Of a stretch of 59,784 nt of DNA, positions 1-59,784 are shown piece after piece (within the stretch, counting starts at the first letter, position 1; each line of letters begins with the position of its first letter). This DNA comes from Trichosphaerium sp. ATCC 40318 (taxonomy: Eukaryota > Protista > Tubulinea). The notes under the pieces were generated by a model that was not told the origin of the DNA, searched no databases, and saw only the letters and a list, made by a program, of their open reading frames with translations. The stretch is taken from the NCBI GenBank assembly GCA_038496445.1, contig JALMLS010000273.1:1-59784 (forward strand). The letters run 5' to 3'. A program made the position numbers and the translations under genes.

Positions 1-753
1 AACGCAAGTAGAAGGACGCAAATAATTATCCAAAGTACTTTTGTAGATGACTTGACGCGAACTTTATCTACTGTCCTTGTTGTATTACCAATACGCGTTT
101 CTGTTCTATTTGACTTTGCGTAGATATCTAGGAACGAAAAATCAATCGTTTCGGTTTTTGACGCGATTAGAAGCCACTAGAAGTATTCCGTAGCGAAAAT
201 AAGACTTGTAAGCAAGAAAAACGCAAAAAACTTTCTTGACAGATTACACGCAATTTAGAAGGCAAACAGTATTAAGGGTTGGTTTTAGCAACGATATAAC
301 GTTAAGATGTCATTGTTTACAAAAAAAATAAAAACAATTGTTTGAACAGTGATCGCAAATTTCCAATTGGTACCTTGCACAAGTGCTGTAGACTCTTCGG
401 CTTGTGTGCCAATACCAACGCCAATATCTTTTATTCTAAAACAATAAGTTTATAAACACTCTCGCACGCGTCAAACGGTACAATGTATCGCATCCAGAGC
501 GTTTTTTACTTACCTTGTGAGGGAGGCGTCCATATCATCGAGCATATTGTCTTGTTTCGCTAGGAGCGTCTTTTGATCGTCTAGTAGATCACGATTGCTG
601 TAATCTACGAGTGTTAATTTACAAAATTTTGATTAAACAATACAGCGCAAATACACGCGTTTACACTATCAACGCACCATTATAATTGGGAGGTGCAGTT
701 GCTCCTGATCCCCAAGCGCGTCCACCGCCGTTCGAGGTACCGTAGTTGGCCAT
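1..753 (-). CDS. Small Qc-type SNARE (Bet1/syntaxin-8/6-like), multi-exon, 3' end runs off the window
   Basis: Manual splicing from ATG at 753 gives MANYGTSNGGGRAWGSGATAPPNYN|DYSNRDLLDDQKTLLAKQDNMLDDMDASLTR|IKDIGVGIGTQAEESTALVQ|...NRTETRIGNTTRTVDKVRVKSSTKVLWIIICVLLLA. This has a SNARE heptad (QD..LD...SL.R.K..G..IG.Q) and a C-terminal TM helix. GT-AG introns. Confidence 0.75.
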
Positions 754-931
754 ACACAAGGTTGTTGAAGCACAATCACGAGTTTGTCAGCCGGCCGTTG
801 AGCTTAATGTCATTTTGTGGTTAAGCTGTTTTGCTACGTAGGCGATTTTTTTTTGTCTCTTCAACCCCAATAAACATACTGCACTCGTAGGGTGTTGTCG
901 TTTAACGTTACATTTAACCAACTCTACGCAC
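754..931. promoter_or_regulatory. Putative bidirectional promoter between the SNARE and COPA start codons
   Basis: Only 178 bp separate the divergent ATGs at 753 (-) and 932 (+). Confidence 0.55.
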
Positions 932-3900
932 ATGTCTGAGTGGCTGTTATTATTTGAGGCACGACACGCTCTATTGTTTACTGTACGTTACGTATTTACT
1001 GTTTTCAACAGACAAAAAGCAATCGAGTCAAAGGCTTGAGTTTTCACCCTCACCGGCCTTGGATCTTGGCTAGTCTTCACAATGGTGTCATACAGTTGTG
1101 GGACTATCGTATTAAGGCTTTAATTGAACAATTTGAGGAGCATGAGGGTGCGAGATTGGTTTTTTCGCGATCAAAACTGATGACTTCAACAACGCCTTCT
1201 AAGCATTTAACGATGTAGGTCCTGTGCGAGGCGTTTGTTTTCATCACTCCCAACCGCTGTTTGCCTCTGGTGGAGACGATTACAAAATAAAAGTGTGGAA
1301 CTACAAGGAACGCACTTGTTTGTTCACTCTTTTGGGTCATATGGATTATATTCGCACCGTACAATTTCACCACGAATACCCTTGGATTTTAAGCGCTTCT
1401 GACGACCAAACATTACGTCTTTGGAATTGGCAGTCTAGACAGTGTCTATGCGTATTAACAGGTAGGAAACCACCAAAAGTTTTTTATTTTACACCACTAT
1501 TTCCGCGTCGGCCTTTCCTTCGCTTCTTTACAGCCCTGTACGCTTAAATTACTTATAAATACCCCTTAGGACATAACCATTATGTCATGTGTGCAGCGTT
1601 TCATCCAACAGACGATCTTGTTGTATCAGCATCACTAGATCAGTCTATTCGCGTATGGATATCAGCGGTACGTTTAGATTTAAAACAATCAACATTTGAA
1701 TATTTTTTTGGTGAACTTTCTTGCAACGTTGACAGGTTTCATCGCGTTTGTTTTACGTTTGAACAACACTGATGAACGCTTAGGTCTACGTAAAAAGAAT
1801 ATTTCTCCTATGGCTACTGAAGACTCCTTTTCAAACAAACTTCAACCTGATTTATTCGGTGGTACTACAGATGCTATTGTTAAATACGTTCTTGAAGGCC
1901 ATGATCGCGGTGTCAACTGGTAATGTTTTTTTTGACTTTTTGTTCTTTTATTAATTAATAATGTTATTGCTTGTCTAATTGTACGACACCAGGGTTTCTT
2001 TCCATCCTACATTACCATTAATTATTTCTGGATCTGATGATAATCATATTAAATTATGGCGTATGAATGGTACGTTGTTAGCTATTGATAGAGTTTGTAA
2101 TGTTTAATTTTTTTTGCATTTTGAGAAAAGTAATTGCATAACTTACTGTTGTATAGATACAAAAGCTTGGGAAGTAGATACTCTACGTGGTCACTATAAC
2201 AATGTTTCTTCTTGCATATTCCACCCAAGACAAGAAATTATCTTGAGTAACTCTGAAGATAGAGTACGTTTTTTGTTTCAAATTTAGATCAAATTTATTC
2301 CTTTTTTGGGATTGTTTTTATGAAAATTAAGAGCTCTTAAACCGTGTACATCGCATTTTGATCGGTGATACAGCCTCCAAGGAGCTATAGAAAATTTCCT
2401 CAGTCGTATCTTTCAATATGTATGCTCTTATGGCACATGTGTGATAATCGTCCGGATACATAAAATTTATTCAAGAAATCTTTTTTTGTTTTTAGAAAAA
2501 CTGATTAGTTTGCGCCTAATGCGCTTGTTCTATATCGTACGTGAACTGACATTTACTAAGACAATTCGTGTGTGGGATCTAGCAAAGCGTATTTCTATAC
2601 ATCAACCTTACAGACTCGAAAATGATAGATTCTGGATTCTTCAAGCTCACCCAAAACACAACTTATTCGCTGCTGGTCATGATAATGGTATGATCATATT
2701 CAAATTGGAGAAAGAGCGTCCAGCGTATACTACCCATAATGATTCTCTTTACTACATCAAGGACCGTTACATAAGGTACGTGTTTTGTTTCTAAGCAATT
2801 TTTTTTGTACTGACATCACTACTTAGAATCTACGATTTTGAATCCGCTAGAGACATTCCTCTAGTATCTATTAGAGCATCTAAAACGCCACGATGCGTGT
2901 CTTATAATCCAGCTGAACGAACTGTTATTCTAAGGTTAGTGACACCACAAAGAGCGGATTAAGCGCTTTGTTTAATTTACACTTTTTTTGATACGTGAAA
3001 TTAATTAATTTTTATCTAGTTACCCTGGCGATGGTCACTACGCTATTCATCAATTACCAAAAGATCAGAATGGTGGCGCTGGAGAACCACAAAAAGGAGC
3101 TGGTTTAGCTGCCGTTTGGGTCGCTCGTAATCGATTTGTTGTATTGGATAAAACAGGCAAACTGTATATTAAAAATTTGAATAATGAGGTAACCAAAAAG
3201 TGTGATCCTCCACAACCAACAGATATGATCTTCCCAGCGCATACAGGTATGATGTCTTTTTATTGCTTTAAATTTTGGATAAAGTTTATGAATAACCAAT
3301 TCTTTTAAGGTTCTGTTCTTTTGCGTTCTGATGATAGAGTTACTTTGTTTGATGTTCAAAAACGTCAGTCACTCGGTGAATTAGTAGCGCCTAATGTCAA
3401 GTTCGTATTGTGGTCTAGTAACGATAAAAACGCAAAGGTTGCACTCTTGTGTAAAGACAGTACGTGTTTTTTCGTCTTGATTTTTTTTTTCTTTGATTTG
3501 ATATTTTTCTCACTGATTTTTTCTTTAGCTGTCATTATTTCTAATAGAAAGATGGAGTCTCTTTGCGTTGTTCATGAGGTTATGAAAATCAAGAGCGGTG
3601 TATGGGATTCTAGAGGCATTTTTATTTACAACACAAAGAGTCACATTAAGGTATTCTTTTTTGGATGAGCTTGCTTTCGGTCAGGTTATTAACTTTTATT
3701 TAGTACTTGTTGCCTACAGGTGATAGAGGTATTATCCGTACACTTGATGTACCAATCTACATTACTGCTATCAAAGGAAACCGTGTATTCTGCCTTGACA
3801 GAGACGTTAAGAACAGGTGCGCATAGTTTTTTATAATTATTTTTTGTTCTCGAATATTAAATGTTTATAAAGGTCTATTACAATCGATATGACAGAGTGC

Positions 3901-6434
3901 ATGTTTAAATACTACATCAACCATGGAAAATTCCGAGAGGTTAGGAAGATGGTTAAAGGATCTAACCTTATTGGTCAATCGATTATTGCCTACTTGCAAA
4001 AGAAGGTACGTATTGGGCGTTTGTTTTAACCAACTACAGTTTGTATATTTTTTTTGATCAAGATGCAAAGTTTGCTTACTTATTACTCATATAGGGGTTC
4101 CCAGAGGTTGCCTTGTACTTTGTAAAGGATGAAAAGACACGTTTAAGTCTTGCTCTTGAGTGTGGTAACCTTGATGTTGCGTTTGATGCTGCCAAGAAAC
4201 TTGATGATAAAGGATGTTGGGAACGTCTCGGAAATGAGGCTCTGATGCAAGGTAATAACTCTTATAATGTTATACAACGTGTTCTGACTTCTCTTAAAGG
4301 TAATCACGCTATTGTTGAAGTAGCTTACCAAAAAACAATGAATTTCGAACGTTTATCATTCCTTTACCTTATAACTGGTAACACCAAGAAGATAAAGGCT
4401 ATGCTCCGAATAGCAAACCTTAATAACAATATTATGGCTAGATTCCATAATAGTTTATATTTGGGTGATGTTCAGTCCAGAGTGAAGCTTCTAGAGGATG
4501 TTGGACAATACAACCTTGCTTATCTTACAGCTAGCACTCATGGTCTTGAAGACGCTGATCGTCTTGCTAAGGTTATTCAGCATGTACAAGCAAAGAGAAA
4601 AGGAATTACATTAAGCCCTGAGGGTGAAGAAGGAGGTGTCACGGAATTGCCACCTGCTGATTTGCCTAAAGTTTTGAATTCTCCGAAACTGTTGATTCCA
4701 CCTGTTCCTATTATGCGCTTAGAGGAGAGTAACTGGCCTCTTCTTTCTAAGGAGGAGAATCCATTTGCTGTCATGTTGAAACAGCAAGAAGCTCCAGGTC
4801 AGATGGAGATTCCTGCTCAACCTGTTGAAGAAGAGCCATCGTATATGCAAGAAGAAGATCAACAATCATCTGCTGTTGATGATACTGATCCTTGGAAGAT
4901 TGGTGATGATATTGGTGATGATGTTGACCCTGATCTTTGGGGTGATGACCTTGGTTTTGATATCCCTGATATGGATGCAAAGGTAGAAGGACAGGTATGT
5001 GTTAACAAAACAATTGTTTTTTCTTTCTTTTTTTTCGTTTACTGATTTTTCTTTTTTAGGATGACGTTCCAGAGGAGAACTTTGTTAGAGCGCCAAGACC
5101 TGGAACTACTACTCCACAACTTTGGGTTGTTAATTCTAGTCTTGCTGCTGATCATGTTGCTGCTGGACAGTTTGAGAGCGCTATGAAGGTACCGACTCTT
5201 TTTAGTTTTTTTTTTTCCCCTTTCTGCTTACGTTTTTGATTACTTATGTTCTTCTTTAGTTGCTCAATTCTCAAATTGGTATTGTCAATTTCGCTCCTAT
5301 GAAAGGGCACTTTATGTCGTTGTACTCTAGTTCTAATGTTCAACACTGGGGTTTGCCTAGCTTGAAGCCATTCACTACGTACCTACAGCGTGAATTCAAT
5401 GCTAGTAAACGTATTGCCAAGCCTTTGATATACTCTGAGTTACAGCACCAGATGGGTAGCCTTCGTGAAGGTTACTTGCTCACAACACAAGCTAAATTCC
5501 AACAAGCTTGCGTGGTGTACCAGGTATGTACTGTTTTTTTTGCGATACAAGTTCGTTGATTTTTTTTGCTGATTTTTTTGTGTGTAGAGTATTCTTACGA
5601 AGCTTCCTCTTCTTGTTGTTGATTCTCCTGATGAAGTGGATCAAGTTAAAGAACTTATTAGCATCTGTCGCGAGTATACAACTGGATTGGTTATTGAGCT
5701 TAAGAGAAGGGTATGTTTGTTAAGTTTTTTTCATGAAATATGTTCGTTATCATTCTTTAATATCTTATTTAGGAGGTCATGTCAGACAGGAGCAAACCAC
5801 AACCTGTTCGTGCAGCAGAACTTGCAGCCTTATTTACACACTGTAACTTGCAACCAGGCCATTTGATGTTGTGTCTACGCTCAGCGGTACATTTTTTTTC
5901 GGCAGTCTTTGCACTTCTTTTTTTCTTTTTTGTTTGTTGGCTTGTTTTTACTAATTTTTCTTTCTTTTTTAGGCTAATATATGCGTGAAAATAAAGAACT
6001 TTGCAACTGCTCACGCTTTTGCAACACGGCTACTTGAGCTTAATCCAAAAACTGATGTTTTACGATGGGTTAAGAAGGTTATCCATCATTGTGAGCAAAA
6101 CCAACTTAAAGAGTCTTGTGCTATGGATTATGATGGTAGAAACCCATTTGTTATTTGCTCTGGGTCTTTTACTCCTATTTACCGTGGATCTGATAGTGTT
6201 AAGTGTGGTTATTGCCAAGCAACCTACAAACCAGAATTCAAAGGCAAATTATGTAGAATCTGTCGTATTGCCAGGATTGGTGCTAAGTGTAGTGGTACGC
6301 ACTTTTTTTTTTGTTTTTGGAAAGATGTCTTTGTTCATATTTTTTTTTCTGATTTTTTTCTTCTTTTTTTCTTTTACGCCTCTCTTTTCTTCGTACTCAT
6401 TTTTTTTTTCACATTAGGATTACAAGTGTATTAG
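932..6434 (+). CDS. COPA: Coatomer subunit alpha (alpha-COP), about 20 exons
   Basis: Exons give MSEWLLLFE|[107 protein letters not shown] and [10 protein letters not shown]...[10 protein letters not shown]. First intron is GC-AG (959-1011). There is an apparent 1-nt deletion at ~1657 (VWDISG motif), probably an assembly error. Confidence 0.97.
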
Positions 6435-6579
6435 TTACAGTTATTTTAAAACACATATATGGCCAGAACTTGGATTTTTAAAACGTGTGCTTTGCTGTTC
6501 TCATAATAAAAGTTTATTTGTACAGACTTTCTTTGTTTTAAGATGACTCAAAGAGAACTTTTATTCAAATAATATGTGA

Positions 6580-7110
6580 CATTTGTGGTTATTGTACCAC
6601 TTCCTGTATTCTCTTTCTTGTTTATATTAATGAAAGTATACTTGCTCTTCAATTTAGCGCTAGTACCAAATCTTATACTCTCCTTGTTTTTTGGCATTGA
6701 CATGGCTCTGTAATGCGGAATTTACACCTCGTAAAGGAATATTATTACCATATTTTTAATCACGTGCATCACAGTGTCTAAGTGTAGAATTAATCTTTCA
6801 GTTTCTAGTTGTAAATGAACCCAGCAAAGTGCGTTAGAACGCTTGCAGATACTCAGCACGCTGTTTTTGCTTGCAGAATTTCCTATGTTCTCAGTATGGT
6901 AGTAGCAATGCTTCTGCGCTTGTGTTATGCAGTGGTAGCCGTACTGCTTTCAGCCATGATTTTGTACAGTCGCTAGTAGCGCTATTGACCATTCTTGTAC
7001 CACTCCTTATAGTCTCCTTCTTTTATGCCATTATACAGCGTCTTCAATAGACCGTTCTCATACCAATCCTTGTACTCTCTATCTAGTACACCATGTTCCC
7101 AGCACACTAG
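6580..7110 (-). pseudogene. Degenerate MORN-variant repeat gene
   Basis: Fragments WEHGVLDREYKDWYENGLLK..NGIKEGDYKEWYKNGQ* and HVNAKKQGEYKIWY*...EREYRKWYNN resemble the repeats of 40224-41300. Stops and frameshifts are present. Boundaries approximate. Confidence 0.65.
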
Positions 7111-7303
7111 AGTTACAAGAGCAAAGAACCAGCTAGGTCTTTATGAAATATTTTTAACGTCACATGACGAACACGTGTCATTTTATATTTTTAAAGTACT
7201 CATGCTAACTGCTTGTACACGCCAAAAAAAACAACATATTCAAACTACGTGAACAATATTTTAACATAGGCAGTTTGAAATGAGATGTGTGGGTAAAGTT
7301 TAT

Positions 7304-8312
7304 TTAATCTTCTTCACAAGGTCCTTGGGAGGTAATATCCAATTTGTAGAATCTGACTGTAGCAAACTGACCACCAGAATTTGCTTGTAAGTAGGCACCA
7401 GCCTTGAAGTAGTTTGTGAAGCTGCTCCAGTATCCGCCCACACTTACATCCAGTTCTTTATCGCCATCGAGGTACACTTTGAGGCGTCCGTTGTCAGCCT
7501 ACAAGTTAGATGTTAATCAAAACAACCAGCGTAATACCGAAGACGTACATGTATCTCCATATCAAAACGACCATTTCCAACGCTGCCCAAGTTAACCTTA
7601 AGTTTGTGTTAGTTGTATTTCCGAACAATCACCGGTTACTATTACATACCTTTGGAGCATCATCACCGTCTCTGTTTTTCTTATACAAAGCGTAGATGTT
7701 CCCGTTTGATTCCCATTGAATTTTTATCAGAGGTGGGGCGTCAAATGCGTGAATTTGAAGTACAACAACTTTGTTGGCATCAGTTTTGGCACTATCAACT
7801 TTGAGCGTTGCTTTCATCACGTTTTTATCAGATATGTGCCAATTCTAACAAGGAAAACAGAGCATTAGATTAAGTTTAATAGAGTTGTTTGAGTACATAG
7901 TTATCGTCGCCTGGGTTGCAGAGTTGACGTAGCTCAGATCTTGGGTAGCTTGATCCACTCGTTGTTCCGCCATTTGAAGGACAATAGAACGTCATCGATC
8001 CATCGCCTCCAGTGTAAAAGTACTTGGAAGTGTACGTGCGTAGCTAAAGGTAATGTTACAATGGCATGATTGTGGGGAGAAAGGGAGAAATAGTTAAAGC
8101 AGTCGTACTTGAGAAGGTGATCTTTCACTTGCTGATGAATCAGGAAGTGTTATCTTCCAGTTGCTGAGATCGAAGTTTTCTCCAGGTGTTTTGTTAGTGT
8201 CTAGCGCAGTAACTTGCGTGAGGAAGAGTATCACACAAAGAGATAAAGCAATCCAGTTCTGGGTATACTGTGAGATAAAGAGATAGAAGAACGGAAATTT
8301 GCTCTGTACCAT
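7304..8312 (-). CDS. Polysaccharide lyase family 7 (alginate lyase-like), secreted
   Basis: The ATG is followed directly by an intron, then a signal peptide (NWIALSLCVILFLTQVTA) and ENFDLSNWKITLP. The PL7 motifs YPRSELRQ, VVVLQIH and YFKAGAYLQ are present. Stop TAA at 7304-7306. Confidence 0.88.
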
Positions 8313-9255
8313 TTTTCCGCTTGTATTGTTTAGTGTTTGAAAACTTGAGTAGAATGATTCGCAAGTAACTTTATCATACGCTAGTGTGCATGAAAATCAC
8401 ATTATATAGCGGGTAAATTAATATAACGAGACCGACTCAAGTAAAAGTGAAAATCTCTTGGGAATATTGTATGATAAAAAAAAACCATTTCCACTTTTCC
8501 AAACTTACAGATTTTCCCATTCGCCCCCTACTCATAATAAAAAAATTTAATGGTTATTCAAAGGGTAAGATGCAATGTGATCAGATGATTGAGTGGTTGT
8601 ACTAAAATGACAGCACAGTATCAACATTAAAAAGTTGGAAGTTATTTCAACTATCGGCCAAAAATTCCGCAATTTTCACTATTACAGTTTCACGCACCAT
8701 CTCATGTTTAGTTTTGTTTCACTTTGTTTCGCTTGAGTACCTTGGAAATAAGTCGGTGGTACAGAAATACAACAGAGTTGAGAGCGGGGTTTTATTTTTT
8801 CCGCACATGGAGGTTGTGAAAAGAGTTTACAATAGCGCTTGTACAGCAAAGATTTCCAGACAATTTAATGGAAACGCGCTCGTTGTGAGATTCACAAAAT
8901 AATCTAGGCTAGCGCTAGATAGTTTCTACCCGAATCACAAAATAATCTAGCGCTTGCCATTTGCACGTGGAGGCGACGTTTAAAGATAGAGGCTACTTTT
9001 ATTTACTCTTTTTCTATATCTTGAAGTACAACATTCAAGCCACAGACGCTATATAGCGTCATTTCTCGAATTCTCGCGAAACACGTTAATTCTCGGATTA
9101 TTAACTGAATATCTTCATGTTGCGACATCAGGCACAGGCCAACGTGATAGTACAAATGCTGAACAACTTCAACTAAAAAAGTGTCAAAAAAAAATAGCAA
9201 TCCACAGTACAACGCAAAGGTGGTTGAACTAGAAAGAACTAGTCACGTGACCAAA

Positions 9256-9428
9256 CCGAAACCACTTTAAATGGGTTAGATGCATACGTGCAAGTTTCTA
9301 CAGAGGAAAAATCCCACCGTTTGCCTTTGTGAACACTCCACAGGTGTTTCTCTATCCACATTATATGAACATTTGAATCAGGATGAGTAATTCGGATGAG
9401 GAGCACACGCATTTAAAGTTGGTGTCGG
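9256..9428. repeat. ~173-bp segment bounded by imperfect ~21-bp inverted repeats (small MITE or structured ncRNA)
   Basis: Left end CCGAAACCA-CTTTAAATGGGT versus reverse complement of right end CCGACACCAACTTTAAATGCGT. AA flanks both sides. Confidence 0.4.
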
Positions 9429-9612
9429 AATATCTCTTTAGTGAGCTTGTTGTGGTGTGGGAGTAAGTCCTGAACACTTATGTAGGACAAGTTTATTTAT
9501 TCACTTTGATACATTACGTTCTGAAATGCATGCTGCTTTAAAGAAAAAACAAGCATTACAAACTACATTAGAAATAAGAAATAAGAATAAGAGAGGAAAA
9601 CACTTGTTACTA

Positions 9613-10529
9613 TCAGATATTGTCTTTCAATGATTCTAAATTACATAGTAATCTTGCTTTGTGTAAGGTGTATGTTTCCTTTTTTTGAATCCAAGAAATA
9701 CCTAATGCATCAGCGTTTTCTTTTTTAATGTTTGTATTCTTGTAGCCTTCATAGATTGTTATGGATTTAAGTGACTTTAAGTACAAACATGAGTTTGTGA
9801 GTTTATCACAATTATGAAGTTCTAGATGTTCAAGATTTACCAAATTCATCAACCCTGAGTCAGTTATATCACTATTAGTCAAAAATAAATGCTTGACATT
9901 TATCAATGATTTCATTCCATCATCTGTAATTTGACGTCCCTCTAAGATATGAACTACTTGGGCATTGTTGAGATGCTGTAGATAAGATTCTTTTGGGTTT
10001 ATAAGTGATATTTCTTGTACGTCCTTTATAGCCTTTATTCCTCAACAGTGATATACCGACAACTTAATAATCTAATACTATGAACACCTTTTAGAGCCTT
10101 CAATGAAACATCTGTTAAGTCTGTTTGGTTTAAGTAAATTGTATGAAGTGCTCCTCCTTGTGCTAGTGTGACAATACACTCATCTGTGACGCTTGTTGTT
10201 GTGCCAGTAAAAGATATTGTGTGAGCCCCACCAAGGCAAGCCAAGTCCCTTTTTGATAGTGGATCAAATGAACACCAAAATATAGTTATTACAGTGTTTT
10301 TAAGTAAAGGACTGCCTTTGAGACGGCGACAATCTGCTGAGCTTTTTATTTTGATTCTTTCTAAGCCAATATTGTTATAAATGATATTATTAAAAAGATG
10401 AGAGACTGTAAAAGCTGTTATACGATCTTTTCGTTCTAAGTTGCGTAGAATATGCGTTAATATCTCTGGCGGTAGCTCTTGGAGTGGGTAAAGTACATTT
10501 ATTGGTCCTGGGTAAGGTTTGGTGGCCAT
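9613..10529 (-). CDS. Intronless F-box + leucine-rich-repeat protein (one frameshift at ~10040; error or pseudogene)
   Basis: F-box LQELPPEILTHILRNL and LRRs (TDVSLKALKGVHSIRL, ITDSGLMNLVNLEHLEL). Restoring one G at GAG-GGA joins ORFs 10035-10532 and 9613-9915 via GIKAIKDVQEISL...QITDDGMKSL. Confidence 0.75.
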
Positions 10530-10775
10530 CACGTAGAATATATTCCAGAAAACTAAGTCACCCTAATTCATTGAAAACGGCTGTTTAAGATGGCTCTAGC
10601 TAGAGTTACAAAGTCTACCAGTAACGAGTTCCTGAAGAAATATGTACTCTTTACACTTTGTTAAGCAGTAGAGTCACGTGCACTACCTCTAGGGAGCTGT
10701 ATATACCAATTGTTCTCAAGCCTGTCACGTTGTCAAGCTTTTACCACTAAGACGTTAACAATATGGCTATTTACT

Positions 10776-11887
10776 TTACCTTTGTAACACCACACCTAGC
10801 ATTAATAAAAAATACAAATACTTTATTTTTTCAGCGTCCAGTGCTCTTAGAGACTCTTCTTTTTTTGCTTTTTTTTGGTGTAGAAGAGTTACGTCTTCTC
10901 TTTTGTATTTTCTTTTTTGGTTGCACAAAATCATCCTCTTCATCTTGTTCTTCATCATCACTTTTGTCAACTTCCATTGCATCTTCATCTTGGCTATATT
11001 CGTCTTCATCAGATGATTGCTCATTAGACTCTATTACATACAGTCAATAACGATAACAGAAAGAAGATTGGTTTCAAAAAAAAGGGAAGAAAGATGCTTA
11101 CCTTCTTCGGAGGATTCTTCAAATTCTTCTTCTTCATCTTCTGATGTGTCACTGATTAGCTCATCTTCTTGGTCTTGTATTCTTTCTTCTAAAGAAGCAA
11201 TAGTTTTCTATTGTAACACAAGAGTAAGCAACCAGCAGAAAGATATTGTAATCAAAAAACGGCTGATAGACCTTTACATCTACGCGAAGCAATTCGTCTA
11301 CGCGCATATGTGGACTACATATGATTTTTTACGTATTACTCGAGTAGTGGATGTTGTTTTTTTGAAGAAAAATAATTTGATTTTCCAGCTGGGATTGTTG
11401 GTGCAAGTGTGAAGCCACATGCCGACTAATTTTTAAAAATACAAGCTTTGTAGTTTGGTATTATTCATACCTTGCGTTTATCAATAGTTTTCCTCAAAGA
11501 TTTTTGTTTGGCACGCTCAACCTCTATCGCTCTTCTGTATTGAGAAATTCTCCTCTTTTTTGTTTCTTCCTGGATTTAGATCACCAGTAGTTAGTTATAT
11601 AAATATATTACATCTTCCACTACGTACAAGTCTTATACGAGAAGATGCTTCAAGAGCATTTGTAAAGGCTTCCTGTAAGTAAAAGTTAAAAGCGACTCAA
11701 AAAAACAACAAAACACGTGAGAACTTTTTGGGAAGTTGGAGTAATCAGGACACCCTGTTGGGCATCATCTCCCTTGTATTTCGTAGCAAAAAATGTCAAT
11801 ATTTTACTCAAGCAGCGAGTGATAATTTCCTTTTATGAACAAGTGGCGTACATAAAAGTCGACGTCTTCGAGGGTTATACCGCTCAT
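10776..11887 (-). CDS. Hypothetical multi-exon protein with basic and acidic low-complexity regions (possibly disrupted)
   Basis: Spliced reading MSGITLEDVDFY|GDDAQQGVLITPTSQK|EAFTNALEASSRIRL|EETKKRRISQYRRAIEVERAKQKSLRKTIDKRK, then E/D-rich exons. No family recognised; 3' end uncertain. Confidence 0.4.
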
Positions 11888-12490
11888 TTTGCTTAAAACC
11901 TACACTGGTATTGAGTATTTGCTTAGATATATAGTAAAAGCGGCGATTTAATTTCGTTTGAAGCGTGTCAGAATACGCGTCGTTATAGAAATAAATAAAA
12001 GCCGATTTTTAAGGCGATAGACGCATGGCATTGTCAATTAGAGCGGAATTAAGGCAAATGGAGTTTCTTTCGTTGCTAAAACACCAAAAGAGAGAACCTA
12101 ACTTGTGAGTACCTTTGGTAGATCGTTTACTTGCTTTTAGAGCGATTACTAACAATATAACTGTAAGCGTTTGTAATAGTAGATTAACTATACCTAGTAT
12201 AAAGTACTACGCTCCAGAATATCAAAAACAGTACAAACGTCGCTATGGAGATGTAACCGTTAAACAAAAAAAAGTCATCAAAATTATTGAAAAAAAATTA
12301 GATTTCAACTTGTTAAACGGCTATAGCCTTTTAGCGACCACATCGTACAATTTCCAGATAGCCCCGAGCTTTTAATTAAAAAAAAGCAAAGCTAGGGTTA
12401 CTCCTGTACCACACGTGATTTTCATATGAAAATCTCTACATACTCTAATAGGGTTCACACTGTACTTTTGAATTCATACATAGGCCCAAA

Positions 12491-12612
12491 TGTAAGAGTG
12501 ATTTAGGTAAGGAGAGAGTTCAGGCCGATCCCTGAGTGTATTTATTGTGTACGCTTAAGGCGTAGTAGTACAAGATTAACTTAAGAGACATCCGTCATAT
12601 GTGTATCTTACA
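12491..12612 (-). repeat. 3' LTR (122 bp)
   Basis: Identical to 20859-20980; 7-bp terminal inverted repeat TGTAAGA/TCTTACA. Confidence 0.95.
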
Positions 12613-12615
12613 GAG

Positions 12616-12629
12616 CTCCCTTTCTTCTT
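12616..12629 (-). other. Polypurine tract of the LTR element
   Basis: Minus-strand AAGAAGAAAGGGAG, 3 nt from the 3' LTR. Confidence 0.85.
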
Positions 12630-14103
12630 AGCGGACGTCCCGTCGGCTCATCCAAATCCATCATATCCGTTGTGATAGCTCGGAAACCTGCATAACCGTA
12701 TAACCAGTTCTAGACTGGAGGTAAATTTAGCTTTTATCACTATTGATCACCCGATAGAGCCAATGCCATGTCCAGTGCGAAGGTGTCCTCGAAATGTTCA
12801 ATTATGTTATCTAGCCATTCTCTGAGTTCCTCTTTATCACTTGTTTTGCCCAGGTCCTTGATTAGTCGTTTTTGCGTGTGTCCATCTCTCACATACGGTG
12901 AACCTCGTCCAATCAGGTTCGTGATTGCTTGTTTTATCTTCTTCTTATTCATCTTTGGTGCTATTGCGGCTACATCCTTTAGTAATCCTTTTAATATTTC
13001 TGTTCTGTGTGCTTTGCTTCTCCTTGTTATTTTTCTGTTCTCTTTTGGTATCTCCTTTACTACCCCTTTCTTTAGTTTCTGTGCTATCACTTCCGTTTCC
13101 TCTATGTCTTTCTGTGTTGGCGGCGTGTTTTCCTCAATGTAATCATCGTCTCCAACCATTCGTATATTTTCTGTGTCGTCGAAGTTTTTGAATTGTGGTT
13201 CTTCATCTGGTCTCAGGAATGAATCTATGAATGGTTTTAATCGCTCCACGTTGACCACCTTGCTCATGCGGCTATGTTGTGGTAGCTCCATTAAGCATGT
13301 TGTGGGTCCAGGTCTGCTTAATATCTTGTAGGGTCCCTGCCATTTGCATGTGAACTTTCCCTGTTCTTCTGTACGGTATGGTATGTTGATCCATACCAGT
13401 TGTCCCGGTTTGTAGTCCACGAACCGTCTCTTCTTATTGTAGTATCTGGCTTGGTCTCTCTTTGCTTTCAATATCGCTTTCTTCGCTATCTGGTATGCAT
13501 ATCTTAGCCGGTGTGCTAATACATCAGCCCAGTGTGCCATCCTGTACTTGTCTGGTATCTGTACTTTCTCTTCATTTAGCATATCCGCTGGTATCCTTGG
13601 TTCGCGTCCAAACATCAGTAAGAATGGTGAGTATCCCGTGGAGTGATGTATAGCAGTTCTGTAAGCGTATAATGCGTACGGTATCCAATAGTCCCAGTCA
13701 TTTTGTTGTGCATTCACTAATGACTTTAGGATTTCTACTATTGTGTGGTTGAATCTCTCTGTTTGTCCGTCCGTTTGCGGGTGAAATGCTGTTGTTCTCT
13801 TTGGGTGGATGTATAGCATATTCATAACCCTCGTCAGGAACTTCCCTGTGAAGTCTTTGCCTTGGTCCGTTAGTACTTGTTTGGGTAAGCCATATCGGAA
13901 GCAGAAGTCCTTCACAAAAACAGGAGCCACGTCCGTAGCGTGATGACTGGTCAGAGGGTAAGCGTCCGTCCATTTGGTGAAGTGATCGGTGATCACTAAC
14001 AGGTACTTATACCCCCGTGCTGTTTGTGGTAGTGGTCCGACAATGTCCATTGCCACTACCTGCATTGGTTCCAGTACAGGGAAGTTTACTGCGAACCCAC
14101 CCT

Positions 14104-15140
14104 CAGGGCTGAAACTCAGCTAGGCATTGCCTTAAAAAATGATGCATATTCCTAACATTTGGCATTAGATGGCAAAATCAAGGCATTTGCATTTGGCAAT
14201 GCCCAATAAAATAAGGCATTTTTACAAAAAGGCAATGCCTTCATCAAAAAGGCATTAATACCAGGCATTTTTGGGCATCTTTTGGCATTGCATAAAATCA
14301 GGTAATGCCTTGTATTGCATTTTTTGGCATTGCATAAAATCACGTAATGCCCTGTATTGCAAGTACTTTATGCCTTTATTATGCCTTATTTTTTTAAGCA
14401 ATATATGCCTTGTATTTTAATTCATATATAAGGCATTGCCTATACTATATCATAGGACTGATCACATTAAGGAAGTGGTTTAAGGTAAGTAACAGTCAAA
14501 CAACTTTTACACTTTTTTTTTCACATCACCTACTGACGTTTTATATAGATAGGCACCTAACGCTCTTAGTAATTCATGAAATTAGACGAAACCACCGCCA
14601 AACGAACCGCAGCACTCTATTTCACCTACAACAGTAGTAGGAGTGAACTCCGCGATATTTCCAGGACCGCGGAATTCTAACACTACAAGGTAAGTTTTTT
14701 TTTTTTTTTTTCTACACCATCTCATATTTTCTTTAAGGTTTTTTCAAATGTGGACTTAGGAGTTTTGTGTATTGTATGTGCACTGTATTATAAAATAAAT
14801 AGTTGTGTTATTACCTGAAAATGCCCTGGTTTATTAGGCACTGTAGACTATGATAATGCTTACTTTTTGCCTTCAAAATAAGGCATTGATGCATGAGTTA
14901 TGCCCTAATTTGAAGGGCATAATTCCTAAAAATATGCAGGCAAAACCATTGCAATCTTGTGTACCAGATGCAAGCATTTTTCATCAAATATAAGGCATTT
15001 TTGGAGCAAAAAATAAGGCATTGCCCTGTATTTGCCTTTTTGAATGAGGCAAAAACTAGGCATTTTTGTAAAAAATAAGGCATTATTTGATGAAAATGCC
15101 TAGGCATTGTCCAAAAATGCCTTGTTGAGTTTCAGCCCTG
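14104..15140. mobile_element. Non-autonomous TIR DNA transposon, copy 1 (1037 bp), inserted in the integrase coding region
   Basis: Perfect 15-bp TIR CAGGGCTGAAACTCA (23/25 when extended), 2-bp TSD CT and many AGGCATT/AATGCCT subterminal repeats. Confidence 0.93.
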
Positions 15141-18100
15141 CTTCGGTAATCTTGGAGTCTTCGCCCTCTGACATCTCTTGCAGGACTCACACCATTCTCG
15201 CACGTCAGAATACATATTAGGCCAGTAGAATCTTCGTGTTAATCGCTGGTATGTCTTTATGAATCCAAAGTGTCCTGCGAATGGTGCATCGTGACATAAT
15301 CGCATGATGAAATTTTGCATATTCTGTGGTACGTATATCTGTAACGTATTTGACCCTTCTATTGTTTTGTTCCTTTTGTCTATGTGATACAATATGTGTG
15401 TATCATTGTCGTATCCGAGGCTCTTCACTTTGGTAATAAATATTGATTTCCTAAACCCATGTTTCCGTTTGACCCAGTTGGGTATGTTTCCTTCTGTGAT
15501 GAATTGTATGTACGCTCTTATGATCGGATCTGTTCGTTGGCAGTTATCCCAGTTTATATTTTCCATTGTGTCCAGTCCGTCTTTGAGTTCCTTTGTGTCT
15601 TCCTGCGTCTTCATTCTTAGGGTTGTTTTCTTTGGTTCATTTGTCTTCTCCCCTGTATGATCGTCATCTATTGCCATGTTCATATATACAGTGTTTACTG
15701 TATCGACTAATGGTGGTCTCGTCAGAGCGTCGGCGTCCAAATGCTTTTTTCCTTGTTTGTACTTTAATTTGTAATCGTAACTTTGTAGTTCTAATAACCA
15801 TCGTGCAACCAGTGCTCTTGGGTTTTGTAGGTTCTGTATATATTCTAGTGGCTTGTGATCCGTGTATACCACCAGTGTGAATTCCGTTAACGAAATATAT
15901 CCTGCAAACTCCTTAATGGCTGATATCACTCCCAGCGTTTCCCTCTCTATTGTTGAGTATTTCTGTTGAGCTTTATTGAATGCTTTGCTGTAGTATGCGA
16001 TCACGTGTTCTCTTCTGTTGTGTTTTTGTACCAGAGTTGCGCCCATCGCTACTTGTGAGGCATCTACATGTATTTCGAATGGTATGGTGAAATCTGGGTG
16101 CTTCAATATCGGTGGTGATATAAGCAATTCTCGTAGTTTTTCGAATGCTTTCTGTTGTTTATCGGACCATTCCCATGCAGCGTCTTTGTGTTTCAATTTG
16201 TTTAACGGGCTTGCCCAGTGGGCGTATCTGGGCACAAATCTACGATAGTATCCTGTGATTCCCAAGAAGCGCTCTACTTCGTTGATATCTTTCGGTGCTG
16301 GTGCTTCCTTGATGACTTTGATTATTCTCGGGTTAGTCGCGATGCCATTAGCGGTTACGATGTGTCCTAGGAACTCTACTTCGTCTTTGAAAAGTACTGC
16401 TTTGGATGCTTTTAGCTTGACATTGTGCTCTCTCATCCTTGAGAACATGAGTTTCAGGTGGACCAGGTGCTCTTCGAAGGTGCTGCTGAATACAATAATG
16501 TCATCTACATAGCACAAGCATACTTGCCAGAGTAGTCCAGACAACATTAGGTTCATGTGCCTCTGGAAGGTGGCTTGCGCGTTCTTTAATCCAAAGGGCA
16601 TTCCTAGCCACTCGTATAATCCCCAAGGCGTTGCAAACGCTGTTTTTGATCTATCTTTATCTGCCATTTTAATTTGCCAGTATCCTGATATAGCATCAAA
16701 AAGTGAGAACAGTTTCGCTCTGGATAATGCCTCCAGTAGTTCTGTAATGCGTGGTAGTGGGTGCACATCTTTCTTTGTAACTTTGTTCAGTGCTCTGTAA
16801 TCGATGCAGAATCACCATGTACCATCTTTTTTCCTTACTAGTACTACCGGTGCTGACCATTGTGATTTAGATTCTTGTATCACTCCCATTTTTAACATTC
16901 GTTCTACCTCCTTTTTGACGATCTCACGCTTCTGTGGCGGTAGTGGTCGGTAGGGAATGTGTACTGGTCTGGCGTTTTCATCTGTATCGATGTAGTGCTC
17001 CGTTCCTTTCGCGTTAGCTGGCGTCTCTAGTTCTGACGTGAATACGTCCAAGTTACTAGCCATGAATGTGTATGCTATTTTCTTCTGTTCTTCCGTTATG
17101 TTATTGCCCTCCATTTTGAATGTCTGTTTCGCTTTCATGATATCTGCTTCTGTGACTTTCTCGTTCTCCTTGGTGATCTTGTCCATCTCTTTCCTGTAAT
17201 CGATATCTAGTGATGACACGTCGTCATCTTCTGAGATAACCCGAAATCGAGCAATGTTGCAGTTTTTCTTGATGATCTTTGTTCTGTTGGTTGCATTCAT
17301 CACGTGTACTGGTACCATGTGTTTGTTAACTACTTTGCAGCATGTTCGTGCGAGTTGTATACCCAGTTTGTTGAATATGATATTGTGACTGTCTCCTCCT
17401 TCGACTTCGTGTGCTTCTACTATTCCCTCTCTTTTCGTGACCGGCGTCGATAGCTTTGCCCAGAATTGACACTGTGAGTATTTGGGTATTTTGATCTTGC
17501 CTCCAGTGATAATGAACGCTTCGTCTGGCTTCTGAATATTCTCTCTGATTTTGTTAAGGCCGATCTCATCTTTTAGTTTGTTGGTTATGGTGTCCGTGGT
17601 GAAATCTATCTTTAAACCAAATCCTTTTATCATATTTAATCCTAATAATATGCGGTATCTGAACTTCTTTACCACATAGAATAGCACATTCTGCTTCTGA
17701 CTGCCAATTGTGATAGGTACTGTAGCCGTTCCAATGATAGGCAACGGTCTGTTATTAGCTGCCAGTACTCTCGGTTGCGCTGTATGATGTACCAAATTCC
17801 TCTTGCTGATCCGTTTCATAGTGGCGTAGCTGATGATACTGCATGTTGCACCTGTATCTATTACTGCGTCTATGTTCTCCATCGTGTCTACTGTGACCTT
17901 CGCCATTGTGATATTGTATGAATATTTCTTTCGTGGAAGGCCATCTGCTATAGTGTTCACACTAGCGTCCTGATGTAATCTAGTGTGTTCTACACAATGG
18001 GTATGCCTTTTGCCTTCTGCTGGTTCGATTGTGTTACCGTTCGGCATTTTTGCGTAATCAGCGTCATCATGACTCAGCAGTTGTTTAACTTCATCCTCCA

Positions 18101-19083
18101 CTATGTACTCGTCTCTCTTTGTGAGCTTGTTAGTGCCAAAAGATCCCATAGGGCCTGTAGAAAACGGAGACTTTGCGTAAGACCAGATATGTTTATTAAC
18201 TTCTACATTATTAACATCATCACGACGTCTTGGGCATCTCTCCGCGGTGTGTTCGCGACTCTTGCATATCTGACATGCTTCTCGCCTGCTGTCAGTGTCA
18301 CGTCTTCTGTCTCGTTCATCTCTACGTGGTGTATCGTATCTGCGTCTCTTGGGTTCGTCTCGGTAGCGTCGATCATCATAGTTGTTTCTTTTCCGTTTCT
18401 CGTCACGTGCTCTCCTTTCTCGTGATCTCGATCTTCTATCCCTATCTGCACGCCGCCTATCATATTCGCGTGTTCTGTTGTTCCTAGTGTACGAATCTCG
18501 CCTGTCGTAATAACGTCGGTCGCTATCTCTGGGGCGTGGGAGCGGTTTGATCTGGCGTTCATCTCTTCTATTGGTTGGTCTGCTGGGTACTTGCTTCTTA
18601 GGCGTTGTGATTGTGTTGATCGCGTTTTCCTCCTTCATGATGCTTCTCTTCCTGGCTAGCATCTGCTTGCGTACTTTTTCCTTATCGTGGTAGCTGCGTT
18701 CCGCCTTGGTTGCAATTTTGATGATCTTTTCGTAGTCCATCTTTGTTGAGTCATAGTTGCCATAATGCGCCTTCACTTTCATCCTTAGGTTAGGTAATAA
18801 CCCAGCAAAGAATACACGTGTCTTTTCCTTGACTGATTGTCGCGCCATGCTAGCCCATCTGTCGATGTATGCACGAAATTCTTCCACTGACTGATCGATT
18901 TGTTGTTGCGCTGATTGTAGCTTCTGGTACGCTTCATCTGTGCCACGGATATAATGGAATCTTCTAATGAGTGCCAGTATCGCTTCTGCCGGTTCATTGC
19001 TGTCCAAGTTACTCAGCATCGTGAATGCTTCTTCTTCGGCTGCTCTTGCGAGTAAATATAAATATCCCTTCTTGTTGATGTTG

Positions 19084-20121
19084 CAGGGCTGAAACTCAGC
19101 TAGGCATTGCCTTAAAAAATGATGCATATTCCTAACATTTGGCATTAGATGGCAAAATCAAGGCATTTGCATTTGGCAATGCCCAATAAAATAAGGCATT
19201 TTTACAAAAAGGCAATGCCTTCATCAAAAAGGCATTAATACCAGGCATTTTTGGGCATCTTTTGGCATTGCATAAAATCAGGTAATGCCTTGTATTGCAT
19301 TTTTTGGCATTGCATAAAATCACGTAATGCCCTGTATTGCAAGTACTTTATGCCTTTATTATGCCTTATTTTTTTAAGCAATATATGCCTTGTATTTTAA
19401 TTCATATATAAGGCATTGCCTATACTATATCATAGGACTGATCACATTAAGGAAGTGGTTTAAGGTAAGTAACAGTCAAACAACTTTTACACTTTTTTTT
19501 TCACATCACCTACTGACGTTTTATATAGATAGGCACCTAACGCTCTTAGTAATTCATGAAATTAGACGAAACCACCGCCAAACGAACCGCAGCACTCTAT
19601 TTCACCTACAACAGTAGTAGGAGTGAACTCCGCGATATTTCCAGGACCGCGGAATTCTAACACTACAAGGTAAGTTTTTTTTTTTTTTTTTTCTACACCA
19701 TCTCATATTTTCTTTAAGGTTTTTTCAAATGTGGACTTAGGAGTTTTGTGTATTGTATGTGCACTGTATTATAAAATAAATAGTTGTGTTATTACCTGAA
19801 AATGCCCTGGTTTATTAGGCACTGTAGACTATGATAATGCTTACTTTTTGCCTTCAAAATAAGGCATTGATGCATGAGTTATGCCCTAATTTGAAGGGCA
19901 TAATTCCTAAAAATATGCAGGCAAAACCATTGCAATCTTGTGTACCAGATGCAAGCATTTTTCATCAAATATAAGGCATTTTTGGAGCAAAAAATAAGGC
20001 ATTGCCCTGTATTTGCCTTTTTGAATGAGGCAAAAACTAGGCATTTTTGTAAAAAATAAGGCATTATTTGATGAAAATGCCTAGGCATTGTCCAAAAATG
20101 CCTTGTTGAGTTTCAGCCCTG
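19084..20121. mobile_element. Non-autonomous TIR DNA transposon, copy 2 (1038 bp), inserted in gag
   Basis: Same orientation as copy 1 and, by eye, the same sequence except one extra T in the poly-T run. 2-bp TSD TG. Confidence 0.93.
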
Positions 20122-20842
20122 TGTACGTGTCGGCCGTTTGTCTTATTCTGGTCAAGTACACGTACATAGCTCTGACGGATATGTCGCTGCCAAATTTGTT
20201 CTGTGCTTCTGGTACTTTGCCAGCTTTATTCATCGTGATTGACTTAGACCAATCACTGCCAAATACCAATCCGTTTCAGTCTCTGATGGCGTGTGGTAGG
20301 AACTGTAATACGCACTTGTGTTCTTCTTTTGTGCATTCCATTTTGTTGAGTCTCTCTACCCTATCATCTGCTTTGTACGAGGATATACTGGATCGACTAT
20401 CAGGCGTCTCGTGTACTTCCTTGCGCACGTCTTCCATATTGCGAAAATCGTCATCATCTTCGTCGTCGTCACCCAGACTGACTGGACTGTTGTATGGCTT
20501 GGGTGCTGCGTCTGCGTCTTTGGTGTCAGTGTTGCTTGTCCTTCTCCTCTTGGTGGTATTTCCCTTTGTAGCATCGCCAGTTCGCTTGCGGATCTTCTTG
20601 GGCGTGCTGGTGACCTTTGGTACATTTGTGAATCCCTTGGCTGGCGTCGATCCTTTGCCACGTGTGGGACCAGGTTTGTTCTCGCTTTCTTCATCGGAGC
20701 TGAAATTCACACGTAGCTCTTCCCCCTCTTTCTCGCTAGATTTGCCTTTCTGCTCGTTCTCCAATCCCGTACCTGCGTCAATATCGGCGTCAGCCGCGTT
20801 ATCCTTAATGGTTTCATCATTGTCGCCAGCAGTGCTCATATG

Positions 20843-20856
20843 TGCTCGTGTCGCCA
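20843..20856 (-). other. Primer-binding site (possibly tRNA-Ser)
   Basis: TGGCGACACGAGCA lies 2 nt from the 5' LTR and is complementary to a tRNA 3' end ...TGC-TCGTGTC-G-CCA. The G discriminator fits Ser; the tRNA identity is an inference. Confidence 0.7.
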
Positions 20857-20858
20857 AA

Positions 20859-20980
20859 TGTAAGAGTGATTTAGGTAAGGAGAGAGTTCAGGCCGATCCC
20901 TGAGTGTATTTATTGTGTACGCTTAAGGCGTAGTAGTACAAGATTAACTTAAGAGACATCCGTCATATGTGTATCTTACA
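20859..20980 (-). repeat. 5' LTR (122 bp)
   Basis: Identical to 12491-12612; adjacent to the PBS. Confidence 0.95.
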
Positions 20981-21267
20981 CAAAAAGCCATAATCAAGCA
21001 AGTTTAGCAAGATAAAAAAAAGAGATTTTGCAAATCCGGCCCATCGAGTCGTCATCAAAAAAGTCAACTTTTGTAAACCCAAAAATTGTGGATTTCACAA
21101 TAAAGAATACGTAACTCCCCAATGTCGCAACAACGCCGTGGCTTTTCCAAGTATTATGACAAACGCCCAAAGGATCGCGTGTTGAAATGGTCAAACAGAG
21201 AATCCATACAGTATGTACTTCATAACATCTGCAATACTGGCAACTAATATTTCTTTGGGCTCCGATT

Positions 21268-22452
21268 TTGACAGCAGCATTGAAGCCTTACGGATTTACC
21301 TATGTTGACTATCCCGTGTTAGACGTTTGGACTAAACTTAAAAAACAACGTAACGTTATTGGTATTGGAAAAGCCAAGACACCAATGGCATTTTTCACCT
21401 TCAAGTGGGATAATAAGATTTTTGAAAACTTGTTATTCACAAGCACATATGAACAACATCACACTGACCTAAAAAATGGGATCACTACCCATATGACGAA
21501 CTTCTCTGGTATAGTGATATGGCATGGGATTATTGGAATACAGAATATTCGCACATTGTGGAGCACAGGTGAAGCACAAATTTTATTTACTGGGAAAACA
21601 GGTTTGTTGCAACTTAATCACTACTTCAACATCTCTGCCAACATGAAATTTGATGCTAACATGGTACATTCATTTCTAGTGATTGTCTTTAAGCGCCACA
21701 TGGTACCAGGTTATTTCACTTGTGCTGATGAAATCTGTATTCCATCATAATATTTCAATTGCCATATAAAAACTCACAACACTAAGAAACCATACGCATG
21801 GGCCATAGAATTGAAGTGTCTCGATGATTCGAACTAGGTATCTGATTGACTTTATCAATACTTTGATATAGCCTCATCTCACACCAAATGAATCCTTCTT
21901 TCATGTGCAAAATGGTCGAAAACAATTGGAAGGTGCCATTTTTTTACATGTGACTCTAATTTTTGTTCAGCCATGGATCTCAACAAGCCGGGGGAATTTG
22001 ACTTAGACGCTACTTCATCATGTAATACCAACCACTGTCAGTGGCCTTGCAGCAATCAATTGCAAAAAAAGTGCCTGTGGGATACACAAGATTGGCACCA
22101 TTGGACAAAACTGTTGCTGTTGCAACAAATAGCAATGAAATTGTAAAGTTGGCCACCACTCTCTACTGTGTGCATGATGACAAAAGTTCATTTGACAGTA
22201 GCAATAAAAGATATGTTCAAAAATAAAAATGATGACACCAAGGGAAATAGTGATCAATTTGGCCAGCTGGTCAAGTCCTATTGTACAGATAGGCGGTTCA
22301 AAAAATGGAACATGACACTTCTTGTTGGTTGGTTTTACTACACCCTCACAACTGCTTTTATTCTGTATAAGTGTCAAGACGGAACCCTTACTCCCAAAGG
22401 TTTTTTACAAGAAATTGCAACGGAATTGCTTCTCACAGGGACAGGAAAATAA
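21268..22452 (+). pseudogene. Degenerate piggyBac-family transposase
   Basis: TPMAFFTFKWD, FSGIVIWHG, PGYFTCADE (D1), KKPYAW, FFTCDSNF (D2) and KGNSDQFGQLVKSYCTDRRFKKW (D3 region). Several stops and frameshifts. Confidence 0.82.
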
Positions 22453-23134
22453 CCTCCTAATATATTTGTGACAGTTTTTTTTTTCTTGTGATTTTTCATG
22501 ACGACTCCTTTGGCCGGCACTTTCAGAAAAATGAGACGGCGGTTTTGCGAGAAATTTTGTTGTGGCTTCCTTTTTTGTTACTCATTTTCCTTTCAAATAG
22601 AATTGCGCATTCACAAAACACGTATTCAACTAGTACGTATTATTACACGACTACAAGCCCGAATTTAAGGACATTCGCTCTTGTTCACGAGAACCTACCA
22701 TTCGCTCCCGAATTGGTTAGGTTTGCAGTGCTACAAGTGTACACTATGTATTCGGATGTATAGCGGGCATTTTGTTCTTTATTTTTTTAAATACGCGCTA
22801 CCAAGCTTTTGCTACAATACCAACAACCACGGATCACTTAAAAAACATGATGAATAGTTTTTCGGCAAAAAATATCATTTTCTGATTCTAGAAAACGTTT
22901 TGATAAACCATACACTCCTTGAATCTATTACCATAGTACTGTGTAATGGTATTCTAGCGATGAATTCTTCAAATTCTTTGTTTCACCTGAAAACTCACCT
23001 TTTTTTTTCGCTTGTGTCATTTTTGACGAAAAATGTAATGACGAATGCTCCGCACTTAACCTAAAAATACAAACAAACTAAACTCCAAAATTTCCTAATC
23101 TTGATTAGAATAACATCACCTCCTCCTCGTTACC

Positions 23135-24365
23135 ATGAATAAGACAATTGGAGTACTGTTATGTCTGCTAGCTATTTGCTATGCAAACACCTACCAAACT
23201 ATCGCAACAAACACACAGAACGTATGTAGAGGTTGCGTAAAAGAATTGTACTTTGGTATCGCTCTTGACTGTGATGGCTCCGTCCCTGGCTCACTTCTAA
23301 CAACTTGCAACAGTCACGGAGGTCCAGGCGAATGTAGATTCCCACCAGATACCTCTGTGACTAAGGCAGAATGCCAACAATTATGTGACGATGATGTTCG
23401 CTGTAATTACTATATTAGCAAAGACATGTTCTGCAATTTGTATTTAACGAATATCTGCTCTTTCGTCTATTTTGGTGGGCAAGCACGCGATATCGAGATG
23501 AAAATTCCAGCCACCACGGAATCGCCTGTAGACCCTAGTGTTGGTAGCTGGGGCCGCAGTTCTATAGACGGTAAGCTCATTCAAGCAGCTGTTGGACCAG
23601 GTTTATGGGGAGTTAGTACATCAGACAAAATATATATCAGGGAATCAAACAGCTGGACACGTGTATCTGGTTATCTGAAGTACATATCAACCAGTGATGA
23701 AGCTCATGTTTGGGGCGTTAATACTGATGATAATATTTTTGAACGTACTGGTATCACTGTACGTTACTTTTTGTTTAAACTAGTTTCTTTTTCATTAGAA
23801 AAGTGTTTGTTTACTTATTTCTAGGATTGCAACAAAATGGGAACTTCATGGCGTCATGTTGCAGGAAAGTTGGTTCAGTTATCTGTTGGTTTTGATAATC
23901 GTCTTTGGGGAGTTAACGCAGCCAATACGGTCTACTACAAAGCTCCGTCAAGCGATCATTTTACACAGGTACATTGTTTGAAAACCAAAAGTACTTTTCT
24001 CATTTTTTTTCAAGGTTTCAGGCTTCAAAGCAATAGAAGTTCAAGTCGATGTTTCTGGTATTGCGTATGTTCTTGATGAATCAGGTTTTCTATCTTATAG
24101 AACAGGTGTCACTGTTAGAAACCAAATTGGTACTGGATGGCAAACAATAGCAAGAGGAGCTCCTATGAAACACTTTGCTGTGTGCTCTGGTGTTATTTAC
24201 GCTATAAGAATTGATGATGTTGTTTACAGAAAATTATCACTTCATGACAGCGACCCTTGGACTATCATGGCTGGATTGAGTTTAAAGTCAATAACTTGCG
24301 GATTTCCTAATAAGATTTGGGGTGTCAACGCCGGAGACACAATCTTCCAAATTTTTGAGCAATAA
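23135..24365 (+). CDS. Secreted tectonin (beta-propeller lectin) with an N-terminal Cys-rich PAN/apple-like domain
   Basis: Signal peptide; AECQQLCDDDVRCNYY; repeats LWGVSTSDKIY, VWGVNTDDNIF, LWGVNAANTVY and IWGVNAGDTIF. Two introns (~23759-23824, ~23969-24014). Confidence 0.82.
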
Positions 24366-25004
24366 AAATCATGTTACAGGTAATAAAAGTGTTACCCCTT
24401 TAACTCTGTCTCCATGTCCTTTTTGTTGTTGTGCCGTAATGATGAAGACAGGTACAACGTAATTTGATATGTTTAAATTGCCGTAAAGGAATAACTCTAC
24501 ACGCTTACAAGAAATTACCTTGGATAGAGAATACAATAAAATCTGGTAAGGAGCAAAGACCTTTTCATTTCTCGTGCCGAAAGTATCTGTATCTAAGAAC
24601 CAAGTGCTTAATCTATCCGTTTTGGTTATTTGCATTGAAATAGACCAACAATACTCTGTTGTGCAGGGTGTACTTTGTTGCTTGATTTTTTTTTATTTTT
24701 TTGCGAAGCTTTTTTCCCCGCCTATCGGACCTCACAAATGTCAATTCTTATAGAATTGTGAATGGTTAAATCATTTCGAGGTATTTTCAGCGGCGGTGGA
24801 GACCTTACTTTGATGAAATATATGTTTTTTGTGATCCCTGACTAGCTCTTAGTAGTCTAATATTGCTTTGAACTTCAAGTCAACGCCCGTCATGTTATAA
24901 CATTAAGGAATGGAATAAGCACGTGGAAGTATATACTGCGATTTAGCGCTAGAAATCTATCATACACATTCTATAGCGTACTCTACCTGACGAAATAACT
25001 AAAA

Positions 25005-26273
25005 ATGGACTCAAACAGCGCATTCTTTAATGAGATTCCCATTGAGGTCATTGTTCTTATCCTACAGTTTGTTCCCGTGTTATCTATGCCTTTAGTTGTA
25101 CGTACATCACTTTTATTATCCAATACCGCCAAACAGCACTTGGGATACACAAAAAGGGGAACCATTGTTCTCAAGACGAAAAAAAAGCTGAAAAAGCTTT
25201 TCAAGGAAGCTCCGTATCTGATAAAAAGAAACACAATTTCTATTCATTTCAAAATAAGAAAAAAATCAGATTTAGAGTACCTTCAAGGTGCTTATGCAAT
25301 AGAACTGCATAAGGCAGTAAACAGCAATATCGATTTCACAAACCTTAAGGTCATTGATAGTATAAACTTCACTTGTTTCAGTAGAGTGACTGATGATCAT
25401 CTTAAACAACTTGCTGGGATACATAAAATAAGATGTCGTAGATCACAAGTCACAGATGATGGGATTAAAGCATTATCTGGTATTCACACTATTGATCTAG
25501 CTTGGACAACAGTTACAGATGATGGCGTGAAAGCCTTGGCTGGTGTTCATACAATTGATTTATGTTGTTGTCGAGGTCTTAAGAATGAAGGTATCAAGGC
25601 TTTAGCTGGAGTTCACGAAATAAATTTAGAGGACACAAGCGTAGCAGATGAAGGTGTTAAAGCCCTGGCTGGTGTTCATACAATCGATCTTTCAACAACA
25701 AAAGTTACAGATGATGGTGTGAAAGCCTTGGCTGGTGTTCATACAATTTCTTTGTGTTGTTGTCAGATAACAGATGAAGGTGTTAGAGCATTAGTTGGTG
25801 TTCACAAAATAGAGTTACGTAGCTGCTCAGGTATAACTGATGAAGGTGTGAAAGTGCTAGCTGGTGTTCATACAATTGATCTTTTGAACACAAGCATTAC
25901 AGATGAAGGTGTAAAAGCCTTGGCTGGTGTTCACACCATCGATCTTTCAAGAACAAAAGTTACAGATGAAGGTTTGAAAGCCTTGGCTGGTGTTCATACA
26001 ATCAGTTTAAGCCATTGTCAATACATTACAGATGACGGCATTAAGGTTTTAGCAGGTGTTCATGGAATAAGGTTAGGGAAGTGTCCAGGTATAACAGATG
26101 AAGGTATTAAAGCTTTAGCTGGTGTTCATACAATTGATTTACGTTTTAATCAGCAAATTACAGATGAAGGTATCGCAGCTTTGGCTGGTGCTCATACAAT
26201 TGATTTACGCTTTTGTTACCAACTTAGACCAAAGAGAATCAAGGCTCTTTATGGGAGTAAATTGATTGTTTAA
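25005..26273 (+). CDS. Intronless F-box-like + LRR protein
   Basis: N-terminal FNEIPIEVIVLILQF followed by about 13 tandem 21-22-aa repeats of the form ITDEGVKALAGVHTIDL. Confidence 0.88.
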   Translation: MDSNSAFFNEIPIEVIVLILQFVPVLSMPLVVRTSLLLSNTAKQHLGYTKRGTIVLKTKKKLKKLFKEAPYLIKRNTISIHFKIRKKSDLEYLQGAYAIELHKAVNSNIDFTNLKVIDSINFTCFSRVTDDHLKQLAGIHKIRCRRSQVTDDGIKALSGIHTIDLAWTTVTDDGVKALAGVHTIDLCCCRGLKNEGIKALAGVHEINLEDTSVADEGVKALAGVHTIDLSTTKVTDDGVKALAGVHTISLCCCQITDEGVRALVGVHKIELRSCSGITDEGVKVLAGVHTIDLLNTSITDEGVKALAGVHTIDLSRTKVTDEGLKALAGVHTISLSHCQYITDDGIKVLAGVHGIRLGKCPGITDEGIKALAGVHTIDLRFNQQITDEGIAALAGAHTIDLRFCYQLRPKRIKALYGSKLIV

Positions 26274-26380
26274 AGCTACAAGCAGTTTCGGTTAACAAAT
26301 GCCAAATGTCCTGATGATGTAAAGTTGTTATTAAATTCAATGTCTGGCAAGCCTCAAGCCAAGGCAGCATCTCCAATAGG

Positions 26381-26496
26381 TGTGATAGGCTTTTCTTTTT
26401 TATTGTCACTGGCTAGTTTATAAACTACAGCGTGCTTAGGTTCATTCAACACTGCCTATAATAGGCAGTGACAATAATAAAAAAGGCCGGTGACAC
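26381..26496. repeat. Fold-back (nested inverted repeats) between convergent genes
   Basis: Outer imperfect arms GGCTTTTCTTTTTTATTGTCACTGGCTA / TAGGCAGTGACAATAATAAAAAAGGCC; inner palindromes TAGTTTATAAACTA and CACTGCCTAT-A-ATAGGCAGTG. Confidence 0.55.
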
Positions 26497-26688
26497 AGAT
26501 ATGTTGTTATTAAAGATCTAACACTGCTAGTTTGTAACATTGCTCAAACACTTTTTGTTGTTGTTTTTATTAAGTACAGGTTAACATGCCAACATAGTGA
26601 GGTGAACAAAACAAGAAAGAGAGATTTAGGAGTACATCCATTGAAAATACAACTTTGTTCTTTTTTTTTTTTGAATGTCGAAATGTTA

Positions 26689-29600
26689 TTAGTTTGAAGA
26701 GGTTGTATTATTAACAGCAACTACGCTATTTATACCATTATTTGAACTAAGTACTGGTTCTTCTGCTGAAGATAAGAATGGTTCTACATCTTCATTGTGT
26801 AATATATCATAAGCATACAAGTACTGCTCATTACCAACATCTCCACATGTGCCTATATTTTTTTGGTTAAAAAGGTAATCATTGGTGGCGTAATATGCAA
26901 GGTTCTCAAAGGTCAAATACTACAGAATACCCGATAGTTCGTAGAGTATTTTTAGTGCATAAAGAACTGCTACACGGATTTTCATATGAAGCAGGATGTT
27001 TGAGAACCTTACTAAGATTATAAAACAAATAATAAAAAATTTGGTTTTCTTCTCTTATGCTCCAAAAGTGACTTATCCTTTTTGACAAGATCAAAGTACA
27101 CATGCATTTTAAATAATAAAAAACACGAATATTGGTTTTTGGCTTTAAAGAAGTCCAAAAAGTAAGGAAATAATTTTTAACAATCTGATGAAATACAAAG
27201 ATAAAAGCAATTATTGTACCTTTTACAATCCAATTCTTGAATTCAAGCAAGTTAGGAAAGAAAGATGCAAAGCATACTAGTATAATAGCTACATCAAATA
27301 CAATATAAGCGTAGAACTCAAGTTTAGCAAGAAGAAGTCCTAGCCTGAGAGCAGTCATAACACAAACAACACACTCAATAATCAAGAAATAGACATATTT
27401 CCGTTTTTGGACACTGAAAGGGCACTTGGCAAGCGATCCGACCTAATAACAAGTTAACCAGAGAGTGTGTTTATTGTGACATTATTCATTGAAGAAACAG
27501 CGCACAGGCAACTCAAAGAAACGTTAAAAAAAAAGGCAAAAGAGAACATCATTTGTAGTTTTTACTTGTTCTCTTGTCTTACGTACCACGAATACAATAT
27601 ATACTAACATAACAAGTGATATTTGTATAACAGGGTTACCAATATCAATACCAAATAGTATACCAACAATGATACGACGTAATAACTCTGTTATAAAAAA
27701 AAGCCTAAGTCGGTTGTTAGACAAGTATTGAAGTGTAACGTTATCTAGAGTTATTACGTACCTATTGGAGAACGTATACTGCTTGTATACAATAGATGCA
27801 AGTGATCTATTACGAACTCTGAAGTCGTTAAACTCTTCTTTACCAAGACGAATCAATTTATAAGACACCCACGAATAAACAAGGATAATAGCAACCTAAC
27901 AAAGAGTTTCAGAAAAAAAAACAGTTGATGGAGTTCAATATAAGATTTGTTGGTATGAAACGTGACGTACAAGTACGAATAATAGTCCAATGAGTGTACC
28001 AAAATCAGAGTTAACAGTTTCTTTTTCATGCACTTGGCTGTAAATCTCAAAAGTAAAAAGAAAAGCCAAAGGTCCCAAAAAACCTGTTCCAAGCCTCACG
28101 AAAACAGAATGAAAAACATATACCCTACACACGGTTAGTATAAGTTCTATAAATTGCCTAATAAAGCCTAGTAATAAGTGTACGTACAAAGAGTATTTAA
28201 AGCAGTAAGAAAAGTCCTTATCGAGGTAGTTAACCATGAAGCACGCTTTGAATGAAGCAAAAATAACACTTATCCCAATAAATGTTGCTGCTATTATCAA
28301 GAACCTAACGAGGTACTAATGTTAATAAAAATACCAATCTACTTTTGATAACATAAAACATCAACAGTAACATAAAAATATCACGTGTTAAACACGTGTG
28401 ACTTACCACAAGAATGAATTTTTAAACGTAAACACATCAATAAGTATATCATTTCCAATCCTAGGTTGAGACGATTCAGCACACTCGAGGATCCTTTATG
28501 AGTTTTTTGGTGTTCCTGCTTCAGAAACAGATACTACTACGTACATGTCCAAGTTTGGCCTTAATGATGGAGCACCAAGACCACCAAAGTTGAAAATATA
28601 CCAAGTCATATCATAAGCATAGTATGAGTAGGCACGTGACATTTCAACGTTTACTACTGATGTGAATGCGATTATTTGTAAGTATTCGACAAGTAACTAA
28701 TTAATTATTAGAAACAAGCAAAAAGGTGGAACGCAATGCGAGAAAAACTGTTGAACATAGGATGGTTTTTCGAAGAAAATAAAAAAGCTCTTGTGACAAA
28801 TGATTTCGATCTGTATGTGGAAGGTAAATGGTAAATATGGTACCAGCATATTCCACATTGGCGCGCCAATAGGAGTGAAAAATATACTCAATAAGGAGGC
28901 AACAACAGGAATCGCCGCAATTGCACTAATAACAGCTGCAGCTGTACTGCTCGCTTGAAAGAAGCTACAATCTTCACCAGACCAAGAAGGCTCGCAGGAG
29001 CACACGTGTTCTTTACTCTCACAAGATCCATGATTAGAACAATTATTACGGCATTCTACGCAAGAAACAGTAAGAACAAGTGAAACAAACAAAAAAAAGA
29101 GCGTACCAAAAAATTCGAAACTAACATTAGGATGTGTACAGCCTCTACCCCTTGATACAACACAAACTTTAAACTTCTGAATAGTGTTACCCTTTGGAAC
29201 ATCACCTAGAAAAAAGGGGTCAACGCTGTGTGATAACATGTGAGTTGGATATTTACATTGAATATTTCCGTTTACTAGAACTGGCTCACTGCATTCGTAG
29301 TCAGGTAGGTCAGAGTAGTCATGTATAACTGAAGCTTGAACTGTAACCGCCAGACCAGTTTCATCTGTTGGAAAATGTTCTCCTTTAATAGTGATACGTG
29401 TAGGGGCATAAGAAACACCAGAAGAAGGAGAAACAGAAGTGACAATTGGCGCTAATTTAGATTAATAAGAACAGTTTGTGATGAAAAGAGGTGTTTGTAT
29501 CATTGTTATACCTTTGCTTACAGCAAGGGTTATAGAATTCGTCGATGGCTTCACATCAACAGCTGTATCCAGTGATTCAGAAAGAGTCACATATCTGTAT

Positions 29601-32600
29601 TCTGTAAAGTCACCAGAGGATAGATAAAACGATACAAACTATTTTGTTAACGGTTAGCTTCTAACTTTAATATCAAAAAGGATATTCCTTGCAAATCAGC
29701 GCATCAGCGCACGTGTTGTACGTTTATGATAAAAGGTAAAGAAGTAATGAAAGAGTAAATTACTGAAGGTCTCTTTAAAAAAAAAGAAAGAAGTAAACAT
29801 ACCTTGTTTGAAGTTGATAGAGGTGCTAAAGCAGTCTCATTCTTTTCAATAACAAAGTTAGCATTTCCAATAGAGTATTCTCCGCTCTTTGGTGCTGTTC
29901 CTTGTTGTATGACGTTGAGAGCACCATTGATCCAAATGGAACTCATATCCTTAAAGAGAATTAATGACGTAATTATCAGTTATATCAGTATGTACTTGTG
30001 ATACGATAGTTGGAGCAATTAAATCTCCTTTAAATTGATCCAATGAACCATAAATGGACAATGGCTGAGCGCTCTCTGTGAAGCATAATGTGAGAATTCA
30101 AAAGGTTTCGACTTATTAATTAAAAATAAACGTACTATCAGTGAACTGAGGTTTTATGTATCCTCCTTCCATATACACATTACCCACAATGGTACCTCTA
30201 CCTACAACATATATTTGAGTATGAAACAGATAAAAACAGTAAAAACTCAAAACTTTTACCTTCAATTGAACCACCCTTTAAGTATAAATCGCTTTGTAGC
30301 CTCAGTGTGCCTCCATTCAAATATAAAACGCCATTGTAGTGTTCTAACTTCTTGTATATAACCCAAGAAGATCTATTTGCGACAGTTGCGTAGCCTAAAG
30401 AAGTAAGTTAATGAGACTTCTCAACAAAGCACAAAACCAAAAAACTAACCATAGATATGAACGCTACACAACAAAGTGACTATAACGCCTTCATTTGTAG
30501 TAAAGTGTGCTCCTTCCTCAACAACAAATGTAGAGTTCGAAACATCAGTCTATATATAGTACGTCAACACATAATTCTATGCAACACTTAAAAACTAGTA
30601 ACGTACATCAAGAGTTAGCTGTGCATTACTGTTTATAAGACCATGTGCACTATAATAGGATGACTGCAATACAACATTGCCACTACCACCTGAGTGCGCA
30701 TGGTAAGTATTTTTTATCATTAACATCAAGGTAACCCATTAACGTACGCCATGTTGTTTCTTGGAATGCTGTGACACGCATATTCGTAAATATATGTTTA
30801 CTTCCAGTCAAGAACTCCATTTTGTCACAAGAAATATTTTCTGTTTTACCAACATCTGAGCTTGTAATTGTACCACCGTTAAACTCAACTATGGAAATAT
30901 TGAAAGCGCTATACAGTGTAAGCGTTCCGCCTACAAAAAGTTAGTTGTCTATGTAATTTCTTGATGACTTACTCAACATCCGAAGTGTTTGGACTTTGAT
31001 TTGTTCACCAGCACTCTTCAAAGAAACTTTGGTATCAACAATTAAAGTAGTAATATCAAGTGAACCAGATACATCCAACTCACCACCAGATATGCCTTCT
31101 AAAGTACCTAATAATGATATCCTCAAAACGAGAAAAAAAATACAACATCAAAAAATAGACTCACCTGTTCCTGTAACTGAACTAGTGTCATAAAGAGTTC
31201 CTCCCCAAAGCAATATCCCGTCATTGGTAATAGATCCGTGCCTATAAAATAAAATTATTTCCAGCATAAAGTTAAAATACGCACGATTCTCCTTTTGACA
31301 CGTGAACGGTAGATTCAGTATCAATAGTTATTTTACCACCACTTAATATTGTCATTTGTGGATCAATCTTGAGCGTTGTTTGTCTACGAATCCGATGAGA
31401 ATAAAAATAACACGTGATTTAATTCAAGTCAATATTATTATTCCTTACTTAGGTATTTTCATGACACCTTCTATTTCCAGAGTACTATCGTCTAGAAGAG
31501 TAAAATGTTAGCTCGTGATTAAATTGTTTGGAAATACCTGTTGTGTCTTGGATTATGCAATTTGTATTTATTGCCGACTGGACATCTAGTAATGATCCTG
31601 ATACCATTTTCAATGATGAAGAGCCCATATAGAAGTCATTGCACGTCTAAACAAATACGTTAAAATAGAACTTGAGTATGTGTATTATTTGTTAAGTACT
31701 TTGTATATTAGCTTTGTTTTAACTGTAAGTTTCGATTTTGATAGATGTGAAGCGACACCCTCATCTGTTATAGTAAATGTGCCTATAGCAGAGTTTTCTA
31801 GTTCAATAGTGCCTCCATTCAAATCCAAGATATCAACGGACTCTTAAATGAAAACAGTCTCAGAAATAAACTTAAAAACCAACACAACATACCAGCCTTT
31901 CCTTTGACCGTTCCTGATTCTGATAACGCAATACTATTGTATTGTCCTTGTAAGAGCTAAATATAATCTAAGGTAAAGATAATAAATAAACTTGAGAGAA
32001 TGTACCGTAGCTTGTGACGCTTTGATTTGTATCGCCGAATGCACAAGTGGAGTATTAAATTGAGCATCAGACGACCCAGAAAACAATAAAGTTCCAGTAC
32101 CAAGTCTAGTAGAATACAATGTTATAAATGACTACCTACGACCTAGAATGGACGTACAGTAATTGATCGCCCTCGAAATCATGAGAACCGGTGTTAAATT
32201 CTATGGTTGACGTGGTATCCACTAAAGTGGATAAGAAAAAAAATTATAAAAGCAAATGTAGCTCGCACCTGTCAAGTGACCTTTCCATGATGTTGATTCT
32301 GTTATTATAACTGTCTTTGTATTGCTTATTGTAGCGGTACCGTTAAATATTATAGGCACCAAAAACTGAAACGTGGAAGGGCCATTTGATTGAATCTAAA
32401 AGAATTATTCCCAGGCGTTTTTTACAAAAAAAAGCTTTTTGTAATTACTTTGCCGTTAACAACAAGCGATGATGTGTTTCCAGAAGCTTGTAAAATACCA
32501 CTTTGATAGTTTAATAGGCCCTCATCAGCAACTACGCACATGTTACAAAACCATTTCTTTAAAAAGGTGAAAGATGTGTACCAGTGAACACCGTGTTGTT

Positions 32601-33444
32601 TAATAACACTTTTCCTCCTTGAAAAAGAGCTGTTGTCAGACTAACATCAAATGAATCAAGCTCTTTTGCGTCATCAGATAAGAATGTAATAGTTCCAATG
32701 AATAAAGGTATTCTATCATTGCTGGAACTCTATGAAAATAAATCGTTAAATCAAAAGTTATGTTTTCAGTGAACAATAAGTACTTTTATTGTTCCAGATT
32801 CCATCGTCACTGTTCCCTCAATCGATGACGAAGCACCGATACCCAATACTGCTCCAGTAGATAGTTTAATACCTCCTTTAGCATTTACTGTAACGCTTCC
32901 TGTTACTGTCAAGGAGGCTTTGAGCCAGCTATTTATTTCGTAAGAAGTGCACTGCTGAAATAATTTTATTCTCATTTTTCTGAAAAGCACGACAATCTTT
33001 GAGAAAATTCAAATGTGCTATTTCGTGCGTACAGTAATGGCGCTGCGTTAGAGCCAGAAATTGTTAAGCTCGCAATTGTTACAACTGTATTATTCGGTTG
33101 AGGTTCAAGAGAAACAACTGGGTTGGCGTTTACGTTCAATATACTAGTAAAAGTTAAGAAATAGTAGCTCTTGAAGGAACTGAACGTAACGCTCTGTGTA
33201 ATTATTTACAACTGCTCTCGACGCGCGAGGGATTTAACGACAGTAAAGCTAACGTACACGTTGTCACTAGGGCCTGGTTTACCATTAGGTGTCCAATTTG
33301 CGTCATTATCCCAGTCTCCGTTGTTTACACCGCTCCAGGTTTTATCCGCAGCGTGTACGGCAGAAAAGCACAGTACGAAAAAAAATATTGACAACACTAC
33401 GGCCGGTGTAAGCTAATAACAGTTTCCGTTGACAAAATGACCAT
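26689..33444 (-). CDS. Large multi-exon surface/membrane protein: signal peptide, beta-strand-rich ectodomain, IPT/TIG, EGF, multi-pass TM domain
   Basis: VLCFSAVHA-ADKTWSGVNNGDWDNDANWTPNGKP; G/S/T-rich beta exons; PIVTSVSPSSG..ITIKGEHF (IPT); CRNNCSNHGSC...CSCEPSWSGEDC (EGF); several hydrophobic exons at 26.9-28.9 kb. Start codon and exon joins uncertain. Confidence 0.7.
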
Positions 33445-33805
33445 AATATAAAAGAAAAGTGCTCAAACAGCTTTTTACGAAAATTCGTGAGGGTTTAGAC
33501 GCCCATACCAAGGTACGAAGAGCACATTGTCATCTCATGTGTTTCCAATGACCACTGGATTTGTTTTAAAATCAAGAGAATAAGTTAGAACAGTAGTTAT
33601 GTCACACAAAGAAATCACAAGCTCTATTATCCGCTGATAAACTGAAACAAGAACAGTGGTTCGAGTACAAACCTCATTTTGCTAATTTAAACCATTCTAG
33701 GCGAAAAAATAGAACTAAGTTTGAACCGCCCAAAACGTGAATTTTGCTGGCTTTAAGTCACGCATTCGCATTCGTAAAACGTGAATTGAATTCCATAGAT
33801 ACATC

Positions 33806-36750
33806 ATGCGTTGCGTGATGTTACTTGGGTTGATGTTTGTTGGTTTGGCGCTATCTGTAGTACCAGACCACATTAAAAACGAAGAGAGCACGTACAAGCT
33901 TAGTTCTAGCAATATCTTTCGCGATAAGATTGTATACAAGTCCATTGAAGAGCGTTCCACTTTAATCCTGCACCAAGCAGCTAAATCACCTCGTTCAATG
34001 CTAGAACTAGTAGAGAGAGTGAAGGCGAACAGAAAACACGCTAACGTACGCAAATACATAAAAAGTGTTACAAACTAATTGCAATAGGCAAAAAAACCAA
34101 ACCTACGTACGAGAAAGGCGTAAAAAAAATTCACATACAATTTCTAACGAAAAAGCACCCAACCGATTTTCTCGACGAAACCATACGTTATACTTAACCA
34201 ATACTTAGCGGACAGAACGATAGGAAGCCTTCCAGATGATTACTTTCGTTTTCTTCCGGAATATGTAGGTACAGTTATCCCTGGAACTGACGGTATATCT
34301 TGGACGTCACCTTGCTTTAAGGTATGGGCTTGAATTTAACGCAACGGAAAACTTTGCTTTCGGCTGAACTGATTATTAGAAGCACACAGCTACAGCAGAA
34401 AAGACAGACAAAGGATACCAAGTGACTTTTGATACAGAAGAGAAAAATGGTTGGTTCTGGTACGTAGAAGAAAACCGCTACGCGCCACATGTTTTTGGCA
34501 AATGCCAATCTGATCGCTTTTATTGTACATTAACCTTGTTGTAGTGATGATGGATACCTTATTGCTACCACACAGTCATTCCACATCGAATACTTTGAAT
34601 TCACAGGACATTGGCATCTTAAATGGTCTGGTGATTTGCCAGAAGCATCTCAGTACGATATAGAGAAGAATGGCTTCCGTATATTCAGATTCACAGGTAC
34701 ATATCTAAAAAGGAAGTTTTCGTCAAGCACACAGTGTTTTTGTCCTAAATCTCAGTCAGATGATATCCATATGACTATTGTCGACGTTTGGGAGACACTC
34801 CAACTCTTCTTGGGTGCACTCGTCCAACATGAAGTACCTGACTGGACTGCTGAGGATAACTTGAAGTTCTTGAAAGATTACATGAACGTAAGTTTTCGTA
34901 GTCAAATCAAAACAACCAAAAACTTTGGTTTACTTGATGTCTCGCTGCATGTTTAGTTTGTGGTTTTTACATTGCATCTGTGCATGATTGGCTTATTTAT
35001 TACTTAGGTCACATTTGAAGAGCGTGAAACCGACTTGGTAATGATACCAGAAGATCAAATTCAGTCTGGTGATTTTTTTGGTGTTCTTCGCATGGATGGC
35101 TTAGATCCAATGGTACAGCGACTAAATCACGTGTATATTCAACGTAAAATATCTCTAATATTTTTTTCATAGTTAGCGTGGGGTATGGGATCTCATACTG
35201 GACATACAACTATCGCTCTACGCATGGATGGTAAACCTTTTTTTTCCTTGACGCCCAACTTTTTATTTTCCGGCTTTTTTCTTGTACACTGACCTCTTGT
35301 TAGGCGCTCTTCATGTATGTGAATCTACAACAAATAGCATGTATTGGCCTGTTAATGGGGTTCAATGCACACCTTGGGCTCAGTACGTCTCACAATGTTT
35401 CAAAATTTCCTTCAAAAACAAATTACAAAGAGAAAAACCAAAGCAGCACTTTATGCCTACACCATTTTTTTTGAGCGATTAAGTGCTTATATGGTTTATT
35501 TAGATGGATAAAACAAGCACATGCTGCTGATTATAATGTTGTACATCTACCATTATCACCACACTTTGCACAAGTATTTAACGAAACAGCTGCTATTGAC
35601 TTTTTCAAATCAGTAAACGGACTTCCTTACGGATTTCATAATATGCTTTTTGGATGGATTGATACTCCAGAGGATAACTACCCACCTCCACTTACATCTC
35701 ACTTTGCTATGATATTATTTGGGCTTGTTGATGATATAATCAAACTAAACGATACCAGTACGCTATTTTTTCTTTTTTTTTTCCTTTTTTTTCAACCTGT
35801 TGATTTTCTCGTACCTTGTTACTTTTAATTTAAATATCTTTACTGTTTTACAACCACGCGAGTGTCTATCTTATTCTAAGAAGATCAGTTATACCTCTAG
35901 GTTTTATACAAGATTTTTTTGAAGCTTTGTTTCTCCACGTTCACAGAATTAACTTTTTTTTTTCAGTTGACATCTGGGCGCAAGCATTGAACCATCGTCT
36001 TGGTACTACTGGATTATCAACACGTGAATGTTATGCTGAAGCAGGAAAACGTGGTATTCCATTCACACAGCTTGTTACTATTCCTGAGCAAGATAGTTGG
36101 AACTACAGAAGCGCAAAAGGTGTTGTAGGCCCAGCAATGGTACACGTTGTAGACACTTCGTTTTTTTTTTTTTGCTTCTTACACTCTGTCTAAAGGTATG
36201 TGACGTTTTTGTTATGCGTATGTGGAAAGCTGCTGGTATATTTGGTGATATTGCCGATGAGATACAAGTACGAAACAAGAATTTTTTCTTTGAAAAACCA
36301 TTACCCTCACACGTGCTTATTGCAACTAAAACATGGAAAAACAAGAAAACCTTTAGTGTTCTTTAAGCTTTACAACCAAACAAACTTTTTTGGTGCAAGC
36401 TGTGCCTGTTGCGGCATTTTCGAAACTTTTTTATTCTAACTTTGTGTTTTTTCTAGGCGACTGAGTTTACAAATTGGGATGCGTACAGTTTAAATATATT
36501 TGATGGTGATTATAAGAGACCTGAACAATGTGTAAAGGCAGACCCTACCTCACAATTTTGTCAAATAATGGGAAAATACAGGTGAGTTTGTTTTGCTTTG
36601 TATTTTCTTTTTGTTACTTTTCTGTAACACGTGCTGATAATTTTATGTAGATTGGCTCTTCCTGGATATAATACTGTAAAGCCTTTCCCTCACATGCGTG
36701 AAAAATGTCCTAGCTTAGCTCCAAAGTATGAAAAGCCTCCTATGTGTTAA
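33806..36750 (+). CDS. Secreted uncharacterised protein, probable permuted papain-like (NlpC/P60, YiiX-type) fold
   Basis: Signal peptide; IQSGDFFGVLRMDGLDPM|LAWGMGSHTGHTTIALR, LHVCES, GLPYGFHN, PAM|VCDVFVMRMWKAAGIFG, ATEFTNWDAY. The His-before-Cys order fits a permuted NlpC/P60. It recalls a conserved plant/protist uncharacterised family (recollection, not searched). Confidence 0.65.
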
Positions 36751-37205
36751 ACCAGTTGTAATAAAAAATAAACATTAATTGTTAGTAAAGAGAAACCGTT
36801 CTAGTATTCAAACTGTGGGTAACAGTGACTTGGAATCTTTGAGGCGTTTGTACTGTCGCTACTGAAGTAGAGGTTTGAATCATGATTTCACACAATGTAG
36901 GTATGATACTATACTTGTAGATGCATAAATTATTTAGTGATCGGTTCTTACTGTGATGAGAAAAAGTAGTGACAGGCAATGCAATTTTTTTCAGTTTGGA
37001 CTGAATGATAACTACTCAAAAGCGATGGCCCTATCACTACTTTGTGATACCCATGATTGTTATTGACATATACAGTATCTACCGTTGAATCTATCTTGTA
37101 ATCACATTATTGGTTTATGTATCTTGCTATCACAATAATGGTTAACTTGGTTTCAGTGAATCAAAGTTCGGTTTTCAAACACTTACAAACTAACCACCAA
37201 CAACA

Positions 37206-39474
37206 ATGGCTGAATTAGAAACACCAAATAATAATATTGCTATCGTAGCTACGTCTGAGTACAACCAGATCGATTTTACGGCAAAGAAAAGTGCGAAATT
37301 AAATATTTAACGAATCCGCTTTTCAATACATTAAATACGTGTAGATGTTACCTTTATGTGCACTCTGAACGCTCCACAAACTGAAAACATTGCCAGAGAT
37401 TCCAGGGCCGCAATAGACCTTGTAGCCGTAGTAGATAAGGTAAATATACCGTAGGTAAACTATTGAAGCTAATACTAAGACCAGAGCTCGAGCATGAAGG
37501 GAGAAAAAATGAAACTCGTTCAAGTACGCCTACAACAAGCCATTGCTTCGTATTTTACAAAGTATGCTTTGAAAAAACCGTTATTAATAGTGTTTCAAGG
37601 AAACCTTCACTTCGTTGTTCAACAGTTAAAAGCAGAAGACGGATTCAGTATTGTTAGTTATGATGCTAAACCAAAAGTAGAACTTCCATTAAAGAAGATG
37701 ACGAAAGAAAACAAGGTACATCTAAAGGAGCTATGACTTTGCGGCGGAACACGCTTTTTTATACCTATTGAAAATCACGTGTTCCTCATTTTGTGTTAAG
37801 GAGCTGGCACGTGATGCTATAAAAAATATGAAAGTAGGTAGTATGACCAATATGAGCGGAGGTCTGTTAATGGGCATCAGTCAGCTGATCAATAGAGAGA
37901 AAGGGTACTTCAAAAAACGACTTGATAAAAAAAATTAATCACAAAATCCAAGGAAAGGAAACGATGTCTCTACTATTATAGTGTTTACAGATGGCAAGGC
38001 TAATGTTGGTATACGTAGCAAGTACGAAATAGAGTTTTTGGTAACACACTAGCTAATTTCTTTACAACAAAAGAGAATTGATTGCTAGAGCAGTAGAAAA
38101 CACAACAAAGGATATTGATGGTGTTTGCAGCATTTTTTGTATGGGATTTGGTTCAGACCATTCTCAGCAGATGTTGAGGTTTAGTAACTTGAATAACCAT
38201 TATTTAAATACTAACTATTATACAGAAGCATATCTGAAGCTGGTAATGGCATGTACTATTTCATAGGTACGAACCATCTTCGAAATCATAAGCTAGTTTT
38301 TTTTGGCAACGGTTTAACTTTTTCTTTGTTTTAGAACATCAAGATGATATTCCGGAAAGTTTCGGAGATTGTGTTGGCGGTTTACTATCCATAGTCGCTC
38401 AAAATCTAAAGTTAACAGTAACAGTACGTGAATTAAAAAGTAGAAAACAGGGAAAACTGCATATTACAGTGAGTTTGAAGGGTCACATTTTTTACGTAGG
38501 CTGTTGGTGATTGCAAACTCCAAAAAGTTCTAACAACGTACCCAAGTACACTGGTAAACGATGTAGGCATAGTAGAACTTCATGATTTATATAGCGAGGA
38601 GGTACAATACTAAAAACTCTTCTCTCAACATGGATTCGTTAATTTATTATCATTTTAGTCACGTGATTTAATGTTTACAGCATGTCTTCCTGAAGCAACA
38701 ACATTAACAGAAGCCCAAGAAGTACTTGAATATAAATTAGAGTACTTCAGCGTGCTTTCCTGCTCAATGGAAGTTGTCAAGTCAACGGCAACCATTAAAC
38801 GTGCGGTTTCTTCTTCACAAAAAAAATTACTCGATTGAGAAAACTAATGTTGGTGAAGGTACTTCTTCACTACCTCCAGGATCCACAGTCGTAAGTTATT
38901 TTACTAGATAATCATAGACTTTTTCTTACACCTCTTTTTAGACGGATTATTTCGTTGATAGACAAAAAAATCGGTTGGCTGCTGCAGAAGCACTTGAAAA
39001 TGTACGCTTTCTATCAACTTTACCAAGGTACTAAATTAATGATATGTTTAGGCTCGTAAAGTAGGCGATGATGGCGATCTTGCAGCTGCGAGGAAGATTC
39101 TTAACGTTGCTTTAACATCGATAAAACAGTCGATTTCTTCAAAAGATGAGCTTTGTAAAGGGTACGCTTTTTACAATCATGTCTTACGTCACTGTTTATC
39201 TTCTGACTGTATTTTTAGAATGATTAATGACCTTGAGGATTGCTTATTAGATATGCAAGATAAAAGACAGTATGGAAAAGCATCTAAAAAGATGGCATGG
39301 AAAGGTATGTTTTTTTTTACTTTGAGATCTTATTTTATTCTTAACTTTATTTCAGGACAAATTCATGGTAGACAACGTTGTGCTTATGGTGCGGGAACAA
39401 GACATTATACCAATAAGGCAAAGACAAAGCTTAGAAGTGATATGAAAAGTCACTTTTCAAAGGAACATAAATAA
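37206..39474 (+). CDS. von Willebrand factor A domain protein with a Vwaint-like C-terminus
   Basis: IDLVAVVDK|SSSMKGEKMKLVQ (MIDAS DxSxS), GSMTNMSGGL, IIVFTDGKANVG, FCMGFGSDH, FGDCVGGLLSIVAQN. Confidence 0.85.
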
Positions 39475-40223
39475 GAGACAATAAAAAACTTAGTTGACTT
39501 TCTTCTTCTTTCTTGTAACTTGAAAAGTACTCACTCGAAATTGACTTTTTGAAGTTGTTAGGAGCGCTTCTGGAACTTATGACTTGGTGAGGGTATTTGT
39601 AGTGAGTGCTATTGAATGGGTGCATTTTAGAGGTGCTTAGGCTAAAGAAGAAGATAAACATCAGTTAGAAACCTCTCTTTCTCCTACACATCTTAAGAAA
39701 CCGTATACAAAACCCTCAGAATTTTCATAGAACACTCAAACTATGTGTTTTTTTTTCATTTGGAAAAATATTGCAGCTCCTTTCATCTGTGAAGAATAAG
39801 GAAGTAAGTTTTGGACAAATACAGGTCATAAAAAAAAATGTACTCGTTTTTTTTACCACTGTTGAACACAGTTGACTCATGTATTGTGTTAATGATTTTA
39901 TTTAATTACTTATTATTAAGAATGCTGCCTAGTCCCAATTCTATAGTACACAAGGTATCAGAATATTTTTACAAATGTTGGGGTTTTAATTTAAAAGTGT
40001 CCGCCGTTTATATGTAGTACTTCTACACGCGCAGAACAGTGTTGTATACTTTTAAAGTTACAAAAGTATCCCCAACGCACAGGCAAAATTATAACAAATA
40101 AGCGAAATGTCTGAATAGCATACTAGTTTGGTTAAGCGCTAGCGAAAAGTTGCAAGATTTGTTATGATTTTGCATTTCGGACACTAAAGTGATAATGAAC
40201 ATATGAACTAACAATATATATAG

Positions 40224-41300
40224 AGATTTACTGCTCAATCAGACGAGTGCCATTTATTAAACCTCCCACTTGAGATTCAGCTTGATATAATTGATTTGGA
40301 CTCATTTGCGTATTTAGTTTGGCCACTTATGTCGAAACAGGCGGCTATGACCACAAGGTTTGACGATGAGATGAACAAGCATGGAAAATGGCAGGTACAT
40401 ATCAATAACATGCTTGTAAAGCAAACCTACTGGAAACATGGTGTACAACATGGAGAGTGCAAGGAATGGTATGACAATGGCCAATTGTTTGACCAGCAGA
40501 ATTACATAAATGATAAGGAATATGGAGAATACAAGGGATGGCATGAAAATGGCCAATTGTGCGCGCAATGTATTTACATCAATGGTAAGAGAGATGGAGA
40601 ATACAAGGAATGGCATGAAAATGGCCAATTGAAAGAGCAGTGTATTTACATCAATGATAAGAGAGATGGAGAATACAAGGAATGGCATAACAATGGCCAA
40701 TTGTGGGTGCAGTGTATTTACATCAATGGTAAGATAGATGGAGAATACATGTCTTGGTATGACAGTGGCCAATTATCTCGCCAGCAGTATTATATCAATG
40801 GCAAAATTGAAGGAGTATACATGAAATGGCGTAGGTATGGTCAATTATGGTGCCAGGCTAATTACATCAGTGGTGAAGTAGAAGGAGAATTCAAGCTATG
40901 GTATGATAATGGCCAATTGGAAGAGCAGTGTAATTACGTCAGTGGGGATTACACCGATGGTAAGAGAGAAGGAGAATACAAGAAATGGCATTACAATGGC
41001 CAATTGTGGGTGCAGTGTATTTACATCAATGGTAAGAGAGAAGGTGAATTCAAGAAATGGTATGGCAATGGTCAATTGTGGTGCCAGGGTAATTACATCA
41101 ATGGTAAGAGAGAAGGAGAATTCAAGAGATGGTATGATAATGGCCAATTGTGGGAGCAGTGTAATTACATCAATGGTAAGCTAGAAAGAGAATACATGAA
41201 ATGGTGTGACAATGGCGAATTCTCGTTTCTATGTTATTACGTCAATGGGAGTAAAAAGGATAACACCAAAAAAGGTCAATTGTGGGTGCAATATGATTAG
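40224..41300 (+). CDS. F-box-like + MORN-variant repeat protein (main exon; first exon not located)
   Basis: In-frame LLNLPLEIQLDII upstream of the called ORF, preceded by CTAAC...TAG (branch/acceptor), then about 11 repeats of GKREGEYKEWYDNGQLWEQCNYIN. Confidence 0.82.
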   Translation, partial: RFTAQSDECHLLNLPLEIQLDIIDLDSFAYLVWPLMSKQAAMTTRFDDEMNKHGKWQVHINNMLVKQTYWKHGVQHGECKEWYDNGQLFDQQNYINDKEYGEYKGWHENGQLCAQCIYINGKRDGEYKEWHENGQLKEQCIYINDKRDGEYKEWHNNGQLWVQCIYINGKIDGEYMSWYDSGQLSRQQYYINGKIEGVYMKWRRYGQLWCQANYISGEVEGEFKLWYDNGQLEEQCNYVSGDYTDGKREGEYKKWHYNGQLWVQCIYINGKREGEFKKWYGNGQLWCQGNYINGKREGEFKRWYDNGQLWEQCNYINGKLEREYMKWCDNGEFSFLCYYVNGSKKDNTKKGQLWVQYD

Positions 41301-41820
41301 TAGGAATTTGTTGTTGGACGTCACAATGCACACATGAGACAAGATGGTAGGTTATTTTAAATAAAGTTCACCTAAGAATCAATTCTTTATATTTCCTTTC
41401 GCAAAGTTACATGCATCTTGCAGCTACCGCTTAATACACTTCTTATCTTTATCTTTCTTTGCTTAAGCCCAACTTTCACATTCGAAAATGTGACTTCTCG
41501 TGTATCACTCAAGTGTACACTTCGGCACTATCCATCCGTGATGTATGCAACTCAACAATGAATGGTCCTTTAACAAGCCAAAAACAATGTTGTCTAACAT
41601 CGACACATATTATTGTAGTAAAAGTGTTTGGTTAAATATGTTGCAGATAGATTTGTCTGAAAAATCCAAAAAGGAACAATTTGAAGCAGAACGCATTTAT
41701 TATTTGGGTTCTTATCTCTTTTTCAAGACGAAGACATCTGAACCTGATGTTCACTTTTTGGAATGTTGTTATACAAATAAAACTACTTTTAACTACTACG
41801 GTTGTAGAGCAATTACAATT

Positions 41821-42531
41821 TTAGTAAGTACTTTTTAGCATAACAACTTTGTCTTTGTCTTTCTTTTTCAATGGCACTATCAATCCAGTAACTCTTCCAT
41901 TAATCTTATCAATCACGGCTCTATATGTCACGTGATTATTACATTTATTGAAAGGTTCAGGTTCTTCCACTTCAGCTTCAGTACCGGAAGGGTCTTCTTC
42001 ACTGTCCCAGTATTCCTTTTCATCTCTTGTTTGCTTTTCATGAGTTTTTACTACCCACCCCTTTTTCTTCTTCCTTGATAATCTCCACGTTCCTATTTTT
42101 TTTATTAGTTTTTTGAGAATTACTTCCACAATGTGTGGTATGTATCTGGTACCTTTAGTCATGGTACCCTTACGATAGTTTATGTCTGTATATGTATCGT
42201 ACACAAAGGTTCCGTCTTTTTTGAGAGTTATAAAGAAAGTTTGCCTTGGTCTTACTTTTGTGCATCTTTCCACTTTTATATCTCGAGTTAAACGGTAGTA
42301 AACAGCTTCGGAGCTATTTTCATAAAAGAGCATTGAAGAATAGTGGGCGTAAGCACAAAGCCAACTCGTTGACGTCTTTTTTAGAACAACAGGCCATATT
42401 TGCAACGTTTTACGCATATCGTTGCTTGTAGCAACCATATTCCAGTGTTTATTGACAATTGAAGCTGTTAGGAGCTCATTTGGTTCTAAATAGCCGAATA
42501 TTAATATCAAGCTATCGTGATCTAGTGACAT
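41821..42531 (-). CDS. Intronless F-box protein with a basic C-terminal region
   Basis: MSLDHDSLILIFGYLEPNELLTASIVNKHWNMVATSNDM matches the F-box pattern; uninterrupted ORF. Confidence 0.7.
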   Translation of the reverse strand: MSLDHDSLILIFGYLEPNELLTASIVNKHWNMVATSNDMRKTLQIWPVVLKKTSTSWLCAYAHYSSMLFYENSSEAVYYRLTRDIKVERCTKVRPRQTFFITLKKDGTFVYDTYTDINYRKGTMTKGTRYIPHIVEVILKKLIKKIGTWRLSRKKKKGWVVKTHEKQTRDEKEYWDSEEDPSGTEAEVEEPEPFNKCNNHVTYRAVIDKINGRVTGLIVPLKKKDKDKVVMLKSTY

Positions 42532-43339
42532 AGCGTGTAATTTGGTAATAGTCTTTAAATAACTACAGCCGACCGACTTAAACAACGACCGTTAAGGACT
42601 TTCACTGAATCCGATTTAATGTGGTCCTAAACGTTCTTTTATGCACACTTTTTCAAACAAATCAACCAGCGCTACAAACTTCAATCACGTTAAAACACTT
42701 GAACTTCGATTGGTTTCATTAGAAAACTGTGCGAGGCAAAAAATCCGAATATCTGCGAGTTTTCTTTGTGAATACGCCAAAAAATGACAACAAACTGTAC
42801 CAGTCTGTAGCACTTTTGACAAGATGCTTGTATGTATCTAAGATTCAAAAAGTGTCATTCCAATTGTCAAACAACTTGGCATTTAGGTCCAATAAAGAGC
42901 TCCCAAGGCTGTCAAACTCAATTTTAGATTGGTCAACATTGTCAATATAAGGGAGACGCGCTTGGGAGGAAACACTCTCAGTCTTTGGTGGCTCTAGCGT
43001 AGCCGCACTAGTGGATTTATTCTACATTCACACTCGTGTGATTGCAAATGTGTTTGAAGGAATAATTAAAAACAATTTTTTGCATAAAAAAAAAAAACGA
43101 TTTTAGGGAGGGTGAGGGGATGTTTGATTGCTACTCGCCATTGTCGTTGTTGTTGCCTATTGTGTTCCTTCGATATTGACAGTTTTGTTCAGTACAACAT
43201 AACGCTTGAAATGTTCCACATATTCATTCAAAACCAATTACGCCCACAGGATATTAAATCAAGATAAACTTGCCAAAGCTAACTAGCGACTCTTCGCAGC
43301 TGTAAGAAGCGACCGTTCACTTACTTTTAGCATTTTAGC

Positions 43340-43930
43340 GAGTCCTGATTTTACTTCCCAGGTAAATAAGAGTTGAGATGTCTTAGTTAATAACGCTTGT
43401 TTAGGCAGTGAAAGCACTACCATGGACAAATTGGCACCAGATATAAACTTGTTAGAACCGCTCCGTGCATTTGTTCTTAAAAACAACAAACCTACCTGCG
43501 GAACGTGCGCAGGCATGACCATGCTGGTGAATGAGCTAGAACAAGGTCGACAAAAGGGTCAATCACTGGCACGTGTGATAACACTTAACTCGGCACCTTG
43601 AATCAGTGCTTCAGCTAAACTACTTTTAGATTGGTGGGTATCAAGAAACCATTTTGGTAAACAGCTGCAAAGCTTCAGCTGTAAGCTCAATCCACAGAAG
43701 ATATAAGCAAAGCATAGACGTACGCATTGTTCTTTCGATTGCGCCTTAATTTTTTTCTAGTTTTCGGACGCCATATTTATTCGGCGCCATGTGTGACAGC
43801 TGTCCTTGATTCCAAAGCAGTAAAAGTGCTCGCAACGCTACCAGAAAGCGCAGCTATTGTAGCAGTGCAACAAGGAGGAATGCTTGCTATGGCTTCCATC
43901 CTGAGCGCCTCTAATGCCTGGCAACTAACA
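43340..43930 (+). pseudogene. PDX2: Decayed PLP synthase glutaminase subunit (PDX2/SNO)
   Basis: LILLP(G)|SESTTM, KPTCGTCAGM, KGQSL, RNHFGKQLQSF, AIFIR/AP and IVAVQQGGML..FHPE. Frameshifts at FIRAP and AFHPE, plus substitutions in conserved motifs. No N-terminal exon found. Confidence 0.8.
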
Positions 43931-44209
43931 CTTTGTAAATATCGTAAATCAACACAAGAAGGCGTGACGCACAAGACAAGAACTAATGTACAAAACTGGA
44001 CAAACAGGAACTCACCTTTAGAGAAAAGGCGAATTATAGCTATTTTCTTATCATCACACCCGAGGCCACCCACAATACAACAAACGGAGAGTTAGTTACT
44101 TAAATAAAGAATTAAGTCGGACTTTCCAATTGTAAAATTTTTGAGCTAGACACCAGTTACTACAGGAACTCTGTGTTTAATTTATTCAGTAACTCAAATA
44201 TATACACAA

Positions 44210-46015
44210 ATGGCGGATAACGAAGAGTGCGGCAACTATGAAGCTAGCGAGTACCCTGACACGTGGGAACATGGCTATTTTACTAATTTCAAAAGTCGAA
44301 CACCCACTAAATCACCGTAGGCTCTCTGGATCAATCAGAGAAGATTTGGACACACCAGATTATGAAGTACGATATTTATTGTCAGTGTTTTGCGTATGGT
44401 TTAAAACGTTAAACGTTTCATAAAAGGATGACCAAGACAATGCGCCAAAACCAACTAGAACGCCACCAAAACGTGGTGCACGTGATTTAGTTACGGAGCA
44501 CAATGTGCCCCAGCCTCATAATTGTGATGACGATGTGCCACCACAACACGTTGATCCTCGTCCTGTAGCCTACACAGAAGCTAGACAGCGTGGCCCTCCA
44601 TCGAGGGTTGGGAGGTACGAACACCTTGATTGCTTGTTTTCTTTTCGTTTTTGGAAGAGAGCCTGTCTTACAGCCCGCATCCAGGTCACGCATAGCACCG
44701 GGAGAAATAAGAAGTCGTACCATTGAGGTTGAGGTAAGCATGTTGATGGATCACGCATGTAGTGGAGACATAAAGGCCCGCGGCTACCTCGACACTAAAA
44801 TAAGTACGCAAATGTGGTTATTATTTATTCACAGCTTCAAATACCAACTCATTTCTAGAACGTAAAATCCACGATATGTTATACCTCCTCGATCCTCTCA
44901 TTAATATTGACGCGGTAAAGTTTAACGCCTGTGTTTACTAGTACTTGTGCTTATTGCTAGTAGGTCCTAAATTCTCCTGAGCTAGAAGCACTCCGCATGA
45001 TGCTCGCTGGTCTACCTCCGCAAATCATACAACACACTATAAACAAACAGTTTGGAAACGGTAAACCAAAAACTTTCAACAAGGAAGTCCCTCGTCCAAA
45101 CTCATACTCTGTTAAAAAAAGGTAGCGAGATATGGCCTGGCGTAGAACGTGTAATTCAAGAAGAAAATCCAAGAGATTACTCAGAGTACCTGCGGAGGTA
45201 TTTGTACAAACGGTACTGGGAACGTGGTGGCCCCATTGACAGCCTAGCACGCCTTGCACCTCAAGGCACGCCAAGAGGAACACCAAAGGTACCCTTTTGA
45301 GAACGGGATTTGTTCAAAACCTGCTTCATTCCGTACTTGTGCGCTGATATGTCCACCAAAAAGTCAGGTATTGATCCTTACAAAGCGCCAGATGGAACGA
45401 TAGACTTTTCACTTTCAGCAACAGGAGGTTCTGGTAGGGATTTGAGAGTGCGCTTACAGTTTAGTTTCTTGAGTATGTTTAGAACCTAACAGCTTACAAC
45501 AGATACCAGCTATTGACGTTTCCCGAGGTCAGAATTCTGTACGTGTTGTTGCAGATATGATTGACTAACTTGTTGTGGGGTAGATTATGCAGAAAGAAGT
45601 TGCTTTCAAAAAGAAGAGAGTAACTTTACCTGAAGGTGGTGACGTTACGTTCTGGCAGCTTCATAGCACGACCCACAATGCGCCTTACTACCTAAACGAT
45701 GTACGGTGGATTACCCTCCGCTCAATGCTTTTACTAACTAGTTCTCAAAAAAAGGCGTGCTTACTGTACCTTAAATCGCGTAACCTCGTCGGCAAACGCA
45801 TGTGGATACATGGCAAAGTCAAGCGTGTCGATACGGTGACTGCAAAAATTGGTAATTGCTATGGTACGTGTAGTAGGAATCATTCAGCATGACATAAAAC
45901 TGTAACATTGCACGCTTACATAATATCTAGATCTAGTGCCGTCTTCAAAGGTATTTATAGTATCCATAAACTTTCCGACAAGACCGAGTCTAGTCAAGCA
46001 ACAACCCCTCGCTGA
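44210..46015 (+). pseudogene. Hypothetical multi-exon gene, apparently disrupted
   Basis: Coding-like exons with GT-AG borders (e.g. LNSPELEALRMMLAGLPPQII, EENPRDYSEYLRRYLYKRYWERGG), a frameshift near 45115-45120 and an in-frame TGA at 45298. No family recognised. Confidence 0.35.
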
Positions 46016-46189
46016 CGCTTTGCTGTAACTCTTGTTTACAACATGTGTGCAACCCTCTTGTCAAAATCACAATGGATTAGCTGAGGGCCGCCTTGTTCGT
46101 TCTGTATCAATAATAATAAAATTCTTAGTCACTCTACAGAAAATAAAGAAAAAATGCGCAAATTGCATGATTTTGTTCGTACTTGACAC

Positions 46190-46320
46190 TCTGTAGTCGG
46201 TGCTTTGGTGAAATATTTACAAACATGAGGCACTTAGAATGCCCTCCAAGTGAGAACTGTAATCGTTTTGTGAGAGATGACTTTCTGAAAGGAACATAGC
46301 TCGCTTTGTTTGCTACAAAA
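46190..46320 (-). pseudogene. Isolated kinesin motor-domain fragment (kinesin-14-like C-terminal part)
   Basis: [36 protein letters not shown] resembles [29 protein letters not shown]. No P-loop or switch exons seen nearby. Confidence 0.72.
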
Positions 46321-47399
46321 ATAACTTCAGAATATCTCAACAGCATGCCATACTTGAAAACTAATGCAACAACCACAAAATGATGAGGTACTTACCAAGG
46401 GCCCTTCCGATACTATTGATGTAAGCAATTACTATCATATTACAACAATGTCTTCAATTACTAGTTGGTATAACAAAATAATTTGAGCCATTCACATGTG
46501 AATCAAAGATTGATGGTCATCTTCTAGATCTACTAGTACTTAGTTGATTCGTTAGTTTGCAAATAATTGTAGGCACCTTGTAGCGTTAGTTGTACATATA
46601 AGAGCAAAGGATATATTATTACATACTAGAACAAAACCTCTTTTATGAAACTTGTTTATTGATGTGATGTTGGTGTAAAAAGTAATATGGTTTTTGGGCT
46701 GCTTGGTTGTTTTTTTGAGACTACAAAAAAGGCGAACCCGCCACTTATGTCTGTGATCTGTTTGTGAAACATAGGTAACAAAAGTTTGTTTAGAATAATA
46801 GCAAAACAATATGGGTGTGGTCTTAGTTATTTTTCATAAACTTCAAGTAAGTACTTTCAACTTTAGAAAACACTTTATGTCCACACTTCCAATCTCTTGT
46901 TTGACACTCATTTGAGCCTAACACATGTAAGACCACGTGAATAACTAAGAAATAAAATACTGAAAAATTATTCATGTAAAAGTTAACACGTGATTGGAAA
47001 AAAACCGGAAATTGATTTTTCTTTGTTACGTACAGTATCGCGCTTGGGGCCATATTGGACATTGATGTTTTGCAGGCTTGTTACAATAACAACAATACTT
47101 TTGATCGTTTTGCTTAAGATACGCTGTAAGTGCATTATCATATGCTCGTTTTATTGTTTGATCACGTGGACATAATAGCATAGCTCGTCTAAAACCTTAA
47201 AGAAAAAAATGAGAAAGTTGGTCATAAAAAAAGCAATTTCAAACAAATAAATATTTTGACTAAAGCAGAACACAATTATCAACTACGTGAACAGCAATTA
47301 GTGTATGTTAAATGCTTGATTCTTAGAAAGTGATTGACATATTATTGAACCTGAAATCCTTCAAGTAGGCAAACAATACATAAAACAAAACAGTGTAAA

Positions 47400-50300
47400 A
47401 GTCAAGAAATCTAAGTTTGCTTTTCGACAAGCTTAGTAGTAGTTATGTAGTTTTGAGTGGTGATAGTTTGAACGGTATATTTTACGCTGAAAAAACTAGT
47501 ACGAGGGAAGATATAAACACGTACTTATCCAAGCTGGTGCTATTTTTTGTTGATTTTTCAAAGCAGCGCCTCTGTGATAATGTGCTTTTGCTACCGTAGA
47601 ATCCATCTTGAAAACCAGTTTACACTGTGCATCTGCAAGTGTATGTTTTGCCTAAAAATAAAAAAAAGGGAAATGAGACAAATACTGGACATTTGAATGC
47701 TCAAGCTAAAACTTTTTCATAAAATGGCAACAGATAAAAAAGTAAAAAATAAAGAAGCGAGTTGTTCGCTTTCTCAACCACCAAAATTCTTTACAAGCCT
47801 GTTATAACTAGAACATATATTTGAGCATATTGGGCTTAAAAATTGGATTGTAGGCGTTGGTTATTGGCGGACTTTACCAAAAAAACAAGTTTTTTTTGTG
47901 ATGGATTTTTTGTACGTACTATTCTGTTATAGCATAATGCACGATTACACATACATTTAACGAGCTCTTCTGATACCTGATGTTTATGAAACTGCGCTGC
48001 AGCTTTACCATACTCATCTATTGCTTTTTCATACTGCTTCTTTTTGAAGTACTGAGCGGCTACTGCTTTGAAATTCGCCTTTAAAAAAATAATAAATCAG
48101 CAACTACAACATGTGTTCTTCCGTTAAGTTATAAAATGAGCGTACACCGGATGAACAAGATATTGTTGGTCGTGCACGCGCATGATAGGTTTCTAATAAG
48201 ATCATACAAGCCCTTAAATTGTATTCTTTTGGATATCTTTGACAAGATTGTCTTACAAGTGTTCTTAGTGTATCTCCATCCTCATCTCTTGCATTCACTG
48301 GCATACCATGCCTAAAAAACATGAGCATTTCTCATACAAAAACGCTTAAGACTAGTTTTGGGTGACCATAATGTTGTACATTGAAAGTGAAAGACGTACT
48401 TTGTAAGCATATATCGCAGTAACACCCAACTTTCAAATCCTATTTTTCGCACAAAACCATTAGACTGGTACCGTTGCGCTTTTTCTTCCAAAATACGTAC
48501 CAACACACAAGTGAAGTATTGTGTTTCCTCCTTCTTTAAGTTTTAAGTTCGCACCATGCTTCAGTAGTACATCGAGAGTCTGTAAAGTAAAAAATAAGAG
48601 AAAAAAATAAGAAGAAATCTTGTTACCTTATACGCATCACTCTCTTTTCCATGTGGATGGGTTTGTGTTGCTTCTTTTTGAATACATCTCTGACACTTCT
48701 TTTTACCAATCACACAGTGATTGACTTGTGAATGAACGAGTGCAGAAATAGGAGCATGATTTTTACTTTTTTGTGTTCCTAAATTAACAATTCCTACAAA
48801 AAACTCTGTTTACTCATAATTATAAAGTCACGTGTATGCCAAGTTTTATAAACCATACCTTTTTGTTTATTGAGAAAATACTCAAGTATTTTCCAGTGTA
48901 GTTGATTTGCTGCCATGTGTACTGCAGTCCTGACAAGAAATTAAAAAAAAACTTTGGAACAAGAATCGATGTACATGTCATCGTTACTGTATAACGTCAT
49001 GCTTGCACCATTATCAACTAAATATACTGCTGTATCATAACACCTTATCAAATTTGAGTGGTGATACGGTTATATTATGTTAGAGTACCCATAATAAGAT
49101 GCATGATGTAATGCAGTCAATCCTAACAATGTGTTGGAGAATTCCACAGTTTTTTTTACAATGTTCATACCTTTAAATACTACAAGCGAATCAAAATGCT
49201 TTGGTGTCAAGTTAAATAATCTTATTGCTTTCTTAACTCTATCTACAGAATTGCTTCTAGCTGCAGAGTGAAGAGGTGACTATCTGTGGGTCAGTACGAA
49301 TAACAAAAGGTTCCCAGAAAATGTTATCTAAAGCTTTAAAGTTTTACTAAGTGTACGTCATTATTAATGATATAGCTCTCTACTTTATTCAATCCAAGCT
49401 TCCTTCCAAGGAACAAAAGAGTTTCCACACTTACAATCTAACATCACATTCAATACAAATAGGAAAAAAAAAAAAAAGAAGAAAAATTCGAAACGTCATA
49501 TAACGTACGTCTTTCTCTAACTCTGATCCTCCACAATGATCTATAGTAACACGGCACTTTACAATATGTGTATATAACGTCCTCAACCATTTTAAAGCAC
49601 CAGCAACACGTTTCCAATGACGAGCGTGTGTTTTAGCGTAGCAAACGCCATTAGTTATACTTAAACAGTCCTTATAAACTTCGCATAATCGATTACTTTT
49701 ACAAACTTTACCTTCCTTGCCAACCCATAAATTCTCCTTCGTGGGTATCCGGAAAAGGCATCAAATCAAACAAAAATAATGGAACAAGCATGTTCGTAGC
49801 AAAAGCAAATCCAGGCTAAATAGAAAGTTAGAATAATCTAACCACGAACAAAACTGTTCATTATCAGTTGTTTCTTTGTACCATAGTTGCTTCAGCACCA
49901 CGAAGTTTGAAACCAGTTAGCGCTTGTGTGTAACCTTTCAATACACAAGCTGAATCTTGGCTATCCCAAAACAAATAAATACAAACAACGTACAAAAATA
50001 GTGAAAGTTGTAAAGAAAAAAAACAAATAAAAAAAAGAGTACCAAAAGAAAGGATCGTTCTCGTTTATAAATTCTTCACATTCCTCCCATTTATTCAAAG
50101 AAAGATAGACATCAACCATATTATATCTGAAATTACAATACTGCGCATACATACCCCTACAACAATCCCACAATCAACACAAAAAAAACAAAAAGAAAAA
50201 GAAATCACGTGACATGCAAATGATAACCAAGTGTCAAGTTTCAAAAAATACTACGTACAGAATACCATCATCAAGTTCTATTAGATGTTTATACGCCTTA

Positions 50301-51005
50301 AGAGCTGCATTATACTCTCCTAGCTTACGTAAAGTGTTAGCAACACCATGTACGCATGTGAAGTGTTCCATTGTTGCTTGGTGAGCAAAGTTCCAAGGCA
50401 TTTTAAGAGAAACTTCACCTGTAGGGTGAAGCGCTGGTGGTCTTCCAGCGCCAGTTCTATAATACTCTAAAGCTTCCTATTTTGCATATTATTACGTACT
50501 TTTTACGTTGTTTAAGGTTATTACGTACGTTTTTTGTTTTAGCCCATCGCGCTTGTATTCTGTAAGCGAGAGGACAGTTAGGGCTGATTTTTAATGCTTT
50601 TTTAGCTATTTTGGTGGCTTTTAATGCATCTTTACATTGGGTGGCGGGAAGTGCACTAAATACTTATTATCGAGCGATGTGGTGTCTTTTTTATACGTTT
50701 GGTAGGCTTGAAACTCTTTTGTGCCTTTCCACGCTTCTACATCTTCTAAACGTTTGTTATTACCATAAAGATACTCTTTTAAGCATACCAACATGTAATT
50801 CAGGTCGTACTGATCCAAGCTCAAATAAGGCGATTATTTCGTCATTAAACTCTTCATTACTGTCCACATTGTTACCAACGTAATCTCTAGGTAAATCTGA
50901 TTCGACAGGCATTGCTGGGTTTAGTATTGCGCGTGGAGCGGGAGAAGGGTCATTATAAGCGTTTTTCAGTACGCGTTCGTGAAACCGATGGTGTGCTGTT
51001 GCCAT
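47400..51005 (-). CDS. TPR + ankyrin-repeat protein, multi-exon, with several apparent frameshifts
   Basis: AKKALKISPNCPLAYRIQA (TPR), SPLHSAARSN, LTALHHASYYG, TAVHMAANQ, HGMPVNARDEDGDT (ANK), AQYFKKKQYEKAIDEY and KAHYHRGAAL (TPR). 3' end approximate. Confidence 0.6.
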
Positions 51006-51205
51006 TTTGATGTTTCGACACGTTTTTTATGAAGAAAGACAAAAACCAAGAAAATACAAAAGTTTTCAACAAATGACATTGTAAAAAATTCTCATTATCA
51101 AGAATTTGACTTTGCAAGCACAAGCTGATGGTCTGATTAGATAGCTGCCAGCATGGCTGAGTGCTTTGGTTGTATAGAGTTGCGGTTACATTAAGAACAA
51201 AAAAT

Positions 51206-51280
51206 AGGCCCGAAAGGGAGTCGAACCCTTGACCTCTTGCCTACAAAGCAAGCGCTATAGACCAACAAAGCTACCGGGCC
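51206..51280 (-). tRNA. tRNA-Thr (TGT)
   Basis: Acceptor stem GGCCCGG/TCGGGCC with U73, anticodon arm CTTGC-TTTGTAG-GCAAG, T-arm AAGGG-TTCGACT-CCCTT, followed by an oligo-T Pol III terminator. The D-arm is atypical. Confidence 0.85.
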
Positions 51281-51418
51281 TCTGTTACTATAAGGACTCT
51301 GAAAGGATCGTAGCGGCCCGACAAAGCACTGCGAGCAAGGCATTACAAAATACAAAGCAATACTAAAATATTTGTTGTAATTGTTAATGAAGATATAGCG
51401 CTTAAGTGTTCGGTCTGT

Positions 51419-52916
51419 TTACCATCCCTTAACTACATCATACTCAGTGAGTACAATCATGGTGTTGGTTGGTTCGTGGTAAGCTGTAACTATATACCCC
51501 GAATCCTTAAAGGTTTCCTCTCTAGATGGAGAGTCATAGTACATACTTGCATTGTAGAAAGCTAAAGATACCAAAGGAATTAGCGATAAATCAGAATTTT
51601 GCAACCGTACAAGATGCCCAACCAGAGTGAGAACCCTCAACATCATGAGAATCCTGAAAGAAGCATACAGACGAAAATCCATCAGGGAATTCTTCTTCCA
51701 GGTACTCACCAAGGCTGAATTGTGTTAGAAAAGATACACATTACTTTAAACACTTTTACCCAGCTAACATGCTTGGCGACTCTGTACTAAGTAAATCATC
51801 TTGATCCGATGAATCGTAAGCATCAACACAGTCTAAAAAATTTTCTATTGGAACGCTTATCTTATGAGGCTTTTGAAAAATAACATAAGGAGGTCTATCG
51901 AAAAGAAGTGGTTACAAAAAAAGTCATGTACAATTAAGACTTGTTAACGTACAATTTATCCTTATTCAAGAAATGATATGCATAAGTTCCCATTGACATT
52001 TTAACGCTTTTTTTTTCTACTGATGAAAAATCTGAAACAAAAACAGGATCATCAATATGGATGAAACCATTATTGACACGTTTTATAGCAAAAAAAGCAC
52101 ATAAAGCATGATAACGTTCTATAGGCTCTTCGATATGTTGTGTGAAAGTATCAATACGAATACAAGCAGATAATGACGCATACTCAGCATCTACTACATA
52201 AGCGTGTAAATAGTTCTCTAACCTAATAATCAAAAAGCAACGTACACTCGAAACTATTAACACCTTTGATGTATCCTCTAAAACGTCAAGTTATTAGATA
52301 CTAAATCAAAATGTACTTAAAACGGGTGGTAAATGAGAGTGACAATGACGATAATGTTCTGTTTGGTTTGAATGATTTTAATTGGTTGTAATTGTTGTAA
52401 AGGACAGTGAGGACTGAGTGAGACACAAAAACAAAGAACATGTTATTCTGAGGTTGTAAAAAAAACAACGTACTCAATAATTGGCGGAAAGGTCATTGTC
52501 ACGTGTTTTGGAACATGTTGCACGTGATTCTTAAACAAGTCAAACCAACAGCTCCCCATACTAAAATCATCGAGTTTTTCAAACTCTTTGCTGACTCTAT
52601 TTAAGACTTTGGTTTTGTACTTTGGTAAAACGAAGGAAGACATAAAAAACCGTTTCCACAGCACGTTGGCCTTTCCAACCTTACAATCGTTAGTTCATTT
52701 AACGAACTTTGAAAGTCGTACAAAAGATGAACTGTTTTAGAAGAAATCTAATATTAAACGTGCCTCATTCCACCCTCTACTCACGCACATGTGCGTTAAG
52801 ACGTCATATCGAGAAGAATACGCGTAAATATGTAATAAACAGTCGTAAGGCAATTCGCAACAAATACCATGGCTTTTTTGTACTCTCTTTGCTTCAGGCG
52901 TTGTGGTTTGCTGCAT
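51419..52916 (-). CDS. F-box protein, multi-exon
   Basis: ELPYDCLLHIYAYSSRYDVLTHMCVSRGWNEA..NVLWKRFF; downstream exons in ORFs 52443-52664, 51934-52263 and 51419-51712. Confidence 0.6.
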
Positions 52917-53171
52917 GTCGAGGTAACTGAAGCTGTAAAACAGCAATAGTAACTTAACAACTCATTTAAGTTACAAATCTGCCACTTTCACAAAGTTTTG
53001 TTGTAGAAAATATTTGAAATTGCAGCCGCGTTACCAACAAGAAATGTTTGCCGCTCGCTAGTGTCAGTAGAATAAACTTGAGTTGCATTATTGTAACACA
53101 ACAATAGAAATCTAACATTAATATCTTTATTGCAGCAAAGACGGCTGATGTTTACAGAGATTACAAAATAT

Positions 53172-54430
53172 CTATAGTTGGAATAGAATGCACAATAGTA
53201 AAGCAAACAATGAAACGATTGTTGACATTGCTGATGATGTATTGGCAGCTCTGCTTTGTGGATCTTCGGAACAAGATCCTTCTCCAGTGACCTCCAATGA
53301 ATAGAAGCGTACTGTAGAATACTGATCACCAGAGTTGGCTTGCAAGTAGTTACCAGCCTTAAAGTAATTGGTGAAACTGCCCCAGTATTTGCTAACATCA
53401 ACATCTAATTTTTTCTCGCCATCAAGATATACTAAAAGATCTCCATCATCAACCTAGGATTAAAGTAAGACAAAGAAAATATCTTTGAAGCAAAAAAAAG
53501 GCATACATGTATCTCCATGTCAAAGCGACCATAACCAACACTACCAAGGGTAACCTGAAGAATTAGTTAGTGTGAATTGGAGCGAAACAAAAGTGGGGAG
53601 GGTTGGACTCATCAAGTACCTTTGGAGCGTCATCACCGTCTTTGTTTTCCTTGTACAAAGCATAAATGGTACCACTTGATTCCCATTGAATTTTTATCAA
53701 AGGAGGTGCGTCAAAAGCGTGGATTTGGAGTACTACGACTTTGCTTGCAGCTGTTTTGGCTCTATCAACCTTGAGAGTAGCTTTCATTATGTGTTTGCCA
53801 TCAATATGCCAGTTCTAAAAATACATTAACCAAACACTGCAATCACGTGTTTTTTTTTTTGACAATTGTGTATTTTTTTTAAATTGATTCTTACGTCGTT
53901 GTCGTTAGATGGATTACAGAGTTGGCGTAACTCAGACCTAGGATAACTCGATCCTTTTGTTGTACCGCCATTAGAAGGACAATAAAATGTCATCGATCCA
54001 TCACCTCCAGTGTAAAAGTAATCTGAGGTATACGTTTCCAACTATAGCGTCGTTAGATAATTTACAAACGGTAAAGCAAGCGTAATAACGGTGTACATAG
54101 AAAAAAACCGTATAAACCAAAACAGCCCCAAAAAGAAAACAAATATGTTAAAACCGAACGATTAAACAGTCTCACGTATGACAGAACAAACCAGAAAATA
54201 AAAAGCAAAAAAAAAAAAGTCGTACTTGAGAAGGTGATTTTTCAGATACTGATGAATCAGGAAGTGTTATCTTCCAGTTGCTGAGATCGAAGTTTTCTCC
54301 AGGTGTTTTGTCTGTATCAAGCTGTGCGAGACAGAGTGCTAAGAATGCTGATAAAATAATCCACTTCTGGTTAACAAAGTCGTAAGCGAGATGTATAGAT
54401 ACAAACAGACGGAAATATTAAACGAACCAT
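53172..54430 (-). CDS. Polysaccharide lyase family 7 paralogue with a C-terminal GPI-anchor-like tail
   Basis: M|KWIILSAFLALCLAQ-LDTDKTPGENFDLSNWKITLP, YPRSELRQ, VVVLQIH, YFKAGNYLQ, then ...SRAANTSSAMSTIVSLFALLLCILFQL*. Intron positions match 7304-8312. Confidence 0.88.
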
Positions 54431-55814
54431 TTTTCCGCTTGTGTTGCTTCTTGTTTGGTAAAGTGAGTATAATGACCGCTAGTGCGCTAATTTACTCGTT
54501 CACAGTACGCTAGCACCCGCAAAGTTCGGGTGTAAGTAACCGCTAGTGATATATCCTCGCTGGATTTTGATGTACGGAGAGTTAACTGGTTGTCTTACTT
54601 TTCAAATAAGCTTTCTTTGGTAAAAATAAAGCAAAATGTTACTCACATAGGTACCCTCTGTAAGTTACTATGTATAATCAGTGTAACGGTAGTATAAAGA
54701 TGGCACGTAGAAAGCGGAAGTGCGGCGCTATTATTTTTCCGTTGTACTAATTCACCATTTTGGCTGAACAGACAAAATAAGTGCCTTGCGGAAAAATGGG
54801 TTGAAGAAAACCTCCGTTGGTGTATACCTCGCGACAATAAACACGCTAGCCATCTCTCGACGCTTTCGCTAGTACATAAGATTATTACGCTTGCCAGCAG
54901 TATGATGCGATTTTTTATTATCTCTCAACACTTCTACGGTATTGTAGAAGGCCAGCAGCGTAATAATAAACAAAACTATATTTGGCAAACAAAGAAAAAA
55001 AAAGCGGTTGGTGTGAATTACTTTAATCCTCTATCTTTTCGTATACAAACAACCTAACAGCGCGATATACTAAAACAGTAAATCTTGAGCATTTTGTGCA
55101 GTCTTTTCATTGTTGATTGCGTCACCCTTTTGGTGTCCAAAGCGTACAAACCACGTTTTATTGTCGTTACTAGCAAACGGGAGTATTAATAGAGACGCAA
55201 TATTTTGCCAACTTGCGCAAGTTTTGAAAGCGCCAAAAAAAAAACAACAACCTTTTTAAAATAAACCGGAACAAATGAATCAATTGTATATTTCTGCGTT
55301 TACACCCAACGTCTCCAAGTGTCTGCAGTAAAGTTGCTTTTTGAAAGCATACGATTCACAGACCACGTGTGCCACAGACACAGCACGTAATAAACGGTAC
55401 AACATCACTATAGAACACCGTTTCATGAAGCACGTGAGCAAAAGAAGCTAATGCTTTGAAACGGTACAACGATAATATTATAAACTACTCCGAAATGAAT
55501 CTTGTTCATAGCCTTATGGGTGTTTATTCGGATGCATGATCACTATGCGAACCTAGCTCGCATTGAGTCACAACGCTATGACTTTTGTAAAATACCGTTT
55601 TGTACTTTACAAAAAAGGTAAGAAAAAGCCTCTACACTGTTATTCTATTCGGTTGACAACACTCTGTTGCCTCAAAATACGTAAACTGTTTGTGTACATG
55701 CAATACGCTGTGTTTATTTAATCTACACCGACCATACATGAGCACTTTAGCACTTCTTTCAAATATGAAGAGTAAACAGTATCAATTTTATTAAATTATT
55801 TTGTGTTGAACTGA

Positions 55815-58533
55815 TTAGAGTGTTACACTTGGGATTGTAGGAAGTTCTACACCTCCTTTTGAAGTCTCAATGCTTTCTACAGCTTGTGTTTTATCATCTA
55901 CTTTTGTTGCAGCAGTCACCTGTTCGCTCTTAGTATTTTTACCCAGCACTCTCTTGCCCAACGCAATACACTCTTCATAGAATGGTTTTATAACTAATAA
56001 AGAAACAGATATTAACAAGGGGCAGAAAACCATCAGGGCATAGTGAAGGCGTACCAAGGCACCCAAGGAATAGTAAAAATGATCTTGAATAAACATTAAA
56101 ACTTCCCCATACAGAATGCCACCACGGTGGTATGATCTCTAAGTCTAATGGAGATGTTAATATATAATAATACAAAGTTTAACATTGTTTGACTTGCCAC
56201 ATTGTCCAGGCGTTTTATGCTCGCAAGCTATCCAAGCAGCAACTAGTTCGTTTGCTCTTTCTTCTGAATAAGTGAGTCTTTTAAGTGCTAGAGATATAGG
56301 AACTAAGCTGTAGTATATAAAAAGTAACATCCAAAGAATGAGTATTGCTTGGCTTCTGGCTATTCTTTTTTTGGTTATTGCACTTCCTTTAACAGGAAAA
56401 TTCTTAATCTTTCTGTATTCCTAGAGTTTCAAACAATTTTTAACAAAATTGAGGTACAAAAGGAAATAATTAAGCACGTGCTTGTAATTCAAAATTTTCT
56501 GTACGGAGTTCTATTTTCAAAAACAAAACACAAAAGTAACGTACTGCTGCGATGATTATCGAGAATGTGACCGTTCCAATAATACCCAACGCCGCTGGTA
56601 TTATCATATCAGCTGTCCATACAATAATCAGATCATGTGTATTTCCTCGCACTATCATGATATTTGTTAACAAAAATCAGTTTTCTATGAAATAAGTGTA
56701 GGTGTTTGGACGTACTTGTGCAATGTGTTGACACATGAACATTTGATCCAAAATTCTCAGTTGCGAAGAACCAAATATCCACAATAGCCAAGCATATCCA
56801 TGGTACAATATAGCAAGCCGCCCTGTCATACAAAGTTGAGCATAAAACGCTGAGTCAAAATCAAAAACCTATTCTTACTTGAAGTATATCGATGGCTGTC
56901 CTTTCTTTAGAAAAGTGTATGTCATACCGACAACCCATGCTACAAAGGCATAGTGCGAAAGCGATTGAAAGTGATACATCCAAAACCCTAAAACAGTGTT
57001 AGCGAAGAGAAACTCTTACAAAACTAAACCCAAAGACAACGCACCTTGGAATACACAAAACCATGAATCTCGTGGCCTGACATATTCTTCATCGTTCAAA
57101 CAAACAAGATTGTGCGGTGAAAGAATAATACTACCAATATACCTAAGAGTAGACAAGAAGGTATACCTACACTTGGTTAATGTGTATTTTTTTTTTCAAA
57201 TCAAAAAATGTTCGGCTTCAAGTCAACTTTTAGTCTTGGACTAAAACGAAGTGATGGAGTGTTACTACTACGCGGAATAACCATGAAACCACCAAACAAG
57301 AAGCTTAAGCTTGGATTGGTAAAGTAGAAAGGTACGCTTCACACAATGGTGTATCATTAGGAAGGTACGAAGTTTGACTTCTTAGGCATATTCTTTTACT
57401 CTATCGTACCATATAATAAGTGAATGTAACGAAATGGGGAACTTATGTTTCAAAGCAATCCTCGTAGATACCACTACAGCAAATAATCCAACAATAATCG
57501 CAAGAGGAGCAAACACATACATAAGCTACAGCGCAAGAAAAAAAACGTTAGTTTCCCATAATAATAATAAAAAATCACAATGTAGAACAAACTTATACGT
57601 ACAATTATCTCTACCTTTGGTGAGCGAGAGTCAACATATCTCTTAGGACACCCAAAAGAACAAAGTTCTTTAAAACCATCTTCATGGTCTTCATTATAAA
57701 CGGTAGGATGAGTACAATCTGTCGGAAGCGTTTGAATGGTAGCATCATTGCAATCAGGTAAAGGAGCGTAGTCAGGGAAAGAAACTAGACGAAGTAAGAA
57801 CTCTTGTGTGATCGATAAACGAACATGCGCTTTCTGAGACGTACAAGGACCGACTGTAGTGACACTGGAGCAATTAGGTAATATTAAGAGTGCTGTCTGA
57901 CCAAGTGCTTCTACAAGGCACGTCCTTACTGCTTGGCACGTGTTTACGCATATTGGACGTGGTATTGGAAGGTTTCCTATACTTCTTTTAAAATCGTAAT
58001 ATAACCGCTTTAGGAACATAGTAATACGTACCTGTACATTGTCGGTAGACTGTCTTACATAAAAGCTCTTTAAACACGCGACCACAACTATAAATGTAAG
58101 GCAAATAAAAAAAAAGGTCAATAGAATATTCCCACAACACGTGCGGAATATAACTGACAACAAAGAAAAGGTGATTCGTGTGAAGCGGAAACAAAAATAT
58201 GACACAAAAACGAAAAATCACGTGACTAGCGGGTTTATCTTCTTTTGTTTTATAGTGCGCTAATCACGTGTTTTGTCATGTCCGTTTTTTAACGAAGATG
58301 TAAAATTTAACGCACTTTTTATCAACAAGTGATATATCTGAGATAGCGTCTCTAAACGTAAGCTGATAGATGCCATCCAGTACTTGTGTTGTTGTATTTG
58401 GTGGAAGAATAAAATGATAACTTTCTTCAAAGCCACACAGATTGTTTGTTGTGTTTGCGCTTAAGCACAGTTGTCCTGAGATAGTACATATCAAACATAG
58501 TATTATCACTAGATAAGTAGCATTCATCACCAT
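55815..58533 (-). CDS. Frizzled/Smoothened-like (Fsl-type) GPCR with a Cys-rich ectodomain
   Basis: Signal peptide; CFKELLCKTVYRQC and PIPRPICVNTCQAVRTC (CRD-like); about 7 hydrophobic segments across exons at 55.9-57.5 kb; cytosolic tail ending PTIPSVTL*. Confidence 0.62.
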
Positions 58534-58781
58534 ACCTGGAGTGTGCAACAAAAGAAACACAACGACTTCGATACTCCAGAAAAAAAACGTCAACAAACAG
58601 GTCAACAGGTTTCTGTTGGTTTATTTATTAATAAAAAGATCAATCTTTTTTGATACAGATCCCAGGCATTGTAATGTCGTTATTCGGTTCTACCTCACTT
58701 GGACAGCAAGTGCGTTAAAGCTTTTAGTACAGTGGTTTATTAATTGGGACAGTAAATAGCATTGAATTCCCTCCAATAGCC

Positions 58782-59380
58782 TTAGTTTACTCTAATATCA
58801 AACTTTATACTTCGAGAAATTTTGCGTCGTCTTTTGTACTTTGTGTCGTCGGAATGTGGCCACCCAGCGATATGATTCACATGCTTGTACAATATATCAT
58901 CACTAGTCCAATAAGTTTCCGCTACTTTAGTTCCTTTTGAATAAAGGCATTGCCAGAAAATTTGACTGTTGTCATACCAACTCTTTTCTTGTCCATCTTT
59001 TATGCCATCTTGTAACACATTGACTATAGCGTTACCTGCTGTTTACGCTTTAGTGGCATTGGAAATGAGAATATAACTTACGTGATGCCTTGTGGTATTG
59101 GTTTTGTAATGGGAACAAATCAAGTTCCGTTAAGGTAACTTAGTATCAATGTAGTGCACAAACGTTGCGACGTATTTTTGTATTGCACACGTTTATTTTT
59201 GTCAACATTAATCGACCCGAAACAAGCTTATTTTTGGGTGTACCCTTTACATAATCTCAACGCTATCTCCTGTATAGTATAGATTAATATGTAATCTCCA
59301 TTTATGTCCTTCTGGGATAATCAATGTCTCTTTCACTTCTCCGTATTCCATAGTCAACACATTGCCCTGAAGTGTCATTG
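58782..59380 (-). pseudogene. Degenerate MORN-variant repeat gene
   Basis: DGIKDGQEKSWYDNSQIFWQCLY, and upstream GHKWRLHIN resembling HGKWQVHIN of the 40.3-kb gene; intervening stops. Confidence 0.5.
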
Positions 59381-59784
59381 TATTTATTGACAGCTCAGTT
59401 TGAAGTACAAGCAATGACCTATACTATTTAACTTTGACCATGTACTATCAAAAAACAAGAGTCCTTCGGTCGCCATTTGCGTACATTTCAGTTTATAATT
59501 TATGTCTTTTCGGCTGTCTCAAAAGAGTGCTGTAAAACATACTACGGCGAAGGTCAGTAGTTACTCTCAGATAGTAAGTAGGTCGGTTGTAGGTCAGTGG
59601 TGATACTAACAGATACAATCTTAAAGCGTTCTTGTTTGGTTGGTGTCACGTGAATTTCGTGATCACAACAAGGTGACTTGGTAGTAAAGTTGTTTTATAT
59701 GTATTTTTCTGGTCGTACCAATTGAACTACATTAGGTAGAACGGGCTTACTTTTAGTGCTTGTTCAAGAACCACTACATACCAT

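Follow-up and report, generated by a model that had tools for sequence, protein, structure and literature searches.

A Ty3/Gypsy retrotransposon in the genome of the protist Trichosphaerium sp. ATCC 40318 has been hit twice by the same 1.04-kb element, and one copy has probably re-inserted about 5 kb from its sister with retention of the donor. The association of this transposon family with retroelements is real and extends well beyond the window, a term used here for the whole stretch of 59,784 nucleotides that was analysed (contig JALMLS010000273.1). The two copies, named A and B, and their flanking duplications are located as follows.

14104..15140, + strand: copy A, non-autonomous DNA transposon, 1037 bp, with inverted repeats at 14104-14128 and 15116-15140
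14102-14103 and 15141-15142: duplication CT of copy A
19084..20121, + strand: copy B, same transposon, 1038 bp, with one T more in a poly-T run
19082-19083 and 20122-20123: duplication TG of copy B

Alignment of the two copies with their flanks reveals a sole difference, a homopolymer of 17 T in one and 18 T in the other; identity spans from CAGGG... through ...CCCTG, and both copies lie in the same orientation. The terminal inverted repeats are 25 nt long and 92% complementary, they are conserved on ~100 termini genome-wide, and the element ends read CAGGGCTG. Arrays of a GGCATT motif occupy the first ~335 and the last ~320 bp of the element, amounting to 22 motifs, 45x the window background. 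The longest ORF is 75 amino acids long, leaving the element gene-less, and an Rfam search of it returned no RNA family. Inverted termini, a fixed duplication documented by empty sites, a high copy number and the lack of a transposase gene together identify, at the sequence level, a non-autonomous cut-and-paste DNA transposon of MITE-like type.

The host is a structurally complete, single-copy Ty3/Gypsy LTR retrotransposon on the minus strand, as judged from its TG...CA LTRs, target duplication, primer-binding site (PBS), polypurine tract (PPT) and protease-reverse transcriptase-RNase H-integrase order. Its parts are listed in the order of the window.

12487..12490, - strand: host target-site duplication TTTG (minus-strand reading), repeated at 20981-20984
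12491..12612, - strand: 3' LTR, 122 nt, TG...CA ends, 100% identical to the 5' LTR
12616..12629, - strand: polypurine tract directly preceding the 3' LTR, as seen in the alignment
12740..14103, - strand: C-terminal part of Gypsy pol, with the integrase catalytic core (rve) and an SH3-like domain, stop TAG
15143..16811, - strand: Gypsy pol, with the remaining reverse transcriptase, RNase H and the integrase H2C2 zinc finger
16812..16814, - strand: in-frame TGA within the reverse-transcriptase domain
16815..19083, - strand: C-terminal part of gag, aspartic protease (~17625-17897) and start of the reverse transcriptase
20124..20857, - strand: upstream Gypsy frame, presumed N-terminal part of gag, no Pfam match, in-frame TGA at 20276-20278
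20841..20858, - strand: primer-binding-site-like sequence (TT then TGGCGAC...) adjoining the 5' LTR, read from the alignment
20859..20980, - strand: 5' LTR, 122 nt

Copy A thus sits within the integrase, between the zinc finger and the catalytic core, which corrects an earlier placement at the RNase H boundary. As the host also contains two in-frame TGA codons (16812-16814 and 20276-20278), the inserts are not its sole breaks. The identity of the LTRs dates the host only weakly, these being 122 nt long. One copy of this Gypsy family is present in the genome, the nearest relative being 81% identical and devoid of insert. To note, a Pfam search of the ORFs neighbouring the Gypsy gave no extension of a weak piggyBac-like match.

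The two 2-bp duplications, one per copy, mark A and B as separate, true insertions. The Gypsy frame is in phase across both: taken from the ORF ends, the differences (15132-12740-1039) and (20276-16812-1040) are both multiples of 3, the lengths of the open stretches give the same result, and a single frame is kept only with a 2-bp duplication. The preliminary description had reported two copies in the same orientation differing by one T of a homopolymer, a separate 2-bp duplication for each and the restoration of the frame upon removal of the inserts, all of which agree with the alignment (17 versus 18 T, CT/CT for A, TG/TG for B) and the phase calculation. It had also stated that the window holds no further copy, and indeed no other terminus of the family was found there.

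Genome-wide, 100 termini in 70 Mb correspond to ~50 copies (about 15 of them judged by score only), which are 93-100% identical; ~45 are independent, with unrelated flanks. Copies longer than ~1 kb are only those broken by nested inserts. Relaxing the end pattern to three mismatches yielded no additional element, and scanning metagenome contigs for the 25-nt end gave no match. A perfect 2-bp repeat flanks the element in 18 of 25 sites and a 3-bp repeat in three more, while the chance expectation is 1 in 16. Comparison of the filled loci L008 and L017 with the uninterrupted host repeat in L003 shows a 2-bp overlap each time. The duplicated dinucleotide is TA in only two of the 18 perfect cases, the others including TT, AA, CT, CA, GT and TG. 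The transposon is one of this genome's CAG-ended elements, whose insertion duplicates two bases, whatever their sequence.

Its resemblance to established superfamilies is partial. With the CMC group (CACTA/Mirage/Chapaev) it shares a 2-bp, occasionally 3-bp, duplication of any sequence, dense short-motif arrays in both subterminal regions and non-autonomous derivatives mobilised in trans, but its ends are CAGGG instead of CACTA or CAC. The MITEs of the Tc1/mariner/pogo assemblage (Stowaway, mimp, Tigger-derived) likewise possess a 2-bp duplication and ends starting with CAG; the element, however, lacks their TA specificity (2/18) and displays 3-bp duplications at three sites, and membership was rejected on the TA target. 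Ends of CAGGG type, subterminal motif arrays and local re-insertion near the donor are also encountered in hAT elements of Ac/Ds type, and re-insertion close to the donor is well documented for Ac/Ds. hAT elements produce 8-bp target duplications, whereas the duplication is 2 bp here according to both the empty sites and the host frame, and this assignment was discarded as well. ISL2EU, considered for its 2-bp duplication, was dropped because its ends begin with GG and all known cases come from animals (PMC4482050).

The assembly yielded no copy that has these ends and also carries a transposase gene, and the transposase must therefore come from elsewhere. Apparent longer, autonomous versions on contigs C58, C94, C361, C469 and C365, with termini 2-14 kb apart, are the 1-kb element plus other inserts, and on C99 (L036) nothing but small nested repeats was seen, with no ORF. 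Twenty ORFs that could be read from a 13.3-kb CAG-ended element on C365 were submitted to Pfam, and three PDB sequence searches were added, with no match to a Pfam family or a solved structure. The genome contains ~20 pogo-type transposase loci, several of them with open frames of ~610 amino acids.

Several pieces of evidence show that A and B are sisters. They show zero substitutions and are the closest among 465 copy pairs; all other zero-distance pairs have identical flanks and are assembly duplicates. The sister status rests on one substitution private to the pair, two more being common only with the copy on C366. The probability that the closest pair falls by chance among the five same-contig pairs is 0.011. 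A pair on C409 resembled a second sister pair and was rejected, as it lies within an inverted duplication whose flanks mirror each other. None of the remaining pairs on a shared contig (C431a/b and those among the three C176 copies) consists of sisters, indicating that clustering in this family usually arises without local hopping. For A and B, the closest distance combined with the private substitution points to short-range re-insertion with the donor kept, and the local hopping put forward in the preliminary description is the best reading of the pair. One copy would most likely have re-inserted ~5 kb from the other by short-range transposition, using a transposase presumably supplied in trans from elsewhere. 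The donor could have been kept through repair from the sister chromatid, or because transposition took place after replication of the donor. That the host is a retroelement fits the family-wide pattern detailed below. The double hit then appears ordinary, combining nesting and probable short-range re-insertion.

The identity of A and B would also be produced by gene conversion between direct repeats 5 kb apart, in which two older independent insertions were homogenised. The direct orientation and 1 kb of sequence identical except for homopolymer length speak for it, yet it is improbable: the copies differ from the family consensus by only 0.48%, the pairs on C431 and C176, which are not sisters and are spaced about as far apart, have not been homogenised, and the identical LTRs and long open frames of the host make both insertions young whichever history applies. 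An assembly artefact, by which one insertion was placed twice through repeat mis-assembly, is very improbable. The assembly does contain redundant or palindromic small contigs (C409, C460, C517, C618 = C431, C510 = C269), and a difference limited to homopolymer length is typical of long-read error; the four junctions, however, are all different, each copy is flanked by a separate duplication and the host frame continues in phase, which a misplaced repeat would not produce. The preliminary description further proposed that A and B bracket a 6-kb composite transposon, or that the element hitch-hikes via Gypsy reverse transcription. Although the outer ends are correctly oriented to act as one element, both proposals now look extremely improbable. 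The composite unit is unsupported since the 3.9 kb of Gypsy sequence separating A from B occurs only once in the genome (the best other match is 81% identical and insert-free), and the outer flanks, CT and TG, differ. Hitch-hiking is unsupported since every family insertion in a retroelement occupies a different position with different flanks, no insert position being common to two hosts. Against a local hop stands the possibility that the donor, identical to A and B, once sat at another locus and has since excised, or that it is still present in a part of the genome missing from the assembly.

The last alternative is that targeting and not proximity brought the two copies together, the transposase preferring retroelement bodies or their chromatin and both copies stemming, independently of each other, from one recently active donor since excised. 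The preliminary description suggested examining insertions in transposable elements against their genomic share. Of 29 independent sites, 11 to 14 fall inside LINE or Gypsy ORFs and break them, versus a genome share of ~2% for these retroelements, a lower-bound estimate that weakens the case for targeting to some extent. The excess amounts to ~20x expectation, would still be ~4-fold if the share were 10%, and has a P of 1e-7 or less even at a three times higher share; it is present within small and large contigs alike. Some 40% of copies break a LINE or Gypsy reading frame, and the surroundings of nearly all are rich in repeats, a retroelement ORF or repeat being found at most 1.5 kb away in 23-24 of 26 sites. 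MITE-X, another family with this type of end, has a reverse transcriptase no more than 2.5 kb away in 10 of 60 copies, against 0 of 37 transposase loci of pogo, Harbinger and Tc1, an imperfect comparison since these control loci are autonomous elements and not MITEs. They were used in place of a TTAA-flanked element, tried as an unrelated MITE control and set aside with only one or two copies. Divergence is lowest among the copies nested in retroelements (median 0.58% versus 1.06%, one-sided P = 0.026), and a LINE on C431 has two non-sister copies in or beside it. Conversely, with ~205 retroelements as targets, two sisters would land in the same one about once in 200 unless distance matters, and the sites read revealed neither a target motif nor a GC bias, nor any hot spot inside the hosts. 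Targeting by itself is thus a rather unlikely explanation for the pair, and short-range re-insertion is retained as the most likely one.

The affinity for retrotransposons suggested in the preliminary description has statistical support for retroelements in general, while a preference for this particular Gypsy family is unsupported, the family being single-copy. The insertions fall at differing positions in several LINE and Gypsy families that are unrelated to one another, with no defined target family or site. The excess may be due to insertion bias or to survival in safe, harmless sites. Tentatively, and with considerable doubt, the transposase of the CAG-ended, 2-bp-duplication elements of this amoeba-like protist might direct integration into retroelement bodies or their chromatin, thereby disabling LINE and Gypsy copies and sparing host genes. 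The quantified lead is that of a DNA transposon group enriched in retroelement coding regions of a gene-dense 70-Mb genome, where three other superfamilies are not. If an integration bias is true, a cut-and-paste transposon would be treating other mobile elements as safe places to land; if it is retroelement-directed, this DNA transposon lineage would follow a safe-haven strategy that systematically disables LINE and Gypsy copies.

Transposon-in-transposon clustering is found in other gene-dense protist genomes, such as the repeat clusters of Dictyostelium and Tp1 of Physarum, and involves mostly retroelements inserting into their own kind. The likeness is that mobile elements reside mostly inside other mobile elements; the difference is that a DNA transposon enters LINE and Gypsy coding regions here. 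In the double insertions described by McGurk and Barbash (2018), tandem dimers form at one preferred site (PMC5932611). As in that case, the same element has entered one small target repeatedly in a burst of activity, but the two sites have no common motif and lie 5 kb apart.

A non-autonomous, CAG-ended transposon has hit a young, single-copy Gypsy element twice, most likely by re-inserting close to its first site. The two inserts and the internal stops of their host are as follows:

14104-15140, + strand: copy A of the transposon, CT duplication, poly-T run of 17 T
19084-20121, + strand: copy B of the transposon, TG duplication, poly-T run of 18 T
16812-16814, minus strand: TGA in the host frame
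20276-20278, minus strand: TGA in the host frame

When aligned with their flanks, the copies are identical from CAGGG to CCCTG, the poly-T run being the sole difference. The preliminary description thus stands with regard to this one-T difference, the shared orientation and the separate 2-bp duplications. Both copies possess 25-nt inverted ends, and no further termini of the family were found in the window. The claim that precise removal restores the gag-pol frame also holds: the ends of the host ORFs share one phase after discounting the insert plus 2 bp per site, a test made on the coordinates of the ORF ends alone; the same test with the inserts left out provided the lengths of the open stretches.

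The host, a complete Ty3/Gypsy element, lies on the minus strand. Its LTRs (122 nt, TG...CA ends) are 100% identical; further hallmarks are a TTTG duplication, a primer-binding site of the tRNA type and a polypurine tract. The domains are ordered as protease, reverse transcriptase (RT), RNase H, integrase zinc finger, integrase core and SH3. Copy B is located in the gag part, while copy A interrupts the integrase, separating its zinc finger from its catalytic core. The single long frame, terminated by a TAG, is also broken by the two in-frame TGA codons, one of them inside the RT domain. A code change behind these codons is unlikely, because internal stops are lacking from most other RT loci of the genome. 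At 21268-21750 (+ strand), 290 bp away from the 5' LTR of the Gypsy element, there is a weak match to a piggyBac-type transposase (DDE_Tnp_1_7, E = 9e-4); the neighbouring ORFs do not support it. The window also harbors a tandem repeat whose period is 192 nt (25323-26000) within a leucine-rich-repeat (LRR_6) ORF, together with F-box, tectonin, EGF and MORN-repeat ORFs, and is therefore not pure repeat DNA.

The transposon is 1037 bp long (35% G+C), with no ORF above 75 aa and no Rfam match. Its 22 GGCATT motifs, at a density 45 times that of the rest of the window, are limited to ~335 bases at its start and ~320 bases at its end, the arrangement seen in subterminal arrays that bind transposase. 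In the genome assembly (70.3 Mb, 642 contigs, the window being the entire contig 255), at least ~100 termini account for ~50 copies with 93-100% identity, such genome counts being lower bounds; five of these copies, whose flanks are identical or mirrored, stem from duplication in the assembly. Several small contigs (C409, C460, C517, C441, C452, C509; C618, equal to C431; C510, equal to C269) are internal palindromes or near-exact duplicates of stretches of other contigs. Whether artefacts of assembly or inverted duplications of recent origin, they raise apparent copy counts. No longer, coding version with the same ends exists in the assembly: all widely spaced terminus pairs are 1-kb copies split by later inserts.

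Among 25 insertion sites read, the target duplication is a perfect 2 bp at 18, 2 bp with one mismatch at three, 3 bp at three, and absent at one. An A or T occupies its second position at 21 of the 25, without any TA rule. At two sites (L008 and L017; L denotes a stretch read around an insertion site), the copies interrupt another 1-kb element, the uninterrupted form of which sits in L003; compared with this form, the left and right sides have exactly 2 bp in common at both sites. The copy on contig C15 (L010) is devoid of target duplication. Its right flank is that of L014 (C176) shifted by 184 bp, with 99.85% identity, whereas the two left flanks are dissimilar; the same repeat may have been hit twice, or a deletion or rearrangement may adjoin the element.

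Mean pairwise divergence is 2% among 31 independent copies, whereas copies A and B, with zero substitutions, are the closest of the 465 pairs. One substitution is private to A and B, and two more are common to A, B and the C366 copy only. Judged by score, none of the copies outside these 31 is as close, and the remaining zero-distance pairs all have the same flanks, being assembly duplicates. The chance of the closest pair falling among the five same-contig pairs is ~1%. Short-range re-insertion is therefore read from the zero divergence, the shared substitutions and this low chance, which favours the local hopping put forward earlier. The second insertion would be the first copy re-inserting at short range, with the donor copy probably retained. 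Ac/Ds, P elements and Sleeping Beauty are known to re-insert locally in this way. Gene conversion is an alternative source of the likeness of A and B, as are two arrivals from one donor that has since been excised.

The CAGGG ends give the element a hAT- or pogo-like look. hAT is ruled out by the 2-bp duplication, and the missing TA rule argues against Tc1/mariner/pogo. The 2-3-bp duplication and the subterminal arrays fit CACTA/Mirage/Chapaev, whereas the CAG ends do not. A 13.3-kb CAG-ended element (L031:1314 to L045:4594, C365) interrupts a studied-family copy at position 752/753, with a TT duplication and ends CAGGGCT... (starting CAGGGCTAAAAAT...) and ...CCCCTG. One of its strands carries numerous ORFs (100-180 aa), with no match in Pfam or PDB; its subterminal sequence differs, which rejects it as direct parent of the 1-kb family. 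Two other short families were encountered:

L035:1806-2836 (C361): MITE-X, gene-less, ~1.03 kb, same end type as the studied family, ends CAGTAGTAAAAT... and CAGTGGTAAAAT..., 2-bp duplication, ~63 copies; also in L003, L008, L017, L028, L032 and L051
L033:1811-2868 (C58): MITE-W, ~1.06 kb, CAGGTCTAAAAA ends, AA duplication, nested in a studied-element copy; also in L009, L011, L032, L038, L039 and L044

MITE-X and the studied family are inserted into one another in both directions. The existence of MITE-W indicates that the CAG-ended, 2-bp group comprises several short families in this genome. Another studied-family copy harbors a TTAA-flanked 1.1-kb element with GGGGG...CCCCC ends (L034:1443-2556, C94), present in 1-2 copies in the genome.

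A preference for this Gypsy family, hitch-hiking by reverse transcription and a composite unit had also been proposed. None is borne out: the 3.9 kb between the copies has no other genome match above 81% identity, the relatives of the host that were read bear no insert, and no other insertion site of the transposon lies within the host's family. As the host family has no second copy, hitch-hiking has nothing to work on, and a second copy of the 6-kb block is absent. What remains of the suggested affinity for retrotransposons is wider than one Gypsy family: 11 of 29 independent sites, classified by immediate context, interrupt retroelement reading frames.

Immediate context of studied-family insertions
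Gypsy pol: 5 sites (A, B, L006, L011, L019)
LINE endonuclease or RT frames: 5 sites (L005, L009, L012, L022, L029)
gag-like ORF: 1 site (L003)
Probable retroelement: 3 sites (L018, L028, and L008 via a MITE nested in Gypsy)
Other MITE: 2 sites
MORN-repeat ORF: 2 sites (L043:577-1608, C76; L030 right flank, C292)

The two copies interrupting MORN-repeat frames indicate that the family is not confined to mobile elements. A retroelement ORF or repeat lies within 1.5 kb at 23-24 of 26 sites. The ~205 RT loci of the genome, at 6.5 kb each, represent ~2% of the DNA, a share estimated from RT matches rather than annotation; the excess is then ~20-fold (P about 3e-12), and still ~4-fold if the share were 10%. 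Contigs under 60 kb, ~14% of the genome as estimated from lengths, hold ~56% of the copies and ~55% of the RT loci. The excess is observed within these contigs (7/17 vs 7.7%, P = 1.6e-4) and in large ones (4/12 vs 1%, P = 5e-6). As a control, loci close to an RT match were counted, their positions being cross-tabulated by hand.

Loci within 2.5 kb of an RT match
Studied family: 12/50
MITE-X (same end type, 2-bp duplication): 10/60
pogo, Harbinger and Tc1 transposase loci: 0/37

The studied family differs from the transposase loci, which are autonomous elements and not MITEs, with P = 7e-4 (Fisher's test); the excess inside retroelements is real and specific to the group that this transposon belongs to. 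The flanks have the same G+C as the genome background (38%), and the sites read reveal no target motif. Retroelement-nested copies have a lower median divergence (0.58% vs 1.06%, one-sided P = 0.026), which is not the result expected if insertions at other sites were purged slowly. Together, the data speak for a real bias within this transposon group towards DNA rich in retroelements, compatible with either an integration preference or the immediate loss of insertions elsewhere.
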